The notes below the pieces were generated by a model. The model was not told the origin of the DNA and did no database searches. It worked only from the letters and a program-made list of their open reading frames with translations. Both the position numbers and the translations under genes were made by a program. Positions 1 to 32,028 of a DNA stretch of 32,028 nt are shown one piece after another. The stretch is taken from IMG/VR virus record IMGVR_UViG_2534681701_000015; one strand, written 5' to 3'. The stretch is from a virus. Taxonomy: Duplodnaviria > Heunggongvirae > Uroviricota > Caudoviricetes. Within the stretch, counting starts at the first letter, position 1; each line of letters begins with the position of its first letter.

Positions 1-1224
1 ATGGCGTTGTCTGATGCGTGGTTGCGTTCAGTCATTGGAAAGGAACGTGATAAGGTTTTGGTTAAATCCGATCGTGATGGTTTGTCTGTCAGAGTATCAC
101 CGAAAGGTCGCGTAGTGTTCCAATATCGTTATCAATGGGCAGGGAAAGGCGAGCGCCTTGATATCGGTACTTACCCGGCAACTGGATTAAAAGAGGCCAG
201 AGAAGAAGTTATCCGTCTTCGTGGTGAACTCGAGTCAAACCGCAATCCACGATTGGTCAAGCAGGTAGAAAAACGCAAAGCTACTGAAGCCATGACGGTG
301 GAGTCTGTGATCCGTGCCTGGTATGCAGCATATTGTGTAAAAAATAAAAAAGGTTCTGAGCAGATACTCCGCTCATTTGAACTGCACCTGTTCTCTAAAA
401 TCGGGAGTATCCCTCACGATGTAGCTACTTTGCATGATTGGTTAGAGGTCCTGGAGCCTCTTAGCACTAAGACTCCAGCAATAGCAGACCGATTGCTAAT
501 TAACGCAAAGCAGGCCCATGTCTGGGCGTATAAGAGAAAGCTCATTGAAACTCGCCCGCTGTCGGATATCACGGGTAAAGATATGGATATCCGTAAAGGT
601 CAGAAGAAACGGTTTCTGACACATGATGAAATTAAAATCCTTTATGCTGCGATCGATGGTTCTCGAATGGTTCCTAAATACCGGGCCTTCATTAAACTAT
701 TGCTGCATTTTGGTTGCCGTAGTTCAGAGCTAATTACTGCCCGGGTGGACGATTTTGATTTCATTAATAAAGTATGGACTGTACCACCAGAACGACATAA
801 GACTGGGGAGATAACAGGCGAACCGCTAAAGCGACCCATTATTGAACCGGTTGAAGAGCTTATAAAGTACGCTATCTCTATGAACAATGGTTCCGATATG
901 CTTTTTACTAAGGAAGGAAGCAGGGAACCCGTTGGTCGGACATCATTGCAGTCGCTGCCTTACAATTTAATGCAGTACGCATGGCGGCGTTTGGGGTATC
1001 AATTCCCTCATTGGTCTCTTCATGATTTGAGACGAACAGCACGAACAAACTTTTCTGATCTTACTGAGCCTCATATTGCAGAAATAATGCTAGGTCATAA
1101 ACTGCCAGGGGTATGGCAAGTTTATGATAAGAGCGATTATCTAGAAGAACAGCGTAAAGCCTACCAGGCATGGTGGGAGAGAGTTAAATCGATTGTTACT
1201 TGTACTAACTCATGCTCCAATTGA
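1..1224 (+). CDS. int: Tyrosine recombinase / phage integrase, P4-type, complete (ATG at window position 1)
   Basis: 407-aa ORF; N-terminus MALSDAWLRS...VRVSPKGRVVFQYRYQ resembles the arm-binding domain of P4/CP4-57 family integrases; C-terminal HDLRRT and downstream Tyr region fit the catalytic domain. Confidence 0.9.
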   Translation: MALSDAWLRSVIGKERDKVLVKSDRDGLSVRVSPKGRVVFQYRYQWAGKGERLDIGTYPATGLKEAREEVIRLRGELESNRNPRLVKQVEKRKATEAMTVESVIRAWYAAYCVKNKKGSEQILRSFELHLFSKIGSIPHDVATLHDWLEVLEPLSTKTPAIADRLLINAKQAHVWAYKRKLIETRPLSDITGKDMDIRKGQKKRFLTHDEIKILYAAIDGSRMVPKYRAFIKLLLHFGCRSSELITARVDDFDFINKVWTVPPERHKTGEITGEPLKRPIIEPVEELIKYAISMNNGSDMLFTKEGSREPVGRTSLQSLPYNLMQYAWRRLGYQFPHWSLHDLRRTARTNFSDLTEPHIAEIMLGHKLPGVWQVYDKSDYLEEQRKAYQAWWERVKSIVTCTNSCSN

Positions 1225-1257
1225 TACAGTATGCCCAGCCAGTATGTAATCAAATTT

Positions 1258-1306
1258 GGCAGCCTGCTTTGAGCGTAAAGCGAGAGCTGCCATTATTCTT
1301 ATATTT
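1258..1306 (+). terminator. Possible intrinsic terminator downstream of int
   Basis: Imperfect hairpin GGCAGC...GCTGCC (1258-1291, with inner GCTTT/AAAGC pairing) followed by T-rich ATTATTCTTATATTT. Confidence 0.3.
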
Positions 1307-1358
1307 GAACGCTATACGATTAACTTTTTGACTGATAGATCAACTGGGTTCAGTATAC

Positions 1359-1379
1359 CACCTGCAATATAAGCAGGTG
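1359..1379. repeat. Perfect 7-bp inverted repeat CACCTGC-N7-GCAGGTG
   Basis: Read directly: 1359-1365 CACCTGC, spacer AATATAA, 1373-1379 GCAGGTG; lies between int and the cargo operon; function unknown. Confidence 0.5.
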
Positions 1380-1395
1380 ATGGATAAATATATCA

Positions 1396-2301
1396 TTATT
1401 GGTCAGGATATTTTGATAGTTCAACTTCAAAAGTTGAATTTTTGTTTTTTAGAACATGATCAACACCTTTATAAAGTTGCCGTAATTTATTTACTGCATT
1501 TATATCAATGGAAGCAGGGGAGAATGCTCGGATAAGATTGTTGAAGATTTCCTTGGAGTAAGCAGATTTCTTCTTTTTATCAAGAGAGTCCATTCTTTTA
1601 ATAATGATTTCTAAAAGATATGTCTTTTGATTGTTATGCATTTTTTCTGAAGTAATAATCAGATACATCATTTCCCCCAAGGTTTTAGAGGCAAAGAACT
1701 CTGGAGATTGCTCTTTCTCTTCTGGTGTCCAGTTATCATAATTGAGGTGTTCTGTTGCTCCTGCCCATATATTACAACGGCTGATTAGCTCATATATTAA
1801 ATAATCAAATCGCATGGGGAACTCTCTATTTACATCTATGCTGCTAGATTTTTCATAACTCTCAAGTATTTCCTTTAGGAAAAAACGATAATACATGAGC
1901 CACATATTGTCTTTTGAGCGTTTGAATATTGCTGTAGATACCATAACATCGAAAAACGTCAATCCAACGAAGATTGGGCATTCCCAACGCTCATCACTAC
2001 TTGAATAGTAATTATCTGGATGATTGTAAAAGCAAGAACTCCCTTTTTGTTTTTTTATGTAGCTAATGACATAATCACCCACAGGTTTCCATATTTCTAA
2101 ATCTATCGCCATGCGAATATCATTTAAATAAAAATTAAGCAAGGTATTACTTTCGTCGAGTGCATACTCCCCTGTATATGAACGATTTTGGTTGTCTCGT
2201 AACTCCCTATACATAATGCTGTTTGGGTTAGATATTAAATACGTAAAGAAATTTGTATTATACTCACAATTATATCTAAGCTGTAAGCAGGTGGCCTTCA
2301 T
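1396..2301 (-). CDS. Hypothetical 301-aa protein, second gene of the AT-rich cargo module; no recognisable motif
   Basis: Uninterrupted 301-aa ORF in a visibly AT-rich segment; no Walker A, HxH or other motif recognised by eye; no clear SD before the ATG at 2301. Confidence 0.6.
   Translation of the reverse strand: MKATCLQLRYNCEYNTNFFTYLISNPNSIMYRELRDNQNRSYTGEYALDESNTLLNFYLNDIRMAIDLEIWKPVGDYVISYIKKQKGSSCFYNHPDNYYSSSDERWECPIFVGLTFFDVMVSTAIFKRSKDNMWLMYYRFFLKEILESYEKSSSIDVNREFPMRFDYLIYELISRCNIWAGATEHLNYDNWTPEEKEQSPEFFASKTLGEMMYLIITSEKMHNNQKTYLLEIIIKRMDSLDKKKKSAYSKEIFNNLIRAFSPASIDINAVNKLRQLYKGVDHVLKNKNSTFEVELSKYPDQ
1420..1450 (+). terminator. Intrinsic-terminator-like hairpin plus T-tract, embedded in the 3' end of the convergent minus-strand CDS
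   Basis: TTCAACT-TCAAA-AGTTGAA stem-loop (1420-1438) followed by TTTTTGTTTTTT (1439-1450) on the plus strand. Confidence 0.4.
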
Positions 2302-2369
2302 AGCTACGTGAGGGTAAGTATCAATTAGATAATGTGAAAAAACCTTTGATTTCAGAAGATTGGATATAT

Positions 2370-2956
2370 TTAATTGAATATCATTTTGTCTTTTGTCTTT
2401 TGTCTTTTGTCTTCATAAGGGAAAAACTTTGACAGAAATCTCCTGACTTTTTTGAATCGTAATTTTTTTACCTTCTCTTCATCCATTTCAATGGGAGATA
2501 ATGAAGGGGCTAAGTAATTATGTACGCGAACATACCATTTTTTATTGCTGATTATATTGAATAGCTGCTCGTGATATTTATCAAAAAGATATCCTAGTTG
2601 TTCTATTTTTTTTGCGCGCAGATATGTTTCTGAAACACTGATCCAACAGGTAAGGTTTGCTTTTGGTAGTATTTTGCCCTGTACTTTAATTCCAAAAAAT
2701 ATAATTATGATACAAAGACAAGTAAAAGCCAATGTATCTTCGTTAAAACCGAGTATCCAAGGGATCGGTTTTATCGGGAAAACACTTAGCAAAACCTTAG
2801 AATATATAACTGTTAATATTGTTGATATAAAAAGATAATGAATGCTAAATTAAATTTAGATATGCGTAACCTTAAATCAACACGTCTCTCATCCGTTAAG
2901 AGAGTATACCAAGCAATAAGTATGGCGAAGACTGCTAGTAAACCATTGGCACCCAT
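2370..2956 (-). CDS. Putative multi-pass membrane protein (about 195 aa if joined), apparently frameshifted at an A5/T5 run
   Basis: ORF 2370-2792 begins at TTG with no in-frame ATG/GTG before the upstream stop at 2850-2852; a 47-aa ORF (ATG 2956, SD GAGGTG, stop 2813-2815) lies in the -1 frame; joining at the A run 2829-2833 gives hydrophobic segments LLAVFAILIAWYTLL, FNLAFIIF..ILTVIY and LAFTCLCIIIIFFGI followed by a basic tail. Confidence 0.45.
2384..2411. repeat. Tandem heptanucleotide repeat (TTTTGTC)x4 inside the 3' end of the membrane-protein gene
   Basis: Four perfect head-to-tail copies at 2384-2411; on the coding strand this is GACAAAA x4, encoding the KRQKTKDK C-terminus. Confidence 0.9.
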
Positions 2957-2996
2957 TATCACCTCTGAATAAGCTACATTTAGACATTCATAAAAA

Positions 2997-3025
2997 ACTT
3001 TAATACTATGTACTTATTGTAACAA
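2997..3025 (-). promoter_or_regulatory. Putative sigma70 promoter for the cargo operon
   Basis: Minus strand reads TTGTTA-N17-TAAAGT (-35 at 3020-3025, -10 at 2997-3002), about 40 nt upstream of the SD/ATG at 2956. Confidence 0.25.
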
Positions 3026-3188
3026 ATTCTGGGTGTTTTCATCAGAATTATCTGCATCATCCTGCACCATTAATTTTGGTGCTTCGCTGGTGGTATTTGC
3101 AACATCTACTTCAGGCACAGAGTAGACAGTCTGATTAGGTTTAGCTCTGTGCCATAGATGTGTTAGCTCACATCTGAACGAATACGTA

Positions 3189-3383
3189 TTACTCAATAAC
3201 TCCCGCAAACCTGTATATCTTGCGTGATGCCCATTTATTTGGGCAGGATTTAATATCAGGATCTGGGAAGTCAGGCCTGTATTTCTGGCCAGTTCTCCTG
3301 TTTACGCTGTTCCAGCGAAGAACTGTCGATACTGAAACGCCACAGAAATCAGCGACTTGTTTAGTTGTCATTAAGTTGTTCAT
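3189..3383 (-). CDS. Small HTH DNA-binding protein, excisionase/AlpA-like
   Basis: 64 aa; MTTKQVADFCGVSVSTVLRW is a helix-turn-helix typical of Xis/AlpA-type regulators; start overlaps the stop of the upstream gene (TAATG). Confidence 0.55.
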   Translation of the reverse strand: MNNLMTTKQVADFCGVSVSTVLRWNSVNRRTGQKYRPDFPDPDIKSCPNKWASRKIYRFAGVIE

Positions 3384-4003
3384 TACTTCACCTCCTGCGG
3401 CGGCTCCGGTAGCGGCATCCAGTGGGTTACTTTCGATGCCGGTTCTTCCCCATTGTCAGTAACTGCCCACCATTTGTTTCTCGAACAATCGTAATACCCT
3501 TCGAAGGTATCGCACTCAGTCCAGCCGTAAGACTTACCCCAACACCAAACATACTGTTTATCGTTCGGCATTCGCTCACTACAGCTTATCCAACCATCCG
3601 GAGTTACCGGAGAGTTGCCCGACAGCTTGTTCAACTTATAAGTCTGGCTTACAGGTTTGGCACCATGAAGCATGGTGGCGCGGCAGGCGTTCCAGCCTTC
3701 ATCAAAACCGACTATGCCATTATTTAAAGACGGACGAGCATCTGGCACCACCAGTACTGGCTTGGCTATATATAGCGGCTGAACATACCAGCCCTTTGAT
3801 AACCAACTGTCAGCAATGTTTTTGCTCCTGGTTATTGCCGGAATACCTAAGCCATTGTCTGAATGCAGCCATGCCACCGGCTCCTCTTCCAGCGATGCCA
3901 GAGCAATTTCATAAGCACGGCGCTCAATATCGTCTCGAATCTCTAGGCTGCTGATTCGTTCTTTGATTTCTTTAATCAGTTCTTTATTGGTAAATGTGGT
4001 CAT
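3383..4003 (-). CDS. DUF551-family phage protein
   Basis: 206 aa; C-terminal THWMPLPEPP is characteristic of DUF551; translationally coupled to its neighbours. Confidence 0.65.
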   Translation of the reverse strand: MTTFTNKELIKEIKERISSLEIRDDIERRAYEIALASLEEEPVAWLHSDNGLGIPAITRSKNIADSWLSKGWYVQPLYIAKPVLVVPDARPSLNNGIVGFDEGWNACRATMLHGAKPVSQTYKLNKLSGNSPVTPDGWISCSERMPNDKQYVWCWGKSYGWTECDTFEGYYDCSRNKWWAVTDNGEEPASKVTHWMPLPEPPQEVK

Positions 4004-4365
4004 TATGCTCCAGCCTCCGGCGCTTTAGGTATTACTGCCCAGTGAGTGATATTGAAGTTTTCAAGGTCCCCGACCTGAAATGTCCACTGCCATTCTCCGG
4101 TTTCTTTTTGTCCCCAGGTGTACCAGAGAGAACGCCAGCCAATCAGCCAGCCTTCTCCGTTAGCATCAAGTAACAGAACACTTTCATTTGCTGGTGGCAG
4201 TTCAGCTGACACTGGTATTATTTTGTTTTCCAGTGCCGCACATTTAGCTTCAAGCGCGTCGAATTTACGTACCAGGTACTCAGCATTTGTTTCGTTCACT
4301 TTCAGATCTCGCGGTACACATTTCCCGCGAAGAAACCCTTCCATTTCGAAAACATTCATGCGCAT
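4003..4365 (-). CDS. Hypothetical early-left phage protein (120 aa)
   Basis: ORF overlapping the HD gene by 10 nt and the DUF551 gene by 1 nt; C-terminal ITHWAVIPKAPE is DUF551-like. Confidence 0.5.
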   Translation of the reverse strand: MRMNVFEMEGFLRGKCVPRDLKVNETNAEYLVRKFDALEAKCAALENKIIPVSAELPPANESVLLLDANGEGWLIGWRSLWYTWGQKETGEWQWTFQVGDLENFNITHWAVIPKAPEAGA

Positions 4366-4904
4366 TTGCGTAACTCCGATAACTCGTTAAAACGTTCCAT
4401 AAACATCCCGTAGGCATGGCCAGGTGCCAGTGGAATCACGTTGAACATCTCTGTTGCCGGGATGCCTTCCAGTACAGGCCAGAAAGAGCCATCATCAAGC
4501 CCGAGATCGCGGCGTTCGGTTGCCAGCATGATAAGATCGGCATATTTCACGGGCGTACTCATAACTGGGGGTAACCCGTATTTCTCACGGATTACGGCAT
4601 CTATTTTTTCTTCCATCCGTTTATAGTCAGGAAGAAGACGTTTCAGTGGTGCGGGAATGTCCTGGCAATACGCTTCTGTTGCATCATGCATTAACGCTTC
4701 AAAAGCAAATTCCTGCGGCACCAACTGGCTGCAAAGAACCGCATGTTGGGCGACGCTGTAGAAGTGTGAAAGATGTCCTGCAAAGCGACAGATATTTGAA
4801 AGGGAAACCGCGATATCGTTAATAACGATGTCGTCTTTATTTATCTTGTCATAATAAAAATGCTTCCCGGAAAAAGTTTTAATAAATGACATTTCGTTCT
4901 CCAC
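4356..4904 (-). CDS. HD-domain phosphohydrolase (YfdR-like)
   Basis: 182 aa with H...HD metal-binding signature (SVAQHAV ... LMHDATEAY); position matches the yfdR slot of CPS-53-like early-left operons. Confidence 0.7.
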   Translation of the reverse strand: MENEMSFIKTFSGKHFYYDKINKDDIVINDIAVSLSNICRFAGHLSHFYSVAQHAVLCSQLVPQEFAFEALMHDATEAYCQDIPAPLKRLLPDYKRMEEKIDAVIREKYGLPPVMSTPVKYADLIMLATERRDLGLDDGSFWPVLEGIPATEMFNVIPLAPGHAYGMFMERFNELSELRKCA

Positions 4905-4968
4905 TTTATATGCGCTGCACCGGCTGAATTCGGGTAAAAGGAATCCCGCACCATCCGGCGATTATTGA

Positions 4969-7414
<2,446 letters not shown>

Positions 7415-7471
7415 TCACTTAAATAAGTGATAGTCTTAATACTAGTTTTTAGACTAGTCATTGGAGAACAG

Positions 7472-7837
7472 ATGATTGATGTCTTAGGGCCGGAGAAACG
7501 CAGACGGCGTACCACACAGGAAAAGATCGCAATTGTTCAGCAGAGCTTTGAACCGGGGATGACGGTCTCCCTCGTTGCCCGGCAACATGGTGTAGCAGCC
7601 AGCCAGTTATTTCTCTGGCGTAAGCAATACCAGGAAGGAAGTCTTACTGCTGTCGCCGCCGGAGAACAGGTTGTTCCTGCCTCTGAACTTGCTGCCGCCA
7701 TGAAGCAGATTAAAGAACTCCAGCGCCTGCTCGGCAAGAAAACGATGGAAAATGAACTCCTCAAAGAAGCCGTTGAATATGGACGGGCAAAAAAGTGGAT
7801 AGCGCACGCGCCCTTATTGCCCGGGGATGGGGAGTAA
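7472..7837 (+). CDS. insC: IS2 OrfA (InsC), HTH protein
   Basis: [41 protein letters not shown]...; A6G slippery run at 7789-7795. Confidence 0.9.
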
Positions 7838-8700
7838 GCTTAGTCAGCCGTTGTCTCCGGGTGTCGCGTGCGCAGTTGCACGTCATTCTCAGACGAACCG
7901 ATGACTGGATGGATGGCCGCCGCAGTCGTCACACTGATGATACGGATGTGCTTCTCCGTATACACCATGTTATCGGAGAGCTGCCCACGTATGGTTATCG
8001 TCGGGTATGGGCGCTGCTTCGCAGACAGGCAGAACTTGATGGTATGCCTGCGATCAATGCCAAACGTGTTTACCGGATCATGCGCCAGAATGCGCTGTTG
8101 CTTGAGCGAAAACCTGCTGTACCGCCATCGAAACGGGCACATACAGGCAGAGTGGCCGTGAAAGAAAGCAATCAGCGATGGTGCTCTGACGGGTTCGAGT
8201 TCTGCTGTGATAACGGAGAGAGACTGCGTGTCACGTTCGCGCTGGACTGCTGTGATCGTGAGGCACTGCACTGGGCGGTCACTACCGGCGGCTTCAACAG
8301 TGAAACAGTACAGGACGTCATGCTGGGAGCGGTGGAACGCCGCTTCGGCAACGATCTTCCGTCGTCTCCAGTGGAGTGGCTGACGGATAATGGTTCATGC
8401 TACCGGGCTAATGAAACACGCCAGTTCGCCCGGATGTTGGGACTTGAACCGAAGAACACGGCGGTGCGGAGTCCGGAGAGTAACGGAATAGCAGAGAGCT
8501 TCGTGAAAACGATAAAGCGTGACTACATCAGTATCATGCCCAAACCAGACGGGTTAACGGCAGCAAAGAACCTTGCAGAGGCGTTCGAGCATTATAACGA
8601 ATGGCATCCGCATAGTGCGCTGGGTTATCGCTCGCCACGGGAATATCTGCGGCAGCGGGCTTGTAATGGGTTAAGTGATAACAGATGTCTGGAAATATAG
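7795..8700 (+). CDS. insD: IS2 OrfB (InsD), transposase catalytic domain, made as an OrfAB fusion by -1 frameshift
   Basis: 301-aa ORF with DDE integrase-like core, overlapping the end of insC in the -1 frame. Confidence 0.9.
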
Positions 8701-9202
8701 GGGCAAATCCACCAGTCTTCAATCCATTCTGCCAGTGACTTCTGGGAGTTACGCTCACCGTTAACAGACAACAGAGCAGAGAACGGTGCTGTCTTTTTCA
8801 GTTTGAGAGTGGCGGTGTTATCTGCGTGACCTGGTTCATCAATAGTACCCAGATTAAGCACACTGACGGCACGCATATTATCAGCATCGATAAAGCAGCG
8901 GGTGCCTTCATCTGCAAGATCTTTAGAATAACGGGTAAAGTCATCGATGCTGGCAGTGGAAAGCGCACCACGGAAACGTAAGCGATTTAAATTAAATTTT
9001 TCCAGATCATGAATGCGGAAATTCTCGGGCAATGCCACAGCATCGGCACCAATCTTACTGATAATTTCATTAACACCCTGAGCAGAAATAAGGGCATGGA
9101 TTTGATTAATTGCGGTTGCGTCTAAGTTCTGAGACATAATAAGTCCTCACTATATAAAGATATTCAGTGATGAGATAAATAATCAGTTAATTAAGAACGA
9201 TA

Positions 9203-9565
9203 TTAATGACCTGCTGCGCGGAGTTTTCCGTCAGGTTCACCGGCAAGAGTCAGTAATTGTCCCTGGTCTTCCTGCAGAATAGTCAGGCGACCACCGCGAT
9301 TGACATACATCGGCGTTTCGGTGGTGTCTTCTTCGGAAATTTTCCCGCGGTTAGTCGGGCGGACATATGAGAGTTTATGTTTGATTTTCACACGGCTCTC
9401 ATCAAACGGTTCGATTTCCAGGTTGAGTGAGACCTTACCTTTGGTTTTCGTGTTCATCACACCGGAAGCGACTTCACTGAGAACTGCGCCGATTTTGGTT
9501 TCAAATACGCCGCCGTCCAGCTCCCCGATAAATGCCTGTACATCAGTACTGCGTTCGCTAGCCAT
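9203..9565 (-). CDS. Hypothetical early-left phage protein (120 aa)
   Basis: ATG at 9565 preceded by AGGAG 7 nt upstream; the longer ORF called to 9751 lacks an SD and runs into the leader. Confidence 0.55.
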   Translation of the reverse strand: MASERSTDVQAFIGELDGGVFETKIGAVLSEVASGVMNTKTKGKVSLNLEIEPFDESRVKIKHKLSYVRPTNRGKISEEDTTETPMYVNRGGRLTILQEDQGQLLTLAGEPDGKLRAAGH

Positions 9566-9700
9566 TTTGCTGCTCCTCATCATATCGACCCTGCAAGGTC
9601 GGTTGGTTTCTCCACAAAACAGAGAAGAACACCTGCGGTGGCAGCCGCCCGGATGGATTGGGTTATGAGCCCGTCGTCCGGTGATGCTCTTCTCTGTTTT

Positions 9701-9748
9701 GTAAAAAGAGCGGTACCAGCCGGAAGCAAGTGTACAAACTGGTACCGC
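9701..9748 (-). terminator. Intrinsic terminator in the early-left leader
   Basis: Perfect 10-bp inverted repeat GCGGTACCAG (9710-9719) / CTGGTACCGC (9739-9748), 19-nt loop; on the minus strand it is followed by TCTTTTTAC. Confidence 0.45.
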
Positions 9749-10193
9749 CAAAGCAGTGGCTGTTGTGGTGACCGGTGCTGATCTCCGGCTTGCGGTTATT
9801 TCAGACTCTCACGGGCGTTTAATTGCCCCGCCGAACAGCTCTTTTCCGCAATAGCTGCAATGTCTTTCGCGCATCAGCCTGCGCATTCACCACAACGCTG
9901 AGAGCACTTAGCCAGTTACGGCACCACACTTTGTCGCGGTTCCATAAATGCCCTCATCGTTGCACCCTGGTCTCTTCCCAGGCGTCAAACCGAATCGCCA
10001 CGCTGGTTAGGCGTCTTATCAGCATCATCATTGACTTGCACATTCCGGCTACCTGGTTTGTTTGCTCGAGCAAGGAGTGGATTGTCCCCTTTAACGTCAC
10101 CAGACCGCTAACGACGCATGTGCCATACGCCGTATTACAACCAAATTTTGTTAGTACCTTGTTTGTTGGTCTGGAAAGAAAGATAAAATGAAG

Positions 10194-10231
10194 TTGCGCA
10201 TTATGCAAGTGTTTTATTGCGAGATGTGCAA
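10194..10231. promoter_or_regulatory. Putative OL operators / PL region
   Basis: Two 15-bp sites TTGC-N7-GCAA (10194-10208 TTGCGCATTATGCAA; 10217-10231 TTGCGAGATGTGCAA), same half-site pattern as the cI-cro intergenic region. Confidence 0.4.
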
Positions 10232-10240
10232 TTTTATGGG

Positions 10241-10266
10241 AAATGAAAAGCCACCTTTGGGTGGCT
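10241..10266 (-). terminator. Intrinsic terminator downstream of cI
   Basis: Hairpin GCCACC-TTTG-GGTGGC (10250-10265); on the minus strand it is followed by TTTCATTT; 20 nt after the cI stop. Confidence 0.5.
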
Positions 10267-10286
10267 AATTGATGAGGAGGTAAGGG

Positions 10287-10979
10287 TTAATTGTGTCGCT
10301 TAAGGGTTTGTGACTGGCTGATTAAGACCTTTCCAAAGACCATAAACCGGTGTTCATTTTCGCTGGTAATTCCCCATTCACGGTAAATCTGGTTATCAGA
10401 AATCACCAGTAGTTTGTCAGGTATCATTTGCAGTCGTTTGACATAAATTTTATCATCAAAACCAAATACATAGATACCATCTCCATCAAACTGATTGATA
10501 CTGACATCAACGAAGATGAGATCTCCTGGCTCAATGGTTGGACACATACTGTCCCCACGAACGTTGATAACTTTAATGTGATTGGCTGGTCGTCCGCCAA
10601 ACATCGATACAGCATTATCAGTTCTGTATTCAATGGCATGAATCACATCAATGACATCACCGCCCTGGATAAGGCCATTTCCCGCACTGGCACTGACATC
10701 CAGCATTTCAATACGGAATACATCCTTCACCTGCGCAACATCCTCACTAATACTGTTTTTACATACAGTATTACTTTTGAAGTCTGAGGTAAAGAGATCA
10801 GCAATATCAACACCTAAACTCCTGGCAATATTACTCAGGGCTTGTTCAGTGAATTGTTTCTGCTTACCTGTTTCCAGGCGCGAGATATTCGCCGCATCCA
10901 CTCCTATTGCTTCAGCGAGATCGGCGATTTTCATGTTCTTCGCCTGGCGAAGTTGTCTGACTCGATTTCCTATGTTCAT
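10287..10979 (-). CDS. cI: CI-type prophage repressor (XRE HTH + S24 LexA-like autopeptidase)
   Basis: 230 aa; N-terminal HTH (KIADLAEAIGVDAANISRLETGK), Ala-Gly cleavage site (SASAGNG), catalytic Ser in GDSM and Lys in VKRL. Confidence 0.9.
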   Translation of the reverse strand: MNIGNRVRQLRQAKNMKIADLAEAIGVDAANISRLETGKQKQFTEQALSNIARSLGVDIADLFTSDFKSNTVCKNSISEDVAQVKDVFRIEMLDVSASAGNGLIQGGDVIDVIHAIEYRTDNAVSMFGGRPANHIKVINVRGDSMCPTIEPGDLIFVDVSINQFDGDGIYVFGFDDKIYVKRLQMIPDKLLVISDNQIYREWGITSENEHRFMVFGKVLISQSQTLKRHN

Positions 10980-10999
10980 GCGTTTATTACATTTCTTTA

Positions 11000-11066
11000 T
11001 TGCGCGTTAAGCAAATCAACTTGCGCAAAATATTTGCGTGAAATAACATGCTCATCACGCAATATG
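11000..11066. promoter_or_regulatory. OR operator / PR-PRM region between cI and cro
   Basis: TTGCGCGTTAAGCAA (11000-11014), near-palindrome GCAAAATATTTGC (11025-11037) and a further CGCAAT half-site at 11058-11063; cro SD GGAGG at 11068-11072. Confidence 0.5.
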
Positions 11067-11076
11067 TGGAGGTTAT

Positions 11077-11337
11077 ATGCAATCACCATTACGAAATGTG
11101 CGTAAGGCGCACGGGCTTACTTTGCAGCATGTTGCTGCGGGCGTTCAGGTTAATCCAGCAACGCTGAGTCGTATTGAGAGACTGGAACAAATTCCATCTA
11201 TCGATCTTGCAGAGCGTCTGGCCAATTTTTTTAAGGGAGAAATCAGCGAAATGCAGATTCTCTATCCTGCACGCTTTCAATCTAGTCAAAACCGGAATGA
11301 GTTAAAACCACAGGAACAGGAGGTAAGCCGTGGGTAA
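11077..11337 (+). CDS. cro: Cro-like XRE-family HTH regulator
   Basis: 86 aa, divergent from cI; HTH GLTLQHVAAGVQVNPATLSRIER. Confidence 0.75.
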   Translation: MQSPLRNVRKAHGLTLQHVAAGVQVNPATLSRIERLEQIPSIDLAERLANFFKGEISEMQILYPARFQSSQNRNELKPQEQEVSRG

Positions 11338-11874
11338 GCATCACTGGAAAGTGGAAAAACAACCTGAGTGGTACGTGAAAGCTATCAGAAAAACTATCGC
11401 GGCATTGCCAGGTGGTTACGCTGAAGCTGCTGACTGGCTGGATGTAACAGAGAACGCATTATTTAACCGGCCGATGGCGATCAGTTTTTTCCGTTGGGAT
11501 GGGCAATGGTTTTACAGCGTGCGGCTGGTACTCACCACATTGCGGATGCTGTCGCACAGTCTGCTGGTGGGGTGTTTGTATCACTTCCTGAAATTGAGGA
11601 AGTAGAGAACGCCGATATAAACCAGCGCCTGCTGGAAGTCATCGAACAGATCGGGAGTTACTCAAAGCAGATTCGTTCGGCAATCGAAGACGGGGTAGTG
11701 GAGCCACATGAGCAGACAGCAATTAATGATGAGTTGTATCTGTCGATTTCGAAGCTCCAGGAACATGCGGCACTGGTCTACAAAATTTTCTGCGTTCCAG
11801 AAAAGAGTGACGCCCGCGAGTGTGCAGCTCCGGGCGTCGTGGCGTTTTGTGTCTGTGGAGAAACTAACGCATGA
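11330..11874 (+). CDS. CII-like early regulator (CP76/YdaT-type position), with an apparent -1 frame break at a T6 run
   Basis: GTG 11330 preceded by GGAGG; the frame is coherent to the T run 11485-11490 then continues in the -1 frame to TGA 11872-11874; the C-terminus of the first ORF (FYSVRLVLTTLRMLSHSLLVGC...) looks non-coding. Confidence 0.45.
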
Positions 11875-12199
11875 ACAGTTTAACGGCAAATAACCGTTGG
11901 TCGCAACAGCTGGTGGTCCGCGTGGCTGAACACCTGTTGTTACGGCATGAATGCAGATTACCAAATCACCTGGCTGTAAGTAACCACAGAGAACTTTACC
12001 TGACTGTGGGGGGCGAGTTGTGCAGGAACTTAACCGCTGGTTTCGTGACGGAAGAGGACTTTATGTTCATGTTATTCGTTGGGAGCCAGAAACACAGCGC
12101 GTTATCTATCTTCGCAAAGACTACCCGCATGAGTGCTTTAGTCCTTTGTGGAAATTCAGGCGTGATTTTGTTGAGTGTGAAGGACCACCAGCACATTGA
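11871..12199 (+). CDS. Hypothetical small early protein, apparent -1 frame break at a G6 run (about 108 aa if joined)
   Basis: ATG 11871 overlaps the upstream stop (ATGA); frame breaks at G run 12008-12013; the -1 frame continues to TGA 12197-12199 (..VQELNRWFRDGRGLYVHVIRWEPETQRVIYLRKDYPHECFSPLWKFRRDFVECEGPPAH). Confidence 0.35.
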
Positions 12200-12284
12200 T
12201 TCTGCCATTCCGGGACGTTACACTGTTCAGGCACCTTATAAAGCGGGTGCCGGGCGTGGAAACCCGGAATTCACCAAAGCGCAC

Positions 12285-12308
12285 AACCGCGCTCTTGCGG
12301 TTTTTTTG
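12285..12308 (+). terminator. Intrinsic terminator inside the early-right operon
   Basis: AACCGC-GCTCTT-GCGGTT hairpin followed by T7 (12301-12307). Confidence 0.5.
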
Positions 12309-12476
12309 TGTCATGAGCAGCATTACGCCCAAATTATGGTGGGGCGTGCAGGGCCAACTTCGGTTGGGCCGGGTTCTTTGGTGACCGGTATTTCCACCCC
12401 TGTACGTCTCACCACCAATAAGGTCGTGGAAAGCCTTGGTGGTGAGTTATTTAAAATCACCAAAGAGGCTGCCATC

Positions 12477-13022
12477 ATGGCTACGATCCCAACCCTCACT
12501 CAACCTGAAATTGCCATCGTTGATGGTCAGGCTGTTACTTCATCCCTGGCTGTTGCCAACTTCTTCTCCAAACGTCATGACGATGTACTGAAAAAGATCC
12601 GCACGCTTGAATGCTCCGCATCATTCACTGCCCGCAATTTTTCGGTGAGTGATTACACCGATTGCACAGGCCGCAAACTACCTTGCTATCAAATAACCCG
12701 CGACGGCTTTGCGTTTCTTGCTATGGGTTTCACGGGTAAACGTGCTGCCCAGTTCAAAGAGGCATACATCAATGCCTTTAACCAGATGGAGAAACAGCTT
12801 TCAAGGCCCGCTGTACCGAGCGACGTTGCACATAACGCCAGCGTTCTCTGTTCCTACATTTCATCAATTCATCAGGTCTGGCTGCAGCAGCTTTATCCTA
12901 TGTTGGCAAAAGCCGAATCTCCGCTGGCTGTTAGCTTATATGACTATATTAATGATGCTTCGGCGCTGGCCTGCCTCATAAATTTGTCGCTGAACCCTTC
13001 AGAGGTAAGGGGGCGCAAATGA
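12477..13022 (+). CDS. rha: Rha-family phage regulatory protein
   Basis: ATG 12477 with SD AGAGG 8 nt upstream; N-terminus PTLTQPEIAIVDGQAVTSSLAVANFFSKRHDDVLKKIRTL...YQITRDGFAFLAMGFTGKRAAQFKEAYINAF fits the Rha family; the 383-aa ORF called from 11871 is read-through. Confidence 0.8.
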   Translation: MATIPTLTQPEIAIVDGQAVTSSLAVANFFSKRHDDVLKKIRTLECSASFTARNFSVSDYTDCTGRKLPCYQITRDGFAFLAMGFTGKRAAQFKEAYINAFNQMEKQLSRPAVPSDVAHNASVLCSYISSIHQVWLQQLYPMLAKAESPLAVSLYDYINDASALACLINLSLNPSEVRGRK

Positions 13023-13243
13023 TCCGGAATATTTTCAAACGTTTTACCAATCAGACTTTCCGTTGTCCTCGTCCGGGTCAGTGGTACACCACGCCTGCAG
13101 GGCATGTTCTACGTGTTAGCCTGGTTGACCGTGAATGTCAGAAGGTGGTTTGTGAACCGCTGGGCCGTAATTACCGCGTCAGTATGCCGCTTATAGCCTT
13201 TCGCTCCAGAAAAAACATGAAGCATCTCGGAGGTGCAGCATGA
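13019..13243 (+). CDS. Small Cys-containing hypothetical protein (74 aa)
   Basis: ATGA overlaps with both neighbours (Rha stop, O-like start); contains C-x24-C-x4-C. Confidence 0.45.
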   Translation: MIRNIFKRFTNQTFRCPRPGQWYTTPAGHVLRVSLVDRECQKVVCEPLGRNYRVSMPLIAFRSRKNMKHLGGAA

Positions 13244-14058
13244 GTATGGAGCTGATGGTTAAAGCGATGAAAATTCGAGTGGGTAATCCATTGCGAAAAC
13301 TGGTTCTGATCAAGCTGGCTGATAATGCCAGCGATCAGGGTGAGTGCTGGCCCAGCTACCAGCATATTGCTGACCAGTGCGAGATTAGCAAACGTTCTGT
13401 GATGAATCATATTGCGGCCCTTTGTGAGTCCGGGCTGGTAAAAAAAGTCACCCGGAAAGGTGAAAAAGGTAACTCAAGTAATATCTATCTCCTTCATCTG
13501 GATGGTGCAGGAGATTCACTAGGGGGTAGTGCAAATAATTCACTATCTGGTGCAGCAAATTCACCAGGTAGTGCAGGAGTTGCACCAGGGGGTAGTGCAG
13601 GAGATTCACCCAGAACCAGTCACTCTTTTGAACCAGTCAAAGAACCAGTCAATGAACCAATAGCTGTTGGTGCATCAGTTGATGAGTCCGTGCGAGTTCG
13701 TTCAAACCGACCGGAATATTCTCCGGAGTTTGAGCAGGCATGGCTGGCATATCCCAAACGTGCTGGTGGCAATTCAAAATCTGCAGCCTTCAAAGCCTGG
13801 AAAGCCCGTTTGAATGAGGGGGTAAACCCCGAAACCATGCTGGAAGGTGTGAAACGCTATGCGGGCTGGGTATCTGCAATGGGTAACAGCGGCACACAAT
13901 TTGTGAAACAGGCTGTCACGTTCTTTGGTCCGGATCGTCATTTCGAAGAATCCTGGGAAGTTCCTGCGGTATCTGCAGCCAGACGTGAGGACCCGTACTT
14001 CAAATCCAGTTACGACAACGTGGACTACAGCCAGATCCCGGCAGGATTCAGGGGGTGA
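13240..14058 (+). CDS. Replication initiator, lambda-O-like organisation (N-terminal winged HTH, low-complexity linker encoded by iterons, C-terminal domain)
   Basis: 272 aa; SD GGAGG 6 nt before the ATG; the linker GAGDSLGGSANNSLSGAANSPGSAGVAPGGSAGDSP is encoded by direct DNA repeats. Confidence 0.6.
   Translation: MSMELMVKAMKIRVGNPLRKLVLIKLADNASDQGECWPSYQHIADQCEISKRSVMNHIAALCESGLVKKVTRKGEKGNSSNIYLLHLDGAGDSLGGSANNSLSGAANSPGSAGVAPGGSAGDSPRTSHSFEPVKEPVNEPIAVGASVDESVRVRSNRPEYSPEFEQAWLAYPKRAGGNSKSAAFKAWKARLNEGVNPETMLEGVKRYAGWVSAMGNSGTQFVKQAVTFFGPDRHFEESWEVPAVSAARREDPYFKSSYDNVDYSQIPAGFRG
13504..13651. repeat. Iteron-like direct repeats inside the initiator gene: candidate replication origin
   Basis: Five imperfect ~20-bp repeats (core GT(A)GTGCAG..ATTCACC) at 13504-13610, then three perfect GAACCAGTCA copies at 13613, 13630 and 13642. 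Confidence 0.55.
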
Positions 14059-14060
14059 TC

Positions 14061-14549
14061 ATGAGTCTTTTGAATGACGTTCAGAAATTCATTGAAGCCC
14101 ATCCGGGGTGTACTTCCGGAGACATTGCGGATGCTTTTGCAGGTTACTCACGGCAGCGCGTACTGCAGTCAGCAAGCAAGTTACGTCAGAGTGGGCGTGT
14201 GGCTCACCGTTGTGAAGGGGATACACGCAGACATTTCCCGCGCCTGACTGAGAGAGCGCAGGAGCCGGAACCACAACCAGTTCGTGAAACCAGACCTGTG
14301 CGCAATTTCTATGTCGGCACTAACGATCCCCGGGTGATTTTGTGCCTGACCCGCCAGGCTGAAGAACTGGAGTCAAGAGGCTTATACCGTCGTGCTGCAA
14401 CCGTGTGGATGGCGGCATTCCGTGAAAGCCACTCCCAGCCAGAACGAAACAATTTTCTGGCGCGTCGTGAGCGGTGCTTACGGAAAAGCAGCAAGCGCGC
14501 TGCATCGGGTGAAGAGTGGTATCTGTCAGGGAATTACGTGGGGGCTTAA
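14061..14549 (+). CDS. Hypothetical regulator: N-terminal winged-helix-like region plus C-terminal PerC/Pch-like motif
   Basis: AEELESRGLYRRAATVWMAAF resembles the conserved helix of PerC/Pch regulators; GTG at 14055 is an alternative start. Confidence 0.4.
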   Translation: MSLLNDVQKFIEAHPGCTSGDIADAFAGYSRQRVLQSASKLRQSGRVAHRCEGDTRRHFPRLTERAQEPEPQPVRETRPVRNFYVGTNDPRVILCLTRQAEELESRGLYRRAATVWMAAFRESHSQPERNNFLARRERCLRKSSKRAASGEEWYLSGNYVGA

Positions 14550-15202
14550 TGAGTAATAAATATTGCCAGGCGCTGGTGGAACTGCGGAACAAACCAGCCC
14601 ATGAACTGAAGGACGTGGGCGATCAGTGGCGCACGCCGGACAACATTTTCTGGGGAATTAACACCCTGTTTGGCCCGTTTGTTCTGGATCTGTTCACTGA
14701 CGGTGATAACGCCAAATGTGCTGCGTATTACACGGCGGAAGACAACGCGCTGGCGCATGACTGGTCAGAACGTCTTGCGGAGCTTAAAGGTGCTGCCTTT
14801 GGTAATCCCCCATACAGCCGCGCCAGTCAGCATGAGGGGCAATACATCACCGGCATGCGTTACATCATGAAGCATGCCAGTGCCATGCGTGATAAGGGCG
14901 GGCGCTATGTTTTCCTGATCAAAGCTGCCACCAGCGAAGTTTGGTGGCCGGAAGATGCAGACCATATTGCTTTTATTCGCGGGCGTATTGGTTTTGAACT
15001 GCCTGCCTGGTTTATCCCGAAGGATGAGAAGCAGGTGCCGACAGGAGCGTTCTTCGCTGGTGCTATTGCTGTTTTCGACAAGACCTGGAAGGGACCGGCA
15101 ATCAGCTACATCGGGCGCGATGAACTTGAGGCATGTGGTGAGGCCTTTCTGGCGCAGGTTCGCCAGCAGGCGGAAAAACTGGTCAGGGAGATGGCGGCAT
15201 GA
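14549..15202 (+). CDS. Phage DNA N6-adenine methyltransferase (Dam-like)
   Basis: NPPY catalytic motif (GNPPYS); SD GGGGG before ATG 14549. Confidence 0.8.
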   Translation: MSNKYCQALVELRNKPAHELKDVGDQWRTPDNIFWGINTLFGPFVLDLFTDGDNAKCAAYYTAEDNALAHDWSERLAELKGAAFGNPPYSRASQHEGQYITGMRYIMKHASAMRDKGGRYVFLIKAATSEVWWPEDADHIAFIRGRIGFELPAWFIPKDEKQVPTGAFFAGAIAVFDKTWKGPAISYIGRDELEACGEAFLAQVRQQAEKLVREMAA

Positions 15203-15525
15203 CGACGTTAACTCAATGCCAGCAGCAGGTGCTGGATATGCTGATTTCTTACCAGAAAGAACGTGGCTTCCCGCCAACCAATCAGGAGGTGGCAACCATG
15301 CTGGGATACCGTTCAGTGAATGCAGCGGTGGAGCATCTTCGCGCACTGGAGAAAAAAGGCGTCATCACGATAAAGCGTGGCGTGGCCCGGGGGATCACGC
15401 TTCATACCGCAGTGAAGGACGACGACAGCGAAGCGGTCGGGATTATCCGCTCACTGCTTGCCGGTGAGGAAAACGCAAGGCTGCGTGCAACCCACTGGTT
15501 ACATGAGAGGGGCCTGAAAGCATGA
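15199..15525 (+). CDS. LexA DNA-binding-domain homologue lacking the S24 peptidase domain
   Basis: LTQCQQQVLDMLISYQKERGFPPTNQEVATMLGYRSVNAAVEHLRALEKKGVITIKRGVARGITL aligns by eye with the LexA N-terminal winged helix; 108 aa, no Ser/Lys dyad. Confidence 0.7.
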   Translation: MTTLTQCQQQVLDMLISYQKERGFPPTNQEVATMLGYRSVNAAVEHLRALEKKGVITIKRGVARGITLHTAVKDDDSEAVGIIRSLLAGEENARLRATHWLHERGLKA

Positions 15526-15911
15526 AGCTGATCCTGCCTTTTCCGCCCAGCGTGAACACGTACTGGCGACACCCCAACAAAGGGGTGTTTGCAGGTAAGA
15601 GCCTGATAAGCGCGGCGGGGCGCAAATTCCAGAGCGCGGCGTGCGCAGCAATAGTTGAGCAGTTACGTCGTCTACCAAAACCAACGTCGGCACCTGCTTC
15701 AGTGGAGATCGTGTTGTTTCCTCCGGATAACCGGATCCGCGATCTGGACAACTATAACAAGGCGCTGTTTGACGCGTTGACCCACGCGGGTGTGTGGGAA
15801 GACGACAGACAGGTGAAAAGAATGCTGGTGGAGTGGGGACCGGTTATCCCGAAAGGGAAGGTCGAGATCACCATCAGTAAGTACGAGAAAACGGCGGGTG
15901 CAGCCGCCTGA
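15522..15911 (+). CDS. rusA: Holliday junction resolvase RusA
   Basis: MKLILPFPPSVNTYW...IRDLDNYNKALFDALTHAGVWEDDRQV, typical RusA. Confidence 0.9.
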   Translation: MKLILPFPPSVNTYWRHPNKGVFAGKSLISAAGRKFQSAACAAIVEQLRRLPKPTSAPASVEIVLFPPDNRIRDLDNYNKALFDALTHAGVWEDDRQVKRMLVEWGPVIPKGKVEITISKYEKTAGAAA

Positions 15912-15930
15912 TCAAGAGGAGAAACGAAGT

Positions 15931-16728
15931 ATGAATAATCTGATGGTCATTGATGGTATTGAAGTTCGTCGTGATGCTTATGGTCGTTACAGCCTGAACG
16001 ATCTGCACAGGGCTGCCGGTTCTCTGGATAAGCATAAGCCTGCATTCTGGCTCCGCAATGAGCAAACTGAACGTTTAATAAGCGAGTTGCAGATTTGCAA
16101 CTCGGTCAATATAGAGCCAGTTAACGTTATTCGTGGCGGAAATAACCAGGGGACGTATGTCTGCAAAGAACTGGTGTATGCCTATGCAATGTGGATAAGC
16201 CCGTCATTCCATCTGAAGGTGATCCGTACTTTCGACATGGTAACCAGCGCACCGGAAAAATTATCCGGACAGGCTGCTGACAAGATGCAGGCTGGTGTGA
16301 TTCTGCTGGACTTTATGCGCCGGGAATTAAACCTGTCTAACTCTTCAGTGCTTGGGGCCTGTCAGAAACTCCAGGAGGCTGTTGGCTTACCGAATCTGGC
16401 ACCGCGCTATGCCATTGATGCTCCTGCTGACGCGCCTGATGGCTCAAGCCGCCCCACGCTGTCACTGAGTGCACTGCTGAAGCAGTATGGTATCCGCCTG
16501 ACAGCTAATCAGGCATATCACCAGATGGCGAAGCTGGGGATCGTTGAACAACGTGAACGATACAGCCGCACTGCGATTAACAACATCAAAAAATTCTGGT
16601 CGCTGACGGCGAAAGGCTGCATGTTCGGCAAGAACATCACCAGTCCCGCAAATCCGCGCGAGACGCAGCCGCATTTCTTCGAATCCCGGTTCCCTGAGCT
16701 GTTAAAGCTGCTCGATACCGTTCATTGA
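15931..16728 (+). CDS. KilA-N domain protein (antirepressor-like)
   Basis: ATG 15931 with SD GAGGAG; N-terminus MNNLMVIDGIEVRRDAYGRYSLNDLHRAAG...KPAFWLRNEQTERLI. Confidence 0.6.
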   Translation: MNNLMVIDGIEVRRDAYGRYSLNDLHRAAGSLDKHKPAFWLRNEQTERLISELQICNSVNIEPVNVIRGGNNQGTYVCKELVYAYAMWISPSFHLKVIRTFDMVTSAPEKLSGQAADKMQAGVILLDFMRRELNLSNSSVLGACQKLQEAVGLPNLAPRYAIDAPADAPDGSSRPTLSLSALLKQYGIRLTANQAYHQMAKLGIVEQRERYSRTAINNIKKFWSLTAKGCMFGKNITSPANPRETQPHFFESRFPELLKLLDTVH

Positions 16729-16729
16729 G

Positions 16730-17725
16730 GTGACCGTGAGAGCGCTACTGACCCCTGAAATTGCCCCGCGTATGGGGATCGTATTGTTCAGGCCAGGTTC
16801 AGAGCTGATGCCCCTGTTTATGCAGGGGCGTGTCCTGCTGGAGCCTGAGCCGGAACGTTATTCATCTTTCGCCAGTGGTGCCGTTCCGGCTGCATCACAA
16901 CCGCTGGCGGATGATCCTGCCGTTTGGGCCGTGTTCCGCAATGAGGCAGTGATTCGTCGTGCTGGTGGAGTGGAATGTCTTGAACGCTGGTTACTTCGTG
17001 AAAAAGGTTGCCAGTGGCCTCATTCCGACTGGCACAGCGAGAACATGACCACAATGCGACACACGCCGGGCGCAATCCGTCTGTGCTGGCACTGCGATAA
17101 CCAGCTGCGCGATCAGTTCACGGAACGGCTGGAATCAATGGCAACGGATAACTGTACCCGCTGGGTGTTGTCTGTTGTGCGTCGGGATCTCGGTTTTGAT
17201 GACAGTCACGTTGTGACAATGCCGGAACTGTGCTGGTGGCTGATTCGTAATGACCTGGCGGATGCCTTACCGGAAAGTGCAGCCCGTAAGGCACTGAGAT
17301 TACCGAAGCCTGTTGTGCCGTCTGTCACCCGGGAAAGTGACCTTGTGCCTTCGGTTCCTGCCACCAGCATCATCCAGGATAAAGCGAAAAAGGTGCTGGC
17401 GCTGAAAGTGGATCCGGAGTCGCCGGAGTCTTTTATGTTACGCCCAAAACGTCGCCGCTGGGTTAATGAAAAGTACACGCGCTGGGTTAAGACACAGCCG
17501 TGTGCATGTTGTGGAAAGCCTGCTGATGATCCCCACCACCTGATAGGTCACGGTCAGGGAGGAATGGGAACAAAAGCGCATGACCTTTTTGTGTTGCCTT
17601 TGTGCAGAAAGCATCACGACGAGCTGCATGCGGATACCGTGGCATTTGAAGAGAAGTATGGCTCCCAGCTGGAGCTGATATTTCGTTTTATCGATCGTGC
17701 GCTGGCAATTGGCGTGCTGGCCTGA
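16730..17725 (+). CDS. DUF968-family protein with C-terminal HNH-like zinc-binding motif
   Basis: C-terminus [43 protein letters not shown]. Confidence 0.6.
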
Positions 17726-17742
17726 TTTTGTGGAGAAAGTTG

Positions 17743-18108
17743 ATGCGTGATATTCAAATGGTTCTTGAACGTTGGGGGGCATGGGTGGCAAATAATCACG
17801 AGGATGTCACCTGGTCGTCTATTGCTGCAGGATTTAAAGGACTAATCCCTTCAAAAGTAAAATCCCGCCCGCAATGTTGTGACGATGACGCGATGATCAT
17901 TTGTGGGTGCATGGCTCGCCTGAAAAAGAACAACAGCGATTTGCACGATTTATTAGTGGATTATTATGTAGGTGGTATGACGTTTATGGCGCTTGCCCGT
18001 AAACATGGGCGTTCTGATTGCTGGGTTGGGCGTTTATTGCAAAAGGCTGAAGGTGTAGTTGATGGCATGTTAATGATGTTAGAAATTGAGCTAGAGATGG
18101 ATCGTTAG
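17743..18108 (+). CDS. Q: Late-gene antiterminator Q
   Basis: ATG 17743 with SD GGAGA; [25 protein letters not shown]... with a Cys cluster; last gene before the lysis region. Confidence 0.8.
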
Positions 18109-18191
18109 AAGACCTCTTATTGAGGGGGTAATTGAATCAGTTTAATGTGTGGGGAGTCGATTTATTCTCCCCATTTATTTAATTAATTTAC

Positions 18192-18638
18192 TTAAGGTTT
18201 TAATTCATCAAGACGTTGTTGGATAGTGTTTTTGCTTGCGTTGTCTGTTATAGCCATTTGTTGTACTTGCCCCATTGCCATTTGAGTTTCCATCCACATA
18301 TCGGCCCACACTTTTGTATCGTTATTAACTTGAGCGATAGTAAATCTGACTTTTGATACCGGGGTTGTTGAATAGGCATTTCCGATTAACATTTGTCCAA
18401 AAACAGCAGAGCCGCCTTCCAGTTCTTTACCACATATAACACTGCTGTTATCCGCGTTGTAAATTATCAACCCTCTACTATTGCAGTAATTCACAAGGGC
18501 ATCTTTGACTTTATCTTTTGTCGTATTTTGATAAACCCCCTCAGGTTTTCCTGATTGAGTTTTCTTTATCAATGGTACGGAAGAAGTACAACCTGAAATG
18601 ATAGTTGCGCTAAGTAATAGTACAGTCATTTTATTCAT
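18192..18638 (-). CDS. Lipoprotein moron (148 aa) encoded antisense between Q and the tRNA cluster
   Basis: Signal peptide plus lipobox MNKMTVLLLSATIISGC; visibly AT-rich; hairpin GGGGAG..CTCCCC at 18151-18172 just beyond its stop. Confidence 0.7.
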   Translation of the reverse strand: MNKMTVLLLSATIISGCTSSVPLIKKTQSGKPEGVYQNTTKDKVKDALVNYCNSRGLIIYNADNSSVICGKELEGGSAVFGQMLIGNAYSTTPVSKVRFTIAQVNNDTKVWADMWMETQMAMGQVQQMAITDNASKNTIQQRLDELKP

Positions 18639-18767
18639 GTTTCTTATCCATTGTTAAGGGTATACCCACACAATTATTTTTATTGGAGATGAATAATCAA
18701 CCGTTTACAATCGTAAAAAATCAAATATGCTGTTAAGAGTGGTTACTTCGCCACACAACTTAAACCC

Positions 18768-18788
18768 GCCGCTGAGCGGTTTTTTTTG
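18768..18788 (+). terminator. Hairpin plus T8 terminator-like element upstream of the tRNA cluster
   Basis: CCGC-TGA-GCGG followed by T8, then GTACCTG. Confidence 0.4.
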
Positions 18789-18868
18789 TACCTGTAAACT
18801 TGGTGCAGTACAGTAAACACGCTGGTGGACAAGTGAAAAACAGCATTTAATCAGGCCTTCTGAAGATA

Positions 18869-18897
18869 TTGCAGTATTAATTCTGTAACGTTATTAT
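18869..18897 (+). promoter_or_regulatory. Putative sigma70 promoter of the tRNA operon
   Basis: TTGCAG (18869-18874), 17-bp spacer, TATTAT (18892-18897), then GC-rich discriminator CTGCGCGC and tRNA 5' end at 18907. Confidence 0.4.
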
Positions 18898-18906
18898 TCT
18901 GCGCGC

Positions 18907-18982
18907 GGCCCTTTAGCTCAGTGGTGAGAGCGAGCGACTCATAATCGCCAGGTCGCTGGTTCAAATCCAGCAAGGGCCACCA
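18907..18982 (+). tRNA. tRNA with CAU anticodon (ileX/ileZ-like tRNA-Ile2 or Met)
   Basis: Cloverleaf folded by hand: acceptor GGCCCTT/AAGGGCC, D-arm GCTCAGTGGTGAGAGC, anticodon loop CTCATAA, T-loop TTCAAAT, 3' ACCA. Confidence 0.8.
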
Positions 18983-18983
18983 A

Positions 18984-19060
18984 CTGCCACTAGCTCATCA
19001 GGAAAGAGCGTCAACCCTTTAAGTTGAGAGTGCGAGGTTCGAGTCCCCGGTGGCGGTCCA
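18984..19060 (+). tRNA. tRNA-like gene, identity uncertain (anticodon loop CCTTTAA; UUU/Lys if canonical, but C at position 33)
   Basis: Acceptor CTGCCAC/GTGGCGG (one G-U), D-arm GCTC..GAGC, anticodon stem TCAAC/GTTGA, T-arm CGAGG-TTCGAGT-CCCCG (one mismatch), 3' TCCA. Confidence 0.5.
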
Positions 19061-19062
19061 GT

Positions 19063-19138
<76 letters not shown>

Positions 19139-19141
19139 TGT

Positions 19142-19216
<75 letters not shown>

Positions 19217-19222
19217 GTTAGA

Positions 19223-19344
19223 GTCTTTCAGTCTGCGATGATGGGAAATCCCGGAGTGACTGAAAGACGTTTAAGTTATGAATGATCGCTTTTTTTGCAA
19301 AATTGCTGTGCAGAAATACTAACCTTCGGGCAGGCGATCATTCA
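19223..19344. repeat. Two perfect 11-bp inverted-repeat pairs in the tRNA trailer
   Basis: GTCTTTCAGTC (19223-19233) / GACTGAAAGAC (19258-19268); TGAATGATCGC (19279-19289) / GCGATCATTCA (19334-19344); T7 run at 19290-19296. Confidence 0.6.
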
Positions 19345-19422
19345 TAAGCACTCTGCTTTTATTCCGATTAACTGTGGGTGGTTTGTTGGATAGAGTGCTT
19401 CCCTTACTGTATATATCGTTTC

Positions 19423-19446
19423 GCCCGCTTTTGCGGGTTTTTCTTT
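19423..19446 (+). terminator. Intrinsic terminator upstream of the holin gene
   Basis: GCCCGC-TTTT-GCGGGT hairpin followed by TTTTTCTTTT. Confidence 0.5.
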
Positions 19447-19507
19447 TCAAATCCCTTTCATTTCTCAGTGTAAAACTACGCCATCCGTTATTTGCGGAGG
19501 TGAGGCT

Positions 19508-19723
19508 ATGAAATCCATGGACAAAATTTCAACGGGCATTGCCTACGGCACCTCCGCAGGCAGTGCTGGCTACTGGTTTTTACAGTGGCTTGATCAGGTC
19601 AGTCCGTCACAGTGGGCTGCGATTGGTGTACTGGGGAGTCTGGTGCTGGGCTTCCTGACTTATCTGACAAATCTGTACTTCAAAATAAGAGAAGATAAGC
19701 GTAAGGCTGCACGGGGAGAGTAA
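19508..19723 (+). CDS. S: Pinholin, phage-21 S21 type, with dual-start motif
   Basis: [71 protein letters not shown]; SD GGAGG 7 nt before the ATG. Confidence 0.9.
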
Positions 19724-19727
19724 TTCA

Positions 19728-20072
19728 ATGACACAAAAATATGAACTGATTGTGAAAGGGATCCGCAATTTTGAGAATAAAGTTACGGTAACTTTAGCAT
19801 TACGGGACAAAAAACGCTTTGACGGTGAAATTTTAGACCTGGACATCTCGCTGGACCGTGTTGAAGGTGCCGCGCTGGAGTTTTATGAGGCAGCAGCCAG
19901 AAGGAGCATCAGACAGGTCTTCCTGGATGTTGCTGCCGGGTTATGTGAAGGGGATGAGCAGTCACCGGAAAAGCGCCCCATAATTTTAGAGGCGCAGGGT
20001 GTGTGGATAACCTACAAAGGAAAACTGCCGGGAAGAATTACTGGTTCACTGAAGACTCCGCCGAAATGGTAA
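19728..20072 (+). CDS. Hypothetical 114-aa protein inserted between holin and endolysin
   Basis: ATG 4 nt after the holin stop, SD GGGGAGAG; no recognisable motif. Confidence 0.5.
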   Translation: MTQKYELIVKGIRNFENKVTVTLALRDKKRFDGEILDLDISLDRVEGAALEFYEAAARRSIRQVFLDVAAGLCEGDEQSPEKRPIILEAQGVWITYKGKLPGRITGSLKTPPKW

Positions 20073-20310
20073 TTTCACCAGCATATTTTTCTTCCAGTAA
20101 TACCGCCAGCCACTTGAAAGAATTTTGTTGTTGCTGGGACCATTTGGGGTTGAGTGATTCAAGCTGGAGCGATGCCAGTGTTGGTTGCATTTGTTCCTTG
20201 GGAATTGAGAATGCCAGATATGAAAATGCGACAGTAAGGGCATTTACATCATCCCGAAGCTTGGAAATGCAGTCGAGCAACTCCTGTAGAGAAATGGTGC
20301 TATTGTCCAT
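20038..20310 (-). CDS. Hypothetical 90-aa protein, convergent with and overlapping the 3' end of the 114-aa ORF
   Basis: ATG 20310 with SD AGAGAGGA 6 nt upstream (the caller's TTG start at 20316 is probably too long); 35-bp 3' overlap with 19728-20072. Confidence 0.45.
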   Translation of the reverse strand: MDNSTISLQELLDCISKLRDDVNALTVAFSYLAFSIPKEQMQPTLASLQLESLNPKWSQQQQNSFKWLAVLLEEKYAGEITISAESSVNQ

Positions 20311-20415
20311 AAACAATCCTCTCTATTGTATTTAACTATTCCTTGCCTGATTCAACAGGCCGGGACAGATAAACATATCCAGGGTTCAGAAACCGATAAA
20401 TCCTGATAAATATCC

Positions 20416-20949
20416 ATGAGCGCAAAAATCAAATACGGCCTGTCAGCTGCTGTTCTGGCGCTGATTGCTGCAGGCGCGTCTGCTCCTCAAATACTTGACC
20501 AGTTTCTGGATGAAAAAGAGGGTAACCACACTACGGCATACCGCGATGGTTCCGGTATATGGACCATCTGTCGTGGTGCCACAATGGTGGATGGTAAGCC
20601 CGTCATACCGGGAATGAAGCTGTCGAAGGAAAAATGCGACCAGGTTAACGCTATTGAACGTGATAAGGCGCTGGCATGGGTGGAGCGCAATATTAAAGTA
20701 CCACTGACCGAACCACAGAAAGCGGGTATAGCGTCATTTTGTCCCTATAACATTGGCCCCGGTAAGTGTTTCCCGTCGACGTTTTATAAGCGGCTGAATG
20801 CCGGTGATCGTAAGAGTGCATACGAGGCGATTCGCTGGTGGATAAAAGATGGTGGGCGCGATTGCCGCATACGTTCAAATAACTGCTATGGACAGGTTAT
20901 TCGTCGTGACCAGGAAAGCGCATTAGCCTGTTGGGGGATAGATCAGTGA
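20416..20949 (+). CDS. R: SAR endolysin (GH24 lysozyme)
   Basis: N-terminal signal-anchor-release segment [16 protein letters not shown]; catalytic E...D...T pattern in [20 protein letters not shown]. Confidence 0.9.
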
Positions 20950-21413
20950 GCAGAGTCGCCGCGATTATTTATGCTCTGGTTATCTGCATCATCGTCTGCC
21001 TGTCGTGGGCGGTCAATCATTGCCGTGATAACGCCATCGCCTACAAAGAACAGCGTGATAAAAAAGTCAGTGAGCTGAAGCAGGCGACCGCCACCATTAC
21101 TGACATGCAGCAACGCCAGCGTGCTGCTGATGTACTCGATGCTAAATACACGAAGGAGTTGGCTGATGCGAAAGCTGAAAATGATGCTCTTCGGCGCAAG
21201 CTTGATAATGGTGGTCGGGTGCTCGTCAAAGGAAAATGCTCTGTGCCATCCTCAGCCGAAACCTCCAGCGCCTCCGGCATGGGCAATGATGCCACCGTCG
21301 AACTCTCTCCAGTTGCTGGACGAAACGTTCTCGGTATCCGGGACGGAATCATCAGAGACCAGACAGCACTGAGAACGCTTCAGGAATATATCAGGACGCA
21401 ATGCCTTCGATGA
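20946..21413 (+). CDS. Rz: Spanin, inner-membrane subunit Rz
   Basis: GTG overlapping the R stop (GTGA); N-terminal TM segment [19 protein letters not shown] followed by coiled-coil-like sequence. Confidence 0.8.
21166..21372 (+). CDS. Rz1: Spanin, outer-membrane lipoprotein subunit Rz1, embedded in Rz in the +1 frame
   Basis: [22 protein letters not shown] lipobox then Pro-rich [11 protein letters not shown]; SD AGGAG 7 nt before the ATG. Confidence 0.8.
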
Positions 21414-22039
21414 TAGCGATAATTTTACTCATCATCCTTCACATCTGGCTCTGTAGACAGGGTGGTGATCACTTCTGGAGTGAATCCAGATTAAACATCT
21501 CATTGCTGATGCTTGAAGTTGAGCATCTGGCGCGCGGTAAGGGGCTGCGTTGAAATAAGAGCCAGTCATTACAAATACCAGGATTTAGCCTCGTATTCGC
21601 GGGGCTTTTTATTGCCATTACAAAAGCCACTCCCTACAGAGTGGCTTTGATAATGGCTTATACCCTACACGGGATAACTTAACTGATATCCCTTTTAACG
21701 GATAAAGGTATTCAAGCCTGACACATCATGCGCTGTATCGTCGCCGTATTCCCGTATTAACAGAGACCGTAGCCCGACGGGGAACTCCTTCTGCGAGAGT
21801 GTGCGGGAATAATCAAAAACGATGCACACCGGGTTTTTACCGCGTTTATGGTTCGCGGGTTTGTCCCTCATGCTCGCCAGTCCTGTGCGGGGGTGGAAGA
21901 AACAGGATACTCACACAGATTCTTGTGGGCACGATGCTATTCCTTTCTGGATTATCCCGATGCCATTCATGCAAGGCGCTGTATCAGACGTTCGTCATGG
22001 CTGTCAGGCTGACGGGTCCTCCCGGTGGGGTGGCCTGCC

Positions 22040-22062
22040 ACGGGGCGGGAGCGTCGCGGAAA
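22040..22062. other. cos site (cosN-like) for cohesive-end packaging
   Basis: CACGGGGCGGGAGCGTCGCGG resembles the lambda cohesive-end region (GGGCGGCGACCTCGCGG) and lies about 180 bp upstream of terS, as in lambda. Confidence 0.45.
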
Positions 22063-22227
22063 AAGGCTAGTTTTTGCATTTTTATCGGCCACCATCATCT
22101 TTGCATCTTATTGATTATTAATGTTATTTGTTTTTTGTATGTCGAATTGAGTGTTTTTTGTTCGACATCGAACGCGTTTTCTTAAAGTTGTTCGCACGAT
22201 GCATGTTTAAAGCTCTCCGGAGGAAAT

Positions 22228-22719
22228 ATGGATCATGAGTTGAAAAACCTGGTGCTGAATATTAATCAACTGGCGGCTTTATCTGGTCTGCACCGCCAGA
22301 CTGTCGTGGCAAGACTGAAAAACATTCGTCCCGCTGGTGGACATGACAAACTCAAGCTATACCGGTTGACCGATATTCTGACTGAATTTATGGGGTTACC
22401 ACCGCCGGTTGCTGAGGGCGAAATGGATCCACATGAACGCAAAGCCTGGTATCAGTCTGAACGTGAGCGTCTTAAGTTCGAACAGGAAACGGCACAACTC
22501 ATTCCGGCCAGTGATGTCAGACGGGAGTTTGCCATCTGGGCAAAAGCGGTCGTGCAGGTGCTGGAGACATTACCGGATATTCTGGAACGTGACTGCGGCC
22601 TGCAGCCTGTCGCTGTGAGCCGTGTTCAGTCCATTATTGATGATCTGCGCGATCAGATAGCCCTGCGGGTGACCGAAGCAGGTGCGGATGATGAGGAGGA
22701 ATTACAGCAGGAGGAGTAA
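22228..22719 (+). CDS. Terminase small subunit (Nu1-like, N-terminal HTH)
   Basis: 163 aa; SD GGAGG; N-terminal HTH LNINQLAALSGLHRQTVVARL; immediately upstream of terL. Confidence 0.75.
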   Translation: MDHELKNLVLNINQLAALSGLHRQTVVARLKNIRPAGGHDKLKLYRLTDILTEFMGLPPPVAEGEMDPHERKAWYQSERERLKFEQETAQLIPASDVRREFAIWAKAVVQVLETLPDILERDCGLQPVAVSRVQSIIDDLRDQIALRVTEAGADDEEELQQEE

Positions 22720-24821
22720 TGCTGAATCAGGAAACCGCAAAGGCAGCACGAACCGATTCAGGTTATATCCTTCGCGCACCGAGACGAATGCGGGTTGCTG
22801 ATGCCGTTGCTCAGTATATGCGAGTGCCCATGGGGGCCGGGAACTCAGTCCCGTGGGATCCGCTGGTGGCACCGTATGTTCTTGAGCCGATGAACTGCCT
22901 GGCCTCGCGTGAATACGACGCAGTGATATTTGTTGGTCCGGCACGAACCGGCAAGACTATCGGCCTGATTGACGGCTGGGTGATTTACAACGTGATTTGC
23001 GATCCTGCGGATATGCTGATCATTCAGATGACGGAGGAAAAAGCCCGCGAACACTCCAAAAAACGACTTGCCAGAACGTTTCGCGTCAGCCCGGAAGTGG
23101 TCAGTCGCCTGAGTCCGAACAAAAATGACAACAACGTTTATGACAGAACATTCCTTGCTGGCAACTACCTGAAAATCGGCTGGCCGTCAGTCAATATCAT
23201 GTCCTCATCAGATTATAAATGCGTGGCGCTGACGGATTATGACCGTTTTCCGGAAGATATTGATGGCGAGGGGGATGCCTTCTCTCTTGCCTCAAAACGT
23301 ACCACCACATTTATGTCCAGTGGTATGACGCTGGTGGAGAGTTCCCCCGGCAGGGATGTGAAGGATGTGAAATGGCGACGGACTTCACCGCATGAGGCTC
23401 CACCAACCACGGGGATACTGTCGCTCTATAACCGTGGCGATCGCCGTCGCTGGTACTGGCCCTGTCCACACTGTGGTGAGTATTTTCAGCCCTGCGGCGA
23501 TGTGGTTGCTGGTTTCCGTGATATTGCCGATCCCGTGCTGGCAAGTGAGGCGGCTTATATTCAGTGTCCTTCCTGTTCAGGACGGATTATGCCTGAACAA
23601 AAACGTGAGCTGAACGGACGTGGGGTCTGGTTGCGGGATGGTGAATCCATCAATGCGGATGGCAGTCGTTATGGTGATCCCCGACGCTCACGTATTGCGT
23701 CATTCTGGATGGAGGGTCCGGCAGCTGCTTACCAGACACTCTCGCAACTCGTTTACAAACTGCTTACTGCAGAACAGGAATACGAGACAACCGGAAGTGA
23801 AGAAACACTCAAGACGGTTATCAATACCGACTGGGGATTACCTTATCTTCCCCGTGCCAGCATGGAGCAACGAAAAAGTGAACTGCTTGAGCAGCGGGCA
23901 GAGCCAGTTCCTTCCCGCAGTGTGCCGGATGGCGTTAATTTCCTGGTGGCGACAGTTGATGTGCAGGCGGGACGTCATCGCCGTTTTGTGGTTCAGGTAA
24001 CGGGCTATGGCAGCCGTGGCGAACGCTGGATTATTGATCGTTACAACATCACGCAGTCATTGCGCGGTGACAGCGACGGGGAGAGCCAGCGAATTGATCC
24101 GGCCAGCTATCCGGAAGACTGGGATGTCCTGCTGACGGATGTTTTTCATAAAAGCTGGCCGCTGGCCTCCGATCCTTCTCAACAAATGCGACTGATGGCA
24201 ATGGCGGTGGACTCCGGCGGTGAAGACGGGGTCACCGATAATGCCTATAAATTCTGGCGTCGTTGCCGTCGTGATGGCCTTGGTAAACGTATTTACCTGT
24301 TTAAGGGCGACAGCATCCGGCGCGCAAAACTGATCACCCGTACATTCCCTGATAACACCGGACGAACGGGCCGACGGGCGCAGGCCGCAGGTGATGTGCC
24401 GCTCTGGCTTCTTCAGACGGATGCCCTGAAAGACCGGGTGAATAACGCGTTATGGCGTGACTCGCCAGGTCCCGGCTATGTGCATTTCCCTGACTGGCTG
24501 GGGAGCTGGTTTTACGACGAACTGACGTATGAAGAGCGGAGTAGTGACGGGAAATGGAGTAAGCCGGGTCGCGGTGCCAACGAAGCTTTTGACCTGATGG
24601 TGTATGCCGAGGCTCTGGTCATTCTGCATGGATACGAAAAGATCCGCTGGCCGGATGCACCGGAGTGGGCGAGCCGGGAAACCTGGCTGGAGTGTGTCCC
24701 GGACAGTACCGAACCGTCACCCTCACCGGAACCGGTATCCACGCCTGTTAAAAAACAAAAACGGAAGAAAACAGTAACTGACGATGTTAACCCCTGGCTG
24801 ACTTCCGGAGGATGGTTATGA
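22719..24821 (+). CDS. Terminase large subunit (lambda gpA family)
   Basis: 700 aa; Walker A FVGPARTGKT; ATGA overlap with terS. Confidence 0.9.
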   Translation: MLNQETAKAARTDSGYILRAPRRMRVADAVAQYMRVPMGAGNSVPWDPLVAPYVLEPMNCLASREYDAVIFVGPARTGKTIGLIDGWVIYNVICDPADMLIIQMTEEKAREHSKKRLARTFRVSPEVVSRLSPNKNDNNVYDRTFLAGNYLKIGWPSVNIMSSSDYKCVALTDYDRFPEDIDGEGDAFSLASKRTTTFMSSGMTLVESSPGRDVKDVKWRRTSPHEAPPTTGILSLYNRGDRRRWYWPCPHCGEYFQPCGDVVAGFRDIADPVLASEAAYIQCPSCSGRIMPEQKRELNGRGVWLRDGESINADGSRYGDPRRSRIASFWMEGPAAAYQTLSQLVYKLLTAEQEYETTGSEETLKTVINTDWGLPYLPRASMEQRKSELLEQRAEPVPSRSVPDGVNFLVATVDVQAGRHRRFVVQVTGYGSRGERWIIDRYNITQSLRGDSDGESQRIDPASYPEDWDVLLTDVFHKSWPLASDPSQQMRLMAMAVDSGGEDGVTDNAYKFWRRCRRDGLGKRIYLFKGDSIRRAKLITRTFPDNTGRTGRRAQAAGDVPLWLLQTDALKDRVNNALWRDSPGPGYVHFPDWLGSWFYDELTYEERSSDGKWSKPGRGANEAFDLMVYAEALVILHGYEKIRWPDAPEWASRETWLECVPDSTEPSPSPEPVSTPVKKQKRKKTVTDDVNPWLTSGGWL

Positions 24822-25030
24822 ACCAGAATGATATCGAAGCCATGATTCAGCGTTATACGGAAGCTGAAATGGCGGTGCTGGACGGAAAATCCGTCACCTT
24901 TAATGGTCAGCAGATGACCATGGAAAACTTATCTGAGATCCGGCAGGGACGGCAGGAGTGGGAGCGCCGCCTTGCGGCTCTGATTACACGACGACGGGGG
25001 CATCCCGGGTATCGGCTGGCGAGGTTCTGA
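24818..25030 (+). CDS. W: Head-tail joining protein, gpW-like
   Basis: About 70 aa, SD GGAGG 6 nt upstream, C-terminal RRRGHPGY similar to lambda W. Confidence 0.7.
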   Translation: MNQNDIEAMIQRYTEAEMAVLDGKSVTFNGQQMTMENLSEIRQGRQEWERRLAALITRRRGHPGYRLARF

Positions 25031-26538
25031 TGGCTATTCTTGATGATGTGATTGGCGTTTTTTCACCAGGATGGAAAGCGGCAAGGCTGCGTTCCCGTGC
25101 GGTGATCCAGGCTTATGAGGCCGTAAAAACGACGCGGACACACAAAGCCCGGCGGGAAAACCGAACTGCCGACCAGTTAAGCCAGTACGGGGCCGTGTCG
25201 TTACGTGAGCAGGCCCGTTACCTTGATAACAACCACGATCTGGTTATTGGTGTATTTGACAAGCTGGAAGAACGGGTGGTGGGGAAAAACGGGATTATTG
25301 TCGAGCCACATCCGGTATTACGCAATGGGGCCATTGCCCGTGACCTGGCTGCGGAGATTCGCACCCGATGGAGTGAATGGTCTGTCAGTCCGGAAGTCAC
25401 CGGGCAGTTTACCCGTCCGATGCTGGAACGTCTGATGCTGCGTACCTGGCTGCGCGATGGTGAGGTGTTTGCCCAGATGGTTTCCGGGCGCATAAACAGC
25501 CTGACGCCTTCTGCCGGTGTTAATTTCTGGCTGGAGGCGCTCGAGCCGGACTTTATTCCCATGACCAGTGATGATAGCAACAGGCTGAATCAGGGCGTGT
25601 TTGTTGATGACTGGGGGCGTCCCGAAAAATATCTGGTGTATAAAAGCCGTCCCGTATCCGGGCGGCAGATGGAAACCAAAGAAGTGGATGCAGAGCGAAT
25701 GCTGCATCTTAAATTTGTTCGCCGTCTGCACCAGATGCGCGGGACGTCTTTGTTGTCCGGTGTGCTGATCCGCCTCAGTGCCCTGAAAGAGTATGAAGAT
25801 TCTGAGCTGACTGCAGCAAGGATCGCCGCTGCTCTGGGGATGTACATCCGGAAAGGCGACGGGCAGAGCTATGAACCGGATGGTAATGGCAGCAAGGAGA
25901 ATGAACGCGAGCTTACCATTCAGCCAGGCATTATTTACGACGATCTGAAACCCGGCGAAGAAATCGGAATGGTGAAGTCGGATCGTCCCAATCCTAACCT
26001 TGAAACTTTTCGTAATGGTCAGTTGCGTGCCGTGGCGGCGGGCAGTCGTCTGAGTTTTTCCAGTACGGCACGCAACTATAACGGCACTTACAGCGCCCAG
26101 CGTCAGGAACTGGTTGAGTCTACTGATGGCTACCTGATCCTGCAGGACTGGTTTATTGGTGCCGTCACCCGCCCGATGTATCGTGCCTGGCTGAAACAGG
26201 CTGTGGCATCCGGTGTTATCAGGCTACCCCGCGATCTTGACCGTTCTTCACTGTATACCGCGGTGTATTCCGGACCGGTGATGCCGTGGATTGACCCTGT
26301 TAAGGAGGCTGAGGCCTGGAAAATCCAGATTCGTGGTGGAGCGGCGACAGAATCAGACTGGGTACGTGCAGGTGGTCGTAATCCGGATGATGTCAAACGT
26401 CGGCGCAAGGCCGAAATTGATGAAAACCGCAAGCTGGATCTGGTATTTGATACCGATCCGGCCAGTGATAAAGGAGGCAGCAGTGCCGCAACGAAACGAC
26501 AGGAGCCGCAGCACACCGACGACCAGTCCGAAGAATAA
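25030..26538 (+). CDS. Portal protein (lambda gpB family)
   Basis: ATGA overlap with W; about 500 aa at the portal position. Confidence 0.85.
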   Translation: MAILDDVIGVFSPGWKAARLRSRAVIQAYEAVKTTRTHKARRENRTADQLSQYGAVSLREQARYLDNNHDLVIGVFDKLEERVVGKNGIIVEPHPVLRNGAIARDLAAEIRTRWSEWSVSPEVTGQFTRPMLERLMLRTWLRDGEVFAQMVSGRINSLTPSAGVNFWLEALEPDFIPMTSDDSNRLNQGVFVDDWGRPEKYLVYKSRPVSGRQMETKEVDAERMLHLKFVRRLHQMRGTSLLSGVLIRLSALKEYEDSELTAARIAAALGMYIRKGDGQSYEPDGNGSKENERELTIQPGIIYDDLKPGEEIGMVKSDRPNPNLETFRNGQLRAVAAGSRLSFSSTARNYNGTYSAQRQELVESTDGYLILQDWFIGAVTRPMYRAWLKQAVASGVIRLPRDLDRSSLYTAVYSGPVMPWIDPVKEAEAWKIQIRGGAATESDWVRAGGRNPDDVKRRRKAEIDENRKLDLVFDTDPASDKGGSSAATKRQEPQHTDDQSEE

Positions 26539-26551
26539 TTCCTGGTTCAGG

Positions 26552-28510
26552 ATGCAGGCTGGTCACCAGAGTGACGCGGATATTTATATTTATGACGAGA
26601 TTGGTTTCTGGGGTGTTACAGCGAAGCAGTTTATCAGTGATCTGAATGCACTGGGCGATATCACCCACATTAATCTCCATATTAATTCACCGGGTGGCGA
26701 TGTCTTTGAAGGCATCGCCATTTTTAATGCGCTGAAAACACATGGTGCGTCCATTACCGTTTATGTCGACGGTGTGGCGGCGTCAATGGCGTCGGTCATT
26801 GCGATGGTGGGAAACCCGGTCATTATGCCGGAAAACACTTTCATGATGATTCATAAACCATTTGGCTTTACGGGCGGTGATGCGGAGGACATGCGCACCT
26901 ATGCCGACCTGCTCGATAAAGTTGAGGCGGTTCTGTTACCCGCTTATGCACAGAAAACCGGGAAAACCACCGATGAAATTGCTGCCATGCTGGCGGATGA
27001 GACCTGGATGTCCGGTGCCGAATGTCTGGCACATGGATTTGCTGATCAGGTAACGCCAGCCGTTAAGGCAATGGCATGTATTCAGTCAAAACGTACAGAG
27101 GAATTTAAAAAGATGCCGGAATCCATTCGAAACATGATTACTCCGCCACGCAACAGTGCTCCACGCGTACAGGATGATGAACCTGCAGCCTCCCGGACGC
27201 CAGTGCAGGCAGCAGCACCCGTGGTGGATGAAAACAGTATCCGTGCGCAGGTACTGGCAGAGCAAAAAGCGCGTGTAAACGGTATTAATGATCTGTTTGC
27301 CATGTTTGGCGGGCGTTATCAGACGCTGCAGGCTCAGTGTCTTGCCGATCCTGAATGTTCGCTGGAGCAGGCCCGCGAAAAGCTGTTGAACGAGATGGGG
27401 CGCGAGTCCACGCCATCCAATAAAAATACCCCGGCTCATATTTATGCCGGTAACGGTAATTTTGTGGGGGACGGGATCCGCCAGGCGCTGATGGCGCGTG
27501 CCGGATTTGAAAAAACCGAACGTGATAATGTCTACAACGGGATGACCCTGCGTGAATATGCCCGTATGTCACTGACTGAACGGGGTATTGGGGTTTCCAG
27601 TTATAACCCGATGCAGATGGTCGGTGCGGCGTTCACACACAGTACGTCTGACTTCGGTAATATTCTGCTGGATGTTGCGAACAAAGCCATTCTGCAGGGC
27701 TGGGAAGATGCTCCTGAAACCTATGAACAGTGGACGCGGAAAGGTCAGTTGTCTGATTTTAAAATTGCCCATCGTGTGGGTATGGGGGGCTTCAGTGCTC
27801 TGCGTCAGGTGCGTGAAGGGGCGGAATATAAATACGTCACCACCGGAGATAAACAGGCCACTATTGCACTGGCGACCTATGGCGAGCTGTTCAGTATCAC
27901 CCGTCAGGCCATTATCAATGATGATCTGAATATGCTGACCGATGTCCCGATGAAGCTGGGCCGTGCGGCGAAATCCACCATTGCCGATCTGGTTTATGCC
28001 ATTCTGACGTCTAACCCGAAAATCTCCACAGATAATGTAAGTCTGTTCGATAAAGCGAAACATGCAAACGTACTGGAGAGCGCTGCAATGGACGTGGCAT
28101 CGCTGGATAAAGCCCGCCAGTTGATGCGCGTTCAGAAAGAGGGGGAGCGTCATCTGAATATTCGTCCTGCGTTCGTACTGGTACCGACGGCGATGGAGTC
28201 TGTTGCTAACCAGGTCATTCGCTCCTCAAGTGTCAAGGGGGCTGACATTAACGCCGGTATTATTAACCCGGTGAAAGATTTTGCGACCGTTATTGCAGAG
28301 CCTCGTCTTGATGATAACAGCCAGACCACCTTCTACCTGGCTGCGTCCAAAGGCTCCGATACGATTGAAGTGGCTTATCTCAACGGTGTGGATACGCCAT
28401 ATATTGATCAGATGGAGGGCTTCAGTGTGGATGGCGTGACAACGAAAGTGCGTATTGACGCCGGTGTCGCGCCAGTTGATCACCGCGGTCTGGTGAAATG
28501 TACGGCGTAA
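26552..28510 (+). CDS. Single polypeptide: prohead protease (ClpP/S14-like) - scaffold-like linker - major capsid protein
   Basis: 652 aa with no internal stop; N-terminal ClpP-like region (GVAASMASVIA, MIHKP), Pro/Ala-rich and helical linker, then a ~400-aa capsid-like C-terminal domain. Confidence 0.7.
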   Translation: MQAGHQSDADIYIYDEIGFWGVTAKQFISDLNALGDITHINLHINSPGGDVFEGIAIFNALKTHGASITVYVDGVAASMASVIAMVGNPVIMPENTFMMIHKPFGFTGGDAEDMRTYADLLDKVEAVLLPAYAQKTGKTTDEIAAMLADETWMSGAECLAHGFADQVTPAVKAMACIQSKRTEEFKKMPESIRNMITPPRNSAPRVQDDEPAASRTPVQAAAPVVDENSIRAQVLAEQKARVNGINDLFAMFGGRYQTLQAQCLADPECSLEQAREKLLNEMGRESTPSNKNTPAHIYAGNGNFVGDGIRQALMARAGFEKTERDNVYNGMTLREYARMSLTERGIGVSSYNPMQMVGAAFTHSTSDFGNILLDVANKAILQGWEDAPETYEQWTRKGQLSDFKIAHRVGMGGFSALRQVREGAEYKYVTTGDKQATIALATYGELFSITRQAIINDDLNMLTDVPMKLGRAAKSTIADLVYAILTSNPKISTDNVSLFDKAKHANVLESAAMDVASLDKARQLMRVQKEGERHLNIRPAFVLVPTAMESVANQVIRSSSVKGADINAGIINPVKDFATVIAEPRLDDNSQTTFYLAASKGSDTIEVAYLNGVDTPYIDQMEGFSVDGVTTKVRIDAGVAPVDHRGLVKCTA

Positions 28511-28534
28511 ACGTCGCAGACAACAACTCTGATG

Positions 28535-28553
28535 GCCCGTAAGGGCTTTTTTT
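28535..28553 (+). terminator. Intrinsic terminator after the capsid gene
   Basis: GCCC-GTAA-GGGC followed by T7, then GTACCTG. Confidence 0.5.
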
Positions 28554-28596
28554 GTACCTGAAATCAGCCTCTGAACGGGGCTGTGCGGAGACAGTT

Positions 28597-28920
28597 ATGG
28601 CAAAGAATTTTGTAGAAGAAGGAAAAACGGTGGCGATTGTTGCCAGTGCAGCCATCAGCAGCGGAGATCTGGTGCAGGTGGGTGATGTTTTTGCGGTGGC
28701 GCTGACCGATATTCCACAGGGTGAAACAGGCGACGGCATGACCGAAGGTGTGTTTATCCTGCCTAAACTGAAAACGGATGACATGAAAACGGGTAAGAAG
28801 GTTTATCTGAAGTCCGGAAAAGTTCAGCTGACTAACAGCGGCTCTGATCCGCTGGTCGGGGTTGTCTGGGCAGATGCCGGAACCAGTGCAGAAGAAGTGC
28901 AGGTAAAACTCAATGTCTGA
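28597..28920 (+). CDS. Small head protein (decoration or completion protein)
   Basis: 107 aa, SD GGAG, sits between capsid and head-tail genes. Confidence 0.45.
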   Translation: MAKNFVEEGKTVAIVASAAISSGDLVQVGDVFAVALTDIPQGETGDGMTEGVFILPKLKTDDMKTGKKVYLKSGKVQLTNSGSDPLVGVVWADAGTSAEEVQVKLNV

Positions 28921-29188
28921 TCCCTTTTCCCGGCTGGCAGCGCGTATGGATGCGATCACGGTCAGAAAGATGGGAAAGACAGCCTCGATTAATGATGTCG
29001 ATATGGCTGTGATCCCGGGCGAAACACTGGCAGAGCTGAATGCTCTGTCCGGACCTGCGGTCTCTCTGGTGGTGTTTTCTTCGGGATACCGCCCACGGCG
29101 CGGGGATCGCGTTGTTTATGACGGACAACAATGGACGGTCACACGGCATGAACGTTTTAACGGTAAGCCAATGATCTTTATTGAGTAA
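28913..29188 (+). CDS. Head-tail connector protein, FII-like
   Basis: 91 aa; PRRGDRVVYDGQQWTV resembles the lambda FII C-terminal region. Confidence 0.45.
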   Translation: MSDPFSRLAARMDAITVRKMGKTASINDVDMAVIPGETLAELNALSGPAVSLVVFSSGYRPRRGDRVVYDGQQWTVTRHERFNGKPMIFIE

Positions 29189-29199
29189 AGAGGTGTGGG

Positions 29200-29778
29200 A
29201 TGAAGGGGCTTGAGAATGCCATCCGCAATCTGAACAGCCTTGATACCCGTATGGTGCCACAGGCCAGCGCATGGGCGATAAACCGTGTGGCACAGAAAGC
29301 GGTCTCGGTTGCCACCCGGCAGGTTGCCGGGAATACCGTTGCGGGAGATAACCAGGTGAAAGGGATCCCCCTGAAACTGGTACGTCAGCGTGTCCGGGTG
29401 TTTAAAGCCAGTCCGTCAGGAAAAATGACGGCCAGGATCCGCGTTAACCGGGGCAATCTTCCCGCCATTAAGCTGGGGACAGCCCGGGTCAGACTAGCCC
29501 GGCGTGGTGGAAAACTGCAGTACCGTGGCAGTGTGCTGAAGGTGGGTAAATATCTTTTCCGGGATGCGTTTATTCAGCAACTGGCGAATGGTCGCTGGCA
29601 TGTGATGCGGCGTATTGATGGCAAAAATCGTTACCCCATTGATGTGGTGAAAATCCCGCTTTCCGGACCGCTGACACAGGCATTTGAAGATGCCCGCGAC
29701 CGCATCATTGCTGCGGAAATGCCGAAACAGCTGGGGTATGCACTGAAACAACAACTGAGGTTATGGCTGACCCGATGA
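29200..29778 (+). CDS. Z: Minor tail / tail completion protein, gpZ-like
   Basis: 192 aa at the lambda Z position and of the same size. Confidence 0.55.
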   Translation: MKGLENAIRNLNSLDTRMVPQASAWAINRVAQKAVSVATRQVAGNTVAGDNQVKGIPLKLVRQRVRVFKASPSGKMTARIRVNRGNLPAIKLGTARVRLARRGGKLQYRGSVLKVGKYLFRDAFIQQLANGRWHVMRRIDGKNRYPIDVVKIPLSGPLTQAFEDARDRIIAAEMPKQLGYALKQQLRLWLTR

Positions 29779-30176
29779 ACCGACATACACAAATCCGCCA
29801 GGCCGTACTGGCACGCCTTCGGGAACAGTGTGGAGACAGCGCCACGTTTTTTGACGGGCTTCCGGCATTTATTGATGCGCAGGAACTGCCTGCCGTGGCG
29901 GTGTGGCTGAGTGATGCTCAGTACACCGGAAAAATGACGGATGAAGATGACTGGCAGGCTGTTCTGCATATTGCTGTCTTCATCCGGGCACAGGCACCGG
30001 ATTCAGAGCTGGATATGTGGATGGAGAGCACCATTTTCCCGGCCCTGAATGATATACCGGCACTTTCCGGACTCATCGACCCCCTGATCCCTCTCGGTTT
30101 TAACTATCAACGTGATAATGAGATGGCCACCTGGGCGATGGCGGAAATCACGTACCAGATCACGTACACGAATTAA
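29775..30176 (+). CDS. U: Tail terminator protein, gpU-like
   Basis: ATFFDGLPAFIDAQELPAVAVWLSDAQYTGKMTDEDDWQAVLHIAVFIRAQAPDSELDMWMEST aligns by eye with lambda U. Confidence 0.85.
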   Translation: MNRHTQIRQAVLARLREQCGDSATFFDGLPAFIDAQELPAVAVWLSDAQYTGKMTDEDDWQAVLHIAVFIRAQAPDSELDMWMESTIFPALNDIPALSGLIDPLIPLGFNYQRDNEMATWAMAEITYQITYTN

Positions 30177-30187
30177 AGGAGGTGGCA

Positions 30188-30931
30188 ATGACCACACCAA
30201 ATCCACTGGCAAAAACGAAAGGTGCGGGAACGACGTTCTGGATGTACACCGGCAAGGGCGATGCGTTTGCGAACCCTTTATCGGACACTGACTGGCTGCG
30301 TCTTGCGATGGTGAAGGATCTGCAACCTGGCGAAATGACCGCTGATGCAGAAGATGACTCTTATCTCGATGATGAAGATGCAGACTGGAAAACGACAACC
30401 CAGGGGCAGAAATCCGTCGGTGATACTTCGGCGACGCTGGCCTGGCGTCCGGGTGACAGCGGGCAGAAAAAACTGGTTCAGTTGTTCGACTCCGGTGAAG
30501 TCTGCGCGTTTCGTATCAAATATCCCAACGGCACTGTTGATGTTTTCCGTGGCTGGCTGAGCTCACTGGGTAAAACCATTGCCTCAAAAGACGTGATGAC
30601 CCGTACAGTGAAAATCAGCGGTGTGGGGCGTCCGTATCTGGCAGAGGAAGGCACTGAAACAGTGAGCGTTACCGGGCTGACGGTGGCACCGGCATCTGCC
30701 AGTGTAAAAGTGGGAGCAACCACCACGCTGACCTTTACAGTAAAACCTGACGGAGCCAGTGACAAAGCGATCAGTGTGCATTCGACAGATCCACAGACTG
30801 CCACGGTGACCCTGAACGGGCTTGTGGCCACGGTGAAAGGCGTGAAGCAGGGCAGTGTCAGCATTGTGGGCATGACTTCTGACGGCGATTTTGTGGCAGT
30901 GGCTGCGGTGGCTGTCAGCGCCGCAGGTTAA
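30188..30931 (+). CDS. V: Major tail protein, gpV-like, with C-terminal Ig-like domain
   Basis: PNPLAKTKGAGTTFWMY...DSYLDDEDADWKTTTQGQKSVGDTS...NGTVDVFRGW is very close to lambda V; SD AAGGAGG. Confidence 0.9.
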   Translation: MTTPNPLAKTKGAGTTFWMYTGKGDAFANPLSDTDWLRLAMVKDLQPGEMTADAEDDSYLDDEDADWKTTTQGQKSVGDTSATLAWRPGDSGQKKLVQLFDSGEVCAFRIKYPNGTVDVFRGWLSSLGKTIASKDVMTRTVKISGVGRPYLAEEGTETVSVTGLTVAPASASVKVGATTTLTFTVKPDGASDKAISVHSTDPQTATVTLNGLVATVKGVKQGSVSIVGMTSDGDFVAVAAVAVSAAG

Positions 30932-30951
30932 CAGGACGATACTCATCATTT

Positions 30952-30975
30952 GCCCCGGTTATCCGGGGCTTTTTT
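30952..30975 (+). terminator. Strong intrinsic terminator between V and G
   Basis: GCCCCGG-TTAT-CCGGGGC followed by T6. Confidence 0.6.
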
Positions 30976-30991
30976 GCAGGTGGAGAACATG

Positions 30992-31378
30992 ATGTTTCTG
31001 AAACAGGGCACGTTTAATTATGAAAAGCAGTCCGTGGTGCTCAGTGAGCTGTCCGGGCTGCAGAGAATTGAATATCTGGCGTTTGTTCAGCAGCGAACGG
31101 CAAAGTTTGATGCCGAAGAGGGAGAACTGCCGGAGGCTGAACGACAGATTGCTTTTCTGCGGATGGGGATGGATATCAATGCCTGGCTGGTTTCCCGCTC
31201 ACTGTGGAATGCGGAACAGTCTCAGGATGTTGAGACGCTTTGCGCATCCGTTATTACAACATGGTCGTATGATGCCCTGGGAGCGGGGGCGGAGATGGTT
31301 CTGTCGCTGAGCGGTATGGGAGCCATTGAGAATGCCGGGGATTTGGAGCATGAGGTGCTGACGCCGGAAAAGTCCTGA
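30992..31378 (+). CDS. G: Tail assembly chaperone gpG
   Basis: MFLKQGTFNYEKQSVVLSELSGLQRIEYLAF resembles lambda G; stop at 31376-31378. Confidence 0.8.
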   Translation: MFLKQGTFNYEKQSVVLSELSGLQRIEYLAFVQQRTAKFDAEEGELPEAERQIAFLRMGMDINAWLVSRSLWNAEQSQDVETLCASVITTWSYDALGAGAEMVLSLSGMGAIENAGDLEHEVLTPEKS

Positions 31379-31614
31379 CGCGGGAAATGCAGTTTGTCAT
31401 GCGGCTTGCCCGGGAGTTCCGGCGGGCAGACTGGCGGCGGATGCTGTCGGAAATGTCAGCCACTGAGCTTGGTGAGTGGGGCGATTATTTCCGGATGCAG
31501 AGCTTCAGTGATGTGTGGATGGATGCGCAGTTTGCCTCGCTGAAGGCATTGATCGTGAGAATGGTGTCCGGCAGCAGTGATGCTGCGGTGGCTGATTTCA
31601 GCCTTTTACCGTAA
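30992..31614 (+). pseudogene. gpG-T frameshift product; T portion truncated by the IS66-family insertion
   Basis: The -1 frame is open from before the G stop (A-rich slip region 31366-31372) to a TAA at 31612-31614 that belongs to the IS terminus GTAAGCG; T-specific part about 80 aa versus about 140 in lambda. Confidence 0.6.
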
Positions 31615-32028
31615 GCGTGCAGCAAGAACCGTATTGACGGGGATGTGTTATTCAGTCGGCAGTGCTACGCGCCAGGGGAGCAGTTCGCCGACCCGGTTTA
31701 TCGGCCAGTCGGCTATGACGTCAAGGACATAGCGGAGGTAGCTTTCTGGCTCCACTCCGTTCAGTTTGCACGTCCCGATCAGGCTGTACAGCAGCGCTCC
31801 CCGCTCTCCTCCATGATCCGAACCGAAGAACAGGTAGTTTTTGCGGCCCAGACTGACCATCCGCAACGCATTTTCAGCGATGTTATTGTCCGCCTCAGCC
31901 CAGCCATCATCTGCATAGTACGTCAGCGCCAGCCACTGGTTCAGGGCGTATGCGAACGCTTTCGCCAGTTCTGAGTGTCGCGACAGGGTTTTCATCTTTT
32001 CACGCAGCCAGCTTTCCAGGGATTTCAG
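31611..32028 (-). mobile_element. IS66-family insertion sequence, partial (terminus and transposase C-terminus; continues beyond the window)
   Basis: Terminus GTAAGCGTGCAGCAAGAACCG at 31611; adjacent ORF has the IS66 transposase C-terminal region. Confidence 0.7.
31648..32028 (-). CDS. IS66-family transposase, C-terminal part (partial CDS, N-terminus outside the window)
   Basis: ...NYLFFGSDHGGERGALLYSLIGTCKLNGVEPESYLRYVLDVIADWPINRVGELLPWRV. Confidence 0.75.
   Translation of the reverse strand: MKSLESWLREKMKTLSRHSELAKAFAYALNQWLALTYYADDGWAEADNNIAENALRMVSLGRKNYLFFGSDHGGERGALLYSLIGTCKLNGVEPESYLRYVLDVIADWPINRVGELLPWRVALPTE

What the first reader, a model, noticed from the sequence alone, without database searches (positions are those of the whole stretch)
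1396..2956. Integrase-adjacent AT-rich two-gene module: multi-TM membrane protein plus 301-aa partner, candidate anti-phage system
Between int and the early-left operon sits a minus-strand pair that is visibly AT-rich relative to the rest of the prophage. It encodes a ~195-aa protein with 3-4 N-terminal transmembrane helices and a basic tail (after correcting a frame break), followed by a 301-aa soluble protein with no motif I can recognise. It has its own candidate promoter, and a terminator-like element lies at its 3' end. Position and architecture recall two-gene membrane-sensor/effector defence systems (Kiwa KwaA/KwaB-like sizes, or Rex-like), but I cannot assign a family from sequence alone, so it may be an undescribed module.
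Basis: partly seen in the sequence, partly recalled or inferred. Interest (0 to 1): 0.8.

Follow-up and report, generated by a model that had tools for sequence, protein, structure and literature searches.

The report
Frameshifted single prophage gene, not pair
The supposed two-gene anti-phage module is one 515-codon prophage gene broken by two slippage frameshifts; intact relatives form a widespread uncharacterised family of membrane-anchored proteins that sit in phage-defence hotspots, but this copy is dead.

Summary
The AT-rich minus-strand segment between int and the early-left genes is real: 32.9% GC against 49.6% for the window, the lowest in the window. It is one gene, not two. The closest E. 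coli relative carries a single 515-aa ORF. The window differs by a 1-nt deletion in a T6 run (2829-2833) and by two extra copies of a GACAAAA heptamer (2384-2411). Repairing both indels restores a 515-aa ORF whose protein is identical to WP_001406835.1. The "195-aa membrane protein" and the "301-aa partner" are the N- and C-terminal parts of one protein.

The family is large: 931 clusters at 50% identity, nearly all 500-600 aa. It has no Pfam, PADLOC, NCBIfam or PDB relative. The AlphaFold model is confident (pLDDT 87.7) and shows three N-terminal membrane helices plus an alpha-solenoid with only generic structural matches.

Members are stand-alone cargo in mobile-element hotspots: lambdoid int-xis, the P2 S-V site, downstream of the P4 primase, type I RM islands and conjugative elements. 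Recognised defence genes are often adjacent. DefensePredictor lists this gene's truncated O103 product as a predicted, untested defence gene (log-odds 8.35).

Kiwa and Rex readings are rejected. An anti-phage role for intact copies is plausible (about 0.55). The window copy is a recent pseudogene. Frameshifts recur at four slip-prone tracts across E. coli.

The parts
1396..2956 (-). Whole pseudogene. It is a single gene for a 515-aa membrane-anchored alpha-helical protein (orthologue of WP_001406835.1, PHROG 13820), interrupted by two frameshifts.
   Evidence: A single 1548-nt ORF is present in E. coli 510016 and in 12 Stx2c phages. Repairing the two indels gives a 515-aa ORF 100% identical in protein. 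Full-length ~515-aa homologues are found across Gammaproteobacteria. PHROG 13820 matches at E 2e-41 over residues 4-460.
2960..2965 (-). Shine-Dalgarno sequence (GAGGTG) 3 nt upstream of the true ATG at 2956.
   Evidence: Read directly from the sequence. No comparable motif precedes the internal ATG at 2301.
2813..2956 (-). N-terminal fragment: native residues 1-42 (TM1 and the start of TM2), then 5 out-of-frame codons (LYQQY) and a stop.
2829..2833 (-). Frameshift 1: a T5 run on the coding strand where the intact allele has T6 (codons F42-F43).
   Evidence: Alignment to L001/L002. The same T5 allele occurs in E. coli SMN013SH2 and 2014C-3011 and in L017-L019.
2370..2792 (-). Middle fragment, the listed 140-aa ORF with a TTG start. 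It covers native residues 56-187 (end of TM2, TM3, first cytoplasmic helices), then KTKDKMIFN and a stop created by the heptamer expansion.
2384..2411 (-). Frameshift 2: a (GACAAAA)x4 tandem heptamer array where the intact allele has x2 (+14 nt).
   Evidence: TRF reports period 7, 4.3 copies, 100% matches. Copy number is 2, 3 or 4 among strains. The 3-copy allele on a T6 background gives the 189-aa product P0205.
1396..2301 (-). C-terminal fragment, the '301-aa partner'. It covers native residues 215-515, the most conserved part of the cytoplasmic alpha-solenoid (motifs YRELRDNQN, ERWxCPIFVG, HMWLMYY, REFPxRFDYLIY, VDHVLK).
1359..1379 (.). A 7-bp GC-rich inverted repeat (CACCTGC / GCAGGTG, 7-nt loop) between the convergent int and pseudogene 3' ends. 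There is no T-run, so it is at best a weak terminator.
1..1224 (+). Tyrosine integrase (407 aa), convergent with the pseudogene. The int-plus-cargo cassette is shared with Stx1a/Stx2c prophages integrated next to yjjG.
3189..3383 (-). AlpA/Xis-like small HTH ORF upstream of the pseudogene on the same strand. It marks the start of the early-left genes (DUF551 and others).
   Evidence: Translation, read by eye. It was not scanned against a family library here. The DUF551 neighbour is annotated.

Best explanation
Window 1396-2956 (-) is a recently inactivated copy of ONE accessory (moron) gene, not a two-gene system.

The intact gene encodes a 515-aa protein. It has three N-terminal transmembrane helices and a ~420-residue all-alpha, solenoid-like domain. 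The inferred topology is N-terminus out and C-domain in the cytoplasm.

In this window two replication-slippage events destroy the frame. A T6 run has become T5 at codon 42-43, and a GACAAAA heptamer has expanded from 2 to 4 copies at codon ~187. The result is three ORF fragments of 47, 140 and 301 codons.

The protein belongs to a large, uncharacterised, single-chain family of Gammaproteobacteria. The family travels as stand-alone cargo in variable slots of mobile elements. These are lambdoid int-xis, the P2 S-V 'orf30' site, P4 between primase and att, type I RM islands, ICEs and small integrative elements.

Most likely function of intact copies (inferred, about 0.55): a single-protein anti-phage function. 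The membrane-anchored cytoplasmic solenoid would recognise a phage component at the inner membrane. A conserved polar cluster is its candidate binding or active site (E247, N307, H346, E374, D495, P0002 numbering). Infection would then be blocked either by membrane damage through the TM segment (abortive infection) or by interference with genome entry (superinfection exclusion).

The window copy cannot perform this function.
For: Shown:
- One 515-aa ORF is present in the closest relative and in 12 Stx2c phages.
- Only two indels separate the window from it. Repairing them gives an identical protein.
- Full-length ~510-545-aa homologues occur at 39-84% identity. The profile search finds 931 clusters at 50% identity with E<=1e-3, nearly all 500-600 aa with end-to-end matches.
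- A strong Shine-Dalgarno sequence is present only at the 2956 start.
- There are three TM-like segments with a positive-inside charge pattern. The N-terminal anchor is conserved: 55 of 58 diverse members have 2-3 peaks.
- The AF2 model has pLDDT 87.7 and pTM 0.82 and is all-alpha.
- No partner gene is conserved across 13 contexts.

Context:
- P4-like satellite, after the primase and next to a retron RT plus TIR gene, with HEPN in the int-psu hotspot.
- P2-like phage, between S and V.
- Type I RM islands in Vibrio (two species) and Spongiibacter.
- Type IV restriction-like HNH neighbours in Pseudomonas and in IMG/VR locus L035, and PDC-S71 in Yersinia.
- A TIR protein in Morganella.
- ICE cargo in Sodalis and Pantoea.

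Literature:
- Minor defence hotspots exist between the P4 primase and att and within the P2 late genes.
- DefensePredictor Table S10 lists WP_015740443.1, the truncated O103 product of this gene, at mean log-odds 8.35 against a strict cutoff of 4, as 'Predicted novel defense gene'.
Against: - No experiment bears on function. The DefensePredictor entry is a prediction, and only 45% of that study's cloned predictions validated. The model also uses genomic context, so it is not fully independent of my context argument.
- Topology and mechanism are inferred, not shown.
- About half of the E. coli copies are frameshifted. That fits a dispensable or costly gene but does not show what it does.
- No convincing promoter was found, so it is unknown when intact copies are expressed.
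- Some contexts have no recognisable defence neighbour (P. protegens; the tail-fibre region of L032).
Confidence: 0.8

Rival explanations
1. One reading: a functional two-gene membrane-sensor/effector defence module (Kiwa KwaA/KwaB-like or Rex-like), with a ~195-aa multi-TM protein and a 301-aa soluble partner.
For: The sizes of the two fragments resemble KwaA/KwaB, and the N-terminal part is membrane-embedded. The locus lies in a typical moron position next to int.
Against: The boundary between the 'genes' is a +14-nt heptamer expansion absent from all 35 complete E. coli genomes that carry the gene. Every intact relative, down to 20% identity, is a single ~515-aa chain. No Pfam hit (including DUF4868) and no PADLOC hit was found for the protein or for 100 family members. 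The predicted fold is all-alpha. There is no Shine-Dalgarno sequence before the 301-aa ORF. The membrane part is itself frameshifted at codon 42.
Confidence: 0.03
2. Phase-variable (contingency) gene. The T-run, the A-runs and the heptamer array would be reversible ON/OFF switches, and the window shows an OFF state of a still-usable gene.
For: All five kinds of frameshift seen lie in simple repeats: T6/T5, A8/A9, A6/A7, and heptamer x2/x3/x4. Heptamer expansion arose on at least two backgrounds, T6 O103-like (P0205) and T5 (L019, window). Repaired, the window protein has no substitutions, so the breaks are recent.
Against: The tracts are short for true contingency loci. The window needs two independent reversions to come back ON. 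Alleles are fixed across whole lineages, for example 12 Stx1a phages and 35 contigs with the 460-aa product. The pattern fits ordinary slippage-driven decay of an AT-rich gene under relaxed or negative selection.
Confidence: 0.07
3. The family is mobile-element cargo with a non-defence role, for example envelope or surface modification, a host-fitness factor, an element-maintenance or addiction function, or an anti-defence function.
For: No defence domain or homology was found. Prophage int-proximal AT-rich genes include O-antigen modification genes (background knowledge). Several contexts are conjugative elements that also carry an anti-restriction gene, ArdC in Sodalis. More than half of machine-learning defence predictions fail validation.
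Against: There are only 3 TM segments and a large cytoplasmic domain, with no gtrA/gtrB or glycosyltransferase neighbours or Pfam hits. The gene recurs immediately next to RM, type IV restriction, retron-TIR and PDC-S71 genes and in documented P2/P4 defence slots. DefensePredictor log-odds is 8.35.
Confidence: 0.3
4. The frame breaks are assembly or sequencing errors, and the window really encodes the intact 515-aa protein.
For: Homopolymer and short-repeat lengths are common error sites.
Against: Exactly the same allele (T5 plus 4 heptamers) is present in independent assemblies: Logan ERR4899670 and NCBI GCA_000357545.2. The 301-aa product is on record from 21 contigs. A 14-nt insertion is not a typical base-calling error. 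An intermediate allele (T5 plus 3 copies) also exists (L019).
Confidence: 0.02

Closest known systems
PHROG 13820 (phage orthologous group, unknown function) / RefSeq WP_001406835.1 'hypothetical protein'
   Same: Direct membership. The match is E 2e-41 over residues 4-460 of the protein. The repaired window protein is identical to WP_001406835.1.
   Different: The window copy is frameshifted twice. Neither record carries any functional annotation.
DefensePredictor 'uncharacterized_clusters' entry WP_015740443.1 / cluster WP_047661322.1 (Science 2026, PMC13092281, Table S10)
   Same: It is the same gene. WP_015740443.1 is the 436-aa product annotated in O103:H2 12009. It is scored as a predicted novel defence gene with mean log-odds 8.35 and no HHblits or Foldseek link to known defence.
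   Different: This is only a prediction. The accessions I searched occur only in the prediction table, not in the tables of cloned or validated units. The scored protein is itself a C-terminally truncated frameshift allele.
Kiwa (KwaA 4-TM protein + KwaB DUF4868)
   Same: Both have a membrane-embedded N-terminal part and a larger cytoplasmic part, and both occur in mobile-element defence hotspots. Both could plausibly sense events at the inner membrane.
   Different: This is one polypeptide, not two genes. It has 3 TM segments, not 4. There is no DUF4868 and no KwaA/KwaB HMM match. The fold is an all-alpha solenoid.
Lambda RexA/RexB and other membrane-acting abortive-infection or exclusion genes of prophages (P22 SieA and similar; comparison from background knowledge)
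   Same: It is a prophage-borne, AT-rich accessory gene with a membrane component that is non-essential for the phage. The proposed mode of action is the same: membrane-level abortive infection or exclusion.
   Different: No sequence or profile similarity to any PADLOC model. It is a single 515-aa chain with a large conserved cytoplasmic domain. Its position is int-xis rather than the immunity region.
P2 orf30 / P2-P4 hotspot cargo (Rousset et al. 2022, PMC9122126; bioRxiv 10.64898/2026.02.27.708500)
   Same: Family members occupy the S-V slot of a P2-like phage and the primase-to-att slot of a P4-like satellite. These slots are described as minor defence hotspots.
   Different: P2 itself gave no tblastn match. 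None of the new systems named in the preprint (Crouga, Bandua, Aernus, Toga, Reve, Hailong) has this architecture.

Membership tests
Kiwa (KwaA/KwaB) | Two separate adjacent genes, kwaA and kwaB | tested here: not met
   Intact relatives have one 515-aa ORF. The apparent boundary is a +14-nt repeat expansion.
Kiwa (KwaA/KwaB) | KwaB carries DUF4868; KwaA and KwaB match their HMMs | tested here: not met
   No Pfam hit at E<=1 and no PADLOC hit for the protein. The 100 family members gave only isolated chance-level hits.
Rex / known Abi and other catalogued defence systems (PADLOC-DB v2.0.0) | Significant match to any PADLOC defence-protein model | tested here: not met
   The best E-values (0.007-0.03) come from single members and unrelated models.
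PHROG 13820 | Profile match over most of the protein | tested here: met
   E 2.2e-41, residues 4-460 against profile positions 10-446 of 505.
   -1 nt in the T6 run and +14 nt in the heptamer array. The repaired ORF is 515 aa and identical in protein to WP_001406835.1.
Defence-island / MGE-hotspot cargo (guilt by association) | Recurrent location next to recognised defence genes or in documented defence hotspots, in unrelated elements | tested here: met
   At least 7 of about 14 independent contexts: type I RM x3, type IV REase-like x2, retron-TIR/HEPN in a P4 satellite, TIR, PDC-S71. No formal background control was run.
Experimentally validated anti-phage system | Protection in a phage-challenge assay | not testable with these tools
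   Only a machine-learning prediction exists (log-odds 8.35).
Prophage O-antigen modification (Gtr-type glucosyltransferase / Oac) | Polytopic membrane protein (about 9-11 TM), gtrA-gtrB neighbours or an acyl/glycosyl-transferase domain | tested here: not met
   Three N-terminal TM-like segments, with one further hydrophobic segment (residues 322-340) that is a helix of the soluble domain in the model. No Pfam domain. The neighbours are int and xis-like/DUF551 genes.
Phase-variable contingency locus | Reversible ON/OFF switching through repeat-length change within clonal populations | tested here: inconclusive
   Between-strain length variation occurs at four tracts. The tracts are short and no within-population data are available.

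The most novel reading that the evidence does not exclude
Intact members of this family (931 clusters at 50% identity, with no Pfam, PADLOC or PDB relative) would be a new single-protein anti-phage immunity family. It would consist of a three-helix inner-membrane anchor fused to a novel cytoplasmic alpha-solenoid with a conserved E/N/H/E/D cluster, carried in hotspots of lambdoid, P2-like and P4-like elements and in RM islands. Its repeated slippage inactivation in Shiga-toxin-phage lineages would reflect a fitness cost of the gene or switchable expression.
Probability: 0.5. Interest if true: 0.6.

Novelty: new variant of a known kind. Interest (0 to 1): 0.4.

Why it matters
For this window, the result removes a false lead. 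There is no working two-gene system here, only a freshly broken single gene.

For the field, it gives a sharper target than the published machine-learning entry, which scored a truncated allele. This report supplies:
- the correct full-length gene (515 aa);
- a confident structural model;
- conserved residues to mutate;
- the mobile-element slots the family occupies;
- natural loss-of-function alleles (T5, A9, A7, heptamer x3 and x4) that can serve as built-in negative controls.

If intact alleles protect against phage, this would be a defence family with no recognisable effector domain, carried by Stx-converting prophages of pathogenic E. coli. The frequent inactivation would then bear on the cost of prophage-borne immunity. 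It is one of roughly a thousand such untested candidates in E. coli, so the expected impact is moderate.

Tried and rejected
- Pfam, NCBIfam and PADLOC on the intact protein gave nothing.
- Pfam and PADLOC run member by member on 42 close and 58 distant relatives gave only scattered chance-level hits.
- PDB sequence-profile searches with A1 and A2 gave nothing meaningful; the best was a designed TPR at E 0.006.
- A profile search of the annotated 5.8-billion-protein set for named relatives or domain fusions returned only 'hypothetical' proteins with no fusions.
- The conserved-partner test (all-vs-all BLASTP of neighbours across 13 contexts) found no partner.
- Rfam on 1150-3450 gave nothing; one eiav_FSE hit at E 0.57 was dismissed.
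- The promoter and terminator scans gave no signal above shuffled sequence.
- A genome-contig scan for the heptamer region returned 0 matches.
- Literature searches for the accession numbers and for the Stx phage records found nothing in main texts.
- The new systems of the P2/P4 preprint do not match this architecture.
- The Gtr/Oac-type O-antigen modification reading was considered and rejected on TM count, neighbours and the absence of a domain.
Full report
**1. What is in the sequence**

The interval 1396-2956 is the most AT-rich 1.56 kb of the window. Its GC is 32.9% against 49.6% overall, about 3.3 SD below the mean of sliding windows. It lies between a 407-aa tyrosine integrase (1-1224, + strand) and, on the minus strand, an AlpA/Xis-like ORF followed by DUF551, a 120-aa ORF and a YfdR-like gene.

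On the minus strand the ORF list shows three pieces: 2813-2962 (49 aa), 2370-2792 (140 aa, TTG start) and 1396-2301 (301 aa).

**2. It is one gene with two frameshifts**

Megablast against 5,426 complete E. coli genomes finds the segment in 35 of them, always beside the same integrase and downstream of holD-rimI-yjjG. In the closest one, strain 510016, the whole segment is annotated as a single 515-aa hypothetical protein, WP_001406835.1.

Base-by-base alignment shows that the window differs from that allele in the coding region in three ways:
- one T is missing from a T6 run (window 2829-2833, codons 42-43);
- there are 14 extra bases, which are two extra copies of a perfect GACAAAA heptamer (window 2384-2411, four copies instead of two);
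- there is one synonymous base change.

Adding the T back and removing two heptamers gives a 1548-nt ORF whose 515-aa product is identical to WP_001406835.1. The true start at 2956 is preceded by GAGGTGA. The ATG of the '301-aa protein' is internal Met215 and has no ribosome-binding motif.

The breaks are not sequencing errors. The identical allele is present in independent assemblies (Logan ERR4899670; NCBI GCA_000357545.2, which also has the neighbouring IS21-family IstB). The 301-aa product is on record from 21 contigs of E. coli.

**3. The gene breaks often, always at slip-prone tracts**

Among the 35 complete genomes, the match length is 1588 nt in 19 (as in the intact allele), 1589 nt in 11 and 1587 nt in 5. 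I inspected only one intact-length copy, strain 510016. The five odd-length copies that I read each carry a 1-nt indel in a homopolymer:

| Change | Window position | Strains |
|---|---|---|
| T6 to T5 | ~2834 | SMN013SH2, 2014C-3011 |
| A8 to A9 | ~2614 | 1436, O45:H2 FWSEC0003 |
| A6 to A7 | ~1647 | O103:H2 12009 |

The gene is intact in 12 Stx2c-converting phages and split in 12 Stx1a-converting phages.

The heptamer array has 2, 3 or 4 copies. Three copies occur on a T5 background (L019). Three copies also occur on an otherwise intact O103-like background, giving the 189-aa product P0205 that ends EDKRQKTK. Expansion therefore arose at least twice.

The 90%-identity protein cluster holds products of 515, 460, 436, 332, 301 and ~190 aa. 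I read this as recurrent slippage-driven decay of an AT-rich gene that is dispensable or costly in these hosts. True phase variation cannot be excluded but is unlikely for this copy, which would need two reversions.

**4. The family**

A word-indexed search found 54 relatives. Nearly all are full-length proteins of 509-559 aa from Citrobacter (84%), Yersinia, Sodalis, Leclercia, Morganella, Pantoea, Enterobacter, Pseudomonas (45%), Vibrio, Shewanella, Pseudoalteromonas (~40%) and Spongiibacter. All are annotated as hypothetical and none has a Pfam domain.

An exhaustive profile search of 1.84 billion cluster representatives found 931 proteins at E<=1e-3 and 490 at E<=1e-30. Nearly all are 500-600 aa and match end to end. 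A second profile search of the annotated set found no named relative and no domain fusion.

The only library hit is PHROG 13820, of unknown function. The following all found nothing:
- Pfam, NCBIfam and PADLOC on the protein and, member by member, on 100 relatives;
- PDB sequence profiles.

Across 58 diverse members E247, F331 and M334 are invariant. S242, A279, G289, N307, H346, W348, L349, Y351, E374, P376, W393 and D495 are >=90% conserved (P0002 numbering).

**5. Structure**

AlphaFold2 on the Citrobacter orthologue with 42 aligned sequences gives pLDDT 87.7 and pTM 0.82. The model is entirely helical.

Hydropathy gives three TM-like segments at residues 2-20, 39-57 and 76-94. Basic residues are concentrated in loop 1 and after TM3, which by the positive-inside rule puts the large domain in the cytoplasm (inference). 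Fifty-five of 58 diverse members keep two or three N-terminal hydrophobic peaks.

**6. Genomic context of relatives**

The gene always stands alone. An all-vs-all comparison of neighbours in 13 contexts finds no conserved partner. It sits in variable cargo slots of many kinds of mobile element:

| Context | Location and neighbours |
|---|---|
| Lambdoid / Stx prophages | between int and the xis-like ORF |
| Enterobacter P4-like satellite | directly after the alpha primase and before a retron-type RT plus a TIR protein; a HEPN gene sits in the int-psu hotspot |
| P2-like phage | between S/R and V, the position of P2 orf30 |
| Two Vibrio species | type I RM, then a small recombinase, then the gene |
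| Spongiibacter | 9 bp after hsdR of a type I RM that also carries a Schlafen-like ATPase |
| Pseudomonas | next to a type IV restriction-like HNH protein (PADLOC E 5e-24) |
| IMG/VR contig L035 | next to two further type IV restriction-like HNH proteins |
| Yersinia aldovae | integrase, PDC-S71 (E 5e-206), helicase, HNH, then the gene |
| Morganella | island with a TIR protein |
| Sodalis and Pantoea | conjugative elements |
| Metagenome contigs (relative at 26% identity) | small int/Prim-Pol element |

[quoted passage not shown] None of its newly named systems resembles this protein.

**7. Independent prediction**

The DefensePredictor paper (Science 2026, PMC13092281) lists WP_015740443.1 in Table S10, 'uncharacterized_clusters'. 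This is the 436-aa truncated product of this gene in the O103:H2 lineage. Its mean log-odds is 8.35, with a range of 7.50-9.44, against a strict cutoff of 4. It is labelled 'Predicted novel defense gene' and has no HHblits or Foldseek link to known defence.

The accessions appear only in that prediction table, so as far as the held files show the gene was not cloned. The study's overall validation rate for cloned predictions was 45%.

**8. Interpretation**

Shown: one gene; two slippage frameshifts; a recent pseudogene; a large conserved single-chain family; a membrane anchor plus an alpha-solenoid; stand-alone cargo of mobile-element hotspots, frequently beside defence genes.

Inferred: N-out/C-in topology; an anti-phage role of intact copies (about 0.55); action at the inner membrane, either abortive infection through the TM segment or exclusion of incoming DNA. 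The conserved polar cluster would be the binding or active site.

The Kiwa, Rex and Abi assignments fail every feature I could test. An O-antigen-modification role is unsupported: there are three N-terminal TM segments, no transferase domain and no gtrAB neighbours.

**9. Verdict**

The two-gene architecture, the promoter and the terminator are not supported.

It is wrong in architecture, and the window copy is non-functional.

Interest is moderate. This is a well-defined but untested candidate family among many, with useful natural null alleles.

Noticed in passing
window 5161-6962 (-): An IS21-family element sits inside the early-left region of the prophage. It comprises an IstA-like 340-aa ORF at 5940-6962 and an IstB-like 260-aa ORF with a Walker A motif at 5161-5943. 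The same IstB neighbour is present in GCA_000357545.2 (L018, PF01695). E. coli 510016 has an IS2 a little further on instead.
   Followed up: partly
window 18907-19216 (+): Four tRNA genes (Met-CAT, Lys-TTT, Thr-TGT, Gly-TCC) lie in a tight cluster downstream of the Q-like antiterminator (17728-18108) and upstream of the holin and lysozyme genes. This is where Stx phages carry stx. No stx ORF is present in this prophage.
   Followed up: no
window 18192-18638 (-): A 148-aa ORF with a lipoprotein-type signal peptide (…LLSATIISGC…) lies on the opposite strand between Q and the tRNA cluster. It is another probable moron.
   Followed up: no
L005:7360-7956, L013:7284-7880, L006:10658-11260: A ~200-aa Phage_integrase-family (FimB/E-sized) recombinase lies next to family members in two Vibrio species and in Morganella. 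It is 54% identical between genera at 98% coverage. It is the only neighbour shared between otherwise unrelated contexts. It could be part of a small mobile cassette or an invertible switch.
   Followed up: partly
L022/L023 (Enterobacter metagenome scaffolds): A P4-like satellite carries three cargo loci at once. A HEPN_LA2681 protein sits in the int-psu hotspot. The family member comes after the primase. A retron-type RT plus a CAP12/PCTIR TIR protein follows before the host genes.
   Followed up: partly
L027:2071-3852 (Yersinia aldovae ATCC 35236): A full-length match to the PADLOC candidate PDC-S71 (E 5e-206) lies in the same island, followed by a DEAD/ResIII helicase and an HNH_2 protein, upstream of the family member.
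   Followed up: no
window 2359-2386: TRF also reports an imperfect 14-15-nt near-duplication (1.9 copies, 85% match) immediately 3' of the heptamer array on the coding strand. It spans the premature stop of the middle fragment. It may contribute to local slippage.
   Followed up: no
window 1-3632 versus 3632-25000: The int-plus-pseudogene cassette (1 to about 3632) is shared with Stx1a/Stx2c phages. The rest of the prophage is closest (97.5%) to the non-Stx phages PhiR55_1 and PhiR40_1, which lack this cassette. The prophage is therefore mosaic, with a junction just upstream of the pseudogene.
   Followed up: partly

Follow-up and report, generated by a model that had tools for sequence, protein, structure and literature searches.

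A membrane-protein gene beside the integrase of a lambdoid prophage, very probably inactivated by two slippage mutations

The window, i.e., the whole stretch of 32,028 nt of viral DNA analysed here, carries next to its integrase gene three consecutive open reading frames of 47, 140, and 301 aa in three different frames of the minus strand, which raises the question of whether these are genes in their own right or the parts of a single gene, and in the latter case what has broken it. An earlier note on this DNA was concerned with the first two ORFs and left three options for the frame break between them: a homopolymer sequencing error, an inactivating mutation, and an on/off switch. A second frame break (14 bp, 2400-2413) and the continuation of the gene through the ORF 1396-2301 were absent from it. 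The following features are relevant:

1396-2956, minus strand: whole putative pseudogene, the remains of a 515-aa gene, delimited by intact 1548-bp orthologues and in-silico repair
2960-2965, minus strand: Shine-Dalgarno sequence GAGGTG with the core GAGG (2965-2962) and a 5-nt spacer to the ATG at 2956-2954, read from the sequence
2813-2956, minus strand: fragment 1, the 47-aa ORF, with residues 1-42 as in the intact protein, followed by five out-of-frame residues and TAA
2370-2792, minus strand: fragment 2, the mechanically called 140-aa ORF with a TTG start
1396-2301, minus strand: fragment 3, the 301-aa ORF starting at an internal ATG, corresponding to residues 215-515 of the intact protein
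2829-2833, minus strand: lesion 1, T5 (A5 on the plus strand) in place of T6 in intact alleles, a 1-bp deletion identified by alignment
2384-2413, minus strand: lesion 2, a perfect tandem heptamer tract AAGACAA/GACAAAA (gene strand), identified by TRF and alignments

Read directly from the minus strand, the 140-aa ORF has TTG 2792 as its first possible start, and neither ATG nor GTG occurs in frame between the upstream stop codon TAA at 2852-2850 and position 2792, just as the earlier note had described. Its coordinates for the upstream 47-aa ORF, which opens in another frame with a good Shine-Dalgarno sequence and an ATG and closes with TAA at 2815-2813, are likewise correct. Due to the family-wide conservation of the MxANG... 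N-terminus, ATG 2956 is supported as the true start. Expression of fragment 2 or fragment 3 alone was considered and rejected: the AAGG motif in front of TTG 2792 is situated merely 2 nt upstream, and ATG 2301 of the 301-aa ORF is not preceded by a Shine-Dalgarno sequence. A scan of 1200-3450 revealed neither an intrinsic terminator nor, on the minus strand from the xis-like gene to ATG 2956, a promoter-like site, the scan counts not exceeding the shuffled expectation.

The 47-, 140-, and 301-aa ORFs correspond, one after the other, to consecutive portions of a single conserved 515-aa protein, and this pattern is therefore not a chance arrangement. Coding homology is regained at 2828, just past the T run, and continues to the heptamer tract; the last residues of the 140-aa ORF (KTKDKMIFN) are out of frame. 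When the window was aligned with its relatives, exactly two length differences appeared, namely one base fewer in the T run and 14 more at the heptamers. The T-run deletion is located in transmembrane helix 2 at codons 42-43. The extra 14 bp at 2400-2413 consist of two added AAGACAA copies and shift the frame by +2, so that the window has four heptamer copies compared to two in every intact allele (TRF at 2384-2413: period 7, 4.3 copies, 100% match). Adjoining the tract, at 2359-2386, TRF also reported an imperfect near-tandem repeat of 14-15 nt (1.9 copies, 85% match), which may have aided misalignment at the heptamers.

In-silico repair of the T run only results in 195 aa with an out-of-frame end after the heptamers, and repair of the heptamers only in 460 aa from the TTG start. 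Repair of both lesions restores 515 aa with 0 differences from the protein WP_001406835.1 of E. coli strain 510016 (L001), and the ORF 1396-2301 is thus the C-terminal part of the same gene. Mutual compensation of the two lesions was considered as well and rejected, since their sum of +13 bases is not a multiple of 3. The earlier proposal that one base added at 2829-2833 joins the first two ORFs is borne out by L001, which has T6 at exactly this position. That this fusion yields a whole plausible protein holds in part: the ORFs do belong together, but the T repair alone gives the truncated 195-aa product. We therefore consider it very likely that 1396-2956 on the minus strand is a pseudogene of a low-G+C, 515-aa prophage cargo gene, killed by two slippage mutations.

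A homopolymer error of sequencing or assembly, in which case the genome would truly have T6 and the gene would be intact at this point, is suggested by the single T that separates the intact sister allele from the window at this run, and A/T homopolymers are often miscalled by one base. The T5 run is, however, repeated in at least 7 assemblies of the clade from at least 3 separate sequencing projects. Over 1951 bp, the sequences of GCA_000357545.2 (L007) and GCA_000358815.1 (L028) match the window at 100% identity, and the Logan assembly of ERR4899670 (L006) has T5 and four heptamers as in the window with a single SNP. T5 in combination with three heptamers was observed for GCA_049980085.1 (L008), GCA_000355415.2 (L029), and ERR4899653 (L030). 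As separate projects we counted the three early GCA_00035x accessions, GCA_049980085.1, and the Logan assemblies of ERR4899670 and ERR4899653. The 14-bp tandem expansion, which is untypical of base-calling artefacts, is reproduced too, and the exact 47-aa product is present on 24 contigs that were read and in 38 collection blocks according to the index. In a public collection, the exact 301-aa product has been called as a separate gene on 18-21 contigs, with E. coli P0298942.6 given as its source name. Because assemblies that were sequenced independently repeat both lesions exactly, a sequencing error is rejected, and we give hardly any credence to this option.

Region 1300-3250 was found by megablast in 35 complete E. 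coli genomes and in 24 records of Stx1a- or Stx2c-converting phages, with 98.5-99.2% identity over genomes and phage records, and in these relatives the locus is always flanked by the same integrase and DUF551 genes. The closest relative, L001, has one 1548-bp CDS encoding the 515-aa hypothetical protein mentioned above, and the same was observed for L002 (O39:NM F8704-2; 515-aa hypothetical protein WP_032361255.1). Judged by match length, 19 of the 35 complete genomes are intact (1938 bp); the remaining 16 have a match length of 1939 bp (11 genomes) or 1937 bp (5 genomes) instead. Since match lengths are restricted to 1937-1939 bp, all 59 complete genome and phage records (35 and 24) have two heptamers.

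Matches to the intact protein extend far beyond E. coli. The L001 protein matches PHROG 13820 over residues 4-460 (E = 2e-41), its sole hit among the family models searched, and full-length homologues with E-values down to 1e-286 and 40-84% identity occur in other genera. A homologue search resulted in 54 cluster representatives with full-length members of 502-559 aa, shorter rows being fragments, from gammaproteobacterial genera including Citrobacter, Yersinia, Morganella, Pantoea, Pseudomonas, Vibrio, and Shewanella. In a profile search of 1.84 billion representatives, 933 clusters at 50% identity were obtained, and among the 150 profile matches listed, most are approximately 500-600 aa in length and aligned from residue 1. 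No match was found for the intact protein in Pfam, NCBIfam, and PADLOC (PADLOC-DB v2.0.0 defence HMMs: 0 families at E <= 1), for ten longer or divergent family members in Pfam, or for the family in a profile search of PDB sequences, i.e., no solved relative. Literature mentioning six RefSeq protein accessions of the gene was not found.

Hydropathy analysis of the repaired protein revealed three hydrophobic segments in the first ~98 residues, and the AlphaFold2 model of P0002, a Citrobacter homologue with 84% identity, is entirely helical (pLDDT 88.4, pTM 0.83, alignment of 43 sequences). According to the model, the intact protein is predicted to have three transmembrane helices at its N-terminus, followed by a cytoplasmic solenoid domain of ~420 residues that is all-alpha. 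The term "polytopic membrane protein" chosen in the earlier note thus captures the membrane anchor with its three transmembrane segments, but not the large soluble helical domain, which sets the protein apart from classical polytopic proteins. Three transmembrane helices followed by an all-helical soluble domain are also the architecture of the PHROG 13820 family. A single uninterrupted ORF of ~500-600 aa, as is typical of this family, is lacking in the window, where the copy is split into 47, 140, and 301 aa in three frames. Judged from its sequence, the window copy is best classified as a putative pseudogene member of the PHROG 13820 family.

The comparison with homologous loci, which the earlier note had called for, revealed single ORFs and not two genes with their own starts. 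This result also bears on programmed recoding, in which -1 ribosomal frameshifting or transcriptional slippage at the U/T run would bridge the end of the 47-aa ORF. Such recoding would be in agreement with the position of the break in a U-rich run (AUC UUU UUA) and with the good start signal on the upstream ORF only. However, homologues in many genera are uninterrupted and the intact E. coli alleles have T6; thus the split arrangement is not conserved among homologues, which contradicts programmed frameshifting. A bridged product would moreover still end at 195 aa through the heptamer lesion. T5 is too short for efficient slippage of RNA polymerase, and C UUU UUA is non-canonical in comparison to an X XXY YYZ frameshift site. 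The probability of recoding at this locus is, in our estimation, practically nil.

With a pseudogene remaining as the preferred reading, the alleles of E. coli were compared for their lesions. Inactivation by slippage was observed at three homopolymers:

T6>T5, clade A: window, L006, L007, L008, and others, with L001 as the intact sister
T6>T5, clade B: L004, L018, L019, and L020, with the markers C2333 and T1340
A8>A9, CDS positions 345-352: L005 and L017, whose downstream SNP backgrounds differ, possibly two events
A6>A7, CDS positions 1298-1303: L003 (O103:H2 12009) and L026 (Stx1a phage), one lineage

Between clades A and B there are no fewer than 7 SNP differences, including position 2844, which is located 10 bp from the T run, and it follows that T6>T5 arose twice; for the same reason, recombination is an unlikely origin of the second T5 clade. 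Isolates of clade B originate from Idaho, Washington, an unspecified US site, and Okinawa. Changes of the heptamer copy number are restricted to clade A, where three or four copies occur among near-identical T5 alleles. SNP 3058 (G/A) is discordant with the heptamer count, G with four, A with four, and A with three copies all being present, and this discordance requires at least 3 copy-number changes among sequences separated by no more than 2 SNPs. The heptamer has thus been repeatedly gained or lost once the tract exceeded two copies. Two neighbouring run accessions, ERR4899653 and ERR4899670, have three and four heptamers, respectively.

All lesions observed in the fetched alleles are due to slippage at repeats, with neither a nonsense mutation nor a larger deletion among them. 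In total, at least 5-6 slippage events stand against 13 coding SNP sites in the E. coli alleles. The intact CDS has 33% G+C and contains 20 A/T runs of at least 5 bases and therefore many slippage targets. A literature search on homopolymer-slippage pseudogenes in prophages returned nothing relevant.

Such a record of slippage might also be expected of a phase-variable contingency gene, whose membrane protein would be switched on and off reversibly by slipped-strand changes in the length of the T run, of the heptamer, A8, and A6 tracts, or of both. Every observed lesion is indeed slippage at repeats, the same T6 run was struck twice and the heptamer at least three times, which is indicative of hypermutable tracts, and two, three, or four heptamers occur among sequences up to 2 SNPs apart, the copy number being homoplasious with respect to SNP 3058. 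That a cargo gene of an E. coli prophage can be switched by a heptamer is known from neuO of the K1 prophage CUS-3, which encodes a phase-variable O-acetyltransferase and has the repeat unit AAGACTC (PMC13001214). For neuO, 3-53 repeats and 66% of genomes in the OFF state have been reported, and length classes within one culture amounted to 93/2/5% (PMC13001214). Both genes are cargo of E. coli prophages with a heptanucleotide repeat in the coding region whose copy number sets the frame, and their units, AAGACTC and AAGACAA, are similar.

The repeats of neuO lie at the 5' end, its ON and OFF states are both common, and heterogeneity within a culture is measurable. The window gene has two copies as the ancestral state in mid-gene (around codons 183-187), and three to four copies occur in one lineage only, which was already dead from T5. 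A relationship between neuO and the protein of the window exists neither in sequence nor in fold. The tracts of T5/6 and 2-4 heptamers are far shorter than those of known switches, two heptamers are kept in the 35 complete genomes and the 24 phage records, and T5 is fixed in the assemblies of geographically separate isolates of each clade. Furthermore, three and four copies alike leave the gene OFF, so that expression is not toggled by the observed variation, and in the window two independent out-of-frame lesions would have to revert. Neither a long unstable tract nor intermixed ON and OFF lengths among close relatives, as known from contingency loci, was thus found, and one-step reversibility at a single tract is lacking, since either repair alone fails to restore 515 aa. 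An on/off switch is therefore very unlikely. With a short tract, fixation within lineages, and a second out-of-frame lesion downstream, the switch joins the sequencing error among the options that were not substantiated, and the inactivating mutation is the one of the three supported by the evidence.

To what extent the gene is maintained in E. coli is indicated by the number of contigs carrying the exact product of each allele:

Five intact 515-aa alleles: 1556 contigs
436-aa allele (A7): 301 contigs
460-aa allele (T5, clade B): 34 contigs
301-aa allele (window type): 18 contigs
428-aa allele (A9): 11 contigs

Of the contigs with an exact match to any of the nine alleles that were looked up, ~81% have an intact 515-aa allele. 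The gene is usually maintained and not freely decaying, which counts against the picture of a plain pseudogene for the gene as a whole. Among the coding SNPs of the E. coli alleles, 10 are nonsynonymous and 3 synonymous (1235 and 310 sites, respectively), which corresponds to an omega of ~0.84 and is indistinguishable from neutral (p = 0.73). We read this as a dispensable cargo gene that is weakly constrained in E. coli and has repeatedly been lost by slippage. The fact that the heptamer drifted only in a lineage already inactivated by T5 suggests that out-of-frame expansions were purged as long as the gene was alive.

For the window copy, a succession of events may be proposed. A low-G+C cargo gene next to the integrase of a lambdoid prophage would first have undergone T6>T5 at 2829-2833 by replication slippage, truncating translation after 47 aa. 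The expansion of AAGACAA from two to four copies at 2384-2413, presumably by replication slippage as well, would then have added the second frame break. This order, with T5 first and the heptamer tract drifting neutrally afterwards, is probable, because the heptamer has changed only in the already dead lineage, with three to four copies among near-identical isolates. Dispensability in E. coli would explain the loss in several lineages by different homopolymer slips. Similar to slippage pseudogenes of cryptic E. coli prophages, a cargo gene is broken by A/T homopolymer indels and a tandem-repeat expansion, the lesions are fixed and inherited within lineages, and the prophage contains IS insertions. 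In contrast to typical cases of this type, the gene has unusually many independent frameshift alleles for its divergence and is still intact in most of its carriers.

The prophage itself, whose gene annotation was transferred from E. coli E138, starts in the window with a tyrosine integrase gene (1-1224, plus strand; Phage_integrase and Arm-DNA-bind_3), and the pseudogene is situated between this gene and an excisionase-like HTH gene (3189-3383, minus strand). From the integrase onwards the annotation is that of a lambdoid prophage, with the excisionase-like HTH gene, DUF551, yfdR/yfdQ-type early genes, a cI-like repressor, and Rha, followed by genes for the Q antiterminator, lysis, terminase, portal, and a ClpP-capsid fusion. 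The G+C content of 1300-3000 is 30-36% compared to 46-55% around it, and that of the pseudogene is 31-35%. Two insertion elements were identified in the early region:

7390-8703: IS2 (IS3 family) with 33-nt imperfect inverted repeats at 7390-7422 and 8671-8703
7427-7837: orfA of IS2
7795-8700: orfB of IS2
5095-7048: IS21-family element with inverted repeats at 5095-5122 and 7021-7048, in the early-left region beside the yfdQ remnant
5940-6962, minus strand: istA (rve and HTH) of the IS21-family element
5161-5943, minus strand: istB of the IS21-family element

IS2 splits the DUF2303/yfdQ gene into an N-terminal part (8628-9137, minus strand) and a C-terminal part (6992-7408, minus strand). Due to the disruption of the early region by IS2 and the IS21-family element, the prophage is regarded as decaying or defective. 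In several of the relatives L001-L004, the DUF551 genes are partial or pseudogenes, whereas the window has an intact copy of 206 aa (3383-4003); the region from xis to yfdR is thus mosaic among these prophages.

In an annotation of 1396-2956, a single pseudogene with frameshifts should take the place of the three ORFs, in preference to two or three entries for hypothetical proteins. In case of L003, L004, L005, and L017, PGAP annotated N-terminally truncated "hypothetical proteins" of 460, 436 plus 81, and 428 aa and no pseudogenes, and the 460-aa form has become the representative of a 90% cluster (P0001). These TTG-started RefSeq proteins of 460, 436, and 428 aa from sister strains are artefacts of this kind as well. 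In biological terms, the frame break is ordinary and belongs to a known kind of event. A modest lead is given by the heptamer as a small natural case in which a 2-copy repeat became unstable after its expansion to three to four copies, and another by the family, which is widespread (933 clusters at 50% identity, as given above) and, at the ends of mobile elements, recurrently has defence genes as its neighbours.

Homologues occur as solitary genes at the edges of mobile elements, with the following neighbours:

Vibrio homologue: beside a small integrase gene and a type I R-M operon, plus PDC-S19 genes (6e-72)
Enterobacter homologue: in a P4-like satellite, between the primase gene and a retron type VI RT (RT_VI, 7e-82) with a PDC-S35 TIR (3e-101)
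Morganella homologue: between genes for a ThsB-like TIR and an integrase
Pseudomonas homologues: in one species beside a type IV REase-like HNH gene (mREase_IV, 5e-24), in another beside an integrase gene

The PADLOC matches were obtained only for these neighbours, the family protein itself being without a match. By association, this context supports an accessory role in phage defence or exclusion, and the intact protein would accordingly provide an accessory function of mobile elements, most likely anti-phage activity or superinfection exclusion. As a guess, it might act as a membrane-anchored scaffold or sensor. Comparable to exclusion or abortive-infection factors of the type of P22 SieA and lambda RexB, it is encoded by a single low-G+C gene at the end of a temperate element beside the integrase gene and has an N-terminal membrane anchor, and its homologues are situated beside candidate defence genes; this likeness comes from genomic context and architecture alone, PADLOC homology being lacking. 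It is tempting to see in the intact gene a new anti-phage or superinfection-exclusion factor that would act as a single membrane-anchored protein and be carried by prophages, satellites, and integrative islands, with its A/T homopolymers and heptamer tract as low-frequency contingency sites by which lysogen populations shed or regain a costly function. We consider this combination improbable; if it were true, the window would represent an OFF state locked by the second slip.

The satellite harbouring the Enterobacter homologue lies on a metagenome scaffold (L035, 1-13309) and consists of int, Psu, Ogr/Delta, AlpA, and primase genes with three cargo regions, i.e., a HEPN_LA2681 gene between int and psu, the homologue after the primase gene, and the retron type VI RT with the PDC-S35 TIR.

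Follow-up and report, generated by a model that had tools for sequence, protein, structure and literature searches.

In E. coli and Shigella, decaying prophages and AT-rich genes of horizontal origin contain frameshift pseudogenes that formed at simple sequence repeats. A reversible use of such repeats is represented by neuO, a cargo gene of prophage CUS-3 of E. coli K1, which was described as a 'mobile contingency locus' containing the heptanucleotide 5'-AAGACTC-3' (PMC13001214). The slipping tract is located at the 5' end of neuO, and the full-length enzyme is produced only with multiples of three units. In 64 complete genomes the tract comprises 3 to 53 units (commonly about 20), with 65.6% OFF; the ON and OFF states are intermixed, and cells with 20, 21 and 22 units were found in a single culture (PMC13001214). 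A study of tolA of E. coli reportedly used in-frame repeat copies for modulation of the protein (PMC3477136).

We analysed a 32,028-nt stretch of DNA of a tailed phage (Caudoviricetes; IMG/VR record IMGVR_UViG_2534681701_000015), referred to here as the window. Direct reading of the sequence revealed a perfect (TTTTGTC)x4 repeat at positions 2384-2411, in the context CA(TTTTGTC)4TTCATAAGG, which was reported by Tandem Repeats Finder (TRF) at 2384-2413 (period 7, 4.3 copies, 100% matches, no indels, consensus TTTTGTC). The coding strand is the minus strand, on which the unit reads GACAAAA. The repeat is contained within the last 14 codons of a 140-aa ORF (2370-2792, minus strand; tail ...YEDKRQKTKDKMIFN*), whose end lies 68 nt from the start (position 2301) of a 301-aa ORF situated downstream. 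TRF, direct reading and the ORF list bore out the initial annotation of this DNA on three points: the location of the repeat, its freedom from mismatches and the gap of 68 nt to the 301-aa ORF. A pattern of three TTTTGTC units, with up to two mismatches allowed, has no second site in the window and was matched in none of 100 dinucleotide-preserving shuffles. A 14-15-bp near-repeat, ATTGAATATCATTTA (2359-2386; 1.9 copies, 85% match by TRF), adjoins the heptamer tract and overlaps its start. A role for the repeat on the plus strand was considered and rejected, as that strand carries a trivial 32-aa ORF alone at this site.

In E. coli strain 510016 the corresponding region is a single 1548-nt ORF, encoding a protein of 515 aa (WP_001406835.1). 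The 510016 form (locus L001, 647-2194) was used as the intact reference allele, and alignment of the window to it revealed three differences only: (i) a 14-bp insertion at 2384-2397, equal to two additional heptamer units, (ii) the lack of one A at approx. 2828, which leaves an A5 run at 2829-2833 in place of A6, and (iii) one SNP, at position 2125. Since the window aligns to the intact allele with no more than these differences, the ORFs of 49, 140 and 301 aa are fragments of one gene, present in three different frames. The relevant features of the window are the following:

1..1224, plus strand: prophage tyrosine integrase (Pfam)
1396..2962, minus strand: disrupted cargo gene of approx. 515 aa (intact in 510016; homologues of 509-559 aa; product on 29 contigs)
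1396..2301, minus strand: C-terminal fragment, 301 aa, the conserved all-alpha domain of the gene (ORF list, homologues)
2370..2792, minus strand: middle fragment, 140 aa from TTG (ORF list, allele modelling)
2384..2411, minus strand: heptamer tract (GACAAAA)x4 (TRF, alignment to the intact L001, allele modelling)
2813..2962, minus strand: N-terminal fragment, 49 aa from GTG or 47 aa from ATG at 2956 (ORF list, alignment)
2829..2833, minus strand: A5 run where the intact allele has A6, the other of two independent frameshifts (alignment, lineage comparison)

The N-terminal fragment contains the first hydrophobic helix and ends early owing to the A5 frameshift. The middle fragment follows the true frame of the gene up to the expanded repeat, where, as modelling of the alleles indicated, the reading frame is shifted by the 14 inserted bp and a stop codon results at 2370-2372. 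What had been annotated as a small membrane gene with the repeat at its 3' end, followed by a separate 301-aa gene, is thus a single gene (WP_001406835.1), in which the tract occupies codons 182-186 (approx.) of 515, i.e. a mid-gene position. The exact 140-aa product was found on one Logan contig, the 301-aa product is a separate gene call on 21 contigs, and the 47-aa N-terminal fragment, diagnostic of A5, is present on at least 24; the intact form of 515 aa is encoded on 29 contigs. In annotation, the ORFs at 1396-2962 are best combined into one entry, flagged as a disrupted gene.

The gene is located between int and a xis-like HTH gene (3189-3383). Its 515-aa product has three N-terminal hydrophobic helices followed by an all-alpha domain, and it gave no family match in Pfam, NCBIfam or PADLOC. 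An AF2 model, built on a Citrobacter homologue (P0002, 84% identical), is confident (pLDDT 88) and all-alpha; its fold matches generic helical-repeat structures and none specifically. The family is well conserved at full length (509-559 aa), with members, always labelled hypothetical, in Citrobacter, Yersinia, Sodalis, Leclercia, Morganella, Pantoea, Enterobacter, Pseudomonas, Vibrio, Shewanella and others. They are encoded by a lone cargo gene of prophages, of a conjugative element (in Sodalis, near ArdC and SMEK_N genes) or of a variable island (in Pseudomonas). The position and this mobile-element context make a membrane-anchored exclusion or defence protein plausible as a guess.

Elsewhere in the window, a replication-initiator-like gene (13240-14058, 272 aa; Pfam HTH_36 and DnaD_N) contains imperfect tandem repeats at 13525-13659, which overlap one another and have periods of 21, 24 and 12 bp. 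An iteron-type origin is embedded in the lambda O gene, and by analogy the repeats at 13525-13659 may constitute such an origin.

Alleles containing 0-7 heptamer units were rebuilt in silico, and the result for 8 units follows from the same arithmetic. The frame is maintained only with 2 or 5 units (also 8), which join the 140-aa and 301-aa ORFs into one, while 1, 3, 4, 6 or 7 units truncate the product: 3 units bring an immediate TGA (tail …DKRQKTK*), and 1 or 4 units give the tail …MIFN*. Translation of the alternative alleles therefore bears out the prediction of the initial annotation that a change in unit number would alter the frame, and it shows the two ORFs to be linked through the repeat. 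As in a contingency locus, the unit is not a multiple of three and lies inside an ORF whose frame it sets. With the A-run repaired, the 2-unit allele has 517 codons and the 5-unit allele 524, counted from the GTG start. When A5 is retained, 2 or 5 units permit a product of 460 or 467 aa from the TTG start at 2792; a 460-aa protein of this kind, WP_249823524.1, is annotated by PGAP and is encoded on 34 contigs. Given this possible product, the A5 allele is not necessarily a dead one.

The copy number of the repeat was then compared across strains, a check proposed in the initial annotation, and it was found to vary, with alleles of 2, 3 and 4 units. The region was compared by megablast with 5,426 complete E. 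coli genomes, of which 35 contained it in full, in copies 12-14 bp shorter than that of the window. All 35 have 2 units (by length; four checked at base level), as do all 24 Stx1a and Stx2c phage records (by length; two checked at base level), three IMG/VR contigs and three metagenome contigs, the last six identified with a flank-anchored gapped pattern able to catch 0-4 units. Thus, in this first survey, all 65 other records carry the 2-unit, in-frame count at the tract, and 12 of them were confirmed at base level. A long tract kept in the functional state, which would be expected of a contingency locus, was not found in these 35 genomes, 24 phages and 6 contigs, where the functional allele has 2 units. 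A scan of viral contigs for 5 or more units returned 13 loci, all with unrelated flanks; the gapped DNA pattern had no match in a contig collection with one genome per species, and a literature search on the Stx phage records LC7278xx gave nothing relevant.

Expanded alleles were found by look-ups of their exact products in NCBI, Logan and ENA assemblies. The contigs recovered all carry the SNP background of the window and A5. An exact protein look-up overlooks any allele whose SNP background or called start codon differs. Within this near-identical lineage, 4 units are present on approx. 15 contigs and 3 units on approx. 9, assuming that the 'similar places' not shown individually match the state of the shown locus. 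The 3- and 4-unit prophages differ by 0-3 SNPs over approx. 6 kb and may be arranged by two markers, the presence of an IS21 element and the base at position 3058:

Group I, IS21 inserted at approx. 5100, C at 3058: window, L031, L036, L038, L041; 4 units
Group II, IS21 absent, T at 3058: L030; 4 units
Group II, IS21 absent, T at 3058: L037, L039, L040, L042, L043; 3 units

One further 3-unit prophage, L032/L044, could not be assigned to a group, as position 3058 lies inside its deletion. Since the 3- and 4-unit states are both present on the T3058, IS21-free background, two to three separate slippage events are required. Under either rooting, three unit-steps from a 2-unit ancestor are needed, among prophages otherwise a handful of SNPs apart. 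Copy number therefore differs among close isolates, as it does in contingency loci.

The IS21-family element of the window (5161-6962; istA 5940-6962, istB 5161-5943) is inserted in the prophage early region. Among the related contigs its insertion is confined to an all-4-unit sub-lineage, and it thus serves as a lineage marker. In prophage L032/L044 (GCA_049980085.1), a deletion of approx. 1.9 kb downstream of the cargo gene (window positions approx. 3011-4900) has removed the genes xis-like, DUF551 and yfdR-like, a further sign of decay at this prophage end.

Two additional alleles are represented by protein records. P0067 (189 aa), encoded on four contigs, one of them a 5.3-Mb genome, ends in …YEDKRQKTK and has an intact A6-type N-terminus on a different SNP background (V38); judged from the protein sequence, it is an independent 2-to-3 expansion in a second lineage. 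The other, on one contig, is a 2-unit product with A5 and the window lineage's own amino-acid background, which suggests, without proving it, that A5 preceded the expansion of the repeat. The products predicted for 5 units (467 and 522 aa) and 6 units (344 aa) are absent from a collection of 15 billion proteins. Every expanded allele found, whether of 3 or 4 units, is OFF, and the lineage of the window additionally has A5; because this is a second frameshift, no slippage of the heptamer can restore the full protein there. ON and OFF states among variable alleles of an otherwise intact gene, a further property of contingency loci, were consequently not observed.

The heptamer tract is not the sole site at which the gene is broken. 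The gene has a G+C content of 33% (window, 50%) and includes 11 runs of at least five identical bases. Among the 35 complete genomes, 19 retain the 1548-nt length, and each of the other 16 (46%) has a frameshift in one of three homopolymers: T6, T8 or the A6 run already described, which is A5 in five complete genomes. The remaining runs with frameshifts are as follows:

1641..1646, minus strand: T6 run; T7 in six complete genomes (O103:H2 strain 12009 group) and in Stx1a phages
2463..2469, minus strand: T7 run (coding A7, ...EEKVKKLRF...); protein fragments P0055-P0058
2606..2613, minus strand: T8 run, a slippage hot spot; T9 in five complete genomes, T7 in L039

The change of T6 to T7 splits the gene into parts of 436 and 81 aa. 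A5 is present on two SNP backgrounds, that of the window's lineage (every 3- and 4-unit relative) and that of L003, so that it either arose twice or was moved by recombination. At the A7 run, E. coli protein fragments are frameshifted in both directions and divergent homologues (P0055, P0056) are also broken; these variants came from a search with the 140-aa fragment, which returned few proteins because of its word prefilter. The coding sequence of this run, GTA AAA AAA TTA, is in form an A_AAA_AAA slippery heptamer. The frameshifted products P0055-P0058 are most simply explained by DNA indels. With independent ±1 shifts at four homopolymer runs in other lineages, the gene as a whole is an indel hot spot. 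The homopolymer lesions are inherited along lineages, and this is the pattern of fixed mutations, not of rapid switching. Overall, independent lesions disrupt a conserved, membrane-anchored cargo protein of Stx-type prophages in almost half of the complete genomes carrying its gene, and this pattern makes the intact 515-aa protein a reasonable candidate for a role in phage exclusion or for one with a fitness cost.

The origin of the repeat was traced by comparison with orthologues. In the intact E. coli allele, the codons GAC AAA AGA CAA AAT (D K R Q N) comprise two perfect units. In the Sodalis orthologue, the one whose DNA was inspected, the corresponding codons are GAC AAA AAC CAA GAA (D K N Q E), without a second unit; for this reason, the two-unit tract appears to be a by-product of codon choice in the E. 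coli allele. Judged by this one orthologue, the family does not retain the repeat at the DNA level. At the protein level the homologues vary as DK[RSNGE]Q, within a moderately conserved P-x-x-D-K-x-Q stretch, which forms a loop ahead of a helix (184-198) in the AF2 model built on the Citrobacter protein.

It is probable that the locus is the result of slippage-driven decay (pseudogenisation) of one AT-rich prophage cargo gene and not an evolved on/off switch. The D-K-R-Q-N codons of the functional allele spell two GACAAAA units by chance. In the lineage of the window, a 1-bp deletion in the A6 run would have come first, its place in the order being deduced. The two-unit tract would then have slipped to 3 and subsequently to 4 units, gaining 7 bp each time, with nothing to remove the changes, and the outcome would be three ORF fragments in three frames, presumably non-functional. 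On the sequence evidence the locus fits a frameshift pseudogene in every respect tested: an intact allele and orthologues are present (WP_001406835.1; 29 contigs; family of 509-559 aa), and there are two disabling indels (14 bp gained at 2384-2397, 1 bp lost at 2829-2833). The repeated independent losses would be due either to relaxed selection or to a cost of the gene that is selected against. What counts against decay is that the tract changed by at least three unit-steps among prophages a handful of SNPs apart over approx. 6 kb, and is thus unusually mutable for E. coli.

Selection for loss, which is compatible with decay, is a possible explanation that we advance tentatively. The gene would be costly or toxic, encoding e.g. 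an abortive-infection or exclusion protein, and its slippage sites would be reused for inactivation. This would account for the fact that alleles of over 99% identity have undergone six or more independent frameshifts (T6 to T7, T8 to T9, T8 to T7, A6 to A5 on two backgrounds, 2 to 3 units on two backgrounds, and the A7-run shifts), for the 46% of complete genomes that are frameshifted and for the breakage of the divergent P0055 and P0056 at the A7 run. However, the gene has its full size in 19 of the 35 complete genomes, its family shows good conservation from genus to genus, and an AT-rich gene with 11 runs of five or more bases would gather such indels under relaxed selection as well.

It is unlikely that the repeat is a true contingency locus, in which heptamer slippage would reversibly set the gene ON (2 or 5 units) or OFF (1, 3 or 4 units) as a form of bet-hedging resembling neuO in CUS-3. 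The initial annotation regarded the architecture as that of a contingency or phase-variable locus, and two parts of this description stand: the tract slips, and its unit, which is not a multiple of three and lies inside an ORF, obeys the expected frame logic. Near-identical prophages have 2, 3 or 4 units, the 3-unit state arose twice independently, and neuO itself (PMC13001214) is a precedent in an E. coli prophage cargo gene. Moreover, the tract is clearly mutable, and a reversion to 2 units would resemble the wild type and is hence invisible in assemblies. The description fails in that the ON state has just 2 units, invariant in 65 records, compared with 3-53 in neuO, whereas all expanded alleles are OFF, and in the window's lineage they are accompanied by a frameshift (A5) that slippage cannot repair. 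Furthermore, the protein collection contains no product of 5 or 6 units, the repeat is not kept in orthologues, judged by that of Sodalis, and homopolymer runs break the same gene as often, these breaks being stably inherited along lineages.

There is likewise a slim chance that the locus is a nascent mobile contingency locus, in which a chance two-unit heptamer within a costly exclusion or defence gene is starting to expand and contract. If so, lysogens would gain a heritable, reversible ON/OFF choice, and E. coli prophages would have, besides neuO, a second heptanucleotide switch of independent origin, showing how such switches begin.

That the additional units are assembly or sequencing errors in a low-complexity stretch, for which the general difficulty of assembling repeats is the sole argument, is effectively refuted, because the tract (28 bp) is far below read length, the 3- and 4-unit alleles recur in independent NCBI assemblies and in Logan re-assemblies of several projects (SRR446…, ERR4899…, SRR11280910), and they co-segregate with the SNP and IS21 markers.

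Of the described systems, neuO shares with this locus a 7-bp coding repeat in a cargo gene of an E. coli temperate phage, strand slippage and a full-length product at every third unit count. The existence of neuO in CUS-3 (PMC13001214) also means that the architecture is not as foreign to an enterobacterial prophage as the initial annotation had supposed. The two loci differ in several respects: (i) the ON allele described here has an invariant 2 units (65 records), and the expanded states seen, 3 and 4 units, are OFF, (ii) the repeat lies at codon 182 (approx.) of 515 and not at the 5' end, (iii) the allele of the window has a second frameshift and (iv) the protein, which lacks a Pfam match and is all-alpha in the model of its Citrobacter homologue, is unrelated to NeuO, a hexapeptide-repeat O-acetyltransferase. 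The repeat thus lacks the hallmarks of a neuO-type locus, i.e. a long functional tract, ON and OFF states among the variable alleles, an intact gene and conservation of the repeat. By these measures it does not in itself qualify as an evolved phase-variation switch, and its biological interest is modest.

With tolA (PMC3477136), the locus shares a coding tandem repeat whose copy number varies between E. coli strains; the copies in tolA are reportedly in-frame, whereas the 7-bp unit shifts the frame and truncates the protein. The features shared with frameshift pseudogenes at simple sequence repeats are an intact orthologue, several independent indels in homopolymers and short repeats, inheritance of the lesions along lineages and an IS nearby. 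Unlike the typical one-off lesion of such pseudogenes, the short 7-bp tract has changed several times, slipping repeatedly within a near-clonal lineage of E. coli.

Follow-up and report, generated by a model that had tools for sequence, protein, structure and literature searches.

The early-left leader of this prophage contains a conserved, covarying structured RNA, here called module A, which belongs to the strand that is transcribed from PL. The window that we analysed is a stretch of viral DNA of 32,028 nucleotides, and within it module A and the long hairpin that closes it, P5, together span approximately 245 nt (10135-9889) and begin approximately 40 nt after the predicted PL start (Table 1). 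We tentatively propose that module A and P5 act as an RNA analogous, but not homologous, to the put RNA of phage HK022, which would let RNA polymerase read through a predicted terminator further down the leader.

Results

Layout of the early-left leader

A first-pass annotation of this DNA had described an early-left leader of approximately 620 nt, with PL/OL at about 10190-10235 and with the ATG of the first early-left gene at 9565. Our analysis agrees with this layout. Two operators and a pair of promoter hexamers fit the PL/OL region, the distance from the predicted PL start (approximately 10173) to the ATG is approximately 608 nt, and the ATG is that of a yfdP-like gene, whose family (phrog_204) has no known function. 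The -35 and -10 hexamers were read off the sequence and the start near 10173 was inferred. The operator-like palindrome, TTGCG-N5-NGCAA, is also found at OR (11000-11014), on the far side of cI, and the pattern has only six matches in the whole 32-kb window. The leader is a mosaic of at least four separately conserved RNA modules, in which separate stretches match separate groups of phages, and when folded in its entirety and compared with shuffles it gives z = -5.2. The complete relative mEp460 is 97.6% identical over this region. The prophage itself is decayed, with an IS2 within yfdQ and a frameshift in the cII-like gene.

Table 1. Positions of the leader features and flanking genes in the window, in the direction of leftward transcription
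Feature	Position	Strand	Description
cI-like repressor gene	10287-10979		
Intrinsic terminator of the cI-like gene	10249-10266	minus	Consensus scan: 7-bp stem, 4-nt loop, tail TTTTCATT; folding scan: -9.7 kcal/mol
OL/PL	10180-10231	minus	Operators 10194-10208 and 10217-10231; -35 TTGCAT 10208-10203; -10 TATCTT 10185-10180
Module A core	9964-10135	minus	Approximately 170 nt; covariance model R1, 139.9 bits, E = 2.5e-46
P1	10128-10132 with 10112-10116	minus	Loop UAUGGCACAUG
P2	10100-10108 with 10048-10056	minus	Tip variable
Invariant 19-mer	10035-10053	minus	GGUAGCCGGAAUGUGCAAG
P3	10011-10014 with 10000-10003	minus	Loop CUAACCA
Junction	9984-9999	minus	GGCGAUUCGGUUUGAC
P4	9978-9982 with 9966-9970	minus	7-nt loop GAAGAGA
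P5, long hairpin closing module A	9891-9963	minus	5' arm 9945-9963, 3' arm 9891-9910, tip variable
Module B	9762-9896	minus	10-bp long-range helix GUUGUGGUGA/UCACCACAAC; inverted repeat 9762-9771 with 9887-9896, 100%
Leader terminator (predicted)	9702-9749	minus	GGCGGUACCAG, 19-nt loop, CUGGUACCGC, then UCUUUUUA
Long hairpin, approximately 20-25 bp	9614-9702	minus	Arms 9614-9638 and 9678-9702, 25 nt, 84% complementary; 5' arm begins in the U tract of the leader terminator
yfdP start region	9563-9603	minus	Small hairpin 9584-9603, Shine-Dalgarno GAGGAG, ATG
yfdP-like first early-left gene	9203-9565	minus	CDS; phrog_204, E = 4e-49

Structure and covariation of module A

The covariance model of module A, R1, finds a single copy in the window. 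It lies on the PL side, and no copy follows PR. In an alignment of 39 diverse copies 94.9% of the cells are paired, compared with 25.6-41.9% when the partners are slid; there are double changes at 10 pairs, and the observed score was reached by none of 500 shuffles. Many of the G-U pairs of module A would be C-A mismatches on the opposite strand, which places the structure on the PL-sense strand. In 69 of 100 elements a helix of 12 bp or more begins no further than 12 nt past P4, and several arm types of P5 are compensated, for example GAUGAGAGC with GCUCUCAGC, GGUAAGAGC with GCUCUUUCC and GAGCGCAC with GUGCGCUC. A search of 9566-10286 against Rfam 15 gave no match at the gathering threshold, and the best hit by E-value (E = 1.8) was far under the gathering score. 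The module A RNA is not described in the literature that we searched for put-like elements, for mEp460 and for the literal sequences.

A pseudoknot between the loop of P1 (GCACAU) and the invariant AUGUGC is preferred by RNAalifold. Covariation of these two strands is impossible in a set fished with the 19-mer that contains one of them, and among eight independent genomes, which are the true R1 loci among the first 100 checked from an over-degenerate pattern scan of genome contigs, two have AUAUGC or AUUUGC without compensation. We make no claim for this pseudoknot.

Distribution and genomic setting

Module A was found in 1561 of the 5426 complete E. coli genomes (approximately 29%), in approximately 1,900 copies that are unannotated. 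It is carried by P1, by epsilon15-like phages and by many lambdoid phages, and its junction sequences are invariant over these phages, which come from several host genera. A gene for an S24 (CI/LexA-type) repressor lies upstream of module A in 62 of 120 IMG/VR loci, on the same strand in every one of the 62, and in 53 of these the repressor gene ends no more than 600 nt from the element. These repressors represent many immunity types, with identities to three reference repressors that range from 33% to 100%. At one locus (L041) OL/PL is homologous to that of HK022 and the similarity ends at the transcript start, a place taken by putL in HK022 and by module A in L041. No put match was found in 100 loci with the element (958 kb) and no match to the element in 100 put loci (1.03 Mb).

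Strong terminator-like hairpins, defined as those with a folding energy of -14 kcal/mol or lower and a T tract, were sought 90-900 nt from module A in 82 distinct loci. Sixty of these loci have them on the sense strand downstream, 18 on the antisense strand and 14 upstream; with a loose threshold there is no strand bias (199 sense versus 253 antisense). The first likely genes, taken as those that match a PHROG family, start approximately 530-1000 nt past the 19-mer in the lambdoid loci sampled. In P1 module A lies approximately 1 kb into its operon, in the interval between trnI and ban. The genes found 3' of module A vary and include yfdP, phrog_14171 with ParB, an exonuclease gene, ban and a gene like Sf6 gp66.

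The predicted leader terminator

The first-pass annotation had also pointed to a strong terminator, a 10-bp perfect stem with a U tract at 9701-9748 on the minus strand. We place it one nucleotide away, at 9702-9749. Its arms (9710-9719 and 9739-9748, 10 nt, 100% complementary) form a stem of 10-11 bp with a 19-nt loop and a folding energy of -15.7 kcal/mol, and the minus strand directly 3' of the hairpin reads TCTTTTTA. By our own estimate a 10-bp perfect inverted repeat beside a T tract is expected by chance approximately 0.04 times per 32 kb. The stem carries a compensatory change in one relative (L094, GGTACC/GGTACC to GGTGCC/GGCACC) and is kept through a G-U pair in another (L062), while the loop is freely variable among relatives. 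In textbook terminators a U tract comes straight after a G+C-rich stem, and the loops are usually short, far below 19 nt. From its stem and U tract the hairpin is predicted to be an intrinsic (Rho-independent) terminator, of which the strength is likewise a prediction and the loop atypically long. The consensus terminator scanner, limited to loops of 3-8 nt, did not report it; in the folding scan it is the only terminator-like site on the minus strand in 7000-10300 besides the terminator of cI. A hairpin of the same type, GGCGGU...ACCGCC-CUUUUUAC, is also found 3' of module A in epsilon15-like phages. The long hairpin at 9614-9702 is part of the minimum-free-energy fold and carries compensatory changes in two relatives (L094 and L128); it is possibly a site for RNase III or for other processing.

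Absence of an N gene and of other leader genes

The first-pass annotation had noted that no ORF in the leader resembles an Arg-rich N protein. This is borne out by PHROG searches of the leader and early-left ORFs and by the annotation of mEp460, in which Q is present and N is absent. The early-left ORFs submitted to PHROGs, which did not include 5161-5943, 5940-6962, 1396-2301 and the fragments of the split yfdQ, contain no N-like protein. A search for N homologues in the rest of the genome had been suggested, and among the selected rightward ORFs that were scanned the sole antiterminator is Q-like (17728-18108). Nor is there an N family among the first downstream genes of eight other sampled loci that bear the element, and no unrecognised protein antiterminator was found among the ORFs scanned.

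No PHROG family matches any of the three longest leader ORFs, of which two (84 and 36 amino acids) are on the minus strand and one (122 amino acids) is on the plus strand. It is very improbable that any of them is a real gene, the candidates being the 122-amino-acid ORF, which is annotated as gp37, a hypothetical protein, in mEp460, and the 84-amino-acid ORF, which is annotated as a hypothetical protein in phiSTEC1575-Stx2k. The start codons of these ORFs are TTG and fall within the promoter region, and the ORFs are lost where the DNA is conserved: P1, phiV10, SPN1S, Tyrion and mEp390 keep the DNA but not the ORFs, and the DNA differs there by compensatory base-pair changes and by indels whose lengths are not divisible by three. 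We therefore rejected the leader ORFs as genes.

Discussion

Comparison with put

To our knowledge, the only examples of RNA-only processive antitermination are essentially a single family of phage RNAs, put, and EAR. The put RNA is approximately 70 nt long and has two stems, and HK022 carries it in both operons, after PL and after PR. It acts in cis, without a phage protein, by binding the zinc-binding domain of the beta' subunit, and the polymerase then resists both intrinsic and Rho-dependent terminators; mutations in the zinc-binding domain encoded by rpoC block this activity.

A terminator near PL in a phage without N implies that something must permit read-through, and to the first-pass annotation expression of the early-left operon seemed to need either an unrecognised protein antiterminator or a put-like RNA mechanism in the leader. 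What stands of this is that a conserved structured RNA does lie within 9750-10190; homology to put does not stand, and a protein antiterminator was not found. A put covariance model built from 17 put sequences, R2, gave control scores of 94.6 bits for HK022 putL, 85.1 for HK639 putL and 51.9 for HK022 putR. The same model found nothing at E <= 10 in the window and in 10 loci with the element, and its best score in 9500-10300 with filters off was 3.5 bits (E = 0.5). Model R1 in turn matched none of the put sites, and the covariance models thus reject the leader as a put RNA in both directions.

Like put, module A is a structured RNA that comes soon after the promoter on PL transcripts of lambdoid phages without N. 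Terminators follow it, and in the phage with the HK022-type OL/PL it starts where putL starts. A conserved structured RNA in the putL slot of phages without N or put makes an RNA mechanism in the leader a live and specific hypothesis. Stem I of put has been described as CGGCG/CGUCG with the 5' strand of a pseudoknot and a CAUG bulge, and stem II as containing the internal loop GGCGG/GGCAAU (PMC9378689). The 5' hairpin of module A, CGGCG-...CAUG-CGUCG, resembles the lower part of this stem I with its CAUG bulge (PMC9378689), a likeness that we take as a lead only, and its GCGG and CCGGAAU faintly echo the internal loop. The differences are that module A has five helices and a core of approximately 170 nt, which P5 extends to approximately 245 nt, that it has no copy after PR, and that its range goes beyond the lambdoid phages to P1 and the epsilon15-like phages.

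A possible mechanism and its rivals

Our tentative proposal may be spelled out as follows. Module A and P5, transcribed approximately 40 nt after the PL start, would act in cis upon the polymerase that has just made them, as put does in HK022. Long untranslated leaders are natural targets of Rho, and the modified polymerase would resist Rho over the approximately 600 nt of this leader and would then pass the hairpin at 9702-9749 into yfdP and the remaining early-left operon, while polymerases that had not transcribed module A would stop at that hairpin. Points that argue for antitermination are the covarying PL-sense RNA, its place after PL and the replacement of putL by it in L041, the mutual exclusion with put, the lack of N, the terminators found 3' and the long leaders. 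Other observations argue against it. In 22 of the 82 loci there is no strong predicted terminator within 900 nt, P1 has no terminator before ban, and SfII carries the module of terminator plus hairpin without module A. The put model reaches at best E = 0.5, and the single copy is on the PL side. The succession of element, tRNA or tRNA-like module, and terminator looks like a self-contained RNA gene, and in this decayed prophage module A may be idle.

It is possible, and nearly as likely as antitermination, that module A with P5, and perhaps with module B, is a stable early PL non-coding RNA, which would be freed either at the 9702-9749 terminator or through cleavage, by RNase P at the junction with the tRNA or tRNA-like module and by RNase III at the long hairpin, and would act in trans on a conserved host component, for example as a decoy, an inhibitor or an anti-defence RNA, with the early-left genes expressed through a leaky long-loop terminator. 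The cassette of the element, P5, a tRNA or module B, and a GGCGGU...ACCGCC hairpin with a U tract recurs; it stands behind a consensus promoter of its own in epsilon15-like phages and behind PL in lambdoid phages. The 19-nt loop should weaken the terminator, and the 20-25-bp hairpin right behind it resembles RNase III sites. In epsilon15-like phages a tRNA-Arg gene begins exactly at the final bases of the 3' arm of P5, which suggests release by RNase P, and in L106 there is a tRNA-like sequence inside the loop of P5. The invariance of the junctions across P1, epsilon15-like and lambdoid phages also suggests that a conserved host molecule is bound. An RNA that acts in trans does not, however, require the strict same-strand placement after PL over many immunity types or the replacement of putL, and the leaders of P1 and of mEp390-like phages have no dedicated terminator. 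It is unlikely that the leader is no more than a passive assembly of RNA housekeeping modules, namely a stabiliser at the 5' end, sites for processing, a tRNA in decay and a terminator that attenuates, in which module A would protect or organise the transcript, or be a ribozyme or a sensor, and leave the polymerase unchanged. The leader is demonstrably a mosaic, module B and the 3' arm of P5 travel alone in unrelated virulent phages, and structure of the kind reflected in its folding score would itself hinder Rho. Against this reading, invariant junctions and five covarying helices in a core of approximately 170 nt exceed what a stabiliser needs, the terminators lie anywhere from approximately 100 to 650 nt from the element, with tRNAs between, which is a poor fit to a classical riboswitch or attenuator, and no ribozyme or riboswitch of Rfam matches.

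An N-like or other protein antiterminator that is encoded elsewhere in the phage could use a site in the leader, with P4 as an analogue of boxB and CGCUCUUUUUACAA at 9713-9700 as a boxA-like string. We consider this quite improbable. A nut site consists of boxA, a short spacer and a boxB hairpin with a GNRA-like pentaloop. When the sequence is read against the consensus, the loop of P4 contains GAAGA, as does boxB(L) of lambda, and there is a likeness to boxA in the terminator's tail (CGCUCUUA / UGCUCUUUAACAA); YfdP and several other early proteins have no known function. No boxA lies directly upstream of P4, the boxA-like string being approximately 250 nt off, and this string is merely the descending stem of the terminator with its U tract. 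Against such a protein are also the lack of a PHROG N family among the window ORFs scanned and the first genes of the eight sampled loci, the annotation of mEp460, and the fact that the genes 3' of module A differ by context, so that no protein partner travels along.

Comparison with other systems

Module A occupies a place equivalent to that of N and nutL in lambda, as the first item transcribed from PL and before the first terminator. The lambda N leader has an RNase III site before the first gene, and the long hairpin found here just before the ribosome-binding site of the first gene is similarly placed. The differences are the lack of an N gene, the lack of an evident boxA-spacer-boxB arrangement when the sequence is read by eye, and a conserved RNA that far exceeds a nut site in size. 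Like EAR of the Bacillus eps operon and boxA of the rrn operons, which are RNA signals for processivity early in long or untranslated units, module A heads untranslated leaders and units with tRNAs; rrn antitermination requires Nus factors and a short boxA, and both systems are unrelated to module A in sequence and host range, with no Rfam match to EAR here. The lambda 6S/PR' transcript and StxS are also promoter-proximal RNAs that end at a conserved terminator unless antitermination occurs, and a short product of this kind could have a function. These come from PR' and depend on Q, whereas the RNA described here comes from PL and has a far larger conserved fold.

Lambdoid phages without N have been said to have, perhaps, a put-like mechanism, with no element named (PMC12315714). 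Module A is a defined, alignable and very common RNA in that slot, for which a covariance model is now at hand and the helices are precisely placed. Should it prove to be an antiterminator, RNAs that tame the polymerase would have evolved more than once. Early expression would then be explained for the ban operon of P1 and for a large group of prophages in E. coli, Shigella and Salmonella, among them phages that convert to Stx2c and Stx2a. Module A might then found a second, non-homologous class of polymerase-modifying antiterminator RNA, a suggestion that we make with reserve; the class would be larger than put, would be spread over lambdoid, P1-like and epsilon15-like phages of the Enterobacteriaceae, would be present in approximately 29% of complete E. 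coli genomes, and would be paired with long-loop terminators of the GGCGGU...ACCGCC-CUUUUUAC type. Should module A turn out to be a stable early RNA, it would be an abundant unannotated phage non-coding RNA with a host target. On either reading the approximately 1,900 copies in complete E. coli genomes merit annotation.

Module B and neighbouring tRNA genes

Module B may be a tRNA-like relic that occupies the slot of a real tRNA in sister phages. As read off the sequence, its likeness to a tRNA is limited to a 10-bp helix that resembles an acceptor stem and a hairpin that resembles a D arm. It was rejected as a tRNA, since neither ARAGORN nor Rfam finds one there (both find only four tRNAs in the window, at 18907-19216) and since it folds no better than shuffles (z = -0.36). 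The 5' end of module B together with the 3' arm of P5 recurs at approximately 92% identity in unrelated phages. Among 38 representative loci, the element is closely followed by a tRNA-Arg(UCU) in five and closely preceded by a tRNA in one, which is P1-like, so that linkage to a tRNA does not hold as a general rule. The tRNA arrangements of phiV10, TL-2011b, SPN1S and P1 itself are as in those representative loci, and in phiV10 the order is promoter, module A element, tRNA-Arg, two terminators and gene.

A structured RNA downstream of PL

The minus-strand leader between PL and the yfdP-like gene contains a structured RNA, module A, whose core has four helices (P1-P4) and is followed by a long closing hairpin (P5). 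An exact 19-mer of this core, GGTAGCCGGAATGTGCAAG, served as a search probe and is contained in at least 120 IMG/VR contigs, of which those listed gave 109 distinct copies of module A in 44 clusters (92% identity). When pairs of the four-helix model were counted over an alignment of 39 diverse copies, 94.9% of cells were paired; column shuffles gave 88.3 +/- 0.4%, and sliding the partners gave 25.6-41.9%. Both-sided changes were found in ten pairs, the clearest case being the closing pair of P1 (A-U in 21 sequences, G-C in 18), and the observed covariation score was attained by 0 of 500 shuffles. The frequency of G-U pairs assigns the fold to the PL-sense strand. P5 follows the core in 69 of 100 copies, with several arm types compensated. 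Invariant single-stranded parts separate the helices, namely the 19-mer and GGCGAUnnGGUGUGAC as well as three loops, UAUGGCACAUG, UUCACCA and GAAGAGA. The conservation of the 19-mer is partly circular, since as the main probe it was used to fish most of the homologues; it is kept, bar two single changes, in eight independently found copies. In the window a covariance model of module A finds exactly one copy, at 139.9 bits. In a subgroup of four loci (L016, L017, L040 and L041), which includes the copy behind an HK022-type PL, P4 and the sequence past GGCGAUCAGGUG are swapped for unrelated sequence about 90 nt after the 19-mer, and P4 is therefore not universal.

Of 5426 complete E. coli genomes, 1561 have module A by megablast, with 1391 places on chromosomes and 549 on plasmids (P1-like). 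The covariance model confirmed it in species-representative genomes of Citrobacter, Kosakonia, Kluyvera, Phytobacter and Escherichia whittamii. No description of it was found in Rfam 15, where no family matches, among the phage and RefSeq matches listed, which carry no RNA annotation of it, or in a literature search that included its literal sequence. A 32-nt CRISPR spacer from an array of E. coli 2012C-4502 (L375, 401-432) is 100% identical to 10086-10117, which runs from the P1 helix into the beginning of P2, so that this conserved non-coding part of module A has become a target of acquired immunity in a host.

An S24 repressor gene is recognisable near module A in 62 of the 120 IMG/VR loci listed. 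It lies upstream and on the same strand in all 62, and its end is within 600 nt of module A in 53. Measured against three reference repressors they are 33% to 100% identical, and many immunity types are therefore represented; at L044, L058, L099 and L079 a shorter HTH repressor has the same arrangement. The OL/PL of L041 is about 80% identical to that of HK022 up to the transcript start, beyond which L041 has module A whereas HK022 has putL. The first downstream genes vary by context (yfdP; a phrog_14171 protein with ParB; a large exonuclease; ban; an Sf6 gp66-like gene), and no N-like gene is among them in the contexts sampled. About 530-1000 nt separate the 19-mer from the first likely genes at the lambdoid loci sampled, and long untranslated leaders are therefore common there.

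The leader as a mosaic

The prophage that makes up the window is lambdoid, belongs to the SfV / mEp460 / CPS-53 type and stems from E. coli or Shigella; around the leader it is 97.6-98.5% identical to PhiR63_1 and mEp460. The PL/OL assignment of the first-pass annotation is backed by operator palindromes, TTGCG-N5-NGCAA, at 10194-10208 and 10217-10231 and again at 11000-11014, across cI from the OL pair. With PL hexamers TTGCAT (-35) and TATCTT (-10), the predicted start is near 10173 and the leader therefore about 608 nt long. The strong terminator reported in it is indeed a hairpin (10-bp perfect arms at 9710-9719 and 9739-9748, a 19-nt loop, then UCUUUUUA on the minus strand; -15.7 kcal/mol), but its strength stays a prediction, because a 19-nt loop would be unusual in an efficient intrinsic terminator. 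On the minus strand of 7000-10300 it is the sole terminator-like site besides the cI terminator.

Searched with high sensitivity against 50,697 phage records, parts of the 721-nt leader region match differing sets of phages, and we named the stretches module A (P5 included), B and C. The epsilon15-like phages that match module A are phiV10, TL-2011b, SPN1S and Tyrion. The whole-leader fold is much more stable than shuffled sequences (z = -5.2).

Early genes, leader modules and phage matches in the window
Feature	Position	Strand or direction	Remark
CI-like S24 repressor gene	10287-10979	minus	
Cro-like gene	11077-11337	rightward	
CII-like gene		rightward	
Q-like antiterminator gene	17728-18108		
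yfdP-like first leftward gene	9203-9565		phrog_204
Module A core	9964-10135	minus	
P5	9891-9963	minus	
Module B	9762-9896	minus	
Module C	9702-9749; 9614-9702	minus	leader terminator; long hairpin
Phage match	10146-9890		phage P1 between trnI and ban (unannotated there), epsilon15-like phages, mEp390
Phage match	9908-9867		many unrelated virulent phages, ~92% identity
Phage match	9750-9566		SfII, SfIV, ST64B

In phiV10 a near-consensus promoter is followed by an 85-nt spacer, module A, P5, a tRNA-Arg(UCU) that begins where the 3' arm of P5 ends, a GGCGGU...ACCGCC hairpin, a second canonical terminator and a protein gene. Module B occupies the tRNA slot in the window and has a 10-bp closing helix (9762-9771 / 9887-9896) and a D-arm-like hairpin; as a tRNA it was rejected, as no program calls one. 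Module C, a terminator with a 20-25-bp hairpin beginning in its U tract, is conserved with compensatory changes.

Strict terminators, defined in a simple purpose-made scan as hairpins of -14 kcal/mol or lower adjoining a T tract, occur on the sense strand 90-900 nt downstream in 60 of 82 distinct module A loci; on the opposite strand of this interval they are seen in 18 of the 82, and in the corresponding interval upstream in 14. Many of these sites belong to one recurrent hairpin family, which the window shares with the epsilon15-like phages. Its order is GGCGGU, a small number of covarying pairs, a pyrimidine-rich loop of 15-20 nt, ACCGCC and then CUUUUUAC.

The ~42 nt of 9867-9908 (the 3' arm of P5 and the start of module B) recur in virulent phages of Klebsiella, Salmonella, Erwinia, Edwardsiella and Cronobacter, and Klebsiella phage 6991 (L007, 905-1125) has a P5-like hairpin and module B without the module A core. 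This stretch is a small, independently moving RNA module. P5 tolerates cargo: a tRNA-like sequence, not called by ARAGORN, lies within its loop in L106 (~3690-3790), in L079 (~5330-5400) it is followed by a tRNA 3'-half-like sequence, and a full tRNA-Arg(UCU) adjoins it in the epsilon15-like phages (L008, 2243-2319). SfII (L005, 1650-2450) has the cI terminator, OL/PL and module C in common with the window, and between them a different leader of ~800 nt, in which neither module A nor put was found and which may hold yet another leader element.

Comparison with put RNA

The first-pass annotation had proposed either an unrecognised protein antiterminator or an RNA mechanism like HK022 put within the leader. 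A put covariance model was built on HK022 putL and putR, HK639 putL and another 14 put sequences. It detects the known sites, at 52-95 bits, and has no match in the window; with filters off, its best match on the leader alone, to the P1 hairpin, reaches 3.5 bits and E = 0.5, such E-values being rough. It has no match in phages P1, phiV10, Tyrion, SPN1S and mEp390 or in L018, L041 and L079, nor in 100 module A loci, and the module A model has none in 100 put loci. HK639, whose record annotates an ordinary put-type putL, is recognised there by the put model and not by that of module A. A resemblance is visible: module A has ACGGCG...CAUGCGUCG, next GCGG and next CCGGAAU, where put has a CGGCG/CGUCG stem, a CAUG bulge and a GGCGG/GGCAAU loop, and the put counterpart residues include U28, G45 and A64, which are important for activity (PMC9378689). 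Given the score of that best match the likeness lacks statistical support, and module A as a member of the put family was rejected.

The HK639 record also carries an 'M3-like RNA' (L133, 37910-37969) in the PR operon, between cII and the gene after it, another small phage RNA within an early operon.

Possible functions of module A

The analysis shows that module A exists, what its structure is and where and in what context it occurs; each step of the functions considered below is inferred. Our leading suggestion, which we hold tentatively and with rather less than even confidence, is that module A is an analogue of put that acts in cis on polymerase. The nascent RNA would alter the very polymerase that made it, which might then withstand Rho along the long untranslated leader and pass the conserved leader hairpin. 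Several observations suggest this: across immunity types module A keeps strictly to a PL-proximal position on the same strand; at a homologous promoter it takes the place of putL; it and put exclude each other, and N is absent; and terminators are in excess downstream. A stable early non-coding RNA, freed either by termination or through processing by RNase P and RNase III, and acting in trans, would fit almost equally well, although we think it somewhat unlikely. A unit that resembles a cassette and carries its own terminator, the presence of tRNA junctions and the invariance of the junction sequences point to such an RNA, as do a terminator that is long-looped and probably leaky and the presence of the terminator module in SfII without module A.

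A passive role of the leader RNA in processing or stability seems improbable to us. The claim that an N-like gene is absent holds for the window ORFs scanned and for the annotation of the complete relative mEp460, which has Q; that a protein factor nevertheless lies hidden we regard as very unlikely. That the leader is coding is hardly credible, and its three longest ORFs matched no PHROG family. The cis-acting analogue of put remains our preferred, if tentative, reading.

Other features of the prophage

Leftward of the yfdP-like gene lie a yfdQ-like gene, a 5'-nucleotidase gene and xis. The second early-left gene, the yfdQ/DUF2303-like one, is cut into 6989-7408 and 8625-9137 by an IS2 copy (insC/insD, plus strand) at 7427-8700; the prophage is probably defective. 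The CII/YmfL-like gene (11330-11874) is split between two ORFs (11330-11605 and 11494-11874) that overlap and differ in frame, its mEp460 counterpart being a single intact gene of 552 bp; a frameshift is likely. With this and the IS2 insertion, the prophage is decayed. Rfam matches to isrK (67 bits; 12231-12307, plus strand) and C4 antisense RNA (83.6 bits; 12332-12419, plus strand) fall within a 383-aa ORF (11871-13022) that relatives annotate as antirepressor, regulator or 'peptidase'. The arrangement is suggestive of a c4/ant module like that of P1 immI, in an ORF whose start seems to have been over-called. On the plus strand, 18907-19216 holds a cluster of four tRNA genes (Met-CAU, Lys-UUU, Thr-UGU and Gly-UCC); it lies ~0.8 kb past the Q-like gene, and the gap between the two contains a minus-strand ORF (18192-18638).

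What the first reader, a model, noticed from the sequence alone, without database searches (positions are those of the whole stretch)
13504..13651. Replication-origin-like iterons embedded in the initiator gene
Five imperfect ~20-bp direct repeats followed by three perfect GAACCAGTCA repeats lie inside the O-like gene, exactly where they encode the low-complexity inter-domain linker. This is the ori-lambda arrangement, so the origin and its binding protein are likely co-encoded here.
Basis: partly seen in the sequence, partly recalled or inferred. Interest (0 to 1): 0.45.

Follow-up and report, generated by a model that had tools for sequence, protein, structure and literature searches.

The report
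Phage replication origin inside its initiator gene
The repeats are real and are very probably the replication origin of this E. coli prophage, placed inside the gene for the protein that binds them; the layout is familiar from phage lambda, but this is a different, very widespread and experimentally unstudied initiator family.

Summary
Five dyad-symmetric sites, GTGCA-N5-TKCAC, lie at 13505-13609, spaced 24/21/21/24 bp (6 hits against 0.16 expected). They are followed by three exact GAACCAGTCA copies. All of this lies in a 272-aa gene (13240-14058) and encodes a predicted disordered linker between an N-terminal winged-helix domain (Pfam HTH_36) and a helical C-domain.

Comparative evidence supports an origin reading:
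- Relatives carry different dyad repeats at the same place.
- The repeat sequence tracks the recognition-helix sequence.
- The N-domain and its repeats move together in natural chimeras.
- Repeat arms are less polymorphic than the spacers between them.

The GAACCAGTCA repeats are not further iterons. They belong to a ~37-50 nt core that is nearly invariant in DNA, including synonymous sites, in phages of Enterobacterales, Pseudomonas, Vibrio, Shewanella and Haemophilus. I read this core as the unwinding or loading element, with lower confidence.

The protein is not a lambda-O family member, and no helicase-loader gene follows it. The module matches the "Eru6" Stx-phage replication type, for which the only survey I found reports no knowledge of the replication proteins. 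No experiment supports any of this yet. Verdict: a new member of a known kind, of moderate interest.

The parts
13240..14058 (+). Initiator gene, 272 aa. It is 98-99% identical in DNA to SfV orf39, mEp460, phage cdtI orf46, Stx2c phages and Stx2a_WGPS2 (the 'Eru6' reference).
   Evidence: ORF list. Pfam HTH_36, 44.1 bits against a cut-off of 25. phrog_270 'replication initiation protein', E = 1.8e-88. Near-identical genes in 69 phage records and in 2713 of 5426 complete E. coli genomes.
13240..13509 (+). N-terminal winged helix-turn-helix domain (aa 1-90). The presumed recognition helix lies around ISKRSVMNHIAAL (aa 49-61).
   Evidence: AF2 pLDDT 80-94, with elements H3-11, H17-29, H40-47, H51-64, E67-73 and E79-85. 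Foldseek returns only generic winged-helix matches, including DnaD-N and the Orc1 winged helix, none with E < 1e-3.
13440..13499 (.). AT-rich left flank of the iteron array (GC 35%, the lowest in 12800-14600). It is a second low-stability zone and an alternative site for unwinding.
   Evidence: Composition profile. The family-wide duplex-stability profile shows a secondary maximum 108-128 bp upstream of the core.
13505..13519 (.). Iteron 1: GTGCAGGAGATTCAC
13529..13543 (.). Iteron 2: GTGCAAATAATTCAC
13550..13564 (.). Iteron 3: GTGCAGCAAATTCAC
13571..13585 (.). Iteron 4: GTGCAGGAGTTGCAC, a perfect 5+5 palindrome
   Evidence: matched on both strands
13595..13609 (.). Iteron 5, the one next to the core: GTGCAGGAGATTCAC. 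In all 54 distinct class-A loci the last site starts exactly 26 nt before the CAC of the core.
13610..13663 (.). Conserved origin core: CCAGAACCAGTCACTCTTTTGAACCAGTCAAAGAACCAGTCAATGAACCAATAG. GAACCAGTCA lies at 13613, 13630 and 13642, with a degenerate copy at 13654. The family-wide invariant part is 13610-13646. GC is 44%, the region is strand-asymmetric, and the single strand has no stable fold.
   Evidence: Same-amino-acid codons are identical in 137/145 cases here against 284/794 in the N-domain; nucleotide identity is 82-95% against 53-66%. Found in more than 120 viral contigs, and about 94 of 110 species-genome hits are true family members. ssDNA fold z = +0.1 and +1.2. It is the least stable 25-bp window in most relatives. 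A recombination junction lies inside it.
13510..13710 (+). Coding region of the predicted disordered linker (aa 91-157). It contains the iterons and the core.
   Evidence: AF2 pLDDT below 50 for residues 91-157. Length varies among alleles in whole repeat units, 242-302 aa.
13711..14055 (+). C-terminal helical domain (aa ~158-272). It is the presumed host-replisome or helicase recruitment domain, and it is exchangeable among relatives.
   Evidence: Helices 162-229 with pLDDT ~70-77. PHROG hits include 'DnaD-like helicase loader' and 'primosomal protein' families. The same domain sits in phiP27 L17, directly upstream of DnaC-like and DnaB-like genes.

Best explanation
Region 13505-13663 is most likely the replication origin (theta type) of this lambdoid prophage's replication module. 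It lies inside the gene of its own initiator.

Proposed mechanism:
1. Dimers of the initiator's N-terminal winged-helix domain bind the five dyad iterons. Because the iterons are spaced about two helical turns apart, they form a phased nucleoprotein complex comparable to the lambda O-some.
2. That complex destabilises the adjacent conserved GAACCAGTCA core at 13610-13663, or the protein binds that core as a single strand. The core would then be where the duplex opens and the helicase enters.
3. The exchangeable C-terminal domain recruits the host helicase, presumably DnaB with DnaC. This module encodes no loader, helicase or primase of its own.
4. The origin sits in the early rightward operon, so transcription reads through it, as in lambda.

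What is shown here: the anatomy, the DNA-level constraint, the covariation of repeat sequence with recognition helix, and the modular inheritance. What is inferred: binding, unwinding at the core, and recruitment of DnaB.
For: 1. Five sites against 0.16 expected. Each is an inverted repeat whose symmetry extends beyond the search pattern (T at -2 in 93/99 sites, A at +16 in 76/99). Spacing is 21 or 24 bp in 176 of 201 intervals across 54 distinct loci.
2. Relatives found through the protein alone carry different dyad repeats at the same place. Examples are GGGCAGGAGCTGCCC x3 in phi24B, and TATGCC-N7-GCACA, GTAGGC..GCCTAC, GTGAAAATTTTGCAC and GTGACAAAATGTCAC in others.
3. Repeat class follows the recognition-helix string. 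A Mantel test gives r = 0.48 for the helix region against 0.22 for the rest of the domain.
4. Natural chimeras carry a foreign N-domain together with its own iterons, joined to this window's C-domain. In L327 the crossover lies inside the core.
5. Among 56 alleles, iteron arms plus centres are polymorphic at 4/75 sites, spacers at 8/32 and third codon positions at 51/220 (Fisher p = 0.006 and 0.0003).
6. In the core, 94% of same-amino-acid codons are identical against 36% in the N-domain. The core is conserved even in hosts with GC of 0.34-0.63.
7. The gene occupies the replication slot of the early right operon, after the cro, cII-like and Rha genes. It belongs to PHROG 270, 'replication initiation protein'.
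8. Viable or inducible phages (cdtI, mEp460, SfV, Ayreon) carry this gene without any loader gene beside it.
9. No other repeat array exists in the window.
10. Precedent: lambda, P22 and L have iterons inside the initiator gene (PMC8022706, PMC7466680).
Against: - There are no experimental data for this family.
- The region after the iterons is only mildly AT-rich (GC 42-45% against about 50% for the gene), and the lowest-GC stretch lies upstream of the iterons.
- No DnaA box lies near it.
- Copy number is very elastic, from 1 to about 9 iterons. An isolated phage, SI8, has a single iteron and no further match to it in the 5.3-kb locus read. A multi-iteron complex may therefore not be strictly required.
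- The stability minimum at the core is partly a consequence of selecting loci by that same sequence.
- The function of the C-domain rests on PHROG labels and gene neighbourhood only. There is no solved homologue, and that domain's model confidence is about 70-77.
Confidence: 0.75

Rival explanations
1. The dyad repeats are binding sites for the gene's own product but do not act as the origin. They could serve autoregulation (a transcriptional roadblock within the early operon) or copy-number control by handcuffing, with replication starting elsewhere in the phage.
For: The covariation and constraint data show binding-site behaviour, not origin firing. The flank is only weakly AT-rich. No DnaA box lies nearby.
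Against: No other repeat array or obvious origin-like region exists in the 32-kb window. The arrangement is that of the mapped origins of lambda and P22 (PMC8022706, PMC7466680). An additional element with invariant DNA abuts the last iteron at a fixed distance, which a pure operator array would not need.
Confidence: 0.1
2. The repeats have no DNA-level function. They are slippage-generated low-complexity coding sequence for a flexible Gly/Ser/Ala linker.
For: The encoded peptide is low-complexity and predicted to be disordered. Copy number varies in whole units, as expected from slippage or unequal crossing-over.
Against: A linker needs neither inverted-repeat symmetry nor ~2-turn phasing. 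Spacers vary freely, including amino-acid changes, while the arms do not. Repeat sequence tracks the recognition helix. Synonymous sites in the core are frozen.
Confidence: 0.03
3. For the GAACCAGTCA core only: it is conserved because it is the shared homology patch at which N-terminal (specificity) and C-terminal (recruitment) modules recombine. Under this reading it has no role in origin opening.
For: The crossover in chimera L327 falls inside the core: 100% identity to phi24B on the left and 99% to the window on the right. C-domains of at least five kinds start just after it.
Against: A ~37-bp patch would decay neutrally like the flanking synonymous sites (36% codon identity) unless it were directly selected. 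It is kept across hosts from GC 0.34 to 0.63. Selection for future recombination is weak compared with a direct function. The two roles are not exclusive.
Confidence: 0.1
4. The protein is a transcription regulator rather than a replication initiator, and the repeats are its operators.
For: Only a generic winged-helix fold is recognisable. RefSeq names it simply 'helix-turn-helix domain-containing protein'.
Against: In relatives the same N-domain is fused to, or followed by, lambda-P-like loaders, DnaC-like and DnaB-like genes, or primase-helicases. The PHROG families matched are all replication initiator or primosomal families. The gene lies where lambdoid phages keep O.
Confidence: 0.02

Closest known systems
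Phage lambda ori and O protein; also the Stx-phage 933W/P27 origins with six iterons
   Same: - Several roughly 19-bp dyad iterons lie inside the initiator gene, in the segment that encodes the linker between the N-terminal DNA-binding domain and the C-terminal domain.
- A less stable region lies immediately downstream.
- Iteron sequence is specific to the initiator.
- The origin lies in the pR operon.
(PMC7466680 and PMC12663957 for lambda; for this locus.)
   Different: - The protein does not match Pfam Phage_rep_O.
- No P gene follows; a PerC-like gene does.
- The downstream element is a near-invariant GAACCAGTCA repeat block of 44% GC, not an ~80% AT tract (the lambda figure is from my own knowledge).
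- There are five iterons, and the number varies from 1 to about 9 among alleles.
P22 gene 18 and phage L gene 18 origins
   Same: These are lambdoid initiators with their own, mutually different repeats inside the coding region: four ~20-bp repeats in P22 and six 11-bp repeats in L. For L the origin is inferred from sequence only (PMC8022706).
   Different: Those modules include a DnaB-type helicase gene (gene 12). I did not compare their sequences with this family. P22-like phages SI8 and SF10 carry the phi24B-type member of the present family instead.
Stx-phage 'Eru' replication units, types Eru5 and Eru6 (PMC8951638)
   Same: The window's initiator is 98.4% identical in DNA to that of Stx2a_WGPS2 (AP012537.1), the Eru6 reference phage. 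Eru6 is defined by a Rha gene followed by an HTH_36 gene, as here. The phi24B-type relative, with HTH_36 plus a primase-helicase, fits the description of Eru5.
   Different: That paper types the units by gene content. It states that there is no knowledge of the proteins involved in Eru replication, and it never mentions iterons or an origin. The origin anatomy described here is therefore additional.
13-mer repeats of the DNA-unwinding element in oriC and iteron plasmids such as RK2 (my own knowledge)
   Same: Short direct repeats with a period of about 12-13 nt lie next to an array of initiator sites. In those systems one strand of the repeats is bound once the duplex has opened. The GAACCAGTCA block has a 12-nt period (13630/13642/13654) and an unstructured single strand.
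   Different: It is not AT-rich, has no GATC and shows no sequence similarity. A role in unwinding is only inferred here.

Membership tests
Lambda-type origin architecture (iterons embedded in the initiator gene) | Three or more direct repeats with internal dyad symmetry inside the initiator ORF | tested here: met
   Five GTGCA-N5-TKCAC sites at 13505-13609, with 0.16 expected by chance. The symmetry extends to 19 bp.
Lambda-type origin architecture (iterons embedded in the initiator gene) | Repeats phased at about an integral number of helical turns | tested here: met
   Spacing is 24/21/21/24 in the window. Across 54 distinct loci, 21 bp occurs 89 times and 24 bp 87 times among 201 intervals.
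Lambda-type origin architecture (iterons embedded in the initiator gene) | Repeats encode the flexible linker between the DNA-binding domain and the recruitment domain | tested here: met
   AF2 gives pLDDT below 50 for aa 91-157, between a confident winged-helix domain (aa 1-90) and a helical C-domain.
Lambda-type origin architecture (iterons embedded in the initiator gene) | Repeat sequence is specific to, and covaries with, the initiator's DNA-binding domain | tested here: met
   A table of helix string against proximal iteron, and Mantel r = 0.48 against 0.22 for the rest of the domain. Chimeras carry the N-domain together with its cognate repeats.
Lambda-type origin architecture (iterons embedded in the initiator gene) | AT-rich unwinding region directly after the iterons | tested here: inconclusive
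   GC is 42-45% at 13600-13679 against about 50% for the gene. The lowest GC (35%) lies upstream, at 13440-13499. The core is the least stable 25-bp window in most relatives, but those loci were selected by that same sequence.
Lambda-type origin architecture (iterons embedded in the initiator gene) | Initiator binds the repeats, and the fragment supports initiator-dependent replication | not testable with these tools
   Needs EMSA or footprinting and a mini-replicon assay.
Lambda-type origin architecture (iterons embedded in the initiator gene) | A dedicated helicase-loader gene (P) follows the initiator gene | tested here: not met
   The next genes are a PerC-like gene (14055-14549), Dam, a LexA-like gene and RusA. 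In phage cdtI the next gene is dam.
Lambda O protein family (Pfam PF04492, Phage_rep_O) | Sequence match to the family model | tested here: not met
   No PF04492 hit at E <= 0.01; the hits are HTH_36, DnaD_N, B-block_TFIIIC and HTH_20. The locus works like lambda O but is not a member by sequence.
HTH_36 / PHROG 270 phage replication initiators | Match above the curated threshold to PF13730, and to the PHROG replication-initiator family | tested here: met
   PF13730 at 44.1 bits against a cut-off of 25. phrog_270 at E = 1.8e-88 over aa 3-271.
DnaD-like proteins (Pfam PF21984, DnaD_N) | Match above the gathering score | tested here: not met
   24.3 bits against a cut-off of 27. Foldseek lists DnaD-N (2v79) only at E about 0.02. 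This is a resemblance of fold, not membership.
Plasmid- or oriC-type iteron origins that depend on DnaA | DnaA box(es) adjacent to the iterons | tested here: not met
   The TTWTNCACA matches in the window are at 334, 2333, 16190, 20002 and 26944. None lies within 2.5 kb of the repeats.

The most novel reading that the evidence does not exclude
The GAACCAGTCA block (13610-13663) is a previously undescribed, near-universal origin core of a very large family of temperate-phage replication modules in Gammaproteobacteria. It would be a DNA element frozen down to its synonymous sites, serving as the duplex-opening or helicase-entry site, or as a site for a conserved host factor. It would also act as the fixed joint at which specificity modules (N-domain plus iterons) and recruitment modules (C-domains paired with a P-like loader, DnaC and DnaB, a primase-helicase, or nothing) are shuffled. 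The family would then offer a readable recognition-helix-to-iteron code. It would also give a defined origin for the non-lambdoid ('Eru5/6'-type) Shiga-toxin phages.
Probability: 0.3. Interest if true: 0.6.

Novelty: new member of a known kind. Interest (0 to 1): 0.4.

Why it matters
- Prevalence. A match to this initiator gene is found in half of complete E. coli genomes (2713 of 5426). Near-identical copies occur in SfV, ST64B, cdtI and many Stx1/Stx2 phages.
- Gap in knowledge. The one survey of Stx-phage replication units I found states that nothing is known about how the non-lambdoid units replicate (PMC8951638). Phage replication drives toxin gene dosage (my own knowledge).
- Testable design. 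A defined origin, a predicted binding code and a conserved core give direct designs for mini-replicons, for incompatibility or interference tests, and for asking how a module with no loader gene captures the host helicase.
- Defence systems. Origin structures are also what some anti-phage systems sense; Lamassu is enriched at the lambda iterons (PMC12663957).
- Limit. The general principle, iterons inside the initiator gene, is textbook, so a specialist would not be surprised by it.

Tried and rejected
- Sigma-70 promoter scan of 12900-14200: no site on either strand. A promoter or antisense-RNA reading of the core is therefore unsupported.
- Rfam: nothing credible in 13300-13900; the only hit was a mir-875 match far below its gathering score.
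- Single-strand folding of the core: no more structure than shuffled sequence (z = +0.1 and +1.2). The iteron array folds somewhat better than shuffles (z = -2.5), as dyads would.
- DnaA boxes: none nearby. Looking for an IHF consensus in the core by eye found none; no tool was run for this.
- A GATC search on L001 was aimed at the wrong source and gave nothing useful.
- PDB sequence search: no homologue. Foldseek against the PDB returned only generic winged-helix hits, none with E < 1e-3, so the C-domain remains uncharacterised.
- NCBIfam: nothing above the cut-offs.
- The search for related loci with an N-domain alignment returned only loci with N-domains 99-100% identical to the window's. 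It was useless for diversity, so I reused those loci for the population-polymorphism test.
- The genome-wide pattern scan has about 16 chance hits among 110, in taxa such as Archaeoglobus and Myxococcus. I recognised them by the absence of the extended core and the N-domain and excluded them.
- Literature: searching for the motif string returned only unrelated papers. I found no paper on the origin of SfV, ST64B, phi24B or Eru-type modules. The SfV genome paper is not held in the library.
- An overlapping-ORF explanation for the frozen synonymous sites was rejected, because all three codon positions are fixed over about 37 nt.
Full report

Yes. Reading 13000-14400 shows five copies of GTGCA-N5-T(T/G)CAC, starting at 13505, 13529, 13550, 13571 and 13595. 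Then come GAACCAGTCA at 13613, 13630 and 13642 and a degenerate copy at 13654.

- The 15-mer pattern has 6 matches in the 32-kb window, because one palindromic site is counted on both strands. All are here, against 0.16 expected from dinucleotide-preserving shuffles, and no shuffle reached 6.
- Tandem Repeats Finder reports periods of 21 and 24.
- A repeat scan of the whole window puts this array first and finds no other iteron-like array.
- The three exact GAACCAGTCA copies are the only exact ones in the window.
- All of this lies in ORF 13240-14058 (+), 272 aa.

**2. What is the gene, and where are we?**

The window is a lambdoid prophage.
- Integrase at 1-1224.
- IS21 (istA/istB, 5161-6962) and an IS3-type element in the early-left region.
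- A cI-like repressor at 10287-10979 (-).
- Then, rightward: a Cro-like HTH, a CII-like gene, a Rha/Ash gene, a small ORF, the gene of interest, a PerC/YfdN-like gene, Dam, a LexA-like gene, RusA, a KilA-N-type gene, DUF968 and Q.
- After that come four tRNAs, lysis genes and the terminase.

The gene matches Pfam HTH_36 (44.1 bits, cut-off 25) and PHROG 270, 'replication initiation protein' (E = 1.8e-88). It does not match the lambda O family.

It is 98-99% identical in DNA to genes of SfV (orf39), mEp460, Ayreon, phage cdtI, many Stx2c phages and Stx2a_WGPS2. ST64B sb42 has an identical N-domain, with the C-domain about 85% identical. Matches to the gene occur in 2713 of 5426 complete E. coli genomes.

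Stx2a_WGPS2 is the reference for the 'Eru6' Stx-phage replication unit. The paper that defines those units says nothing is known about their replication proteins, and it never mentions iterons (PMC8951638).

An AlphaFold2 model built on 23 sequences gives three regions:
- a confident winged-helix domain, aa 1-90, pLDDT 80-94;
- a disordered stretch, aa 91-157, pLDDT below 50;
- a helical C-domain, helices 162-229, pLDDT about 70-77.

Foldseek finds only generic winged-helix relatives. There is no solved sequence homologue.

**3. Are the repeats more than coding low-complexity?**

Four independent lines say yes.

(a) Symmetry and phasing.
- Each repeat is an inverted repeat.
- In 99 unique sites from 54 distinct loci the symmetry extends beyond the search pattern: T at -2 in 93/99 and A at +16 in 76/99.
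- Spacings are almost always 21 or 24 bp.
- The last site always starts 26 nt before the CAC of the downstream core.

(b) Covariation.
- Relatives retrieved by tblastn with the N-domain alone (loci L002-L014) all have a repetitive linker at the same position, but with different dyads. Examples are GGGCAGGAGCTGCCC x3 in phi24B, and TATGCC-N7-GCACA, GTGACAAAATGTCAC and TATGCCAGCAGATAGCAC x4 in others.
- Across 109 distinct combinations, the iteron nearest the core tracks the recognition-helix string:
  - SKRSVMNH goes with TAGTGCA..T(T/G)CAC.
  - DRSTVRKH goes with TGTAGGC..GCA.
  - GRSTVKxH goes with TGGGGCAG..CTGCCC.
  - CSKSAVRxH goes with TATGCC..TGGCA.
  - SRRSVINH goes with TAGTGAAAA..CTGCAC.
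- The Mantel correlation is 0.48 for the helix region and 0.22 for the rest of the domain.

(c) Co-inheritance. Natural chimeras carry a phi24B-type or Klebsiella-type N-domain together with its own repeats, fused to this window's C-domain (P0063 and P0072). In the DNA of one of them (L327), identity is 100% to phi24B up to ...ACCTATCACTCTTTT. It is 99% to the window from GAACCAGTCAAAGAACC onward.

(d) Population constraint. Among 56 distinct alleles of 819 nt, polymorphic sites are distributed as follows:

| Site class | Polymorphic sites |
|---|---|
| Iteron arms plus centres | 4/75 |
| Inter-iteron spacers (also coding) | 8/32 |
| Third codon positions elsewhere | 51/220 |

Fisher p is 0.006 for arms plus centres against spacers, and 0.0003 against third codon positions. 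The peptide is therefore free to vary, and the DNA sites are not.

Copy number is elastic.
- Phage cdtI has a 66-bp insertion that adds three iterons.
- Alleles range from 242 to 302 aa, which is roughly 1 to 9 iterons and 2-5 GAACCAGTCA copies.
- The window's form, 5 iterons plus 3 copies, is the modal one (49 of 71 loci).
- A caveat: the isolated phage SI8 has a single iteron, with no further match in the 5.3-kb locus read.

**4. The GAACCAGTCA block is a separate, conserved element.**

Relatives with only 65-70% identical N-domains and unrelated iterons share the DNA that follows the last iteron: CC AGA ACC AGT CAC TCT Tnn GAA CCA GTC Ann GAA CC.

- Among six independent lineages, codons for identical amino acids are the same codon in 284/794 cases in the N-domain and in 137/145 cases in this 13-codon block.
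- Nucleotide identity is 53-66% in the N-domain and 82-95% in the block. The pairs are not independent, so the p-value is only descriptive.
- Differences occur at replacement positions as readily as at silent ones (TTT/TTA/TCT, AGT/TAT).
- The constraint is therefore on the nucleic acid and not on the peptide. No alternative reading frame could explain about 37 fixed bases.

Scans with CACTCTTNNGAACCAGTCA gave these results.
- More than 120 viral contigs matched. 128 of the 131 matches lie in a long ORF in the same frame, and every protein inspected belonged to this initiator family.
- Of 110 species-representative genomes with a hit, about 94 are true family members. They come from Enterobacterales, Pseudomonas (local GC up to 0.63), Vibrio/Photobacterium, Shewanella, Aeromonas, Haemophilus, Marinobacter and one Thalassospira.
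- About 16 hits are chance matches in unrelated taxa and lack the extended core.

More distant relatives carry variants with the same 12-nt period: GAACCTATCAAT x3 in a Psychrobacter phage and GAATCAGTCAT/GATCCAGTCATA in a Morganella phage.

Properties of the core:
- GC is 44%.
- It is strand-asymmetric.
- Its single strands fold no better than shuffles.
- It holds no promoter, no Rfam family and no DnaA box.
- In 100 non-redundant relatives it is the least stable 25-bp window within +/-450 bp, with a mean z of about +1.1. That result is partly built in by the selection. A second low-stability zone lies just upstream of the iterons (GC 35% at 13440-13499).
- At least five kinds of C-domain begin immediately after it, and a real crossover lies within it.

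**5. How it most likely works.**

Shown: a winged-helix protein family whose recognition helix and adjacent dyad repeats co-vary and are inherited together; DNA-level constraint on the repeats; and a neighbouring invariant block.

Inferred:
- N-domain dimers bind the five phased iterons and build a complex like the lambda O-some.
- The adjacent core is where the duplex opens, where the initiator or a host factor holds a single strand, or both.
- The C-domain brings in the helicase.

On the last point, this module has no loader, helicase or primase gene. The next genes are a PerC-like gene and Dam, and in the inducible phage cdtI the next gene is dam itself. Relatives pair other C-domains with lambda-P-like genes (RothD, S1249), with a primase-helicase (phi24B, SI8), or pair this same C-domain with DnaC-like and DnaB-like genes (phiP27 L17-L19). 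Recruitment of host DnaB, presumably with DnaC, by the C-domain is therefore the most economical reading, but it is untested.

Confidence: about 0.75 that 13505-13663 is the origin. About 0.4-0.5 that the core specifically is the opening or loading element.

**6. Rivals.**

- Binding sites without origin function, such as autoregulation or handcuffing: about 0.1.
- A pure coding linker: about 0.03. Section 3 argues against it.
- The core as a recombination joint only: about 0.1. This is not exclusive of an origin role.
- A regulator rather than an initiator: about 0.02.

**7. Comparison with what is known.**

In function and architecture this is the lambda arrangement, which is also accepted for P22 and, from sequence alone, for phage L (PMC8022706; PMC7466680). 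By sequence the protein is not a member of the lambda O family. It lacks a partner loader gene, and its post-iteron element is a conserved repeat block rather than an AT tract. I found no description of the origin of this family, nor of the core, in the searchable literature. Older subscription papers, such as the SfV genome paper and reviews of phage replication modules, could not be read, so prior mention cannot be excluded.

**8. Verdict.**

It is a new, experimentally uncharacterised member of a known kind of origin. The added, possibly new, observation is an invariant origin core that doubles as the module-exchange joint. Interest is moderate (0.4): unsurprising in principle, but it makes replication of a very common class of prophages, including non-lambdoid Shiga-toxin phages, directly testable.

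Noticed in passing
window 12231-12307 and 12332-12419 (+): Rfam hits above the gathering score to the isrK Hfq-binding RNA (67 bits) and the C4 antisense RNA (83.6 bits). Both lie inside the mechanical 383-aa 'Rha/Ash' ORF 11871-13022. The 5' part of that ORF is therefore probably a P1/P7-type antisense-RNA control region for an antirepressor-like gene rather than coding sequence.
   Followed up: partly
window 18907-19216 (+): A cluster of four tRNA genes, Met(cat), Lys(ttt), Thr(tgt) and Gly(tcc). It lies just downstream of the Q antiterminator gene (17728-18108), the position where Stx phages carry tRNAs upstream of stx.
   Followed up: no
window 5161-6962 (-) and 7427-8700 (+): An IS21-family element (istA with rve/HTH domains, istB with IstB_IS21) and an IS3-type transposase sit in the early-left region of the prophage. 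The prophage may therefore be defective even though its replication module looks intact.
   Followed up: partly
L013:2714-2880 (phage vB_EcoM-689R6) and L135:2240-2420 (phiP27 L17): A more distant HTH_36 initiator subgroup, with an N-domain about 39% identical, has its own linker repeats of roughly 15-nt period: TCTGACCCGTCAAAA and TCTGAACCGTCAGAA. Their unit resembles the GAACCAGTCA unit of the conserved core, which hints that the core repeats could themselves derive from, or act as, protein-binding repeats.
   Followed up: partly
L009:2796-2810 (Salmonella phage SI8); protein alleles P0029 and P0042: Some members have only one or two iterons. SI8 is an isolated phage, and P0029 is seen on 64 contigs. 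Either one site plus the core is enough, or these copies are crippled.
   Followed up: partly
L327 (ENA metagenome contig), gene at 78-860: A natural recombinant initiator. It has the phi24B-type N-domain and iterons and the window-type C-domain and downstream genes (PerC, Dam, LexA-like, RusA). The crossover lies within the ~37-nt core.
   Followed up: yes
window 2384-2413: A perfect tandem repeat, TTTTGTC x4.3, near the start of the region between the integrase and the early-left genes. Its function is unknown.
   Followed up: no
window 10630-10659: An imperfect 9-nt tandem repeat, TCAATGACA x3.3, inside the cI-like repressor gene (10287-10979, minus strand).
   Followed up: no
window 13019-13243 (+): A small 74-aa ORF (phrog_1153, function unknown) whose stop overlaps the initiator's start codon (ATGA). 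The pairing is conserved in phage cdtI (orf45/orf46), so the two may be translationally coupled and the small protein could belong to the replication module.
   Followed up: no
window 13448-13463 (-): A terminator-like hairpin followed by a T-run on the minus strand, just upstream of the iterons. It is a single consensus match and no more frequent than in shuffles.
   Followed up: no

Follow-up and report, generated by a model that had tools for sequence, protein, structure and literature searches.

The window analyzed here, a 32,028-nt stretch of DNA (IMG/VR record IMGVR_UViG_2534681701_000015), is a lambdoid prophage with its integrase at 1-1224 in the annotation of the matching UTI89 region. 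One of its early genes encodes a small protein that ends in a PerC-like stretch, and the question is whether such a protein switches host virulence genes or works for the phage itself. The gene is almost certainly yfdN, a known prophage gene from the early operon of SfV/CPS-53-type lambdoid phages. Its product is identical to K-12 YfdN (b2357, NP_416858.1) at 161 of 164 positions (98%), and PHROG 1324 (“transcriptional activator”) covers residues 1-161 with an E-value of 1.3e-78. Both matches span the two domains of the protein, which places it in the YfdN subfamily. In K-12, b2357 is carried by the CPS-53/KpLE1 cryptic prophage and is listed as “uncharacterized protein YfdN”; there is essentially no difference between it and the window protein, and the two share both neighbors and the RefSeq name, which reads “yfdN: PerC family transcriptional regulator.” Uhlich et al. 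named yfdN “the K12 unique PerC homologue” (PMC5931665). RefSeq, Pfam, and PHROG already contain the gene together with its family assignment and two-domain layout, and the literature has a name for it. The preliminary description had treated the fusion of a winged-helix-like region to a PerC-like motif as an unrecognized arrangement, but proteins of the YfdN subfamily are normally built in this way, and the fusion is found in the 98% identical K-12 protein, covered at full length by phrog_1324, and annotated in thousands of genomes.

By megablast, yfdN is present in 2674 of 5426 complete E. coli genomes, K-12 included. At about half of complete genomes, YfdN is among the commonest uncharacterized E. 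coli prophage proteins. A tblastn search located the gene in SfV (orf40), SfII, SfIV, mEp460, and Stx2c- and Stx2a-converting phages, along with a homologue of 69% identity in Salmonella ST64B; the “transcriptional activator” of SfII, SfIV, and ST64B is the same gene as yfdN. HMMER, run exhaustively against 1.84 billion cluster representatives, returned 99 clusters, of which about 25 are full-length two-domain relatives with 25-47% identity and lengths of 138-165 aa. Named sources of these relatives are Escherichia, Salmonella, Citrobacter, Hafnia, Lelliottia, Franconibacter, Kosakonia, and Pluralibacter, and the diverged two-domain clusters are from the Enterobacterales. A word search with the C-terminal domain alone returned almost exclusively close relatives, and the diverged members were found by the exhaustive representative search. 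Database fusions of PerC with Dam, HTH_36, or RusA were considered as new architectures and set aside; most are single-member clusters, with at most eight members (RusA+PerC), and they are read as deletion or frameshift derivatives. No defence-system match for YfdN was found in PADLOC.

Table 1 Features of the yfdN region, in window coordinates.
Feature	Coordinates	Strand	Description and basis
Rha/Ash regulatory gene	11871-13022		Early-right operon; followed by a 74-aa ORF
Replication initiator	13240..14058	+	HTH_36 N-domain and DnaD-like/primosomal C-domain; Pfam HTH_36 and DnaD_N, phrog_270 (“replication initiation protein”) and other PHROGs
Iteron-like repeats	13505-13651		Inside the initiator gene
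Shine-Dalgarno-like AGGGGG	14050..14055	+	5 nt from ATG 14061, within the final codons of the initiator gene
yfdN-type CDS	14061..14549	+	162 aa; ATG 14061, stop TAA 14547-14549; ORF list and sequence
N-terminal winged-helix domain, residues 1-62	14061..14246	+	AF2 model, PDB profile, Foldseek, and Pfam matches
Variable linker, residues 63-88	14247..14324	+	Predicted disordered; 4-28 residues in homologues
PerC domain, residues 89-150	14325..14510	+	TPR-like pair 90-105 and 109-122, then a long basic helix 126-~150
C-terminal tail W-x-L-[AS]-G-x-[YF]-x-G	14511..14546	+	Specific to the YfdN subfamily; conserved in two family alignments
Dam N6-adenine methyltransferase	14549..15202	+	PF05869, E 2e-45; TIGR01712, E 2.9e-76
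LexA DNA-binding-domain-only protein	15199-15525		Downstream of Dam

The reading frame given in the preliminary description agrees exactly with the sequence, and the peptide quoted from it, AEELESRGLYRRAATVWMAAF, corresponds to residues 100-120 (nt 14358-14420; Table 1). RefSeq offers an alternative start for yfdN at GTG 14055, giving a 164-aa product. The downstream ATG is the better start because of its spacing from the ribosome-binding site and because the N-termini of all diverged homologues in the family alignment read MSL... or MSI.... The AGGGGG junction arrangement is also present in related loci.

We next consider the surroundings of the gene. Within the early-right operon, yfdN has the replication initiator before it and the adenine methylase after it, with tight junctions on both sides. 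The initiator stop codon (TGA, 14056-14058) falls between the AGGGGG and the yfdN ATG, and the yfdN stop has one base in common with the Dam ATG (TAATG, 14547-14551). Within 13240-15202, no sigma-70-like promoter site and no plus-strand terminator-like site was found. Based on the overlaps on both sides and the lack of promoter- or terminator-like sites in this interval, yfdN is an internal, translationally coupled member of the operon. The iteron-like repeats inside the initiator gene are probably the ori. Beyond the LexA DNA-binding-domain (LexA-DBD) gene, the order continues with RusA, KilA-N, DUF968, and Q. Strain 510016, UTI89, and K-12 have an equal gene order; the K-12 neighbors are truncated to an initiator remnant (yfdO) upstream and a methylase remnant (yfdM) downstream, whereas both genes are intact in the window.

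The order of initiator, yfdN-like gene, and adenine methyltransferase is also kept in diverged loci, where YfdN identity is 25-42%. A Salmonella prophage (42% identity) carries the initiator, the YfdN-like gene, a D12-class methylase, LexA-DBD, and RusA, while Lelliottia, Franconibacter, and a metagenome contig (L095) carry the initiator, the YfdN-like gene, and Dam. A second contig (L094) is cut off upstream of the YfdN-like gene and shows this gene with an MT-A70 methylase behind it. All five loci (Salmonella, Lelliottia, Franconibacter, L095, and L094) have overlapping start and stop codons. Two homologues are placed otherwise. In E. coli, one with 38% identity is flanked by type I methylase/specificity genes on one side and Q on the other, and the phage that carries it encodes a DnaB of its own; a Kosakonia homologue comes after recT. 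Closer to the window, 80 IMG/VR loci with 99-100% identical yfdN have at least three upstream initiator alleles, of 272 aa (as in the window), 313 aa (about 30% identical), and 330 aa (about 77% identical). Dam is missing from nine of these 80 loci, and two Shigella loci with 65-82% identical yfdN also lack a methylase. The corresponding search of species-representative genomes yielded five loci. In the methylase-free loci, the LexA-DBD gene comes directly after yfdN.

The N-terminal domain has the H1-H2-H3-hairpin fold of a winged helix, and here the preliminary description, which had called the region winged-helix-like, is borne out by agreement among the AlphaFold2 (AF2) model, the PDB profile, and Foldseek. 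The model contains helices at residues 3-13, 19-25, and 31-44 and strands at 47-52 and 55-60, the latter two in a hairpin (47-60), with pLDDT of 81-89. A family profile searched against the PDB matched BlaI, MecI, MarR, and PapI-type winged-helix domains (best E 1.2e-4), and Foldseek against the PDB returned winged-helix domains at target-normalized TM scores of 0.5-0.8. Foldseek against the BFVD viral models gave generic winged-helix matches only, and individual family members matched Penicillinase_R, MarR_2, HTH_24, PaaX, or FaeA in Pfam. The sequence likeness to BlaI/MecI and MarR is marginal, and YfdN differs from them in having neither the MarR dimerization helices nor the BlaI C-terminal domain. 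The winged helix has a net charge of +4 in the window protein, family members span -3 to +9, and the exposed positions of the recognition helix (helix 3) vary from member to member. Given this charge range and the unconserved exposed residues, DNA binding by the winged helix is not assured. The linker that follows has pLDDT below 50 at residues 63-83 in the AF2 model. At the other end of the protein, the tail includes a nearly invariant G157 in the family alignments. Only the full-length model folds it into a hairpin, at low confidence; the domain-only model shows no regular structure there, and canonical PerC has no such tail in the short-PerC alignment.

The C-terminal stretch, which had been likened to PerC/Pch regulators, proved to be a true PerC-family domain. 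The Pfam PerC model (PF06069) matches residues 98-149 (nt 14352-14507) with 36.1 bits and E 7.7e-9, over its gathering cutoff of 22.6 bits. The canonical PerC reference is the 89-aa product of the third gene of perABC on plasmid pMAR2 of EPEC E2348/69. In BLASTP, 17 of 46 residues of this protein are identical to YfdN residues 98-143 (37% over 46 aa, E 1e-6), with AKYLEEKGFYRRAADRW of YfdN aligned opposite AEELESRGLYRRAATVW of PerC. An hhalign comparison between a profile of 30 diverged YfdN-type proteins and one of PerC plus four short PerC-like proteins gave a probability of 99.1% (E 4.8e-19, 55 columns), and each of the 30 diverged relatives with both domains has a PerC match at E ≤ 0.01. 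YfdN and the studied PerC have the core motif LE-x-KG-x-YRRAA-x2-W ... R ... C in common, and L103, R111, A112, and C139 are invariant across the YfdN family alignment.

Modeled alone from a 33-sequence alignment, residues 85-162 form three helices (90-105, 109-122, and 126-150) with pLDDT of about 90. The third helix is basic throughout the family, its net charge being +1 to +8 (mean +4.4). The hallmark G-x-Y-x2-A-x3-W-x2-A looks, in sequence, like the turn that joins helices A and B of a TPR. No solved structure of a PerC domain was found in a PDB sequence search, and among the papers searched none described a TPR-like fold for PerC. Structural matches to the three-helix unit are generic, and the TPR-like likeness of the PerC domain is a lead only. 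HTH-plus-TPR regulators of the PlcR/Rap/NprR type provide an analogy only, as YfdN would have one TPR-like hairpin compared to their multi-repeat superhelix. The model suggests that the PerC domain may be a protein-binding and nucleoid-remodeling module with a nucleic-acid-friendly basic helix, rather than a classical DNA-reading motif.

A further comparison is with the ANR family (Aar, Rnr), small helical proteins that act by protein-protein contact (PMC10148876). Their likeness to YfdN is weak and covers residues 96-142, where the ANR model (NCBIfam NF033650) reaches 23.6 bits, short of its cutoff of 32. ANRs are single-domain proteins of 4-10 kDa that accompany AraC/XylS regulators, whereas YfdN is an 18-kDa, two-domain protein from a phage replication operon. 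We rejected membership of the 162-aa protein in the ANR family based on both the score and the size and layout. The ANR contact mechanism is a possible analogy for the way the PerC domain of YfdN may act.

PerC and PchA/B/C have the homologous core A-x2-LE-x-[KR]-G-[LF]-[YW]-RRAA-x2-W ... R-x6-R-x2-C and, like YfdN, are encoded on mobile elements. However, each consists of a single domain that starts with the motif (the group 1 pch genes measure 315 bp), and they have none of the winged helix, the linker, or the W-LAG-Y-G tail that make up the rest of the 162-aa, two-domain YfdN. YfdN does not share the single-domain layout of PerC/Pch sensu stricto. The genes also differ in location, with PerC/Pch found in the perABC virulence-regulator operon or among accessory prophage genes and YfdN in a replication operon. 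PerC and Pch activate LEE1, and the likeness of YfdN to these activators is one of domain homology. The PerC-like proteins of PICIs (EcCIMP1_025; those of EcCIEDL933 and EcCICFT073) are also found on phage-related elements with replication modules (PMC11773190). They can be likened to YfdN through their published description as PerC/ANR-like, and they indicate that family members need not activate LEE.

This comparison bears on the reading of the preliminary description, in which YfdN would be a PerC/Pch-like prophage activator that switches on host virulence loci of the LEE/ler type, or other host genes. The core motif lies in a true PerC domain, and PerC and PchA/B/C do activate LEE1 (PMC5931665, PMC4764244). 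Uhlich et al. worked in an MG1655 strain from which they had removed yfdN, so as to assay Pch proteins on ler::lacZ in a clean background (PMC5931665), which indicates that they deemed cross-activation possible, and overexpression of yfdN altered glycogen accumulation in an ASKA screen (PMC2853380). We nevertheless consider this activator role improbable. The gene is part of a lytic early operon and has no separate promoter-like site, so it should be silent in the lysogen, and it is ubiquitous in E. coli, including K-12. PchA/B/C activate ler, but among homologues outside Pch group 1, PchD and PchE have minimal effect on it (PMC5931665), and of the PICI proteins EcCIMP1_025 represses LEE1-lux while two others are without effect (PMC11773190). 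YfdN also has an extra domain and a tail that are missing from the activators. The coupled placement between the initiator and Dam argues for a role in the life cycle of the phage over that of a LEE-type switch. A host virulence regulator is thus not what the locus supports; yfdN is an ordinary prophage gene and not a new kind of virulence switch.

Based on analogy with its relatives, we tentatively favor the reading that YfdN is a DNA-tethered modulator of H-NS-type silencing. YfdN would be made after prophage induction or infection together with the replication proteins, an expectation that follows from co-transcription and translational coupling with the initiator and Dam. The winged helix may then anchor the PerC module, either at particular DNA or on a partner, and the module would remodel H-NS-type nucleoprotein complexes at the sites chosen by the winged helix. 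Silencing would be relieved or re-shaped primarily on the phage's own horizontally acquired DNA, for example at the ori region or at the downstream early and late genes, and any effects on host genes would be a side-effect. This proposal draws on the precedent of the Pch and ANR relatives together with the operon position. Pch relieves silencing by H-NS/StpA/Hha/YdgT, lowering H-NS occupancy in vivo and excluding H-NS from LEE1 DNA in vitro (PMC4764244), and ANR proteins directly bind H-NS, Ler, and AraC-type regulators (PMC10148876). Since PerC-family members have opposite outputs at LEE1 (activation, no effect, and repression), domain homology does not fix the target, direction, or partner of YfdN.

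The strongest competitor of this reading is a role in replication, which the initiator-adjacent slot, a helicase-loader site in related phages, fits equally well. YfdN could act with the initiator at the origin, either as an adaptor that recruits the host DnaB-DnaC complex or by clearing nucleoid proteins from ori. Lambda P, a small non-ATPase loader, is the model for the adaptor variant. In six comparator phages whose initiators have the same C-terminal domain and which carry no yfdN, a DnaC-like loader is next after the initiator in four (phiP27, Klebsiella ST846-OXA48phi9.2, PhiR49_2, and POCJ13) and a primase/helicase in SaltyDalty. The sixth, Evi, instead has an unrelated small gene there, and six phages make a small sample. 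The early operon of the window contains no loader or helicase gene (Dam, LexA-DBD, RusA, KilA-N, DUF968, and Q), yfdN is translationally coupled to the initiator, and in five diverged loci the yfdN-like gene likewise comes right behind the initiator. Overexpression of a UTI89 fragment containing the initiator and yfdN led to filamentation (PMC6206680). By matched coordinates, this fragment runs from within the Rha-family gene through a small ORF, the initiator, and yfdN to ~260 nt into the methyltransferase gene. In PICIs, PerC-like genes likewise lie alongside primase/replication modules (PMC11773190).

Several observations make a role at the origin rather unlikely. Searches of Pfam and NCBIfam (E ≤ 1) and PHROG (E ≤ 0.01) gave YfdN no match to a replication family, whether lambda P, DnaC/IstB, DnaB, or another, so that we rejected a replication-protein or helicase-loader identity for the ORF; the preliminary description had held that a clear match of this kind, together with the lack of a significant PerC/ANR profile match, would overturn its reading, and the PerC assignment stands. 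YfdN proteins that are 99-100% identical occur with at least three very different initiator alleles, and YfdN is therefore not co-adapted to one initiator. The off-position homologues in E. coli (own DnaB, with methylase and Q flanks) and Kosakonia (after recT) are also separated from this slot. The IPxGFRG tail of the initiator was considered as a YfdN-interaction peptide and discarded, as it is also present in a Klebsiella phage in which the initiator is followed by DnaC.

In a more specific version, YfdN would be no virulence regulator but a protein dedicated to the replication module of SfV/CPS-53-type phages, with PerC on mobile elements being primarily a nucleoid remodeler. Here the winged-helix-tethered PerC domain would work with DnaD-like initiators that have no phage-encoded loader, either as a bridge to the host DnaB-DnaC or by stripping H-NS-type proteins from ori. 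We regard this version as distinctly unlikely. If true, the ancestral job of PerC on mobile elements would be nucleoid remodeling for replication, and the activation of LEE by PerC/Pch would be a later co-option.

The downstream junction raises the alternative that YfdN is a partner or controller of the adenine methyltransferase, acting like a C-protein or, at GATC sites, like PapI. An adenine methyltransferase is immediately downstream in six of the eight distinct contexts, the slot is occupied by three non-homologous methylase families (Dam, PF05869; MethyltransfD12, PF02086; MT-A70, PF05063), and the yfdN stop and methylase start codons overlap. The winged-helix profile also weakly matches PapI/FaeA-type proteins (E 0.006 and 0.008), but this likeness is marginal and common to many winged helices. 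Lambdoid phages often carry a methylase gene at this position, which counts against a specific partnership, and nine of the 80 IMG/VR loci and the two Shigella loci have no methylase. A dedicated methylase partnership is highly improbable on this evidence, and the nine loci without Dam weaken the case for an obligatory link between the two genes.

The locus is of value as a pointer, since it places a PerC domain with H-NS-remodeling relatives in what is the helicase-loader slot of related phages. YfdN may bear on the role of PerC domains for mobile elements outside of virulence regulation, and on whether an induced prophage perturbs H-NS-controlled host genes. In the literature we found no experiments on YfdN function, and the protein appears there as an uncharacterized, background deletion, or overexpression-screen entry. 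A CFT073 nitric-oxide table, which was left out of the evidence used here, has yfdN among its entries alongside neighboring prophage genes.

Across the 80 IMG/VR loci L009-L088, yfdN (at approximately 5001-5486 of each locus) is near-invariant, while its surroundings are mosaic. At least three initiator alleles lie upstream of it, one of 272 aa, one of 313 aa (~30% identity) and one of 330 aa (~77% identity). Downstream, Dam is absent in 9 of the 80 loci, and the gene for the LexA DNA-binding-domain protein then stands directly after yfdN. An adenine methyltransferase gene also lies directly 3' of the diverged yfdN-like genes of a Salmonella prophage (L005), a Lelliottia locus (L007) and two metagenome contigs (L094 and L095), where it is drawn from three Pfam families: MethyltransfD12, MT-A70 and Dam. 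In L007 and L095, a C5 DNA_methylase gene comes next after the Dam gene. The LexA DNA-binding-domain gene is likewise kept two genes downstream of yfdN across many diverged loci. Profile searches at window positions 15199-15525 showed a product made up of the LexA DNA-binding domain alone, lacking an S24 peptidase domain; this protein could be an uncleavable SOS-box binder.

Proteins that appear to fuse the PerC domain to Dam, to the HTH_36 initiator N-domain or to RusA are present in the database (clusters P0019/P0020, P0023/P0024/P0030/P0035 and P0036/P0037/P0045). Most of these clusters have a single member, and the largest, RusA+PerC P0045, has eight. They probably arose from the yfdN operon by deletion or frameshift, rather than being real architectures. 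For yfdN itself, the start codon chosen by RefSeq/PGAP (GTG 14055) overlaps the Shine-Dalgarno sequence; a start at ATG 14061 agrees both with the distance expected from a ribosome-binding site and with how all homologues begin at their N-termini.

Features of the window and of related loci. Positions are those of the window unless a locus or genome is named.
Feature	Position (strand)	Description
IS-like ORFs	~5161-6962 (-)	two ORFs, 260 and 340 aa; sizes match IS100/IS21-family istB and istA as annotated in the related prophage of strain 510016
Rha/Ash ORF	11871-13022	383 aa; one long Rha-family CDS in RefSeq annotation
isrK Hfq-binding RNA	12231-12307 (+)	Rfam, gathering-level, 67 bits; inside Rha/Ash ORF
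C4 antisense RNA	12332-12419 (+)	Rfam, gathering-level, 83.6 bits; inside Rha/Ash ORF
Filamentation fragment	~12280-14810	equivalent of UTI89 NC_007946.1 4,997,073-4,999,597
Iteron-like direct repeats	13505-13609 (+)	three, ~39 nt; inside initiator gene
Iteron-like direct repeats	13612-13651 (+)	three copies of AGAACCAGTCA; inside initiator gene
[IV]P-x-GFRG initiator tail	14038-14058; L005 5984-6004; L100 3813-3833
LexA DNA-binding-domain protein	15199-15525 (+)	108 aa; PF01726, E 2.9e-19
tRNA cluster	18907-19216 (+)	four genes; between Q (upstream) and lysis genes (downstream)
Methyltransferase after yfdN-like gene	L005 6471-7352; L094 485-1144; L007 6420-7310; L095 4428-5750

Two sets of iteron-like repeats were found within the initiator gene, and the region that they span (13505-13651) is probably the phage origin. 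This placement resembles that of lambda, in which the origin is also within the initiator gene. Replication initiators otherwise unrelated in sequence share the C-terminal peptide [IV]P-x-GFRG. Since the same tail ends the initiator of a Klebsiella phage in which DnaC is the next gene, it is a feature of the initiators and not specific to yfdN.

Further upstream, the isrK and C4 matches look like a P1/P7 immI-type c4/antirepressor control module, and the long Rha/Ash ORF may not encode one single protein. A UTI89 fragment that caused filamentation in a published overexpression screen (PMC6206680) carries part of the Rha gene and runs through the 74-aa ORF, the initiator and yfdN into the beginning of dam. 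In that screen the effect was traced to this multi-gene fragment and not to one of its genes.

The early-left region of the window appears to be interrupted by an IS element, which is absent at the corresponding place in the matching UTI89 prophage. The tRNA genes are ordered Met(CAT), Lys(TTT), Thr(TGT) and Gly(TCC), the first of which is Ile in the RefSeq annotation of the matching genome.

Follow-up and report, generated by a model that had tools for sequence, protein, structure and literature searches.

Prophage induction, the release of Shiga toxin, mutagenesis and antibiotic tolerance are under the control of the SOS response. The anti-SOS proteins of mobile elements, such as the DinI homologues of phages and plasmids and the plasmid protein PsiB, act on RecA filaments. 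In phage lambda, the nin region encodes NinH, a Fis-like DNA-binding protein.

The closest described system is gp6 of GIL01, a tectivirus of Bacillus thuringiensis, which is a LexA homologue without the autocleavage domain (Fornelos et al., 2018; PMC6182141). Its binding site, GaCACAnnTGTGaC, is a palindrome that differs from the host LexA box and lies at the late promoter P3, which gp6 activates (PMC6182141). A second point of comparison is the N-terminal fragment of E. coli LexA (residues 1–84), a DNA-binding domain uncoupled from RecA* control; its rapid removal by E. coli ClpXP “to prevent residual repression” is cited in PMC10055390.

We analyzed a window of 32,028 nucleotides (the whole stretch of DNA under study, IMG/VR record IMGVR_UViG_2534681701_000015), which by its gene content is a lambdoid prophage. 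It encodes a 108-amino-acid protein that, like gp6, is a LexA homologue of a temperate phage without an autocleavage domain, so that such a protein has a characterized precedent. As gp6 is described, both proteins consist essentially of a LexA winged-helix DNA-binding domain and are early products that precede those of the late genes. What sets the enterobacterial family of the 108-residue protein apart from gp6 is its apparent origin, its conserved two-helix tail and its phage context. The origin of gp6 is a Bacillus LexA, to which it is 44% identical, and its only extension, of 14 residues, forms the wing; the protein described here resembles an enterobacterial LexA (50% identity) and carries the tail in addition. 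The site recognized by gp6 is a non-LexA palindrome, from which it activates a late promoter, while the 108-residue protein keeps most of the residues that contact the SOS box. Unlike gp6, the latter occurs in lambdoid phages that already possess a cleavable CI-type repressor and a Q antiterminator. Since there is no Bacillus phage among the names listed for our translated search of phage records, the two are probably independent captures.

Other comparisons are looser. The protein shares with the LexA 1–84 fragment the fold, the S-x-N-A-A-x-E-H-L motif of the recognition helix, the R-G-I motif of the wing and the uncoupling from RecA*, but it differs from LexA in having no S24 domain, no conserved Ala-Gly site and another C-terminal module; it is also a dedicated, conserved gene product, in contrast to a fragment that the cell removes. 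With DinI and PsiB it shares only the proposed outcome, a host SOS response damped by a mobile element; those proteins work at the level of the RecA filament, whereas this one would act at the operator, and there is no sequence relationship. NinH offers an analogy: it is a small protein of the nin region and likewise copies the DNA-binding portion of a global regulator of the host, although the regulator, fold and family are different.

The initial annotation had suggested that the protein occupies SOS boxes without being sensitive to RecA*, and as a reading of the sequence this is plausible. An SOS-box-type repressor that RecA* cannot inactivate is the best single explanation that we can offer, with a probability of roughly 0.4.

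A LexA-type DNA-binding domain with its own tail

The gene (Table 1) is preceded by AGGGAG 8 nt 5′ of its ATG, and its product is identical to a RefSeq “LexA family transcriptional regulator,” listed as WP_000210169.1. The initial annotation had recognized a LexA winged helix in the first ~65 residues by eye and had named a profile search as the way to check it. In that search, residues 1–65 matched the whole of Pfam LexA_DNA_bind (PF01726, model positions 1–65 of 65) with E = 2.9e-19 and 69 bits against a cut-off of 23.7, a similarity far beyond chance; no other Pfam family scored above its cut-off in the 108 residues. A phmmer search of the PDB returned the N-terminal domain of E. coli LexA (1lea, E = 6.9e-16) and full-length LexA (E ~1.6e-15), and identity to E. 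coli LexA is ~50% over residues 2–69. From 42 family members we built an AlphaFold2 (AF2) model (mean pLDDT 84.4), which shows the three helices (residues 6–22, 28–35 and 40–52) and the two-stranded wing (56–58 and 66–68) expected of the domain. With Foldseek, the model superimposes on the LexA N-terminal domain of the LexA–DNA complex 3jso at 1.0 Å over 68 residues (50% identity), and the top matches are all LexA structures (3jso, 3jsp, 1jhh and 1lea; rmsd 1.0–1.3 Å over 67–70 residues). The protein also matches nearly the full length of PHROG 362 (E = 1.5e-59, 199.8 bits, residues 1–107 on profile positions 1–105 of 106), the label of which, “transcriptional repressor,” is an annotation of predicted function. 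Derivation from an enterobacterial LexA by a lambdoid prophage is the best explanation of these data.

The absence of the S24 Ser-Lys domain, also proposed from the sequence, was confirmed. Peptidase_S24 (PF00717) found no match in the 108-residue protein at E up to 1, while the neighboring cI-like protein, which served as a positive control, does score; the chain ends at residue 108. The NCBIfam equivalog model for LexA, TIGR00498, reached 70.8 bits, below its cut-off of 110.95, with only positions 1–91 of 203 aligned, and the catalytic Ser119 and Lys156 of LexA have no counterpart. Since the S24 domain is absent, the protein is insensitive to RecA*-triggered self-cleavage by the LexA mechanism. 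The dimerization domain of LexA is missing as well.

The domain call is already present in public annotation, in the record of phage mEp460 (“LexA DNA binding domain protein”) and in RefSeq, Pfam and PHROG labels. The E. coli copies are annotated as “LexA family transcriptional regulator” or “LexA family protein,” and orf42 of phage SfV as “unknown.” A full-text literature search found no experimental characterization of this enterobacterial family.

Table 1. Features of the window discussed in the text, with positions counted from its first nucleotide
Feature	Position	Strand	Evidence or remark
Integrase	1–1224		
cI-like repressor, HTH and S24 domains	10287–10979	-	
Near-consensus SOS box TACTGTTTTTACATACAGTA, inside the cI-like gene, linker codons	10751–10770	.	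Matrix score 24.8 bits
PerC-family (YfdN-like) gene, first of conserved cassette	14055–14549	+	
Phage N6-adenine DNA methyltransferase (Pfam Dam)	14516–15202	+	RefSeq start 33 nt further in
S24-less LexA-family gene, 108 aa	15199–15525	+	ATG start, TGA stop; ORF and domain searches
ATGA overlap, Dam stop/LexA-family gene start	15199–15202	+	Translational coupling
LexA-type winged helix-turn-helix, residues 1–70	15199–15408	+	Pfam, AF2 model, Foldseek
Recognition helix, residues 40–52, VNAAVEHLRALEK (LexA, PNAAEEHLKALAR)	15316–15354	+	phmmer, family alignment
Beta-hairpin wing, residues 56–68 (ITIKRGVARGITL)	15364–15402	+	AF2 model, family alignment
Family-specific tail, two amphipathic helices, residues 75–103	15421–15507	+	AF2 model, family alignment, Foldseek
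ATGA overlap, LexA-family gene stop/rusA start	15522–15525	+	Translational coupling
RusA Holliday-junction resolvase	15522–15911	+	Directly downstream in 80/80 related loci
KilA-N domain protein (PHROG 129, “transcriptional regulator”)	15898–16728	+	Alleles 67–100% identical among related loci
DUF968/HNH-like protein	16730–17725	+	Most constant downstream neighbor, including Klebsiella and Cronobacter relatives
Q-type late antiterminator	17728–18108	+	End of early operon; type varies among gene-bearing loci

How closely does the domain resemble LexA where it would touch DNA? Enterobacteriaceae hosts have one common SOS box. According to Knegtel (1995), as cited in PMC13416735, E. coli LexA contacts DNA through S39, N41, A42, E44 and E45; N41 reaches the operator base next to CAG via a water molecule (PMC5999292). 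Four of the five (S39, N41, A42 and E45) are kept in the 108-residue protein, in which the helix reads RSVNAAVEHLRAL against RSPNAAEEHLKAL in LexA, while E44 is replaced by Val and R28 of LexA by Asn. Down to 38% identity, all 42 family members have S39 and N41, as well as R64, G65 and I66 of the wing, and 31 have A42. None of these 42 sequences has Glu at position 44 or Arg at position 28, and this family-wide replacement counts against an SOS-box reading. Position 45 is Glu in 21 members, Asp in eight and Leu in seven, with Thr also seen, and differs between subfamilies. Since the hosts share one SOS box, this variation suggests diverging specificities and, as far as the alignment can tell, would argue against a single SOS-box specificity throughout the family. 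Of its branches, the E. coli clade comes closest to LexA.

These substitutions lead to the main rival of the SOS-box repressor, a phage-specific transcription factor in the manner of GIL01 gp6, in which the captured LexA domain would have drifted to another operator and would switch a phage promoter (for instance late, antirepressor or immunity) on or off instead of controlling the host SOS regulon. Such a protein has its precedent in a truncated LexA homologue that activates a late promoter, and both the loss of E44 and R28 throughout the family and the variable position 45 would be expected of it, as would the “transcriptional repressor” label of PHROG 362. However, the recognition helix is far nearer to that of host LexA than a redesigned specificity predicts. 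We consider this rival possible, although on the unlikely side; if it were correct, the family would be the second independent case, after gp6, of a LexA DNA-binding head serving as a private phage regulator.

The protein is more than a truncated LexA, having a conserved C-terminal module of its own. Its last ~35 residues, which are no remnant of the linker of LexA, are kept in relatives down to 38–50% identity and form two helices in the AF2 model (residues 75–88 and 93–103, pLDDT near 88), with positions 79, 82, 83, 86 and 87 of the first and 93, 97, 100 and 101 of the second always hydrophobic in the 42 members and A97 invariant. A Foldseek search with the model found no counterpart of the tail in LexA structures and no likeness to any known dimerization module. 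Since the tail is conserved, with two predicted amphipathic helices and invariant hydrophobic stripes, it fits a replacement oligomerization module. The reading of the model that we prefer is a substitute interaction module, for which dimerization is the obvious candidate role, although it may instead bind a partner.

One feature of the tail could be mistaken for a remnant of LexA. The HMMER alignment reaches residue 90 and places A88-G89-E90 on A84-G85-E86 of LexA, and TIGR00498 is aligned through position 91. It could therefore be imagined that the “LLAGE” segment mimics the Ala84-Gly85 region as a decoy or substrate, engaging RecA*, the LexA catalytic domain in trans or ClpXP and so modulating cleavage of LexA or CI. 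But the extended alignment (residues 2–90) scores 60.0 bits against 61.6 bits for residues 2–69, so that nothing is gained; Gly89 is present in only 19 of the 42 members, the others having Asn, Arg, Glu or Asp; and the segment is predicted to be helical in the AF2 model, rather than strand or loop. For these reasons we rejected a retained Ala-Gly cleavage site. A decoy role through this pseudo-site is largely excluded, and we give it very little credence.

A portable early cassette in enterobacterial prophages

The cI-like gene of the window is followed by a CII/CP76-like gene, a gene for a Rha/Ash protein, a replication initiator and then the PerC-family gene; beyond Q lie four tRNA genes and the genes for lysis and morphogenesis. 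Between 13240 and 18108, ORFs abut or overlap and the cassette contains no non-coding DNA. This makes the LexA-family gene a member of the rightward early operon, and from this position one would expect it to be expressed only once the CI-like repressor has been inactivated, or upon infection. A promoter and terminator scan detected no promoter-like or convincing terminator-like site flanking the gene, and a search over 13000–18700 revealed no operator-like inverted repeat near it. The putative dam promoter noted by the depositors of SfV is weak and degenerate in the window. We therefore rejected a cis operator inside the conserved cassette, there being neither intergenic DNA for one nor a convincing site in either scan. 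Membership in an anti-phage defense system was also rejected, as the PADLOC match was marginal and partial.

The gene is widespread. Its DNA is present at ≥95% identity in 2233 of 5426 complete E. coli genomes, about four in ten. Among phage records, 50 contain it by DNA search and 63 by tblastn (50,697 records, E up to 1e-3), with mEp460, SfV, SfII, SfIV, cdtI, Ayreon and Stx2a- and Stx2c-converting phages among the carriers; the phages among the names listed for tblastn are enterobacterial, Edwardsiella, Hafnia or uncultured. In profile searches the tailed family was also found in prophages of Cronobacter, Klebsiella, Salmonella, Citrobacter, Atlantibacter, Kosakonia and Hafnia, and its Klebsiella form, of 130 amino acids, has more than 1000 member sequences. 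Relatives at 40–50% identity occur in prophages of Klebsiella, Cronobacter and Salmonella. Since these orthologues keep length, domain order and neighborhood, the gene is real.

Among 80 E. coli-clade loci from IMG/VR, all with the LexA-family gene, RusA is next in every one, KilA-N is present in 78, PerC-like and DUF968 genes in 75 each and Dam in 56. The Cronobacter relative, at 49% identity, has the order PerC-Dam-LexA_DBD-RusA-Rha/ANT-DUF968-antiterminator with the same 4-nt overlaps. In Klebsiella the order is DinI-orf-LexA_DBD-orf-DUF968, followed by lysis genes, with RusA and Dam absent.

Such constancy of neighbors raises the possibility that the protein is not chiefly a transcription regulator but a DNA-targeting accessory of the recombination and replication cassette, which might place RusA, the DUF968 HNH-like protein or Dam on phage DNA or modulate them there, with the tail as a partner-binding element. 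The ATGA overlaps with Dam and RusA at both borders, in E. coli and Cronobacter alike, would fit, as would the invariable RusA, the persistence of DUF968 across genera and a conserved tail that resembles no known dimerization module. Nonetheless, Dam is absent from 24 of the 80 loci and from phage Ayreon, the Klebsiella arrangement dispenses with both RusA and Dam, and we know of no precedent for a LexA-type domain in such a role. We regard an accessory function as improbable.

Outside the cassette, little is constant: the cI, replication, Rha and Q modules vary across the 80 loci, and the cassette recombines with different ones. Since the gap-free cassette joins different cI, replication and Q modules, a trans-acting factor with host targets is favored; a regulator dependent on a cis site of its own phage would account for such portability less well. 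The same data bear on the gp6-like rival. The position of the gene just upstream of the late regulator would suit it, but the cassette lacks the intergenic DNA that an operator would need, no operator-like inverted repeat is found nearby and the modules that carry promoters (immunity, Q and the late region) are not conserved together with the gene.

SOS boxes and a proposed operator-level control of SOS

How might an uncleavable LexA head act? In the mechanism that we favor, the LexA winged helix-turn-helix has been kept nearly intact and the S24 autoprotease/dimerization domain swapped for a helical hairpin of ~35 residues. The protein would be made with the rightward early operon, coupled to Dam and RusA, and would bind as a tail-mediated dimer to CTGT-type, SOS-box-like operators. 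Being uncleavable, it would bring promoters under LexA control back into repression during the destruction of host LexA, both in the host SOS regulon and at phage-borne SOS boxes where these are present, and the SOS response would be damped or ended during lytic growth.

Several observations count for an SOS-box repressor, namely the near-LexA recognition helix, the missing protease domain and the linkage to dinI and an SOS box in Klebsiella. Moreover, since E. coli degrades the LexA N-terminal fragment (cited in PMC10055390), a stable protein consisting of only the LexA DNA-binding domain can in principle repress. Counting against it are the loss of the LexA dimerization domain, for which the tail would have to substitute; the behavior of GIL01 gp6, the sole characterized phage protein of the LexA-DBD type, which binds a non-LexA site and activates transcription; and the facts that phage-borne boxes are not obligatory and that weak N8 sites are not enriched.

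If the SOS-box repressor is real, SOS control in E. coli, Shigella, Klebsiella and related bacteria would have a layer that has been overlooked, and co-resident prophages would have a means of competing with one another. In its most far-reaching form, which we consider doubtful, about 40% of E. coli strains, including lysogens of Stx2 phages and of Shigella serotype-converting phages, would carry a RecA*-proof repressor that re-closes SOS boxes genome-wide after induction. It would turn off sulA, SOS-induced toxins, error-prone polymerases, and the LexA-controlled antirepressors and other SOS-box genes of co-resident prophages. In this way, whichever phage fires first would hold back its competitors, and SOS-dependent mutagenesis and toxin release would be reshaped. 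The interest of the family lies in its prevalence, which extends to Stx phages, and in the ease with which the hypothesis of SOS shut-off can be tested.

We surveyed the phages that carry the gene for SOS boxes with a matrix of 25 E. coli boxes, the scores of which are indicative only, although the top matches are unambiguous near-consensus sites. The window has no strong LexA-type site other than the box within the cI-like gene, which exceeds the best score in 200 shuffles (19.5 bits); judged from its sequence, this box is a possible phage-borne target of the protein, although not one that is obligatory for the family. Phage mEp460 has two strong boxes before a dinI-like gene. In mEp460, SfV, Ayreon and Stx2c phages, a late-region gene for a Dam-like methylase has a strong box at its 5′ end, and five loci have one between rusA and a KilA-N allele. 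The same matrix scan found no strong box in phage lambda.

Strong boxes are present in 44 of the 80 related prophage loci, so such SOS sites are available on these phages. The remaining 36 have no box of ≥17 bits, at least 10 of them with full 10-kb flanks, and none of four Cronobacter loci has one. An obligatory pairing of the gene with phage-borne SOS boxes is thus unsupported, and since no more than 5 kb separates the box-bearing modules from the gene, linkage can explain the co-occurrence. Phage-borne boxes are, on this sequence evidence, possible targets rather than a defining partner. We also considered weaker sites. The window contains 21 matches to CTGT-N8-ACAG with at most one mismatch, against 11 expected from shuffles, but other spacings give similar numbers (mean 15.7), and z for N8 is 1.7 in the window and ~0 in other phages. 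Because other spacings are similarly frequent, we rejected this excess as a signal and regard it as compositional.

The relatives in Klebsiella have a dinI homologue directly upstream, as another dinI homologue is found in mEp460. Before the Klebsiella dinI, a 26.7-bit box overlaps a likely −10 element. The LexA_DBD gene follows the box at a distance of ~600 bp and shares its strand with dinI, and the interval between these two genes contains no convincing terminator. Together, these features place the Klebsiella homologue in what appears to be an SOS-linked module.

SOS boxes in repressor, methylase and KilA-N regions

SOS boxes were scored with a matrix built from 25 E. coli boxes; all bit values are indicative only. 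The near-consensus box in the cI-like gene, TACTGTTTTTACATACAGTA, reaches 24.8 bits, compared with 19.5 for the best of 200 shuffles. It coincides with the codons for the linker (NTVCKNS) of the HTH+S24 repressor that this prophage itself encodes. In 26 of the 80 related loci, cI alleles of 92.5–100% identity retain it, either unchanged or with one base altered. No convincing promoter was found around TACTGTTTTTACATACAGTA in this gene. The site might serve as a roadblock formed by LexA, belong to a promoter (internal or antisense), or put production of a C-terminal fragment under LexA control.

In related phages, a strong box, TACTGTAAAAATAAACAGTG (22.2 bits), begins 8 nt past the start annotated for a Dam-like "DNA methylase" gene located between Q and the holin gene. 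This box occurs in 27 of the 80 related loci and in 28 phage records. Its position suggests either that LexA controls this prophage methylase or that the start codon is mis-annotated. Another box, TACTGTATTTATGAACAGTG, occupies a gap of ~150 nt in five loci that share a divergent KilA-N allele, 67% identical to that of the window, and adjoins a promoter-like pair, TTGATA-N17-TAAGTT. In these five loci, the gene that immediately follows LexA-DBD and rusA, of KilA-N or antirepressor type, looks to be under LexA control.

Positions of SOS boxes and other features in the window and related phages
Feature	Locus	Position	Context
Near-consensus SOS box TACTGTTTTTACATACAGTA, 24.8 bits	window	10751-10770	inside cI-like ORF 10287-10979 (minus strand)
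Strong SOS box TACTGTAAAAATAAACAGTG, 22.2 bits	mEp460 (L002)	41021-41040	start of late-region methylase gene
Strong SOS box TACTGTAAAAATAAACAGTG	SfV (L003)	34170-34189	start of methylase gene (orf48)
Strong SOS box TACTGTAAAAATAAACAGTG	Ayreon (L005)	41489-41508	start of late-region methylase gene
Strong SOS box TACTGTAAAAATAAACAGTG	Stx2c phage (L004)	16751-16770	start of late-region methylase gene
SOS box TACTGTATTTATGAACAGTG, 22 bits	L068	10765-10784	rusA/KilA-N gap; likewise in L029, L043, L070, L082
SOS box, dinI, small ORF, LexA-DBD homologue	Klebsiella (L006-L009)	9362-10393	one strand
Tandem strong SOS boxes, 22.8 and 21.4 bits	mEp460 (L002)	23255-23302	5′ of phage DinI-like gene
DUF2303 gene halves	window	6989-7408, 8625-9137	split by IS3-type transposase
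IS3-type transposase, rve domain	window	7795-8700	interrupts DUF2303 gene
Tandem repeats, 21-24 nt and 12 nt	window	13525-13659	within replication-initiator gene (13240-14058)
PerC-family (YfdN-like) putative transcriptional activator	window	14055-14549	
Four tRNA genes (Met/CAT, Lys, Thr, Gly)	window	18907-19216	directly 3′ of Q, 5′ of lysis genes

dinI genes and tandem LexA_DNA_bind proteins

In the Klebsiella prophages, the likely −10 element (TATACT) 5′ of a dinI homologue is overlapped by an SOS box of 26.7 bits. The dinI homologue is followed on the same strand by the small ORF and then by a 130-aa LexA-DBD homologue with L44/L45 in its recognition helix (E44/E45 in LexA). Here dinI and the LexA-DBD gene may form an SOS-inducible operon, which would be a module with two parts for shutting off SOS. 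Paired boxes like those of mEp460 also occur in the Stx2c phage (at 49747 and 49775).

Four S24-less proteins of 141–222 aa in the representative protein library (P0131, P0132, P0156 and P0159) contain two tandem LexA_DNA_bind domains. Such proteins may be single-chain pseudo-dimers, an alternative answer to loss of the LexA dimerization domain.

Other features of the prophage

The LexA-DBD cassette has the PerC-family gene as its constant partner on the upstream side (75 of 80 related loci). Pch/PerC, regulators that pathogenic E. coli carry on prophages, are members of this family too. By analogy with lambda O, the repeats in the replication-initiator gene are probably origin iterons.

The left arm (5161-6962 and 6989-9137) is broken up by insertion sequences, and the window prophage is probably defective. 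Two of its ORFs, of 260 and 340 aa, match in size the IS100/IS21-type istB and istA annotated in the near-identical prophage L001. RefSeq calls the first tRNA of the cluster tRNA-Ile in L001, which would fit a modified CAT anticodon.

Follow-up and report, generated by a model that had tools for sequence, protein, structure and literature searches.

A predicted outer-membrane lipoprotein encoded antisense between the antiterminator gene and the late promoter of a lambdoid prophage: a possible entry-exclusion factor

Introduction

Outer-membrane lipoproteins made by phages include Cor (phi80, N15, HK022 and T1) and Llp of T5. Llp faces the periplasm, is encoded beside the receptor-binding protein and inactivates FhuA from its periplasmic face, and lipoproteins of this kind are thought to be common in coliphages (PMC9586334). 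In HK97, gp15 is the product of a tail-operon moron that excludes superinfecting phages and blocks DNA entry in a manner that depends on the incoming tail (PMC3594210). Porins are also carried by prophages; transcription of the NmpC porin gene of the Perceval prophage of LF82 is 10-fold above the prophage background in lysogens (PMC9928086).

Here we analyze a lipoprotein gene of 148 codons in a 32,028-nucleotide stretch of viral DNA (IMG/VR record IMGVR_UViG_2534681701_000015), referred to throughout as the window. The window is a lambdoid prophage that carries, in order, early genes, RusA, KilA-N, DUF968, Q, the lipoprotein gene in antisense orientation, four tRNA genes, holin S, YdfR, lysozyme, Rz/Rz1, terminase, head genes and tail genes. 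Like Cor and Llp, the product is phage-encoded, is predicted to be a periplasm-facing outer-membrane lipoprotein and has an internal disulfide, in this case a predicted one; most of its homologues, like the genes for Cor and Llp, are linked to tail or receptor-binding genes. It differs from them in sequence, as Pfam, PHROG and PADLOC scans at E ≤ 1 returned no exclusion family, and in the position of its homologues, which lie within TMP-M-L-K-I rather than beside the receptor-binding end of J, the E. coli copy being located beside Q. Mature Llp has 61 residues, whereas the mature protein considered here has 132 and is larger than the small-lipoprotein range of about 60–80 aa; relative to Cor, Llp, Bor and TraT it is two to three times larger and is predicted to adopt a different fold, of the helix-grip alpha/beta type.

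HK97 gp15 resembles the present family in being specified by a promoter-gene-terminator cassette (with regulatory elements that are predicted ones in the present family) of deviant GC content located between tail-operon genes of a lambdoid siphophage, in being an envelope protein, and in having non-phage bacterial relatives (YebO in the case of gp15). In contrast to the lipoprotein, gp15 is a small inner-membrane protein, and the two are unrelated in sequence. The NmpC/Lc/OmpD porin cassettes of DLP12, PA-2, mEp332 and PhiR49_1_star also encode outer-membrane cargo and occupy the very same slot, antisense between a Q933/QuuD-type Q gene and the pR′ block, but their products are beta-barrels of ∼365 aa that are not lipoproteins and share no homology with the protein described here. 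In PA-2, the Lc porin reduces the level of OmpC, the receptor used by that phage. Bor (lambda), Iss and TraT are prophage- or plasmid-borne outer-membrane lipoproteins that are encoded near lysis genes and expressed in lysogens, features that would be shared with our protein. They differ from it in that neither Pfam (Lambda_Bor) nor PHROG gave a match; moreover, bor lies after Rz, a position at which no equivalent lipoprotein gene was found in the window. Sequence profiles place the protein in none of the Cor, Llp, Bor, TraT, BamC and spanin families, and it is related to Cor, Llp and Bor neither in sequence nor in size.

Results

A conserved lipoprotein gene

The gene and the segment encoding its export signal are as follows.

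18192–18638, minus strand: prolipoprotein coding sequence, 148 aa, ATG start (ORF list, RefSeq coding sequence, PHROG 3152, dN/dS, AF2 model)
18588–18638, minus strand: signal peptide and lipobox, MNKMTVLLLSATIISG followed by C17 (from the sequence; Cys17 is invariant in alignments A1 and A4)

A preliminary description of this DNA had read the gene as AT-rich and as encoding a 148-aa lipoprotein with a classic lipobox. Both points held: the ORF is exact, the lipobox is IISG preceding C17, RefSeq contains the same coding sequence as WP_001038608.1 (a "hypothetical protein" from a strain 100% identical over the segment), and the GC content of the gene is 0.37–0.39, as compared with 0.51–0.57 in the upstream DUF968/Q region. 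The N-terminus consists of a basic n-region, a hydrophobic core and an I-S-G-C lipobox containing Cys17; in the arrangement MNK-MTVLLLSATI-ISG followed by C17, it conforms to the pattern [LVI][ASTVI][GAS]C. The match to the Pfam model LPAM_1 is weak (E 0.22), as is usual for so short a model. In lipoproteins of Enterobacteriaceae, Asp at the +2 position is the signal for inner-membrane retention. Because the +2 residue is Thr and not Asp, the mature lipoprotein (Cys17–Pro148, 132 aa, 14.5 kDa, pI 8.5) is predicted to be sorted to the outer membrane, and the +2 rule thus implies that the product is an outer-membrane lipoprotein.

The reading frame is kept in homologues at 50–72% identity, and dN/dS between homologues is 0.06–0.13. 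These ratios, together with 31 close homologue clusters and ∼820 distant ones and a confident AF2 model, place the ORF far beyond chance, and confirm that it is a real gene under purifying selection.

Family relationships, fold and conserved residues

The protein matches PHROG 3152 ("unknown function") over its full length (E 1.3e-104; residues 1–148 against profile positions 1–148 of 148). It has no family match in Pfam, NCBIfam or PADLOC profile scans, and a sequence profile search of the PDB gave nothing better than E 0.3. The preliminary description had been unable to name a family and had called for homology and structure searches. These yielded PHROG 3152, which was the only family to match, and ∼820 distant clusters, but no named family, and in structure a likeness at the level of fold only (6–17% identity). 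Literature searches with the RefSeq accession and the PHROG identifier returned no match, in the Genome Research paper on Chi-rich lambdoid phages the ECOR phages with the gene are not mentioned, and the BASEL paper offered nothing usable about exclusion lipoproteins. The lipoprotein is therefore already catalogued, as PHROG 3152 and as a RefSeq "hypothetical" protein, yet uncharacterised.

An AF2 model built from a 20-sequence alignment (pLDDT 85.8, pTM 0.76) has a beta-alpha-beta2-alpha-beta3-alpha topology, that of a helix-grip fold. Its nearest structural neighbors are the helix-grip domains of BamC, KA1, Flpp3 (DUF3568) and DUF4468/TBP-like domains. Since sequence identity to these is 6–17%, the modeled likeness points to a common helix-grip fold, with homology not demonstrated. 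The features expected of BamC (NlpB), namely a profile match and a BamD-binding N-terminal segment followed by a pair of helix-grip domains, were not found, and the BFVD viral structure library contained no match at E ≤ 0.001 and none with a convincing TM-score.

Within the close family, C52 and C69 are conserved and probably form a disulfide in the predicted periplasmic domain. A loop, I-G-N-A-Y-S-T-T-P, and a strand, K-V-W-A-D-M-W-x-E-T-Q-M-A-M-G-Q, are conserved as well. An exhaustive profile search extended the family to 823 representative clusters at E ≤ 1e-3, 408 of them at E ≤ 1e-10, and motifs were counted in the 136 near-full-length proteins among the best 150 of these 823. A lipobox-like motif is present in 122/136 (roughly 90%); the +2 residue of these 122 is A, V, S, T, M, L, G, Q or I, and D in none. 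Just past the anchor, 123/136 have a T-x-S-G-x-P-E-like motif. C-terminal PDZ domains of the DegP/DegS/RseP/Prc type were found in 15/40 sampled relatives, a sample that is biased to long members, and one longer relative has a BamD/CpoB-like TPR domain. PDZ and TPR add-ons aside, profile scans assigned no model to the core domain of 40 distant relatives. Few further named proteins came from a second, word-indexed homology search.

The gene lies in a cassette between Q and pR′

The surroundings of the gene contain the following features.

17743–18108, plus strand: Q, an antiterminator of the Q933/QuuD family that converges with the lipoprotein gene and borders the cassette on the left (RefSeq annotation, identity to PA30 Q)
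18148–18175, both strands: GC-rich hairpin between the convergent Q and lipoprotein genes (terminator scan, folding)
18673–18700, minus strand: candidate sigma-70 promoter, with −35 TTGATT (18700–18695), a 16-nt spacer and −10 AATAAT (18678–18673) (consensus scan, 9/12 matches; a prediction)
18703–18792, plus strand: conserved late-promoter block with pR′, the right border of the cassette (identity to mEp332 and Stx phages)
18907–19216, plus strand: four tRNA genes (CAT anticodon, Ile according to RefSeq; Lys; Thr; Gly), sense-strand cargo downstream of pR′ and outside the cassette (ARAGORN, Rfam, RefSeq)
19508–19723, plus strand: holin S; the lipoprotein gene is located between Q and S and is antisense to both
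21121–21372: Rz1-type lipoprotein embedded in Rz, in a lysis cassette (S, R, Rz) that is complete

Over 121 aa, the window Q and the Q of the Stx2 phage PA30, which is of the Q933 type, share 79% identity. The 90-nt block at 18703–18792 is 85.5% identical to the mEp332 segment that lies between an antisense nmpC porin gene and holin S, and ∼80% identical to a stretch found in hundreds of Stx phages, where it starts within the final 14 nt of Q933. It contains the hexamers TTTACA (−35, 18704–18709) and TATGCT (−10, 18726–18731) separated by 16 nt, with an inferred start near 18738; the PA30 counterpart is TTTACG-16-TATCAT. A short leader follows, and then a hairpin at 18768–18780 with a T8 run, which folds weakly (z −1.3). 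In Stx phages of strain Sakai, the 3′ end of tR′ has been mapped 258 nt downstream of the pR′ start (Sy et al., PMC7547250). The second terminator of PA30 ends near locus position 1795, which would place the start near 1537, ∼8 nt past the −10 hexamer. As this spacing fits the mapped distance between pR′ and tR′, the block is best read, by sequence and spacing, as pR′ with its Q-utilisation region. Its leader matched no Rfam family, the four tRNAs being the only Rfam matches.

These assignments bear on how the gene is oriented with respect to late transcription. Its location in the interval between Q and the lysis genes of a lambdoid prophage, between Q and S, is as the preliminary description had proposed. 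That it would also lie in the late leader, transcribed against the late operon, has to be rejected on the basis of the Q933-type Q and of Q933-adjacent pR′ DNA, which is found beyond the 5′ end of the gene. With pR′ in this position, a cassette extending from about 18109 to 18700 appears to have been inserted between Q and pR′. The cassette converges with Q and diverges from pR′, and late transcription neither includes nor opposes it.

The lipoprotein gene within this cassette is best explained as a moron, a self-contained cargo expression cassette, by the criteria of Juhala et al. 2000 (summarised in PMC3594210). Extra DNA is evident from the comparison with PA30, in which Q933 and pR′ overlap; here ∼590 bp separate the Q stop at 18108 from the pR′ −35 at 18704. 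Base composition is deviant, with a GC dip in the lipoprotein gene relative to upstream DNA and likewise in the copies found in tail modules. The candidate promoter listed above would initiate transcription near 18666 and leave a 5′ UTR of ∼27 nt; its −35 hexamer and that of pR′ are 3 nt apart. A second promoter match, at 18657–18628, has its −10 inside the coding sequence and cannot serve the lipoprotein start codon. No promoter-like site was found by consensus scan from the Q stop to the 3′ end of the lipoprotein gene. The intervening hairpin at 18148–18175 folds at −15.9 kcal/mol (z −4.05) on the plus strand, where it is followed by a U-rich tail, and at −11.2 kcal/mol (z −2.5) on the minus strand, where there is no U tract. 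On the plus strand it would be terminator-like for Q transcripts that are not antiterminated. For the lipoprotein mRNA, in which no U tract follows the hairpin, stabilization of the 3′ end is a more likely role than strong termination.

Distribution in E. coli and porin genes in the same slot

At least 80% of the 661-bp segment from the end of Q to pR′ is present in 185 of 5,426 complete E. coli genomes. The coding sequence is likewise present in 185/5,426, and is ≥99% identical in 176. The layout is fixed in E. coli: all of the 50 E. coli-type IMG/VR loci have the order S, lipoprotein gene, Q, with the gene on the opposite strand, and 47 of these 50 viral contigs contain the exact 25-nt pR′ core. 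Among isolated phages, a tblastn search of 50,697 phage records found the gene only in PhiR40_1 and PhiR55_1, both induced from ECOR strains. It is annotated as "hypothetical" in E. coli genomes and in both of these inducible phages. Carriers include the extraintestinal pathogenic strains UTI89 and NU14 and isolates from blood and urine; commensal, animal and environmental isolates are also represented. In strain 510016 the copy is 100% identical although the prophage has been cut by IS elements in its lysozyme gene.

In E. coli, linkage is to the DUF968-Q module and not to the tail module: the tape-measure proteins encoded alongside the gene are only 27% identical, and the head modules differ. 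The C-termini of J are 64–100% identical among four sampled E. coli prophages. An apparent pairing of near-identical lipoproteins with unrelated J C-termini (99% versus 18%) proved to be an offset artefact; the J proteins compared are 92% identical over ∼1,045 residues and differ only at the extreme C-terminus.

In mEp332 and PhiR49_1_star, the same slot between Q and pR′ is filled by an antisense porin gene of the NmpC/OmpD type. By analogy, the NmpC gene that the Perceval prophage of LF82 carries is presumed to form an equivalent cassette in this slot.

Homologues outside E. coli are concentrated in tail-tip modules

The E. coli site beside Q is an exception. Among divergent homologues (40–70% identity) on IMG/VR viral contigs, 23/25 are located inside the TMP-M-L-K-I-J gene series, on the strand of the tail genes, with neighbors confirmed by Pfam. 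Five insertion junctions are represented: K/I; tape measure/M; M/L; L-analogue/K-analogue (DUF6950/NlpC); and a site upstream of the tape measure gene. The closest relatives outside E. coli, in Salmonella Choleraesuis (72%) and Jejubacter (70%), are at the K/I junction; K and I overlap in PhiR40_1, and elsewhere are split by homologues. A lambda-type tail tip is encoded by every phage that carries a copy, where tail genes fall within the examined DNA.

Reference genomes gave a similar picture. Eight of 13 loci are in a tail-tip module (Photorhabdus, Morganella, Proteus, an Enterobacteriaceae MAG, Symbiopectobacterium, two Haemophilus and Xenorhabdus), and the other five are chromosomal and non-phage: one truA-dedA locus, three in Halomonas and one PDZ fusion in Sphingosinicella. 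Three distant metagenomic relatives lie in DNA that is too short or has no informative neighbors. The copies in tail modules have a GC content of 0.36–0.46, as compared with 0.50–0.56 in most flanks, an upstream spacer of ∼100 nt, and a canonical terminator, consisting of a GC hairpin and T-run, directly 3′. By these sequence features, they look like textbook morons.

Discussion

We propose, tentatively and with a probability that we put at about 0.4, that the gene specifies an outer-membrane lipoprotein which is expressed from the prophage and blocks phage entry. Transcription in the lysogen would start at the gene's own sigma-70 promoter and would be Q-independent, as cassette anatomy and analogy with the NmpC gene of the LF82 Perceval prophage suggest. 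By sequence rules, Sec would export the product, Cys17 would receive the lipid anchor, and Lol would deliver the lipoprotein to the outer membrane, where it would be held in the inner leaflet with its 132-aa helix-grip domain facing the periplasm. There it might bind an outer-membrane or periplasmic component needed by lambda-type tail tips, or the incoming tail-tip/tape-measure conduit itself, with the consequence that related siphophages could not adsorb productively or deliver their DNA. This reading draws on the concentration of homologues in tail-tip modules at five junctions; on moron anatomy, together with the presence of outer-membrane porins in the same slot of related phages; on the precedents of HK97 gp15 and Llp; and on retention at 100% identity in the decayed prophage of strain 510016. 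It is weakened by the absence of a PADLOC match and of sequence kinship to Cor, Llp, Bor or TraT, by the lack of linkage between the E. coli gene and the tail module, and by the non-phage chromosomal relatives (the truA-dedA locus, Halomonas and the Sphingosinicella PDZ fusion). A Cor- or Bor-like role, as suggested in the preliminary description, is plausible, and the tail-tip location of homologues lends it indirect support.

The main rival is a role in host fitness or virulence of the Bor/Lom type, in which an altered outer membrane (serum or complement resistance, stress tolerance, adhesion, permeability) helps the lysogen with no direct effect on phages. There are precedents in bor and lom, cargo genes near lambdoid lysis and tail genes that have such roles (PMC3594210). 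Extraintestinal pathogenic strains, among them UTI89 and NU14, and isolates from blood and urine widely carry the gene, its complete conservation in a decayed prophage would be expected under this alternative as well, and its frequent chromosomal, non-phage relatives, some with DegP/DegS-type PDZ or BamD/CpoB-like TPR domains, along with a fold that resembles the BamC helix-grip domains, point to a general envelope function. The fold may thus have a housekeeping role in the envelope that phages borrowed for host fitness, and the tail-region junctions may simply be permissive insertion sites for any moron. We consider a pure fitness function somewhat less likely than entry exclusion: it leaves unexplained why independent insertions in five genera are concentrated in the tail-tip module, Pfam and PHROG scans revealed no similarity to Bor, TraT/Iss or Ail/Lom, and the gene is also found in commensal, animal and environmental isolates.

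Other explanations can be ranked well below these two. One is a periplasmic inhibitor or modulator of a peptidoglycan hydrolase, directed at the NlpC/P60-JAB tail-tip protein K of an incoming phage, in functional parallel to T4 Sp, or at the phage's own endolysin or lysis timing. The commonest neighbors of homologues are K or K-like (DUF6950/NlpC) genes, the product would be exposed to the periplasm, and the conserved strand run W111-D113-W115-E117-Q119 and loop G86-N87-x-Y89-S90-T91 would suit glycan or peptide binding; we regard this idea as improbable. The arrangement of the gene between Q and S, antisense to both, might alternatively suggest a regulatory function in a Q-dependent late leader, whereby late transcription silences the gene by collision or transcription of the gene damps the late operon. 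This is highly improbable with pR′ at 18704–18731, past the 5′ end of the gene, with no promoter-like site found in the stretch that separates the gene from the Q stop, and with the order S, gene, Q kept in 50/50 E. coli-type contigs, the exact 25-nt pR′ core being present in 47. Opposition could come only from early transcripts that start at pR and read through past Q, and the terminator-like hairpin on the plus strand intervenes. Finally, weak PHROG matches to Rz-like spanins (E 0.02–0.035) cover residues 1–45, the signal peptide region, but an outer-membrane spanin subunit or other lysis component is effectively refuted: the lysis cassette is complete without the lipoprotein gene, with S, R, and Rz containing a separate embedded Rz1 (21121–21372), the gene is not in the late operon, and its product, with a globular helix-grip fold, does not resemble the short, proline-rich o-spanins.

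Returning to entry exclusion, a broader version would hold that PHROG 3152 and the ∼820 clusters are an unrecognised and widespread class of entry-exclusion lipoproteins of lambda-type siphophages, derived from a lipoprotein domain that is common in proteobacterial outer membranes (helix-grip, BamC-like and in many cases joined to a DegP/DegS-type PDZ domain) and acting on a conserved periplasmic step of tail-tip penetration rather than on a variable receptor. Candidate targets would be the tape-measure conduit, the peptidoglycan hydrolase K or a host factor linked to BAM/OMP. We think this version unlikely; if true, it would explain independent insertions into TMP-M-L-K-I-J across Enterobacterales and Pasteurellales.

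The resistance of a lysogen to particular phages, and perhaps to particular host defences, is decided by prophage cargo genes that remodel its outer membrane. Complete genomes of E. coli contain the gene described here in ∼3% of cases, UTI89 and O157:H7 strains among them, under no annotation other than "hypothetical". Should it prove to be an exclusion factor, it would represent a structurally new lipoprotein class beside Cor and Llp, with a bearing on host range in phage therapy, and would open a way into the periplasmic stage of DNA delivery by siphophages, which is poorly understood; should it have no phage phenotype, it would be one more uncharacterised moron. In concept the gene is ordinary, and what is added here is a corrected promoter map, and an association with tail-tip modules that leads to a testable exclusion hypothesis.

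The corrected map, in which the order is Q, cassette, pR′, also distinguishes two cargo sites in lambdoid phages with a Q933-type Q. Upstream of pR′ is an antisense, autonomous site that is occupied by genes for outer-membrane proteins. The site downstream of pR′ is Q-dependent, and holds tRNA genes in the window and stx in Stx phages. This two-site map would be useful for annotating the accessory genes of prophages.

Cargo sites flanking the late promoter

The slot between the antiterminator gene Q and the late promoter pR′ of Q933/QuuD-type phages appears to gather antisense outer-membrane cargo. In two related phages, the position taken in the window by the antisense lipoprotein gene holds a porin gene, also antisense:

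mEp332 (L003), 3117-4214, antisense: NmpC/OmpD-type porin
PhiR49_1_star (L101), 1051-2193, antisense: NmpC/OmpD-type porin

On the other side of the slot, the window carries the following elements:

18703-18792, +: Q933-type pR′ with a short leader, a weak hairpin and T8, identified by homology to Stx phages
18907-19216, +: four tRNA genes, 3′ of pR′

In Stx phages, the homologue of the first of these elements is the 5′ part of the StxS_L RNA region; in the window, the terminator hairpin of this element folds weakly (z -1.3). In the Stx2 phage PA30, a second terminator ending near locus position 1795 is the counterpart of the mapped tR′, the 3′ end of StxS; comparison with PA30 revealed no equivalent in the pR′ region of the window. 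With that terminator missing, any constitutive pR′ RNA of the window prophage would, judging from sequence, be only ~50 nt long.

The tRNA genes are arranged in the order CAT anticodon, Lys(TTT), Thr(TGT) and Gly(TCC). As the CAT-anticodon tRNA is called Met by ARAGORN but Ile by RefSeq, it is probably a lysidine-modified tRNA-Ile2. The same tRNA module is found in PhiR47_1, where Q is an unrelated protein of 250 aa, and in PhiR40_1 a DNA methylase takes its place; the position 3′ of pR′ is thus a second cargo site, exchanged independently.

Distribution of the cassette and its relatives

The prophage of E. coli 510016 (L001, 8317-11668) is identical in sequence to the window over the lipoprotein cassette and is decayed: an IS21-family element and an IS1 remnant cut its lysozyme gene short, and next comes valS. 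Q, the lipoprotein gene and the tRNAs are undamaged. A prophage of E. coli O157:H7 NE 1092-2 (L096, 25644-29993) has the same Q-lipoprotein cassette, after which come Ile-Arg-Arg tRNAs, TerB-family and DUF3927 genes and a SASA-family esterase, a late-region layout shared with Stx phages but without stx; the head module linked to this region is of the HK97 type.

Where the lipoprotein gene lies in a tail-tip module, extra genes (Rha, Bro-N, KilA-N, Arc/HicB-like, HTH) are often inserted at the same junctions, which therefore behave as moron islands:

L011 (Haemophilus), 5224-7402
L100 (Jejubacter), 1703-5904
L090, 7112-7994

Among chromosomal relatives, the lipoprotein domain is fused to DegP/DegS-type PDZ domains (Sphingosinicella L017, 5740-6699; proteins P0051-P0189) and, in one case, to a BamD/CpoB-like TPR domain. 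Since neither Pfam nor NCBIfam has a model for the core domain, for all its ~820 representative clusters, it may constitute a new domain family.

Lysis cassette

Two further genes of the window lie in its lysis region:

20038-20316, -: second antisense ORF, ~90 aa, RefSeq "hypothetical protein"
21121-21372, +: Rz1-type o-spanin lipoprotein, proline-rich (…LIMVVG|CSSK…)

The former lies between the YdfR-family gene, whose 3′ end it overlaps, and the lysozyme gene. The latter, nested in Rz (20931-21413) and read in its +1 frame, gives the window a second lipobox gene.
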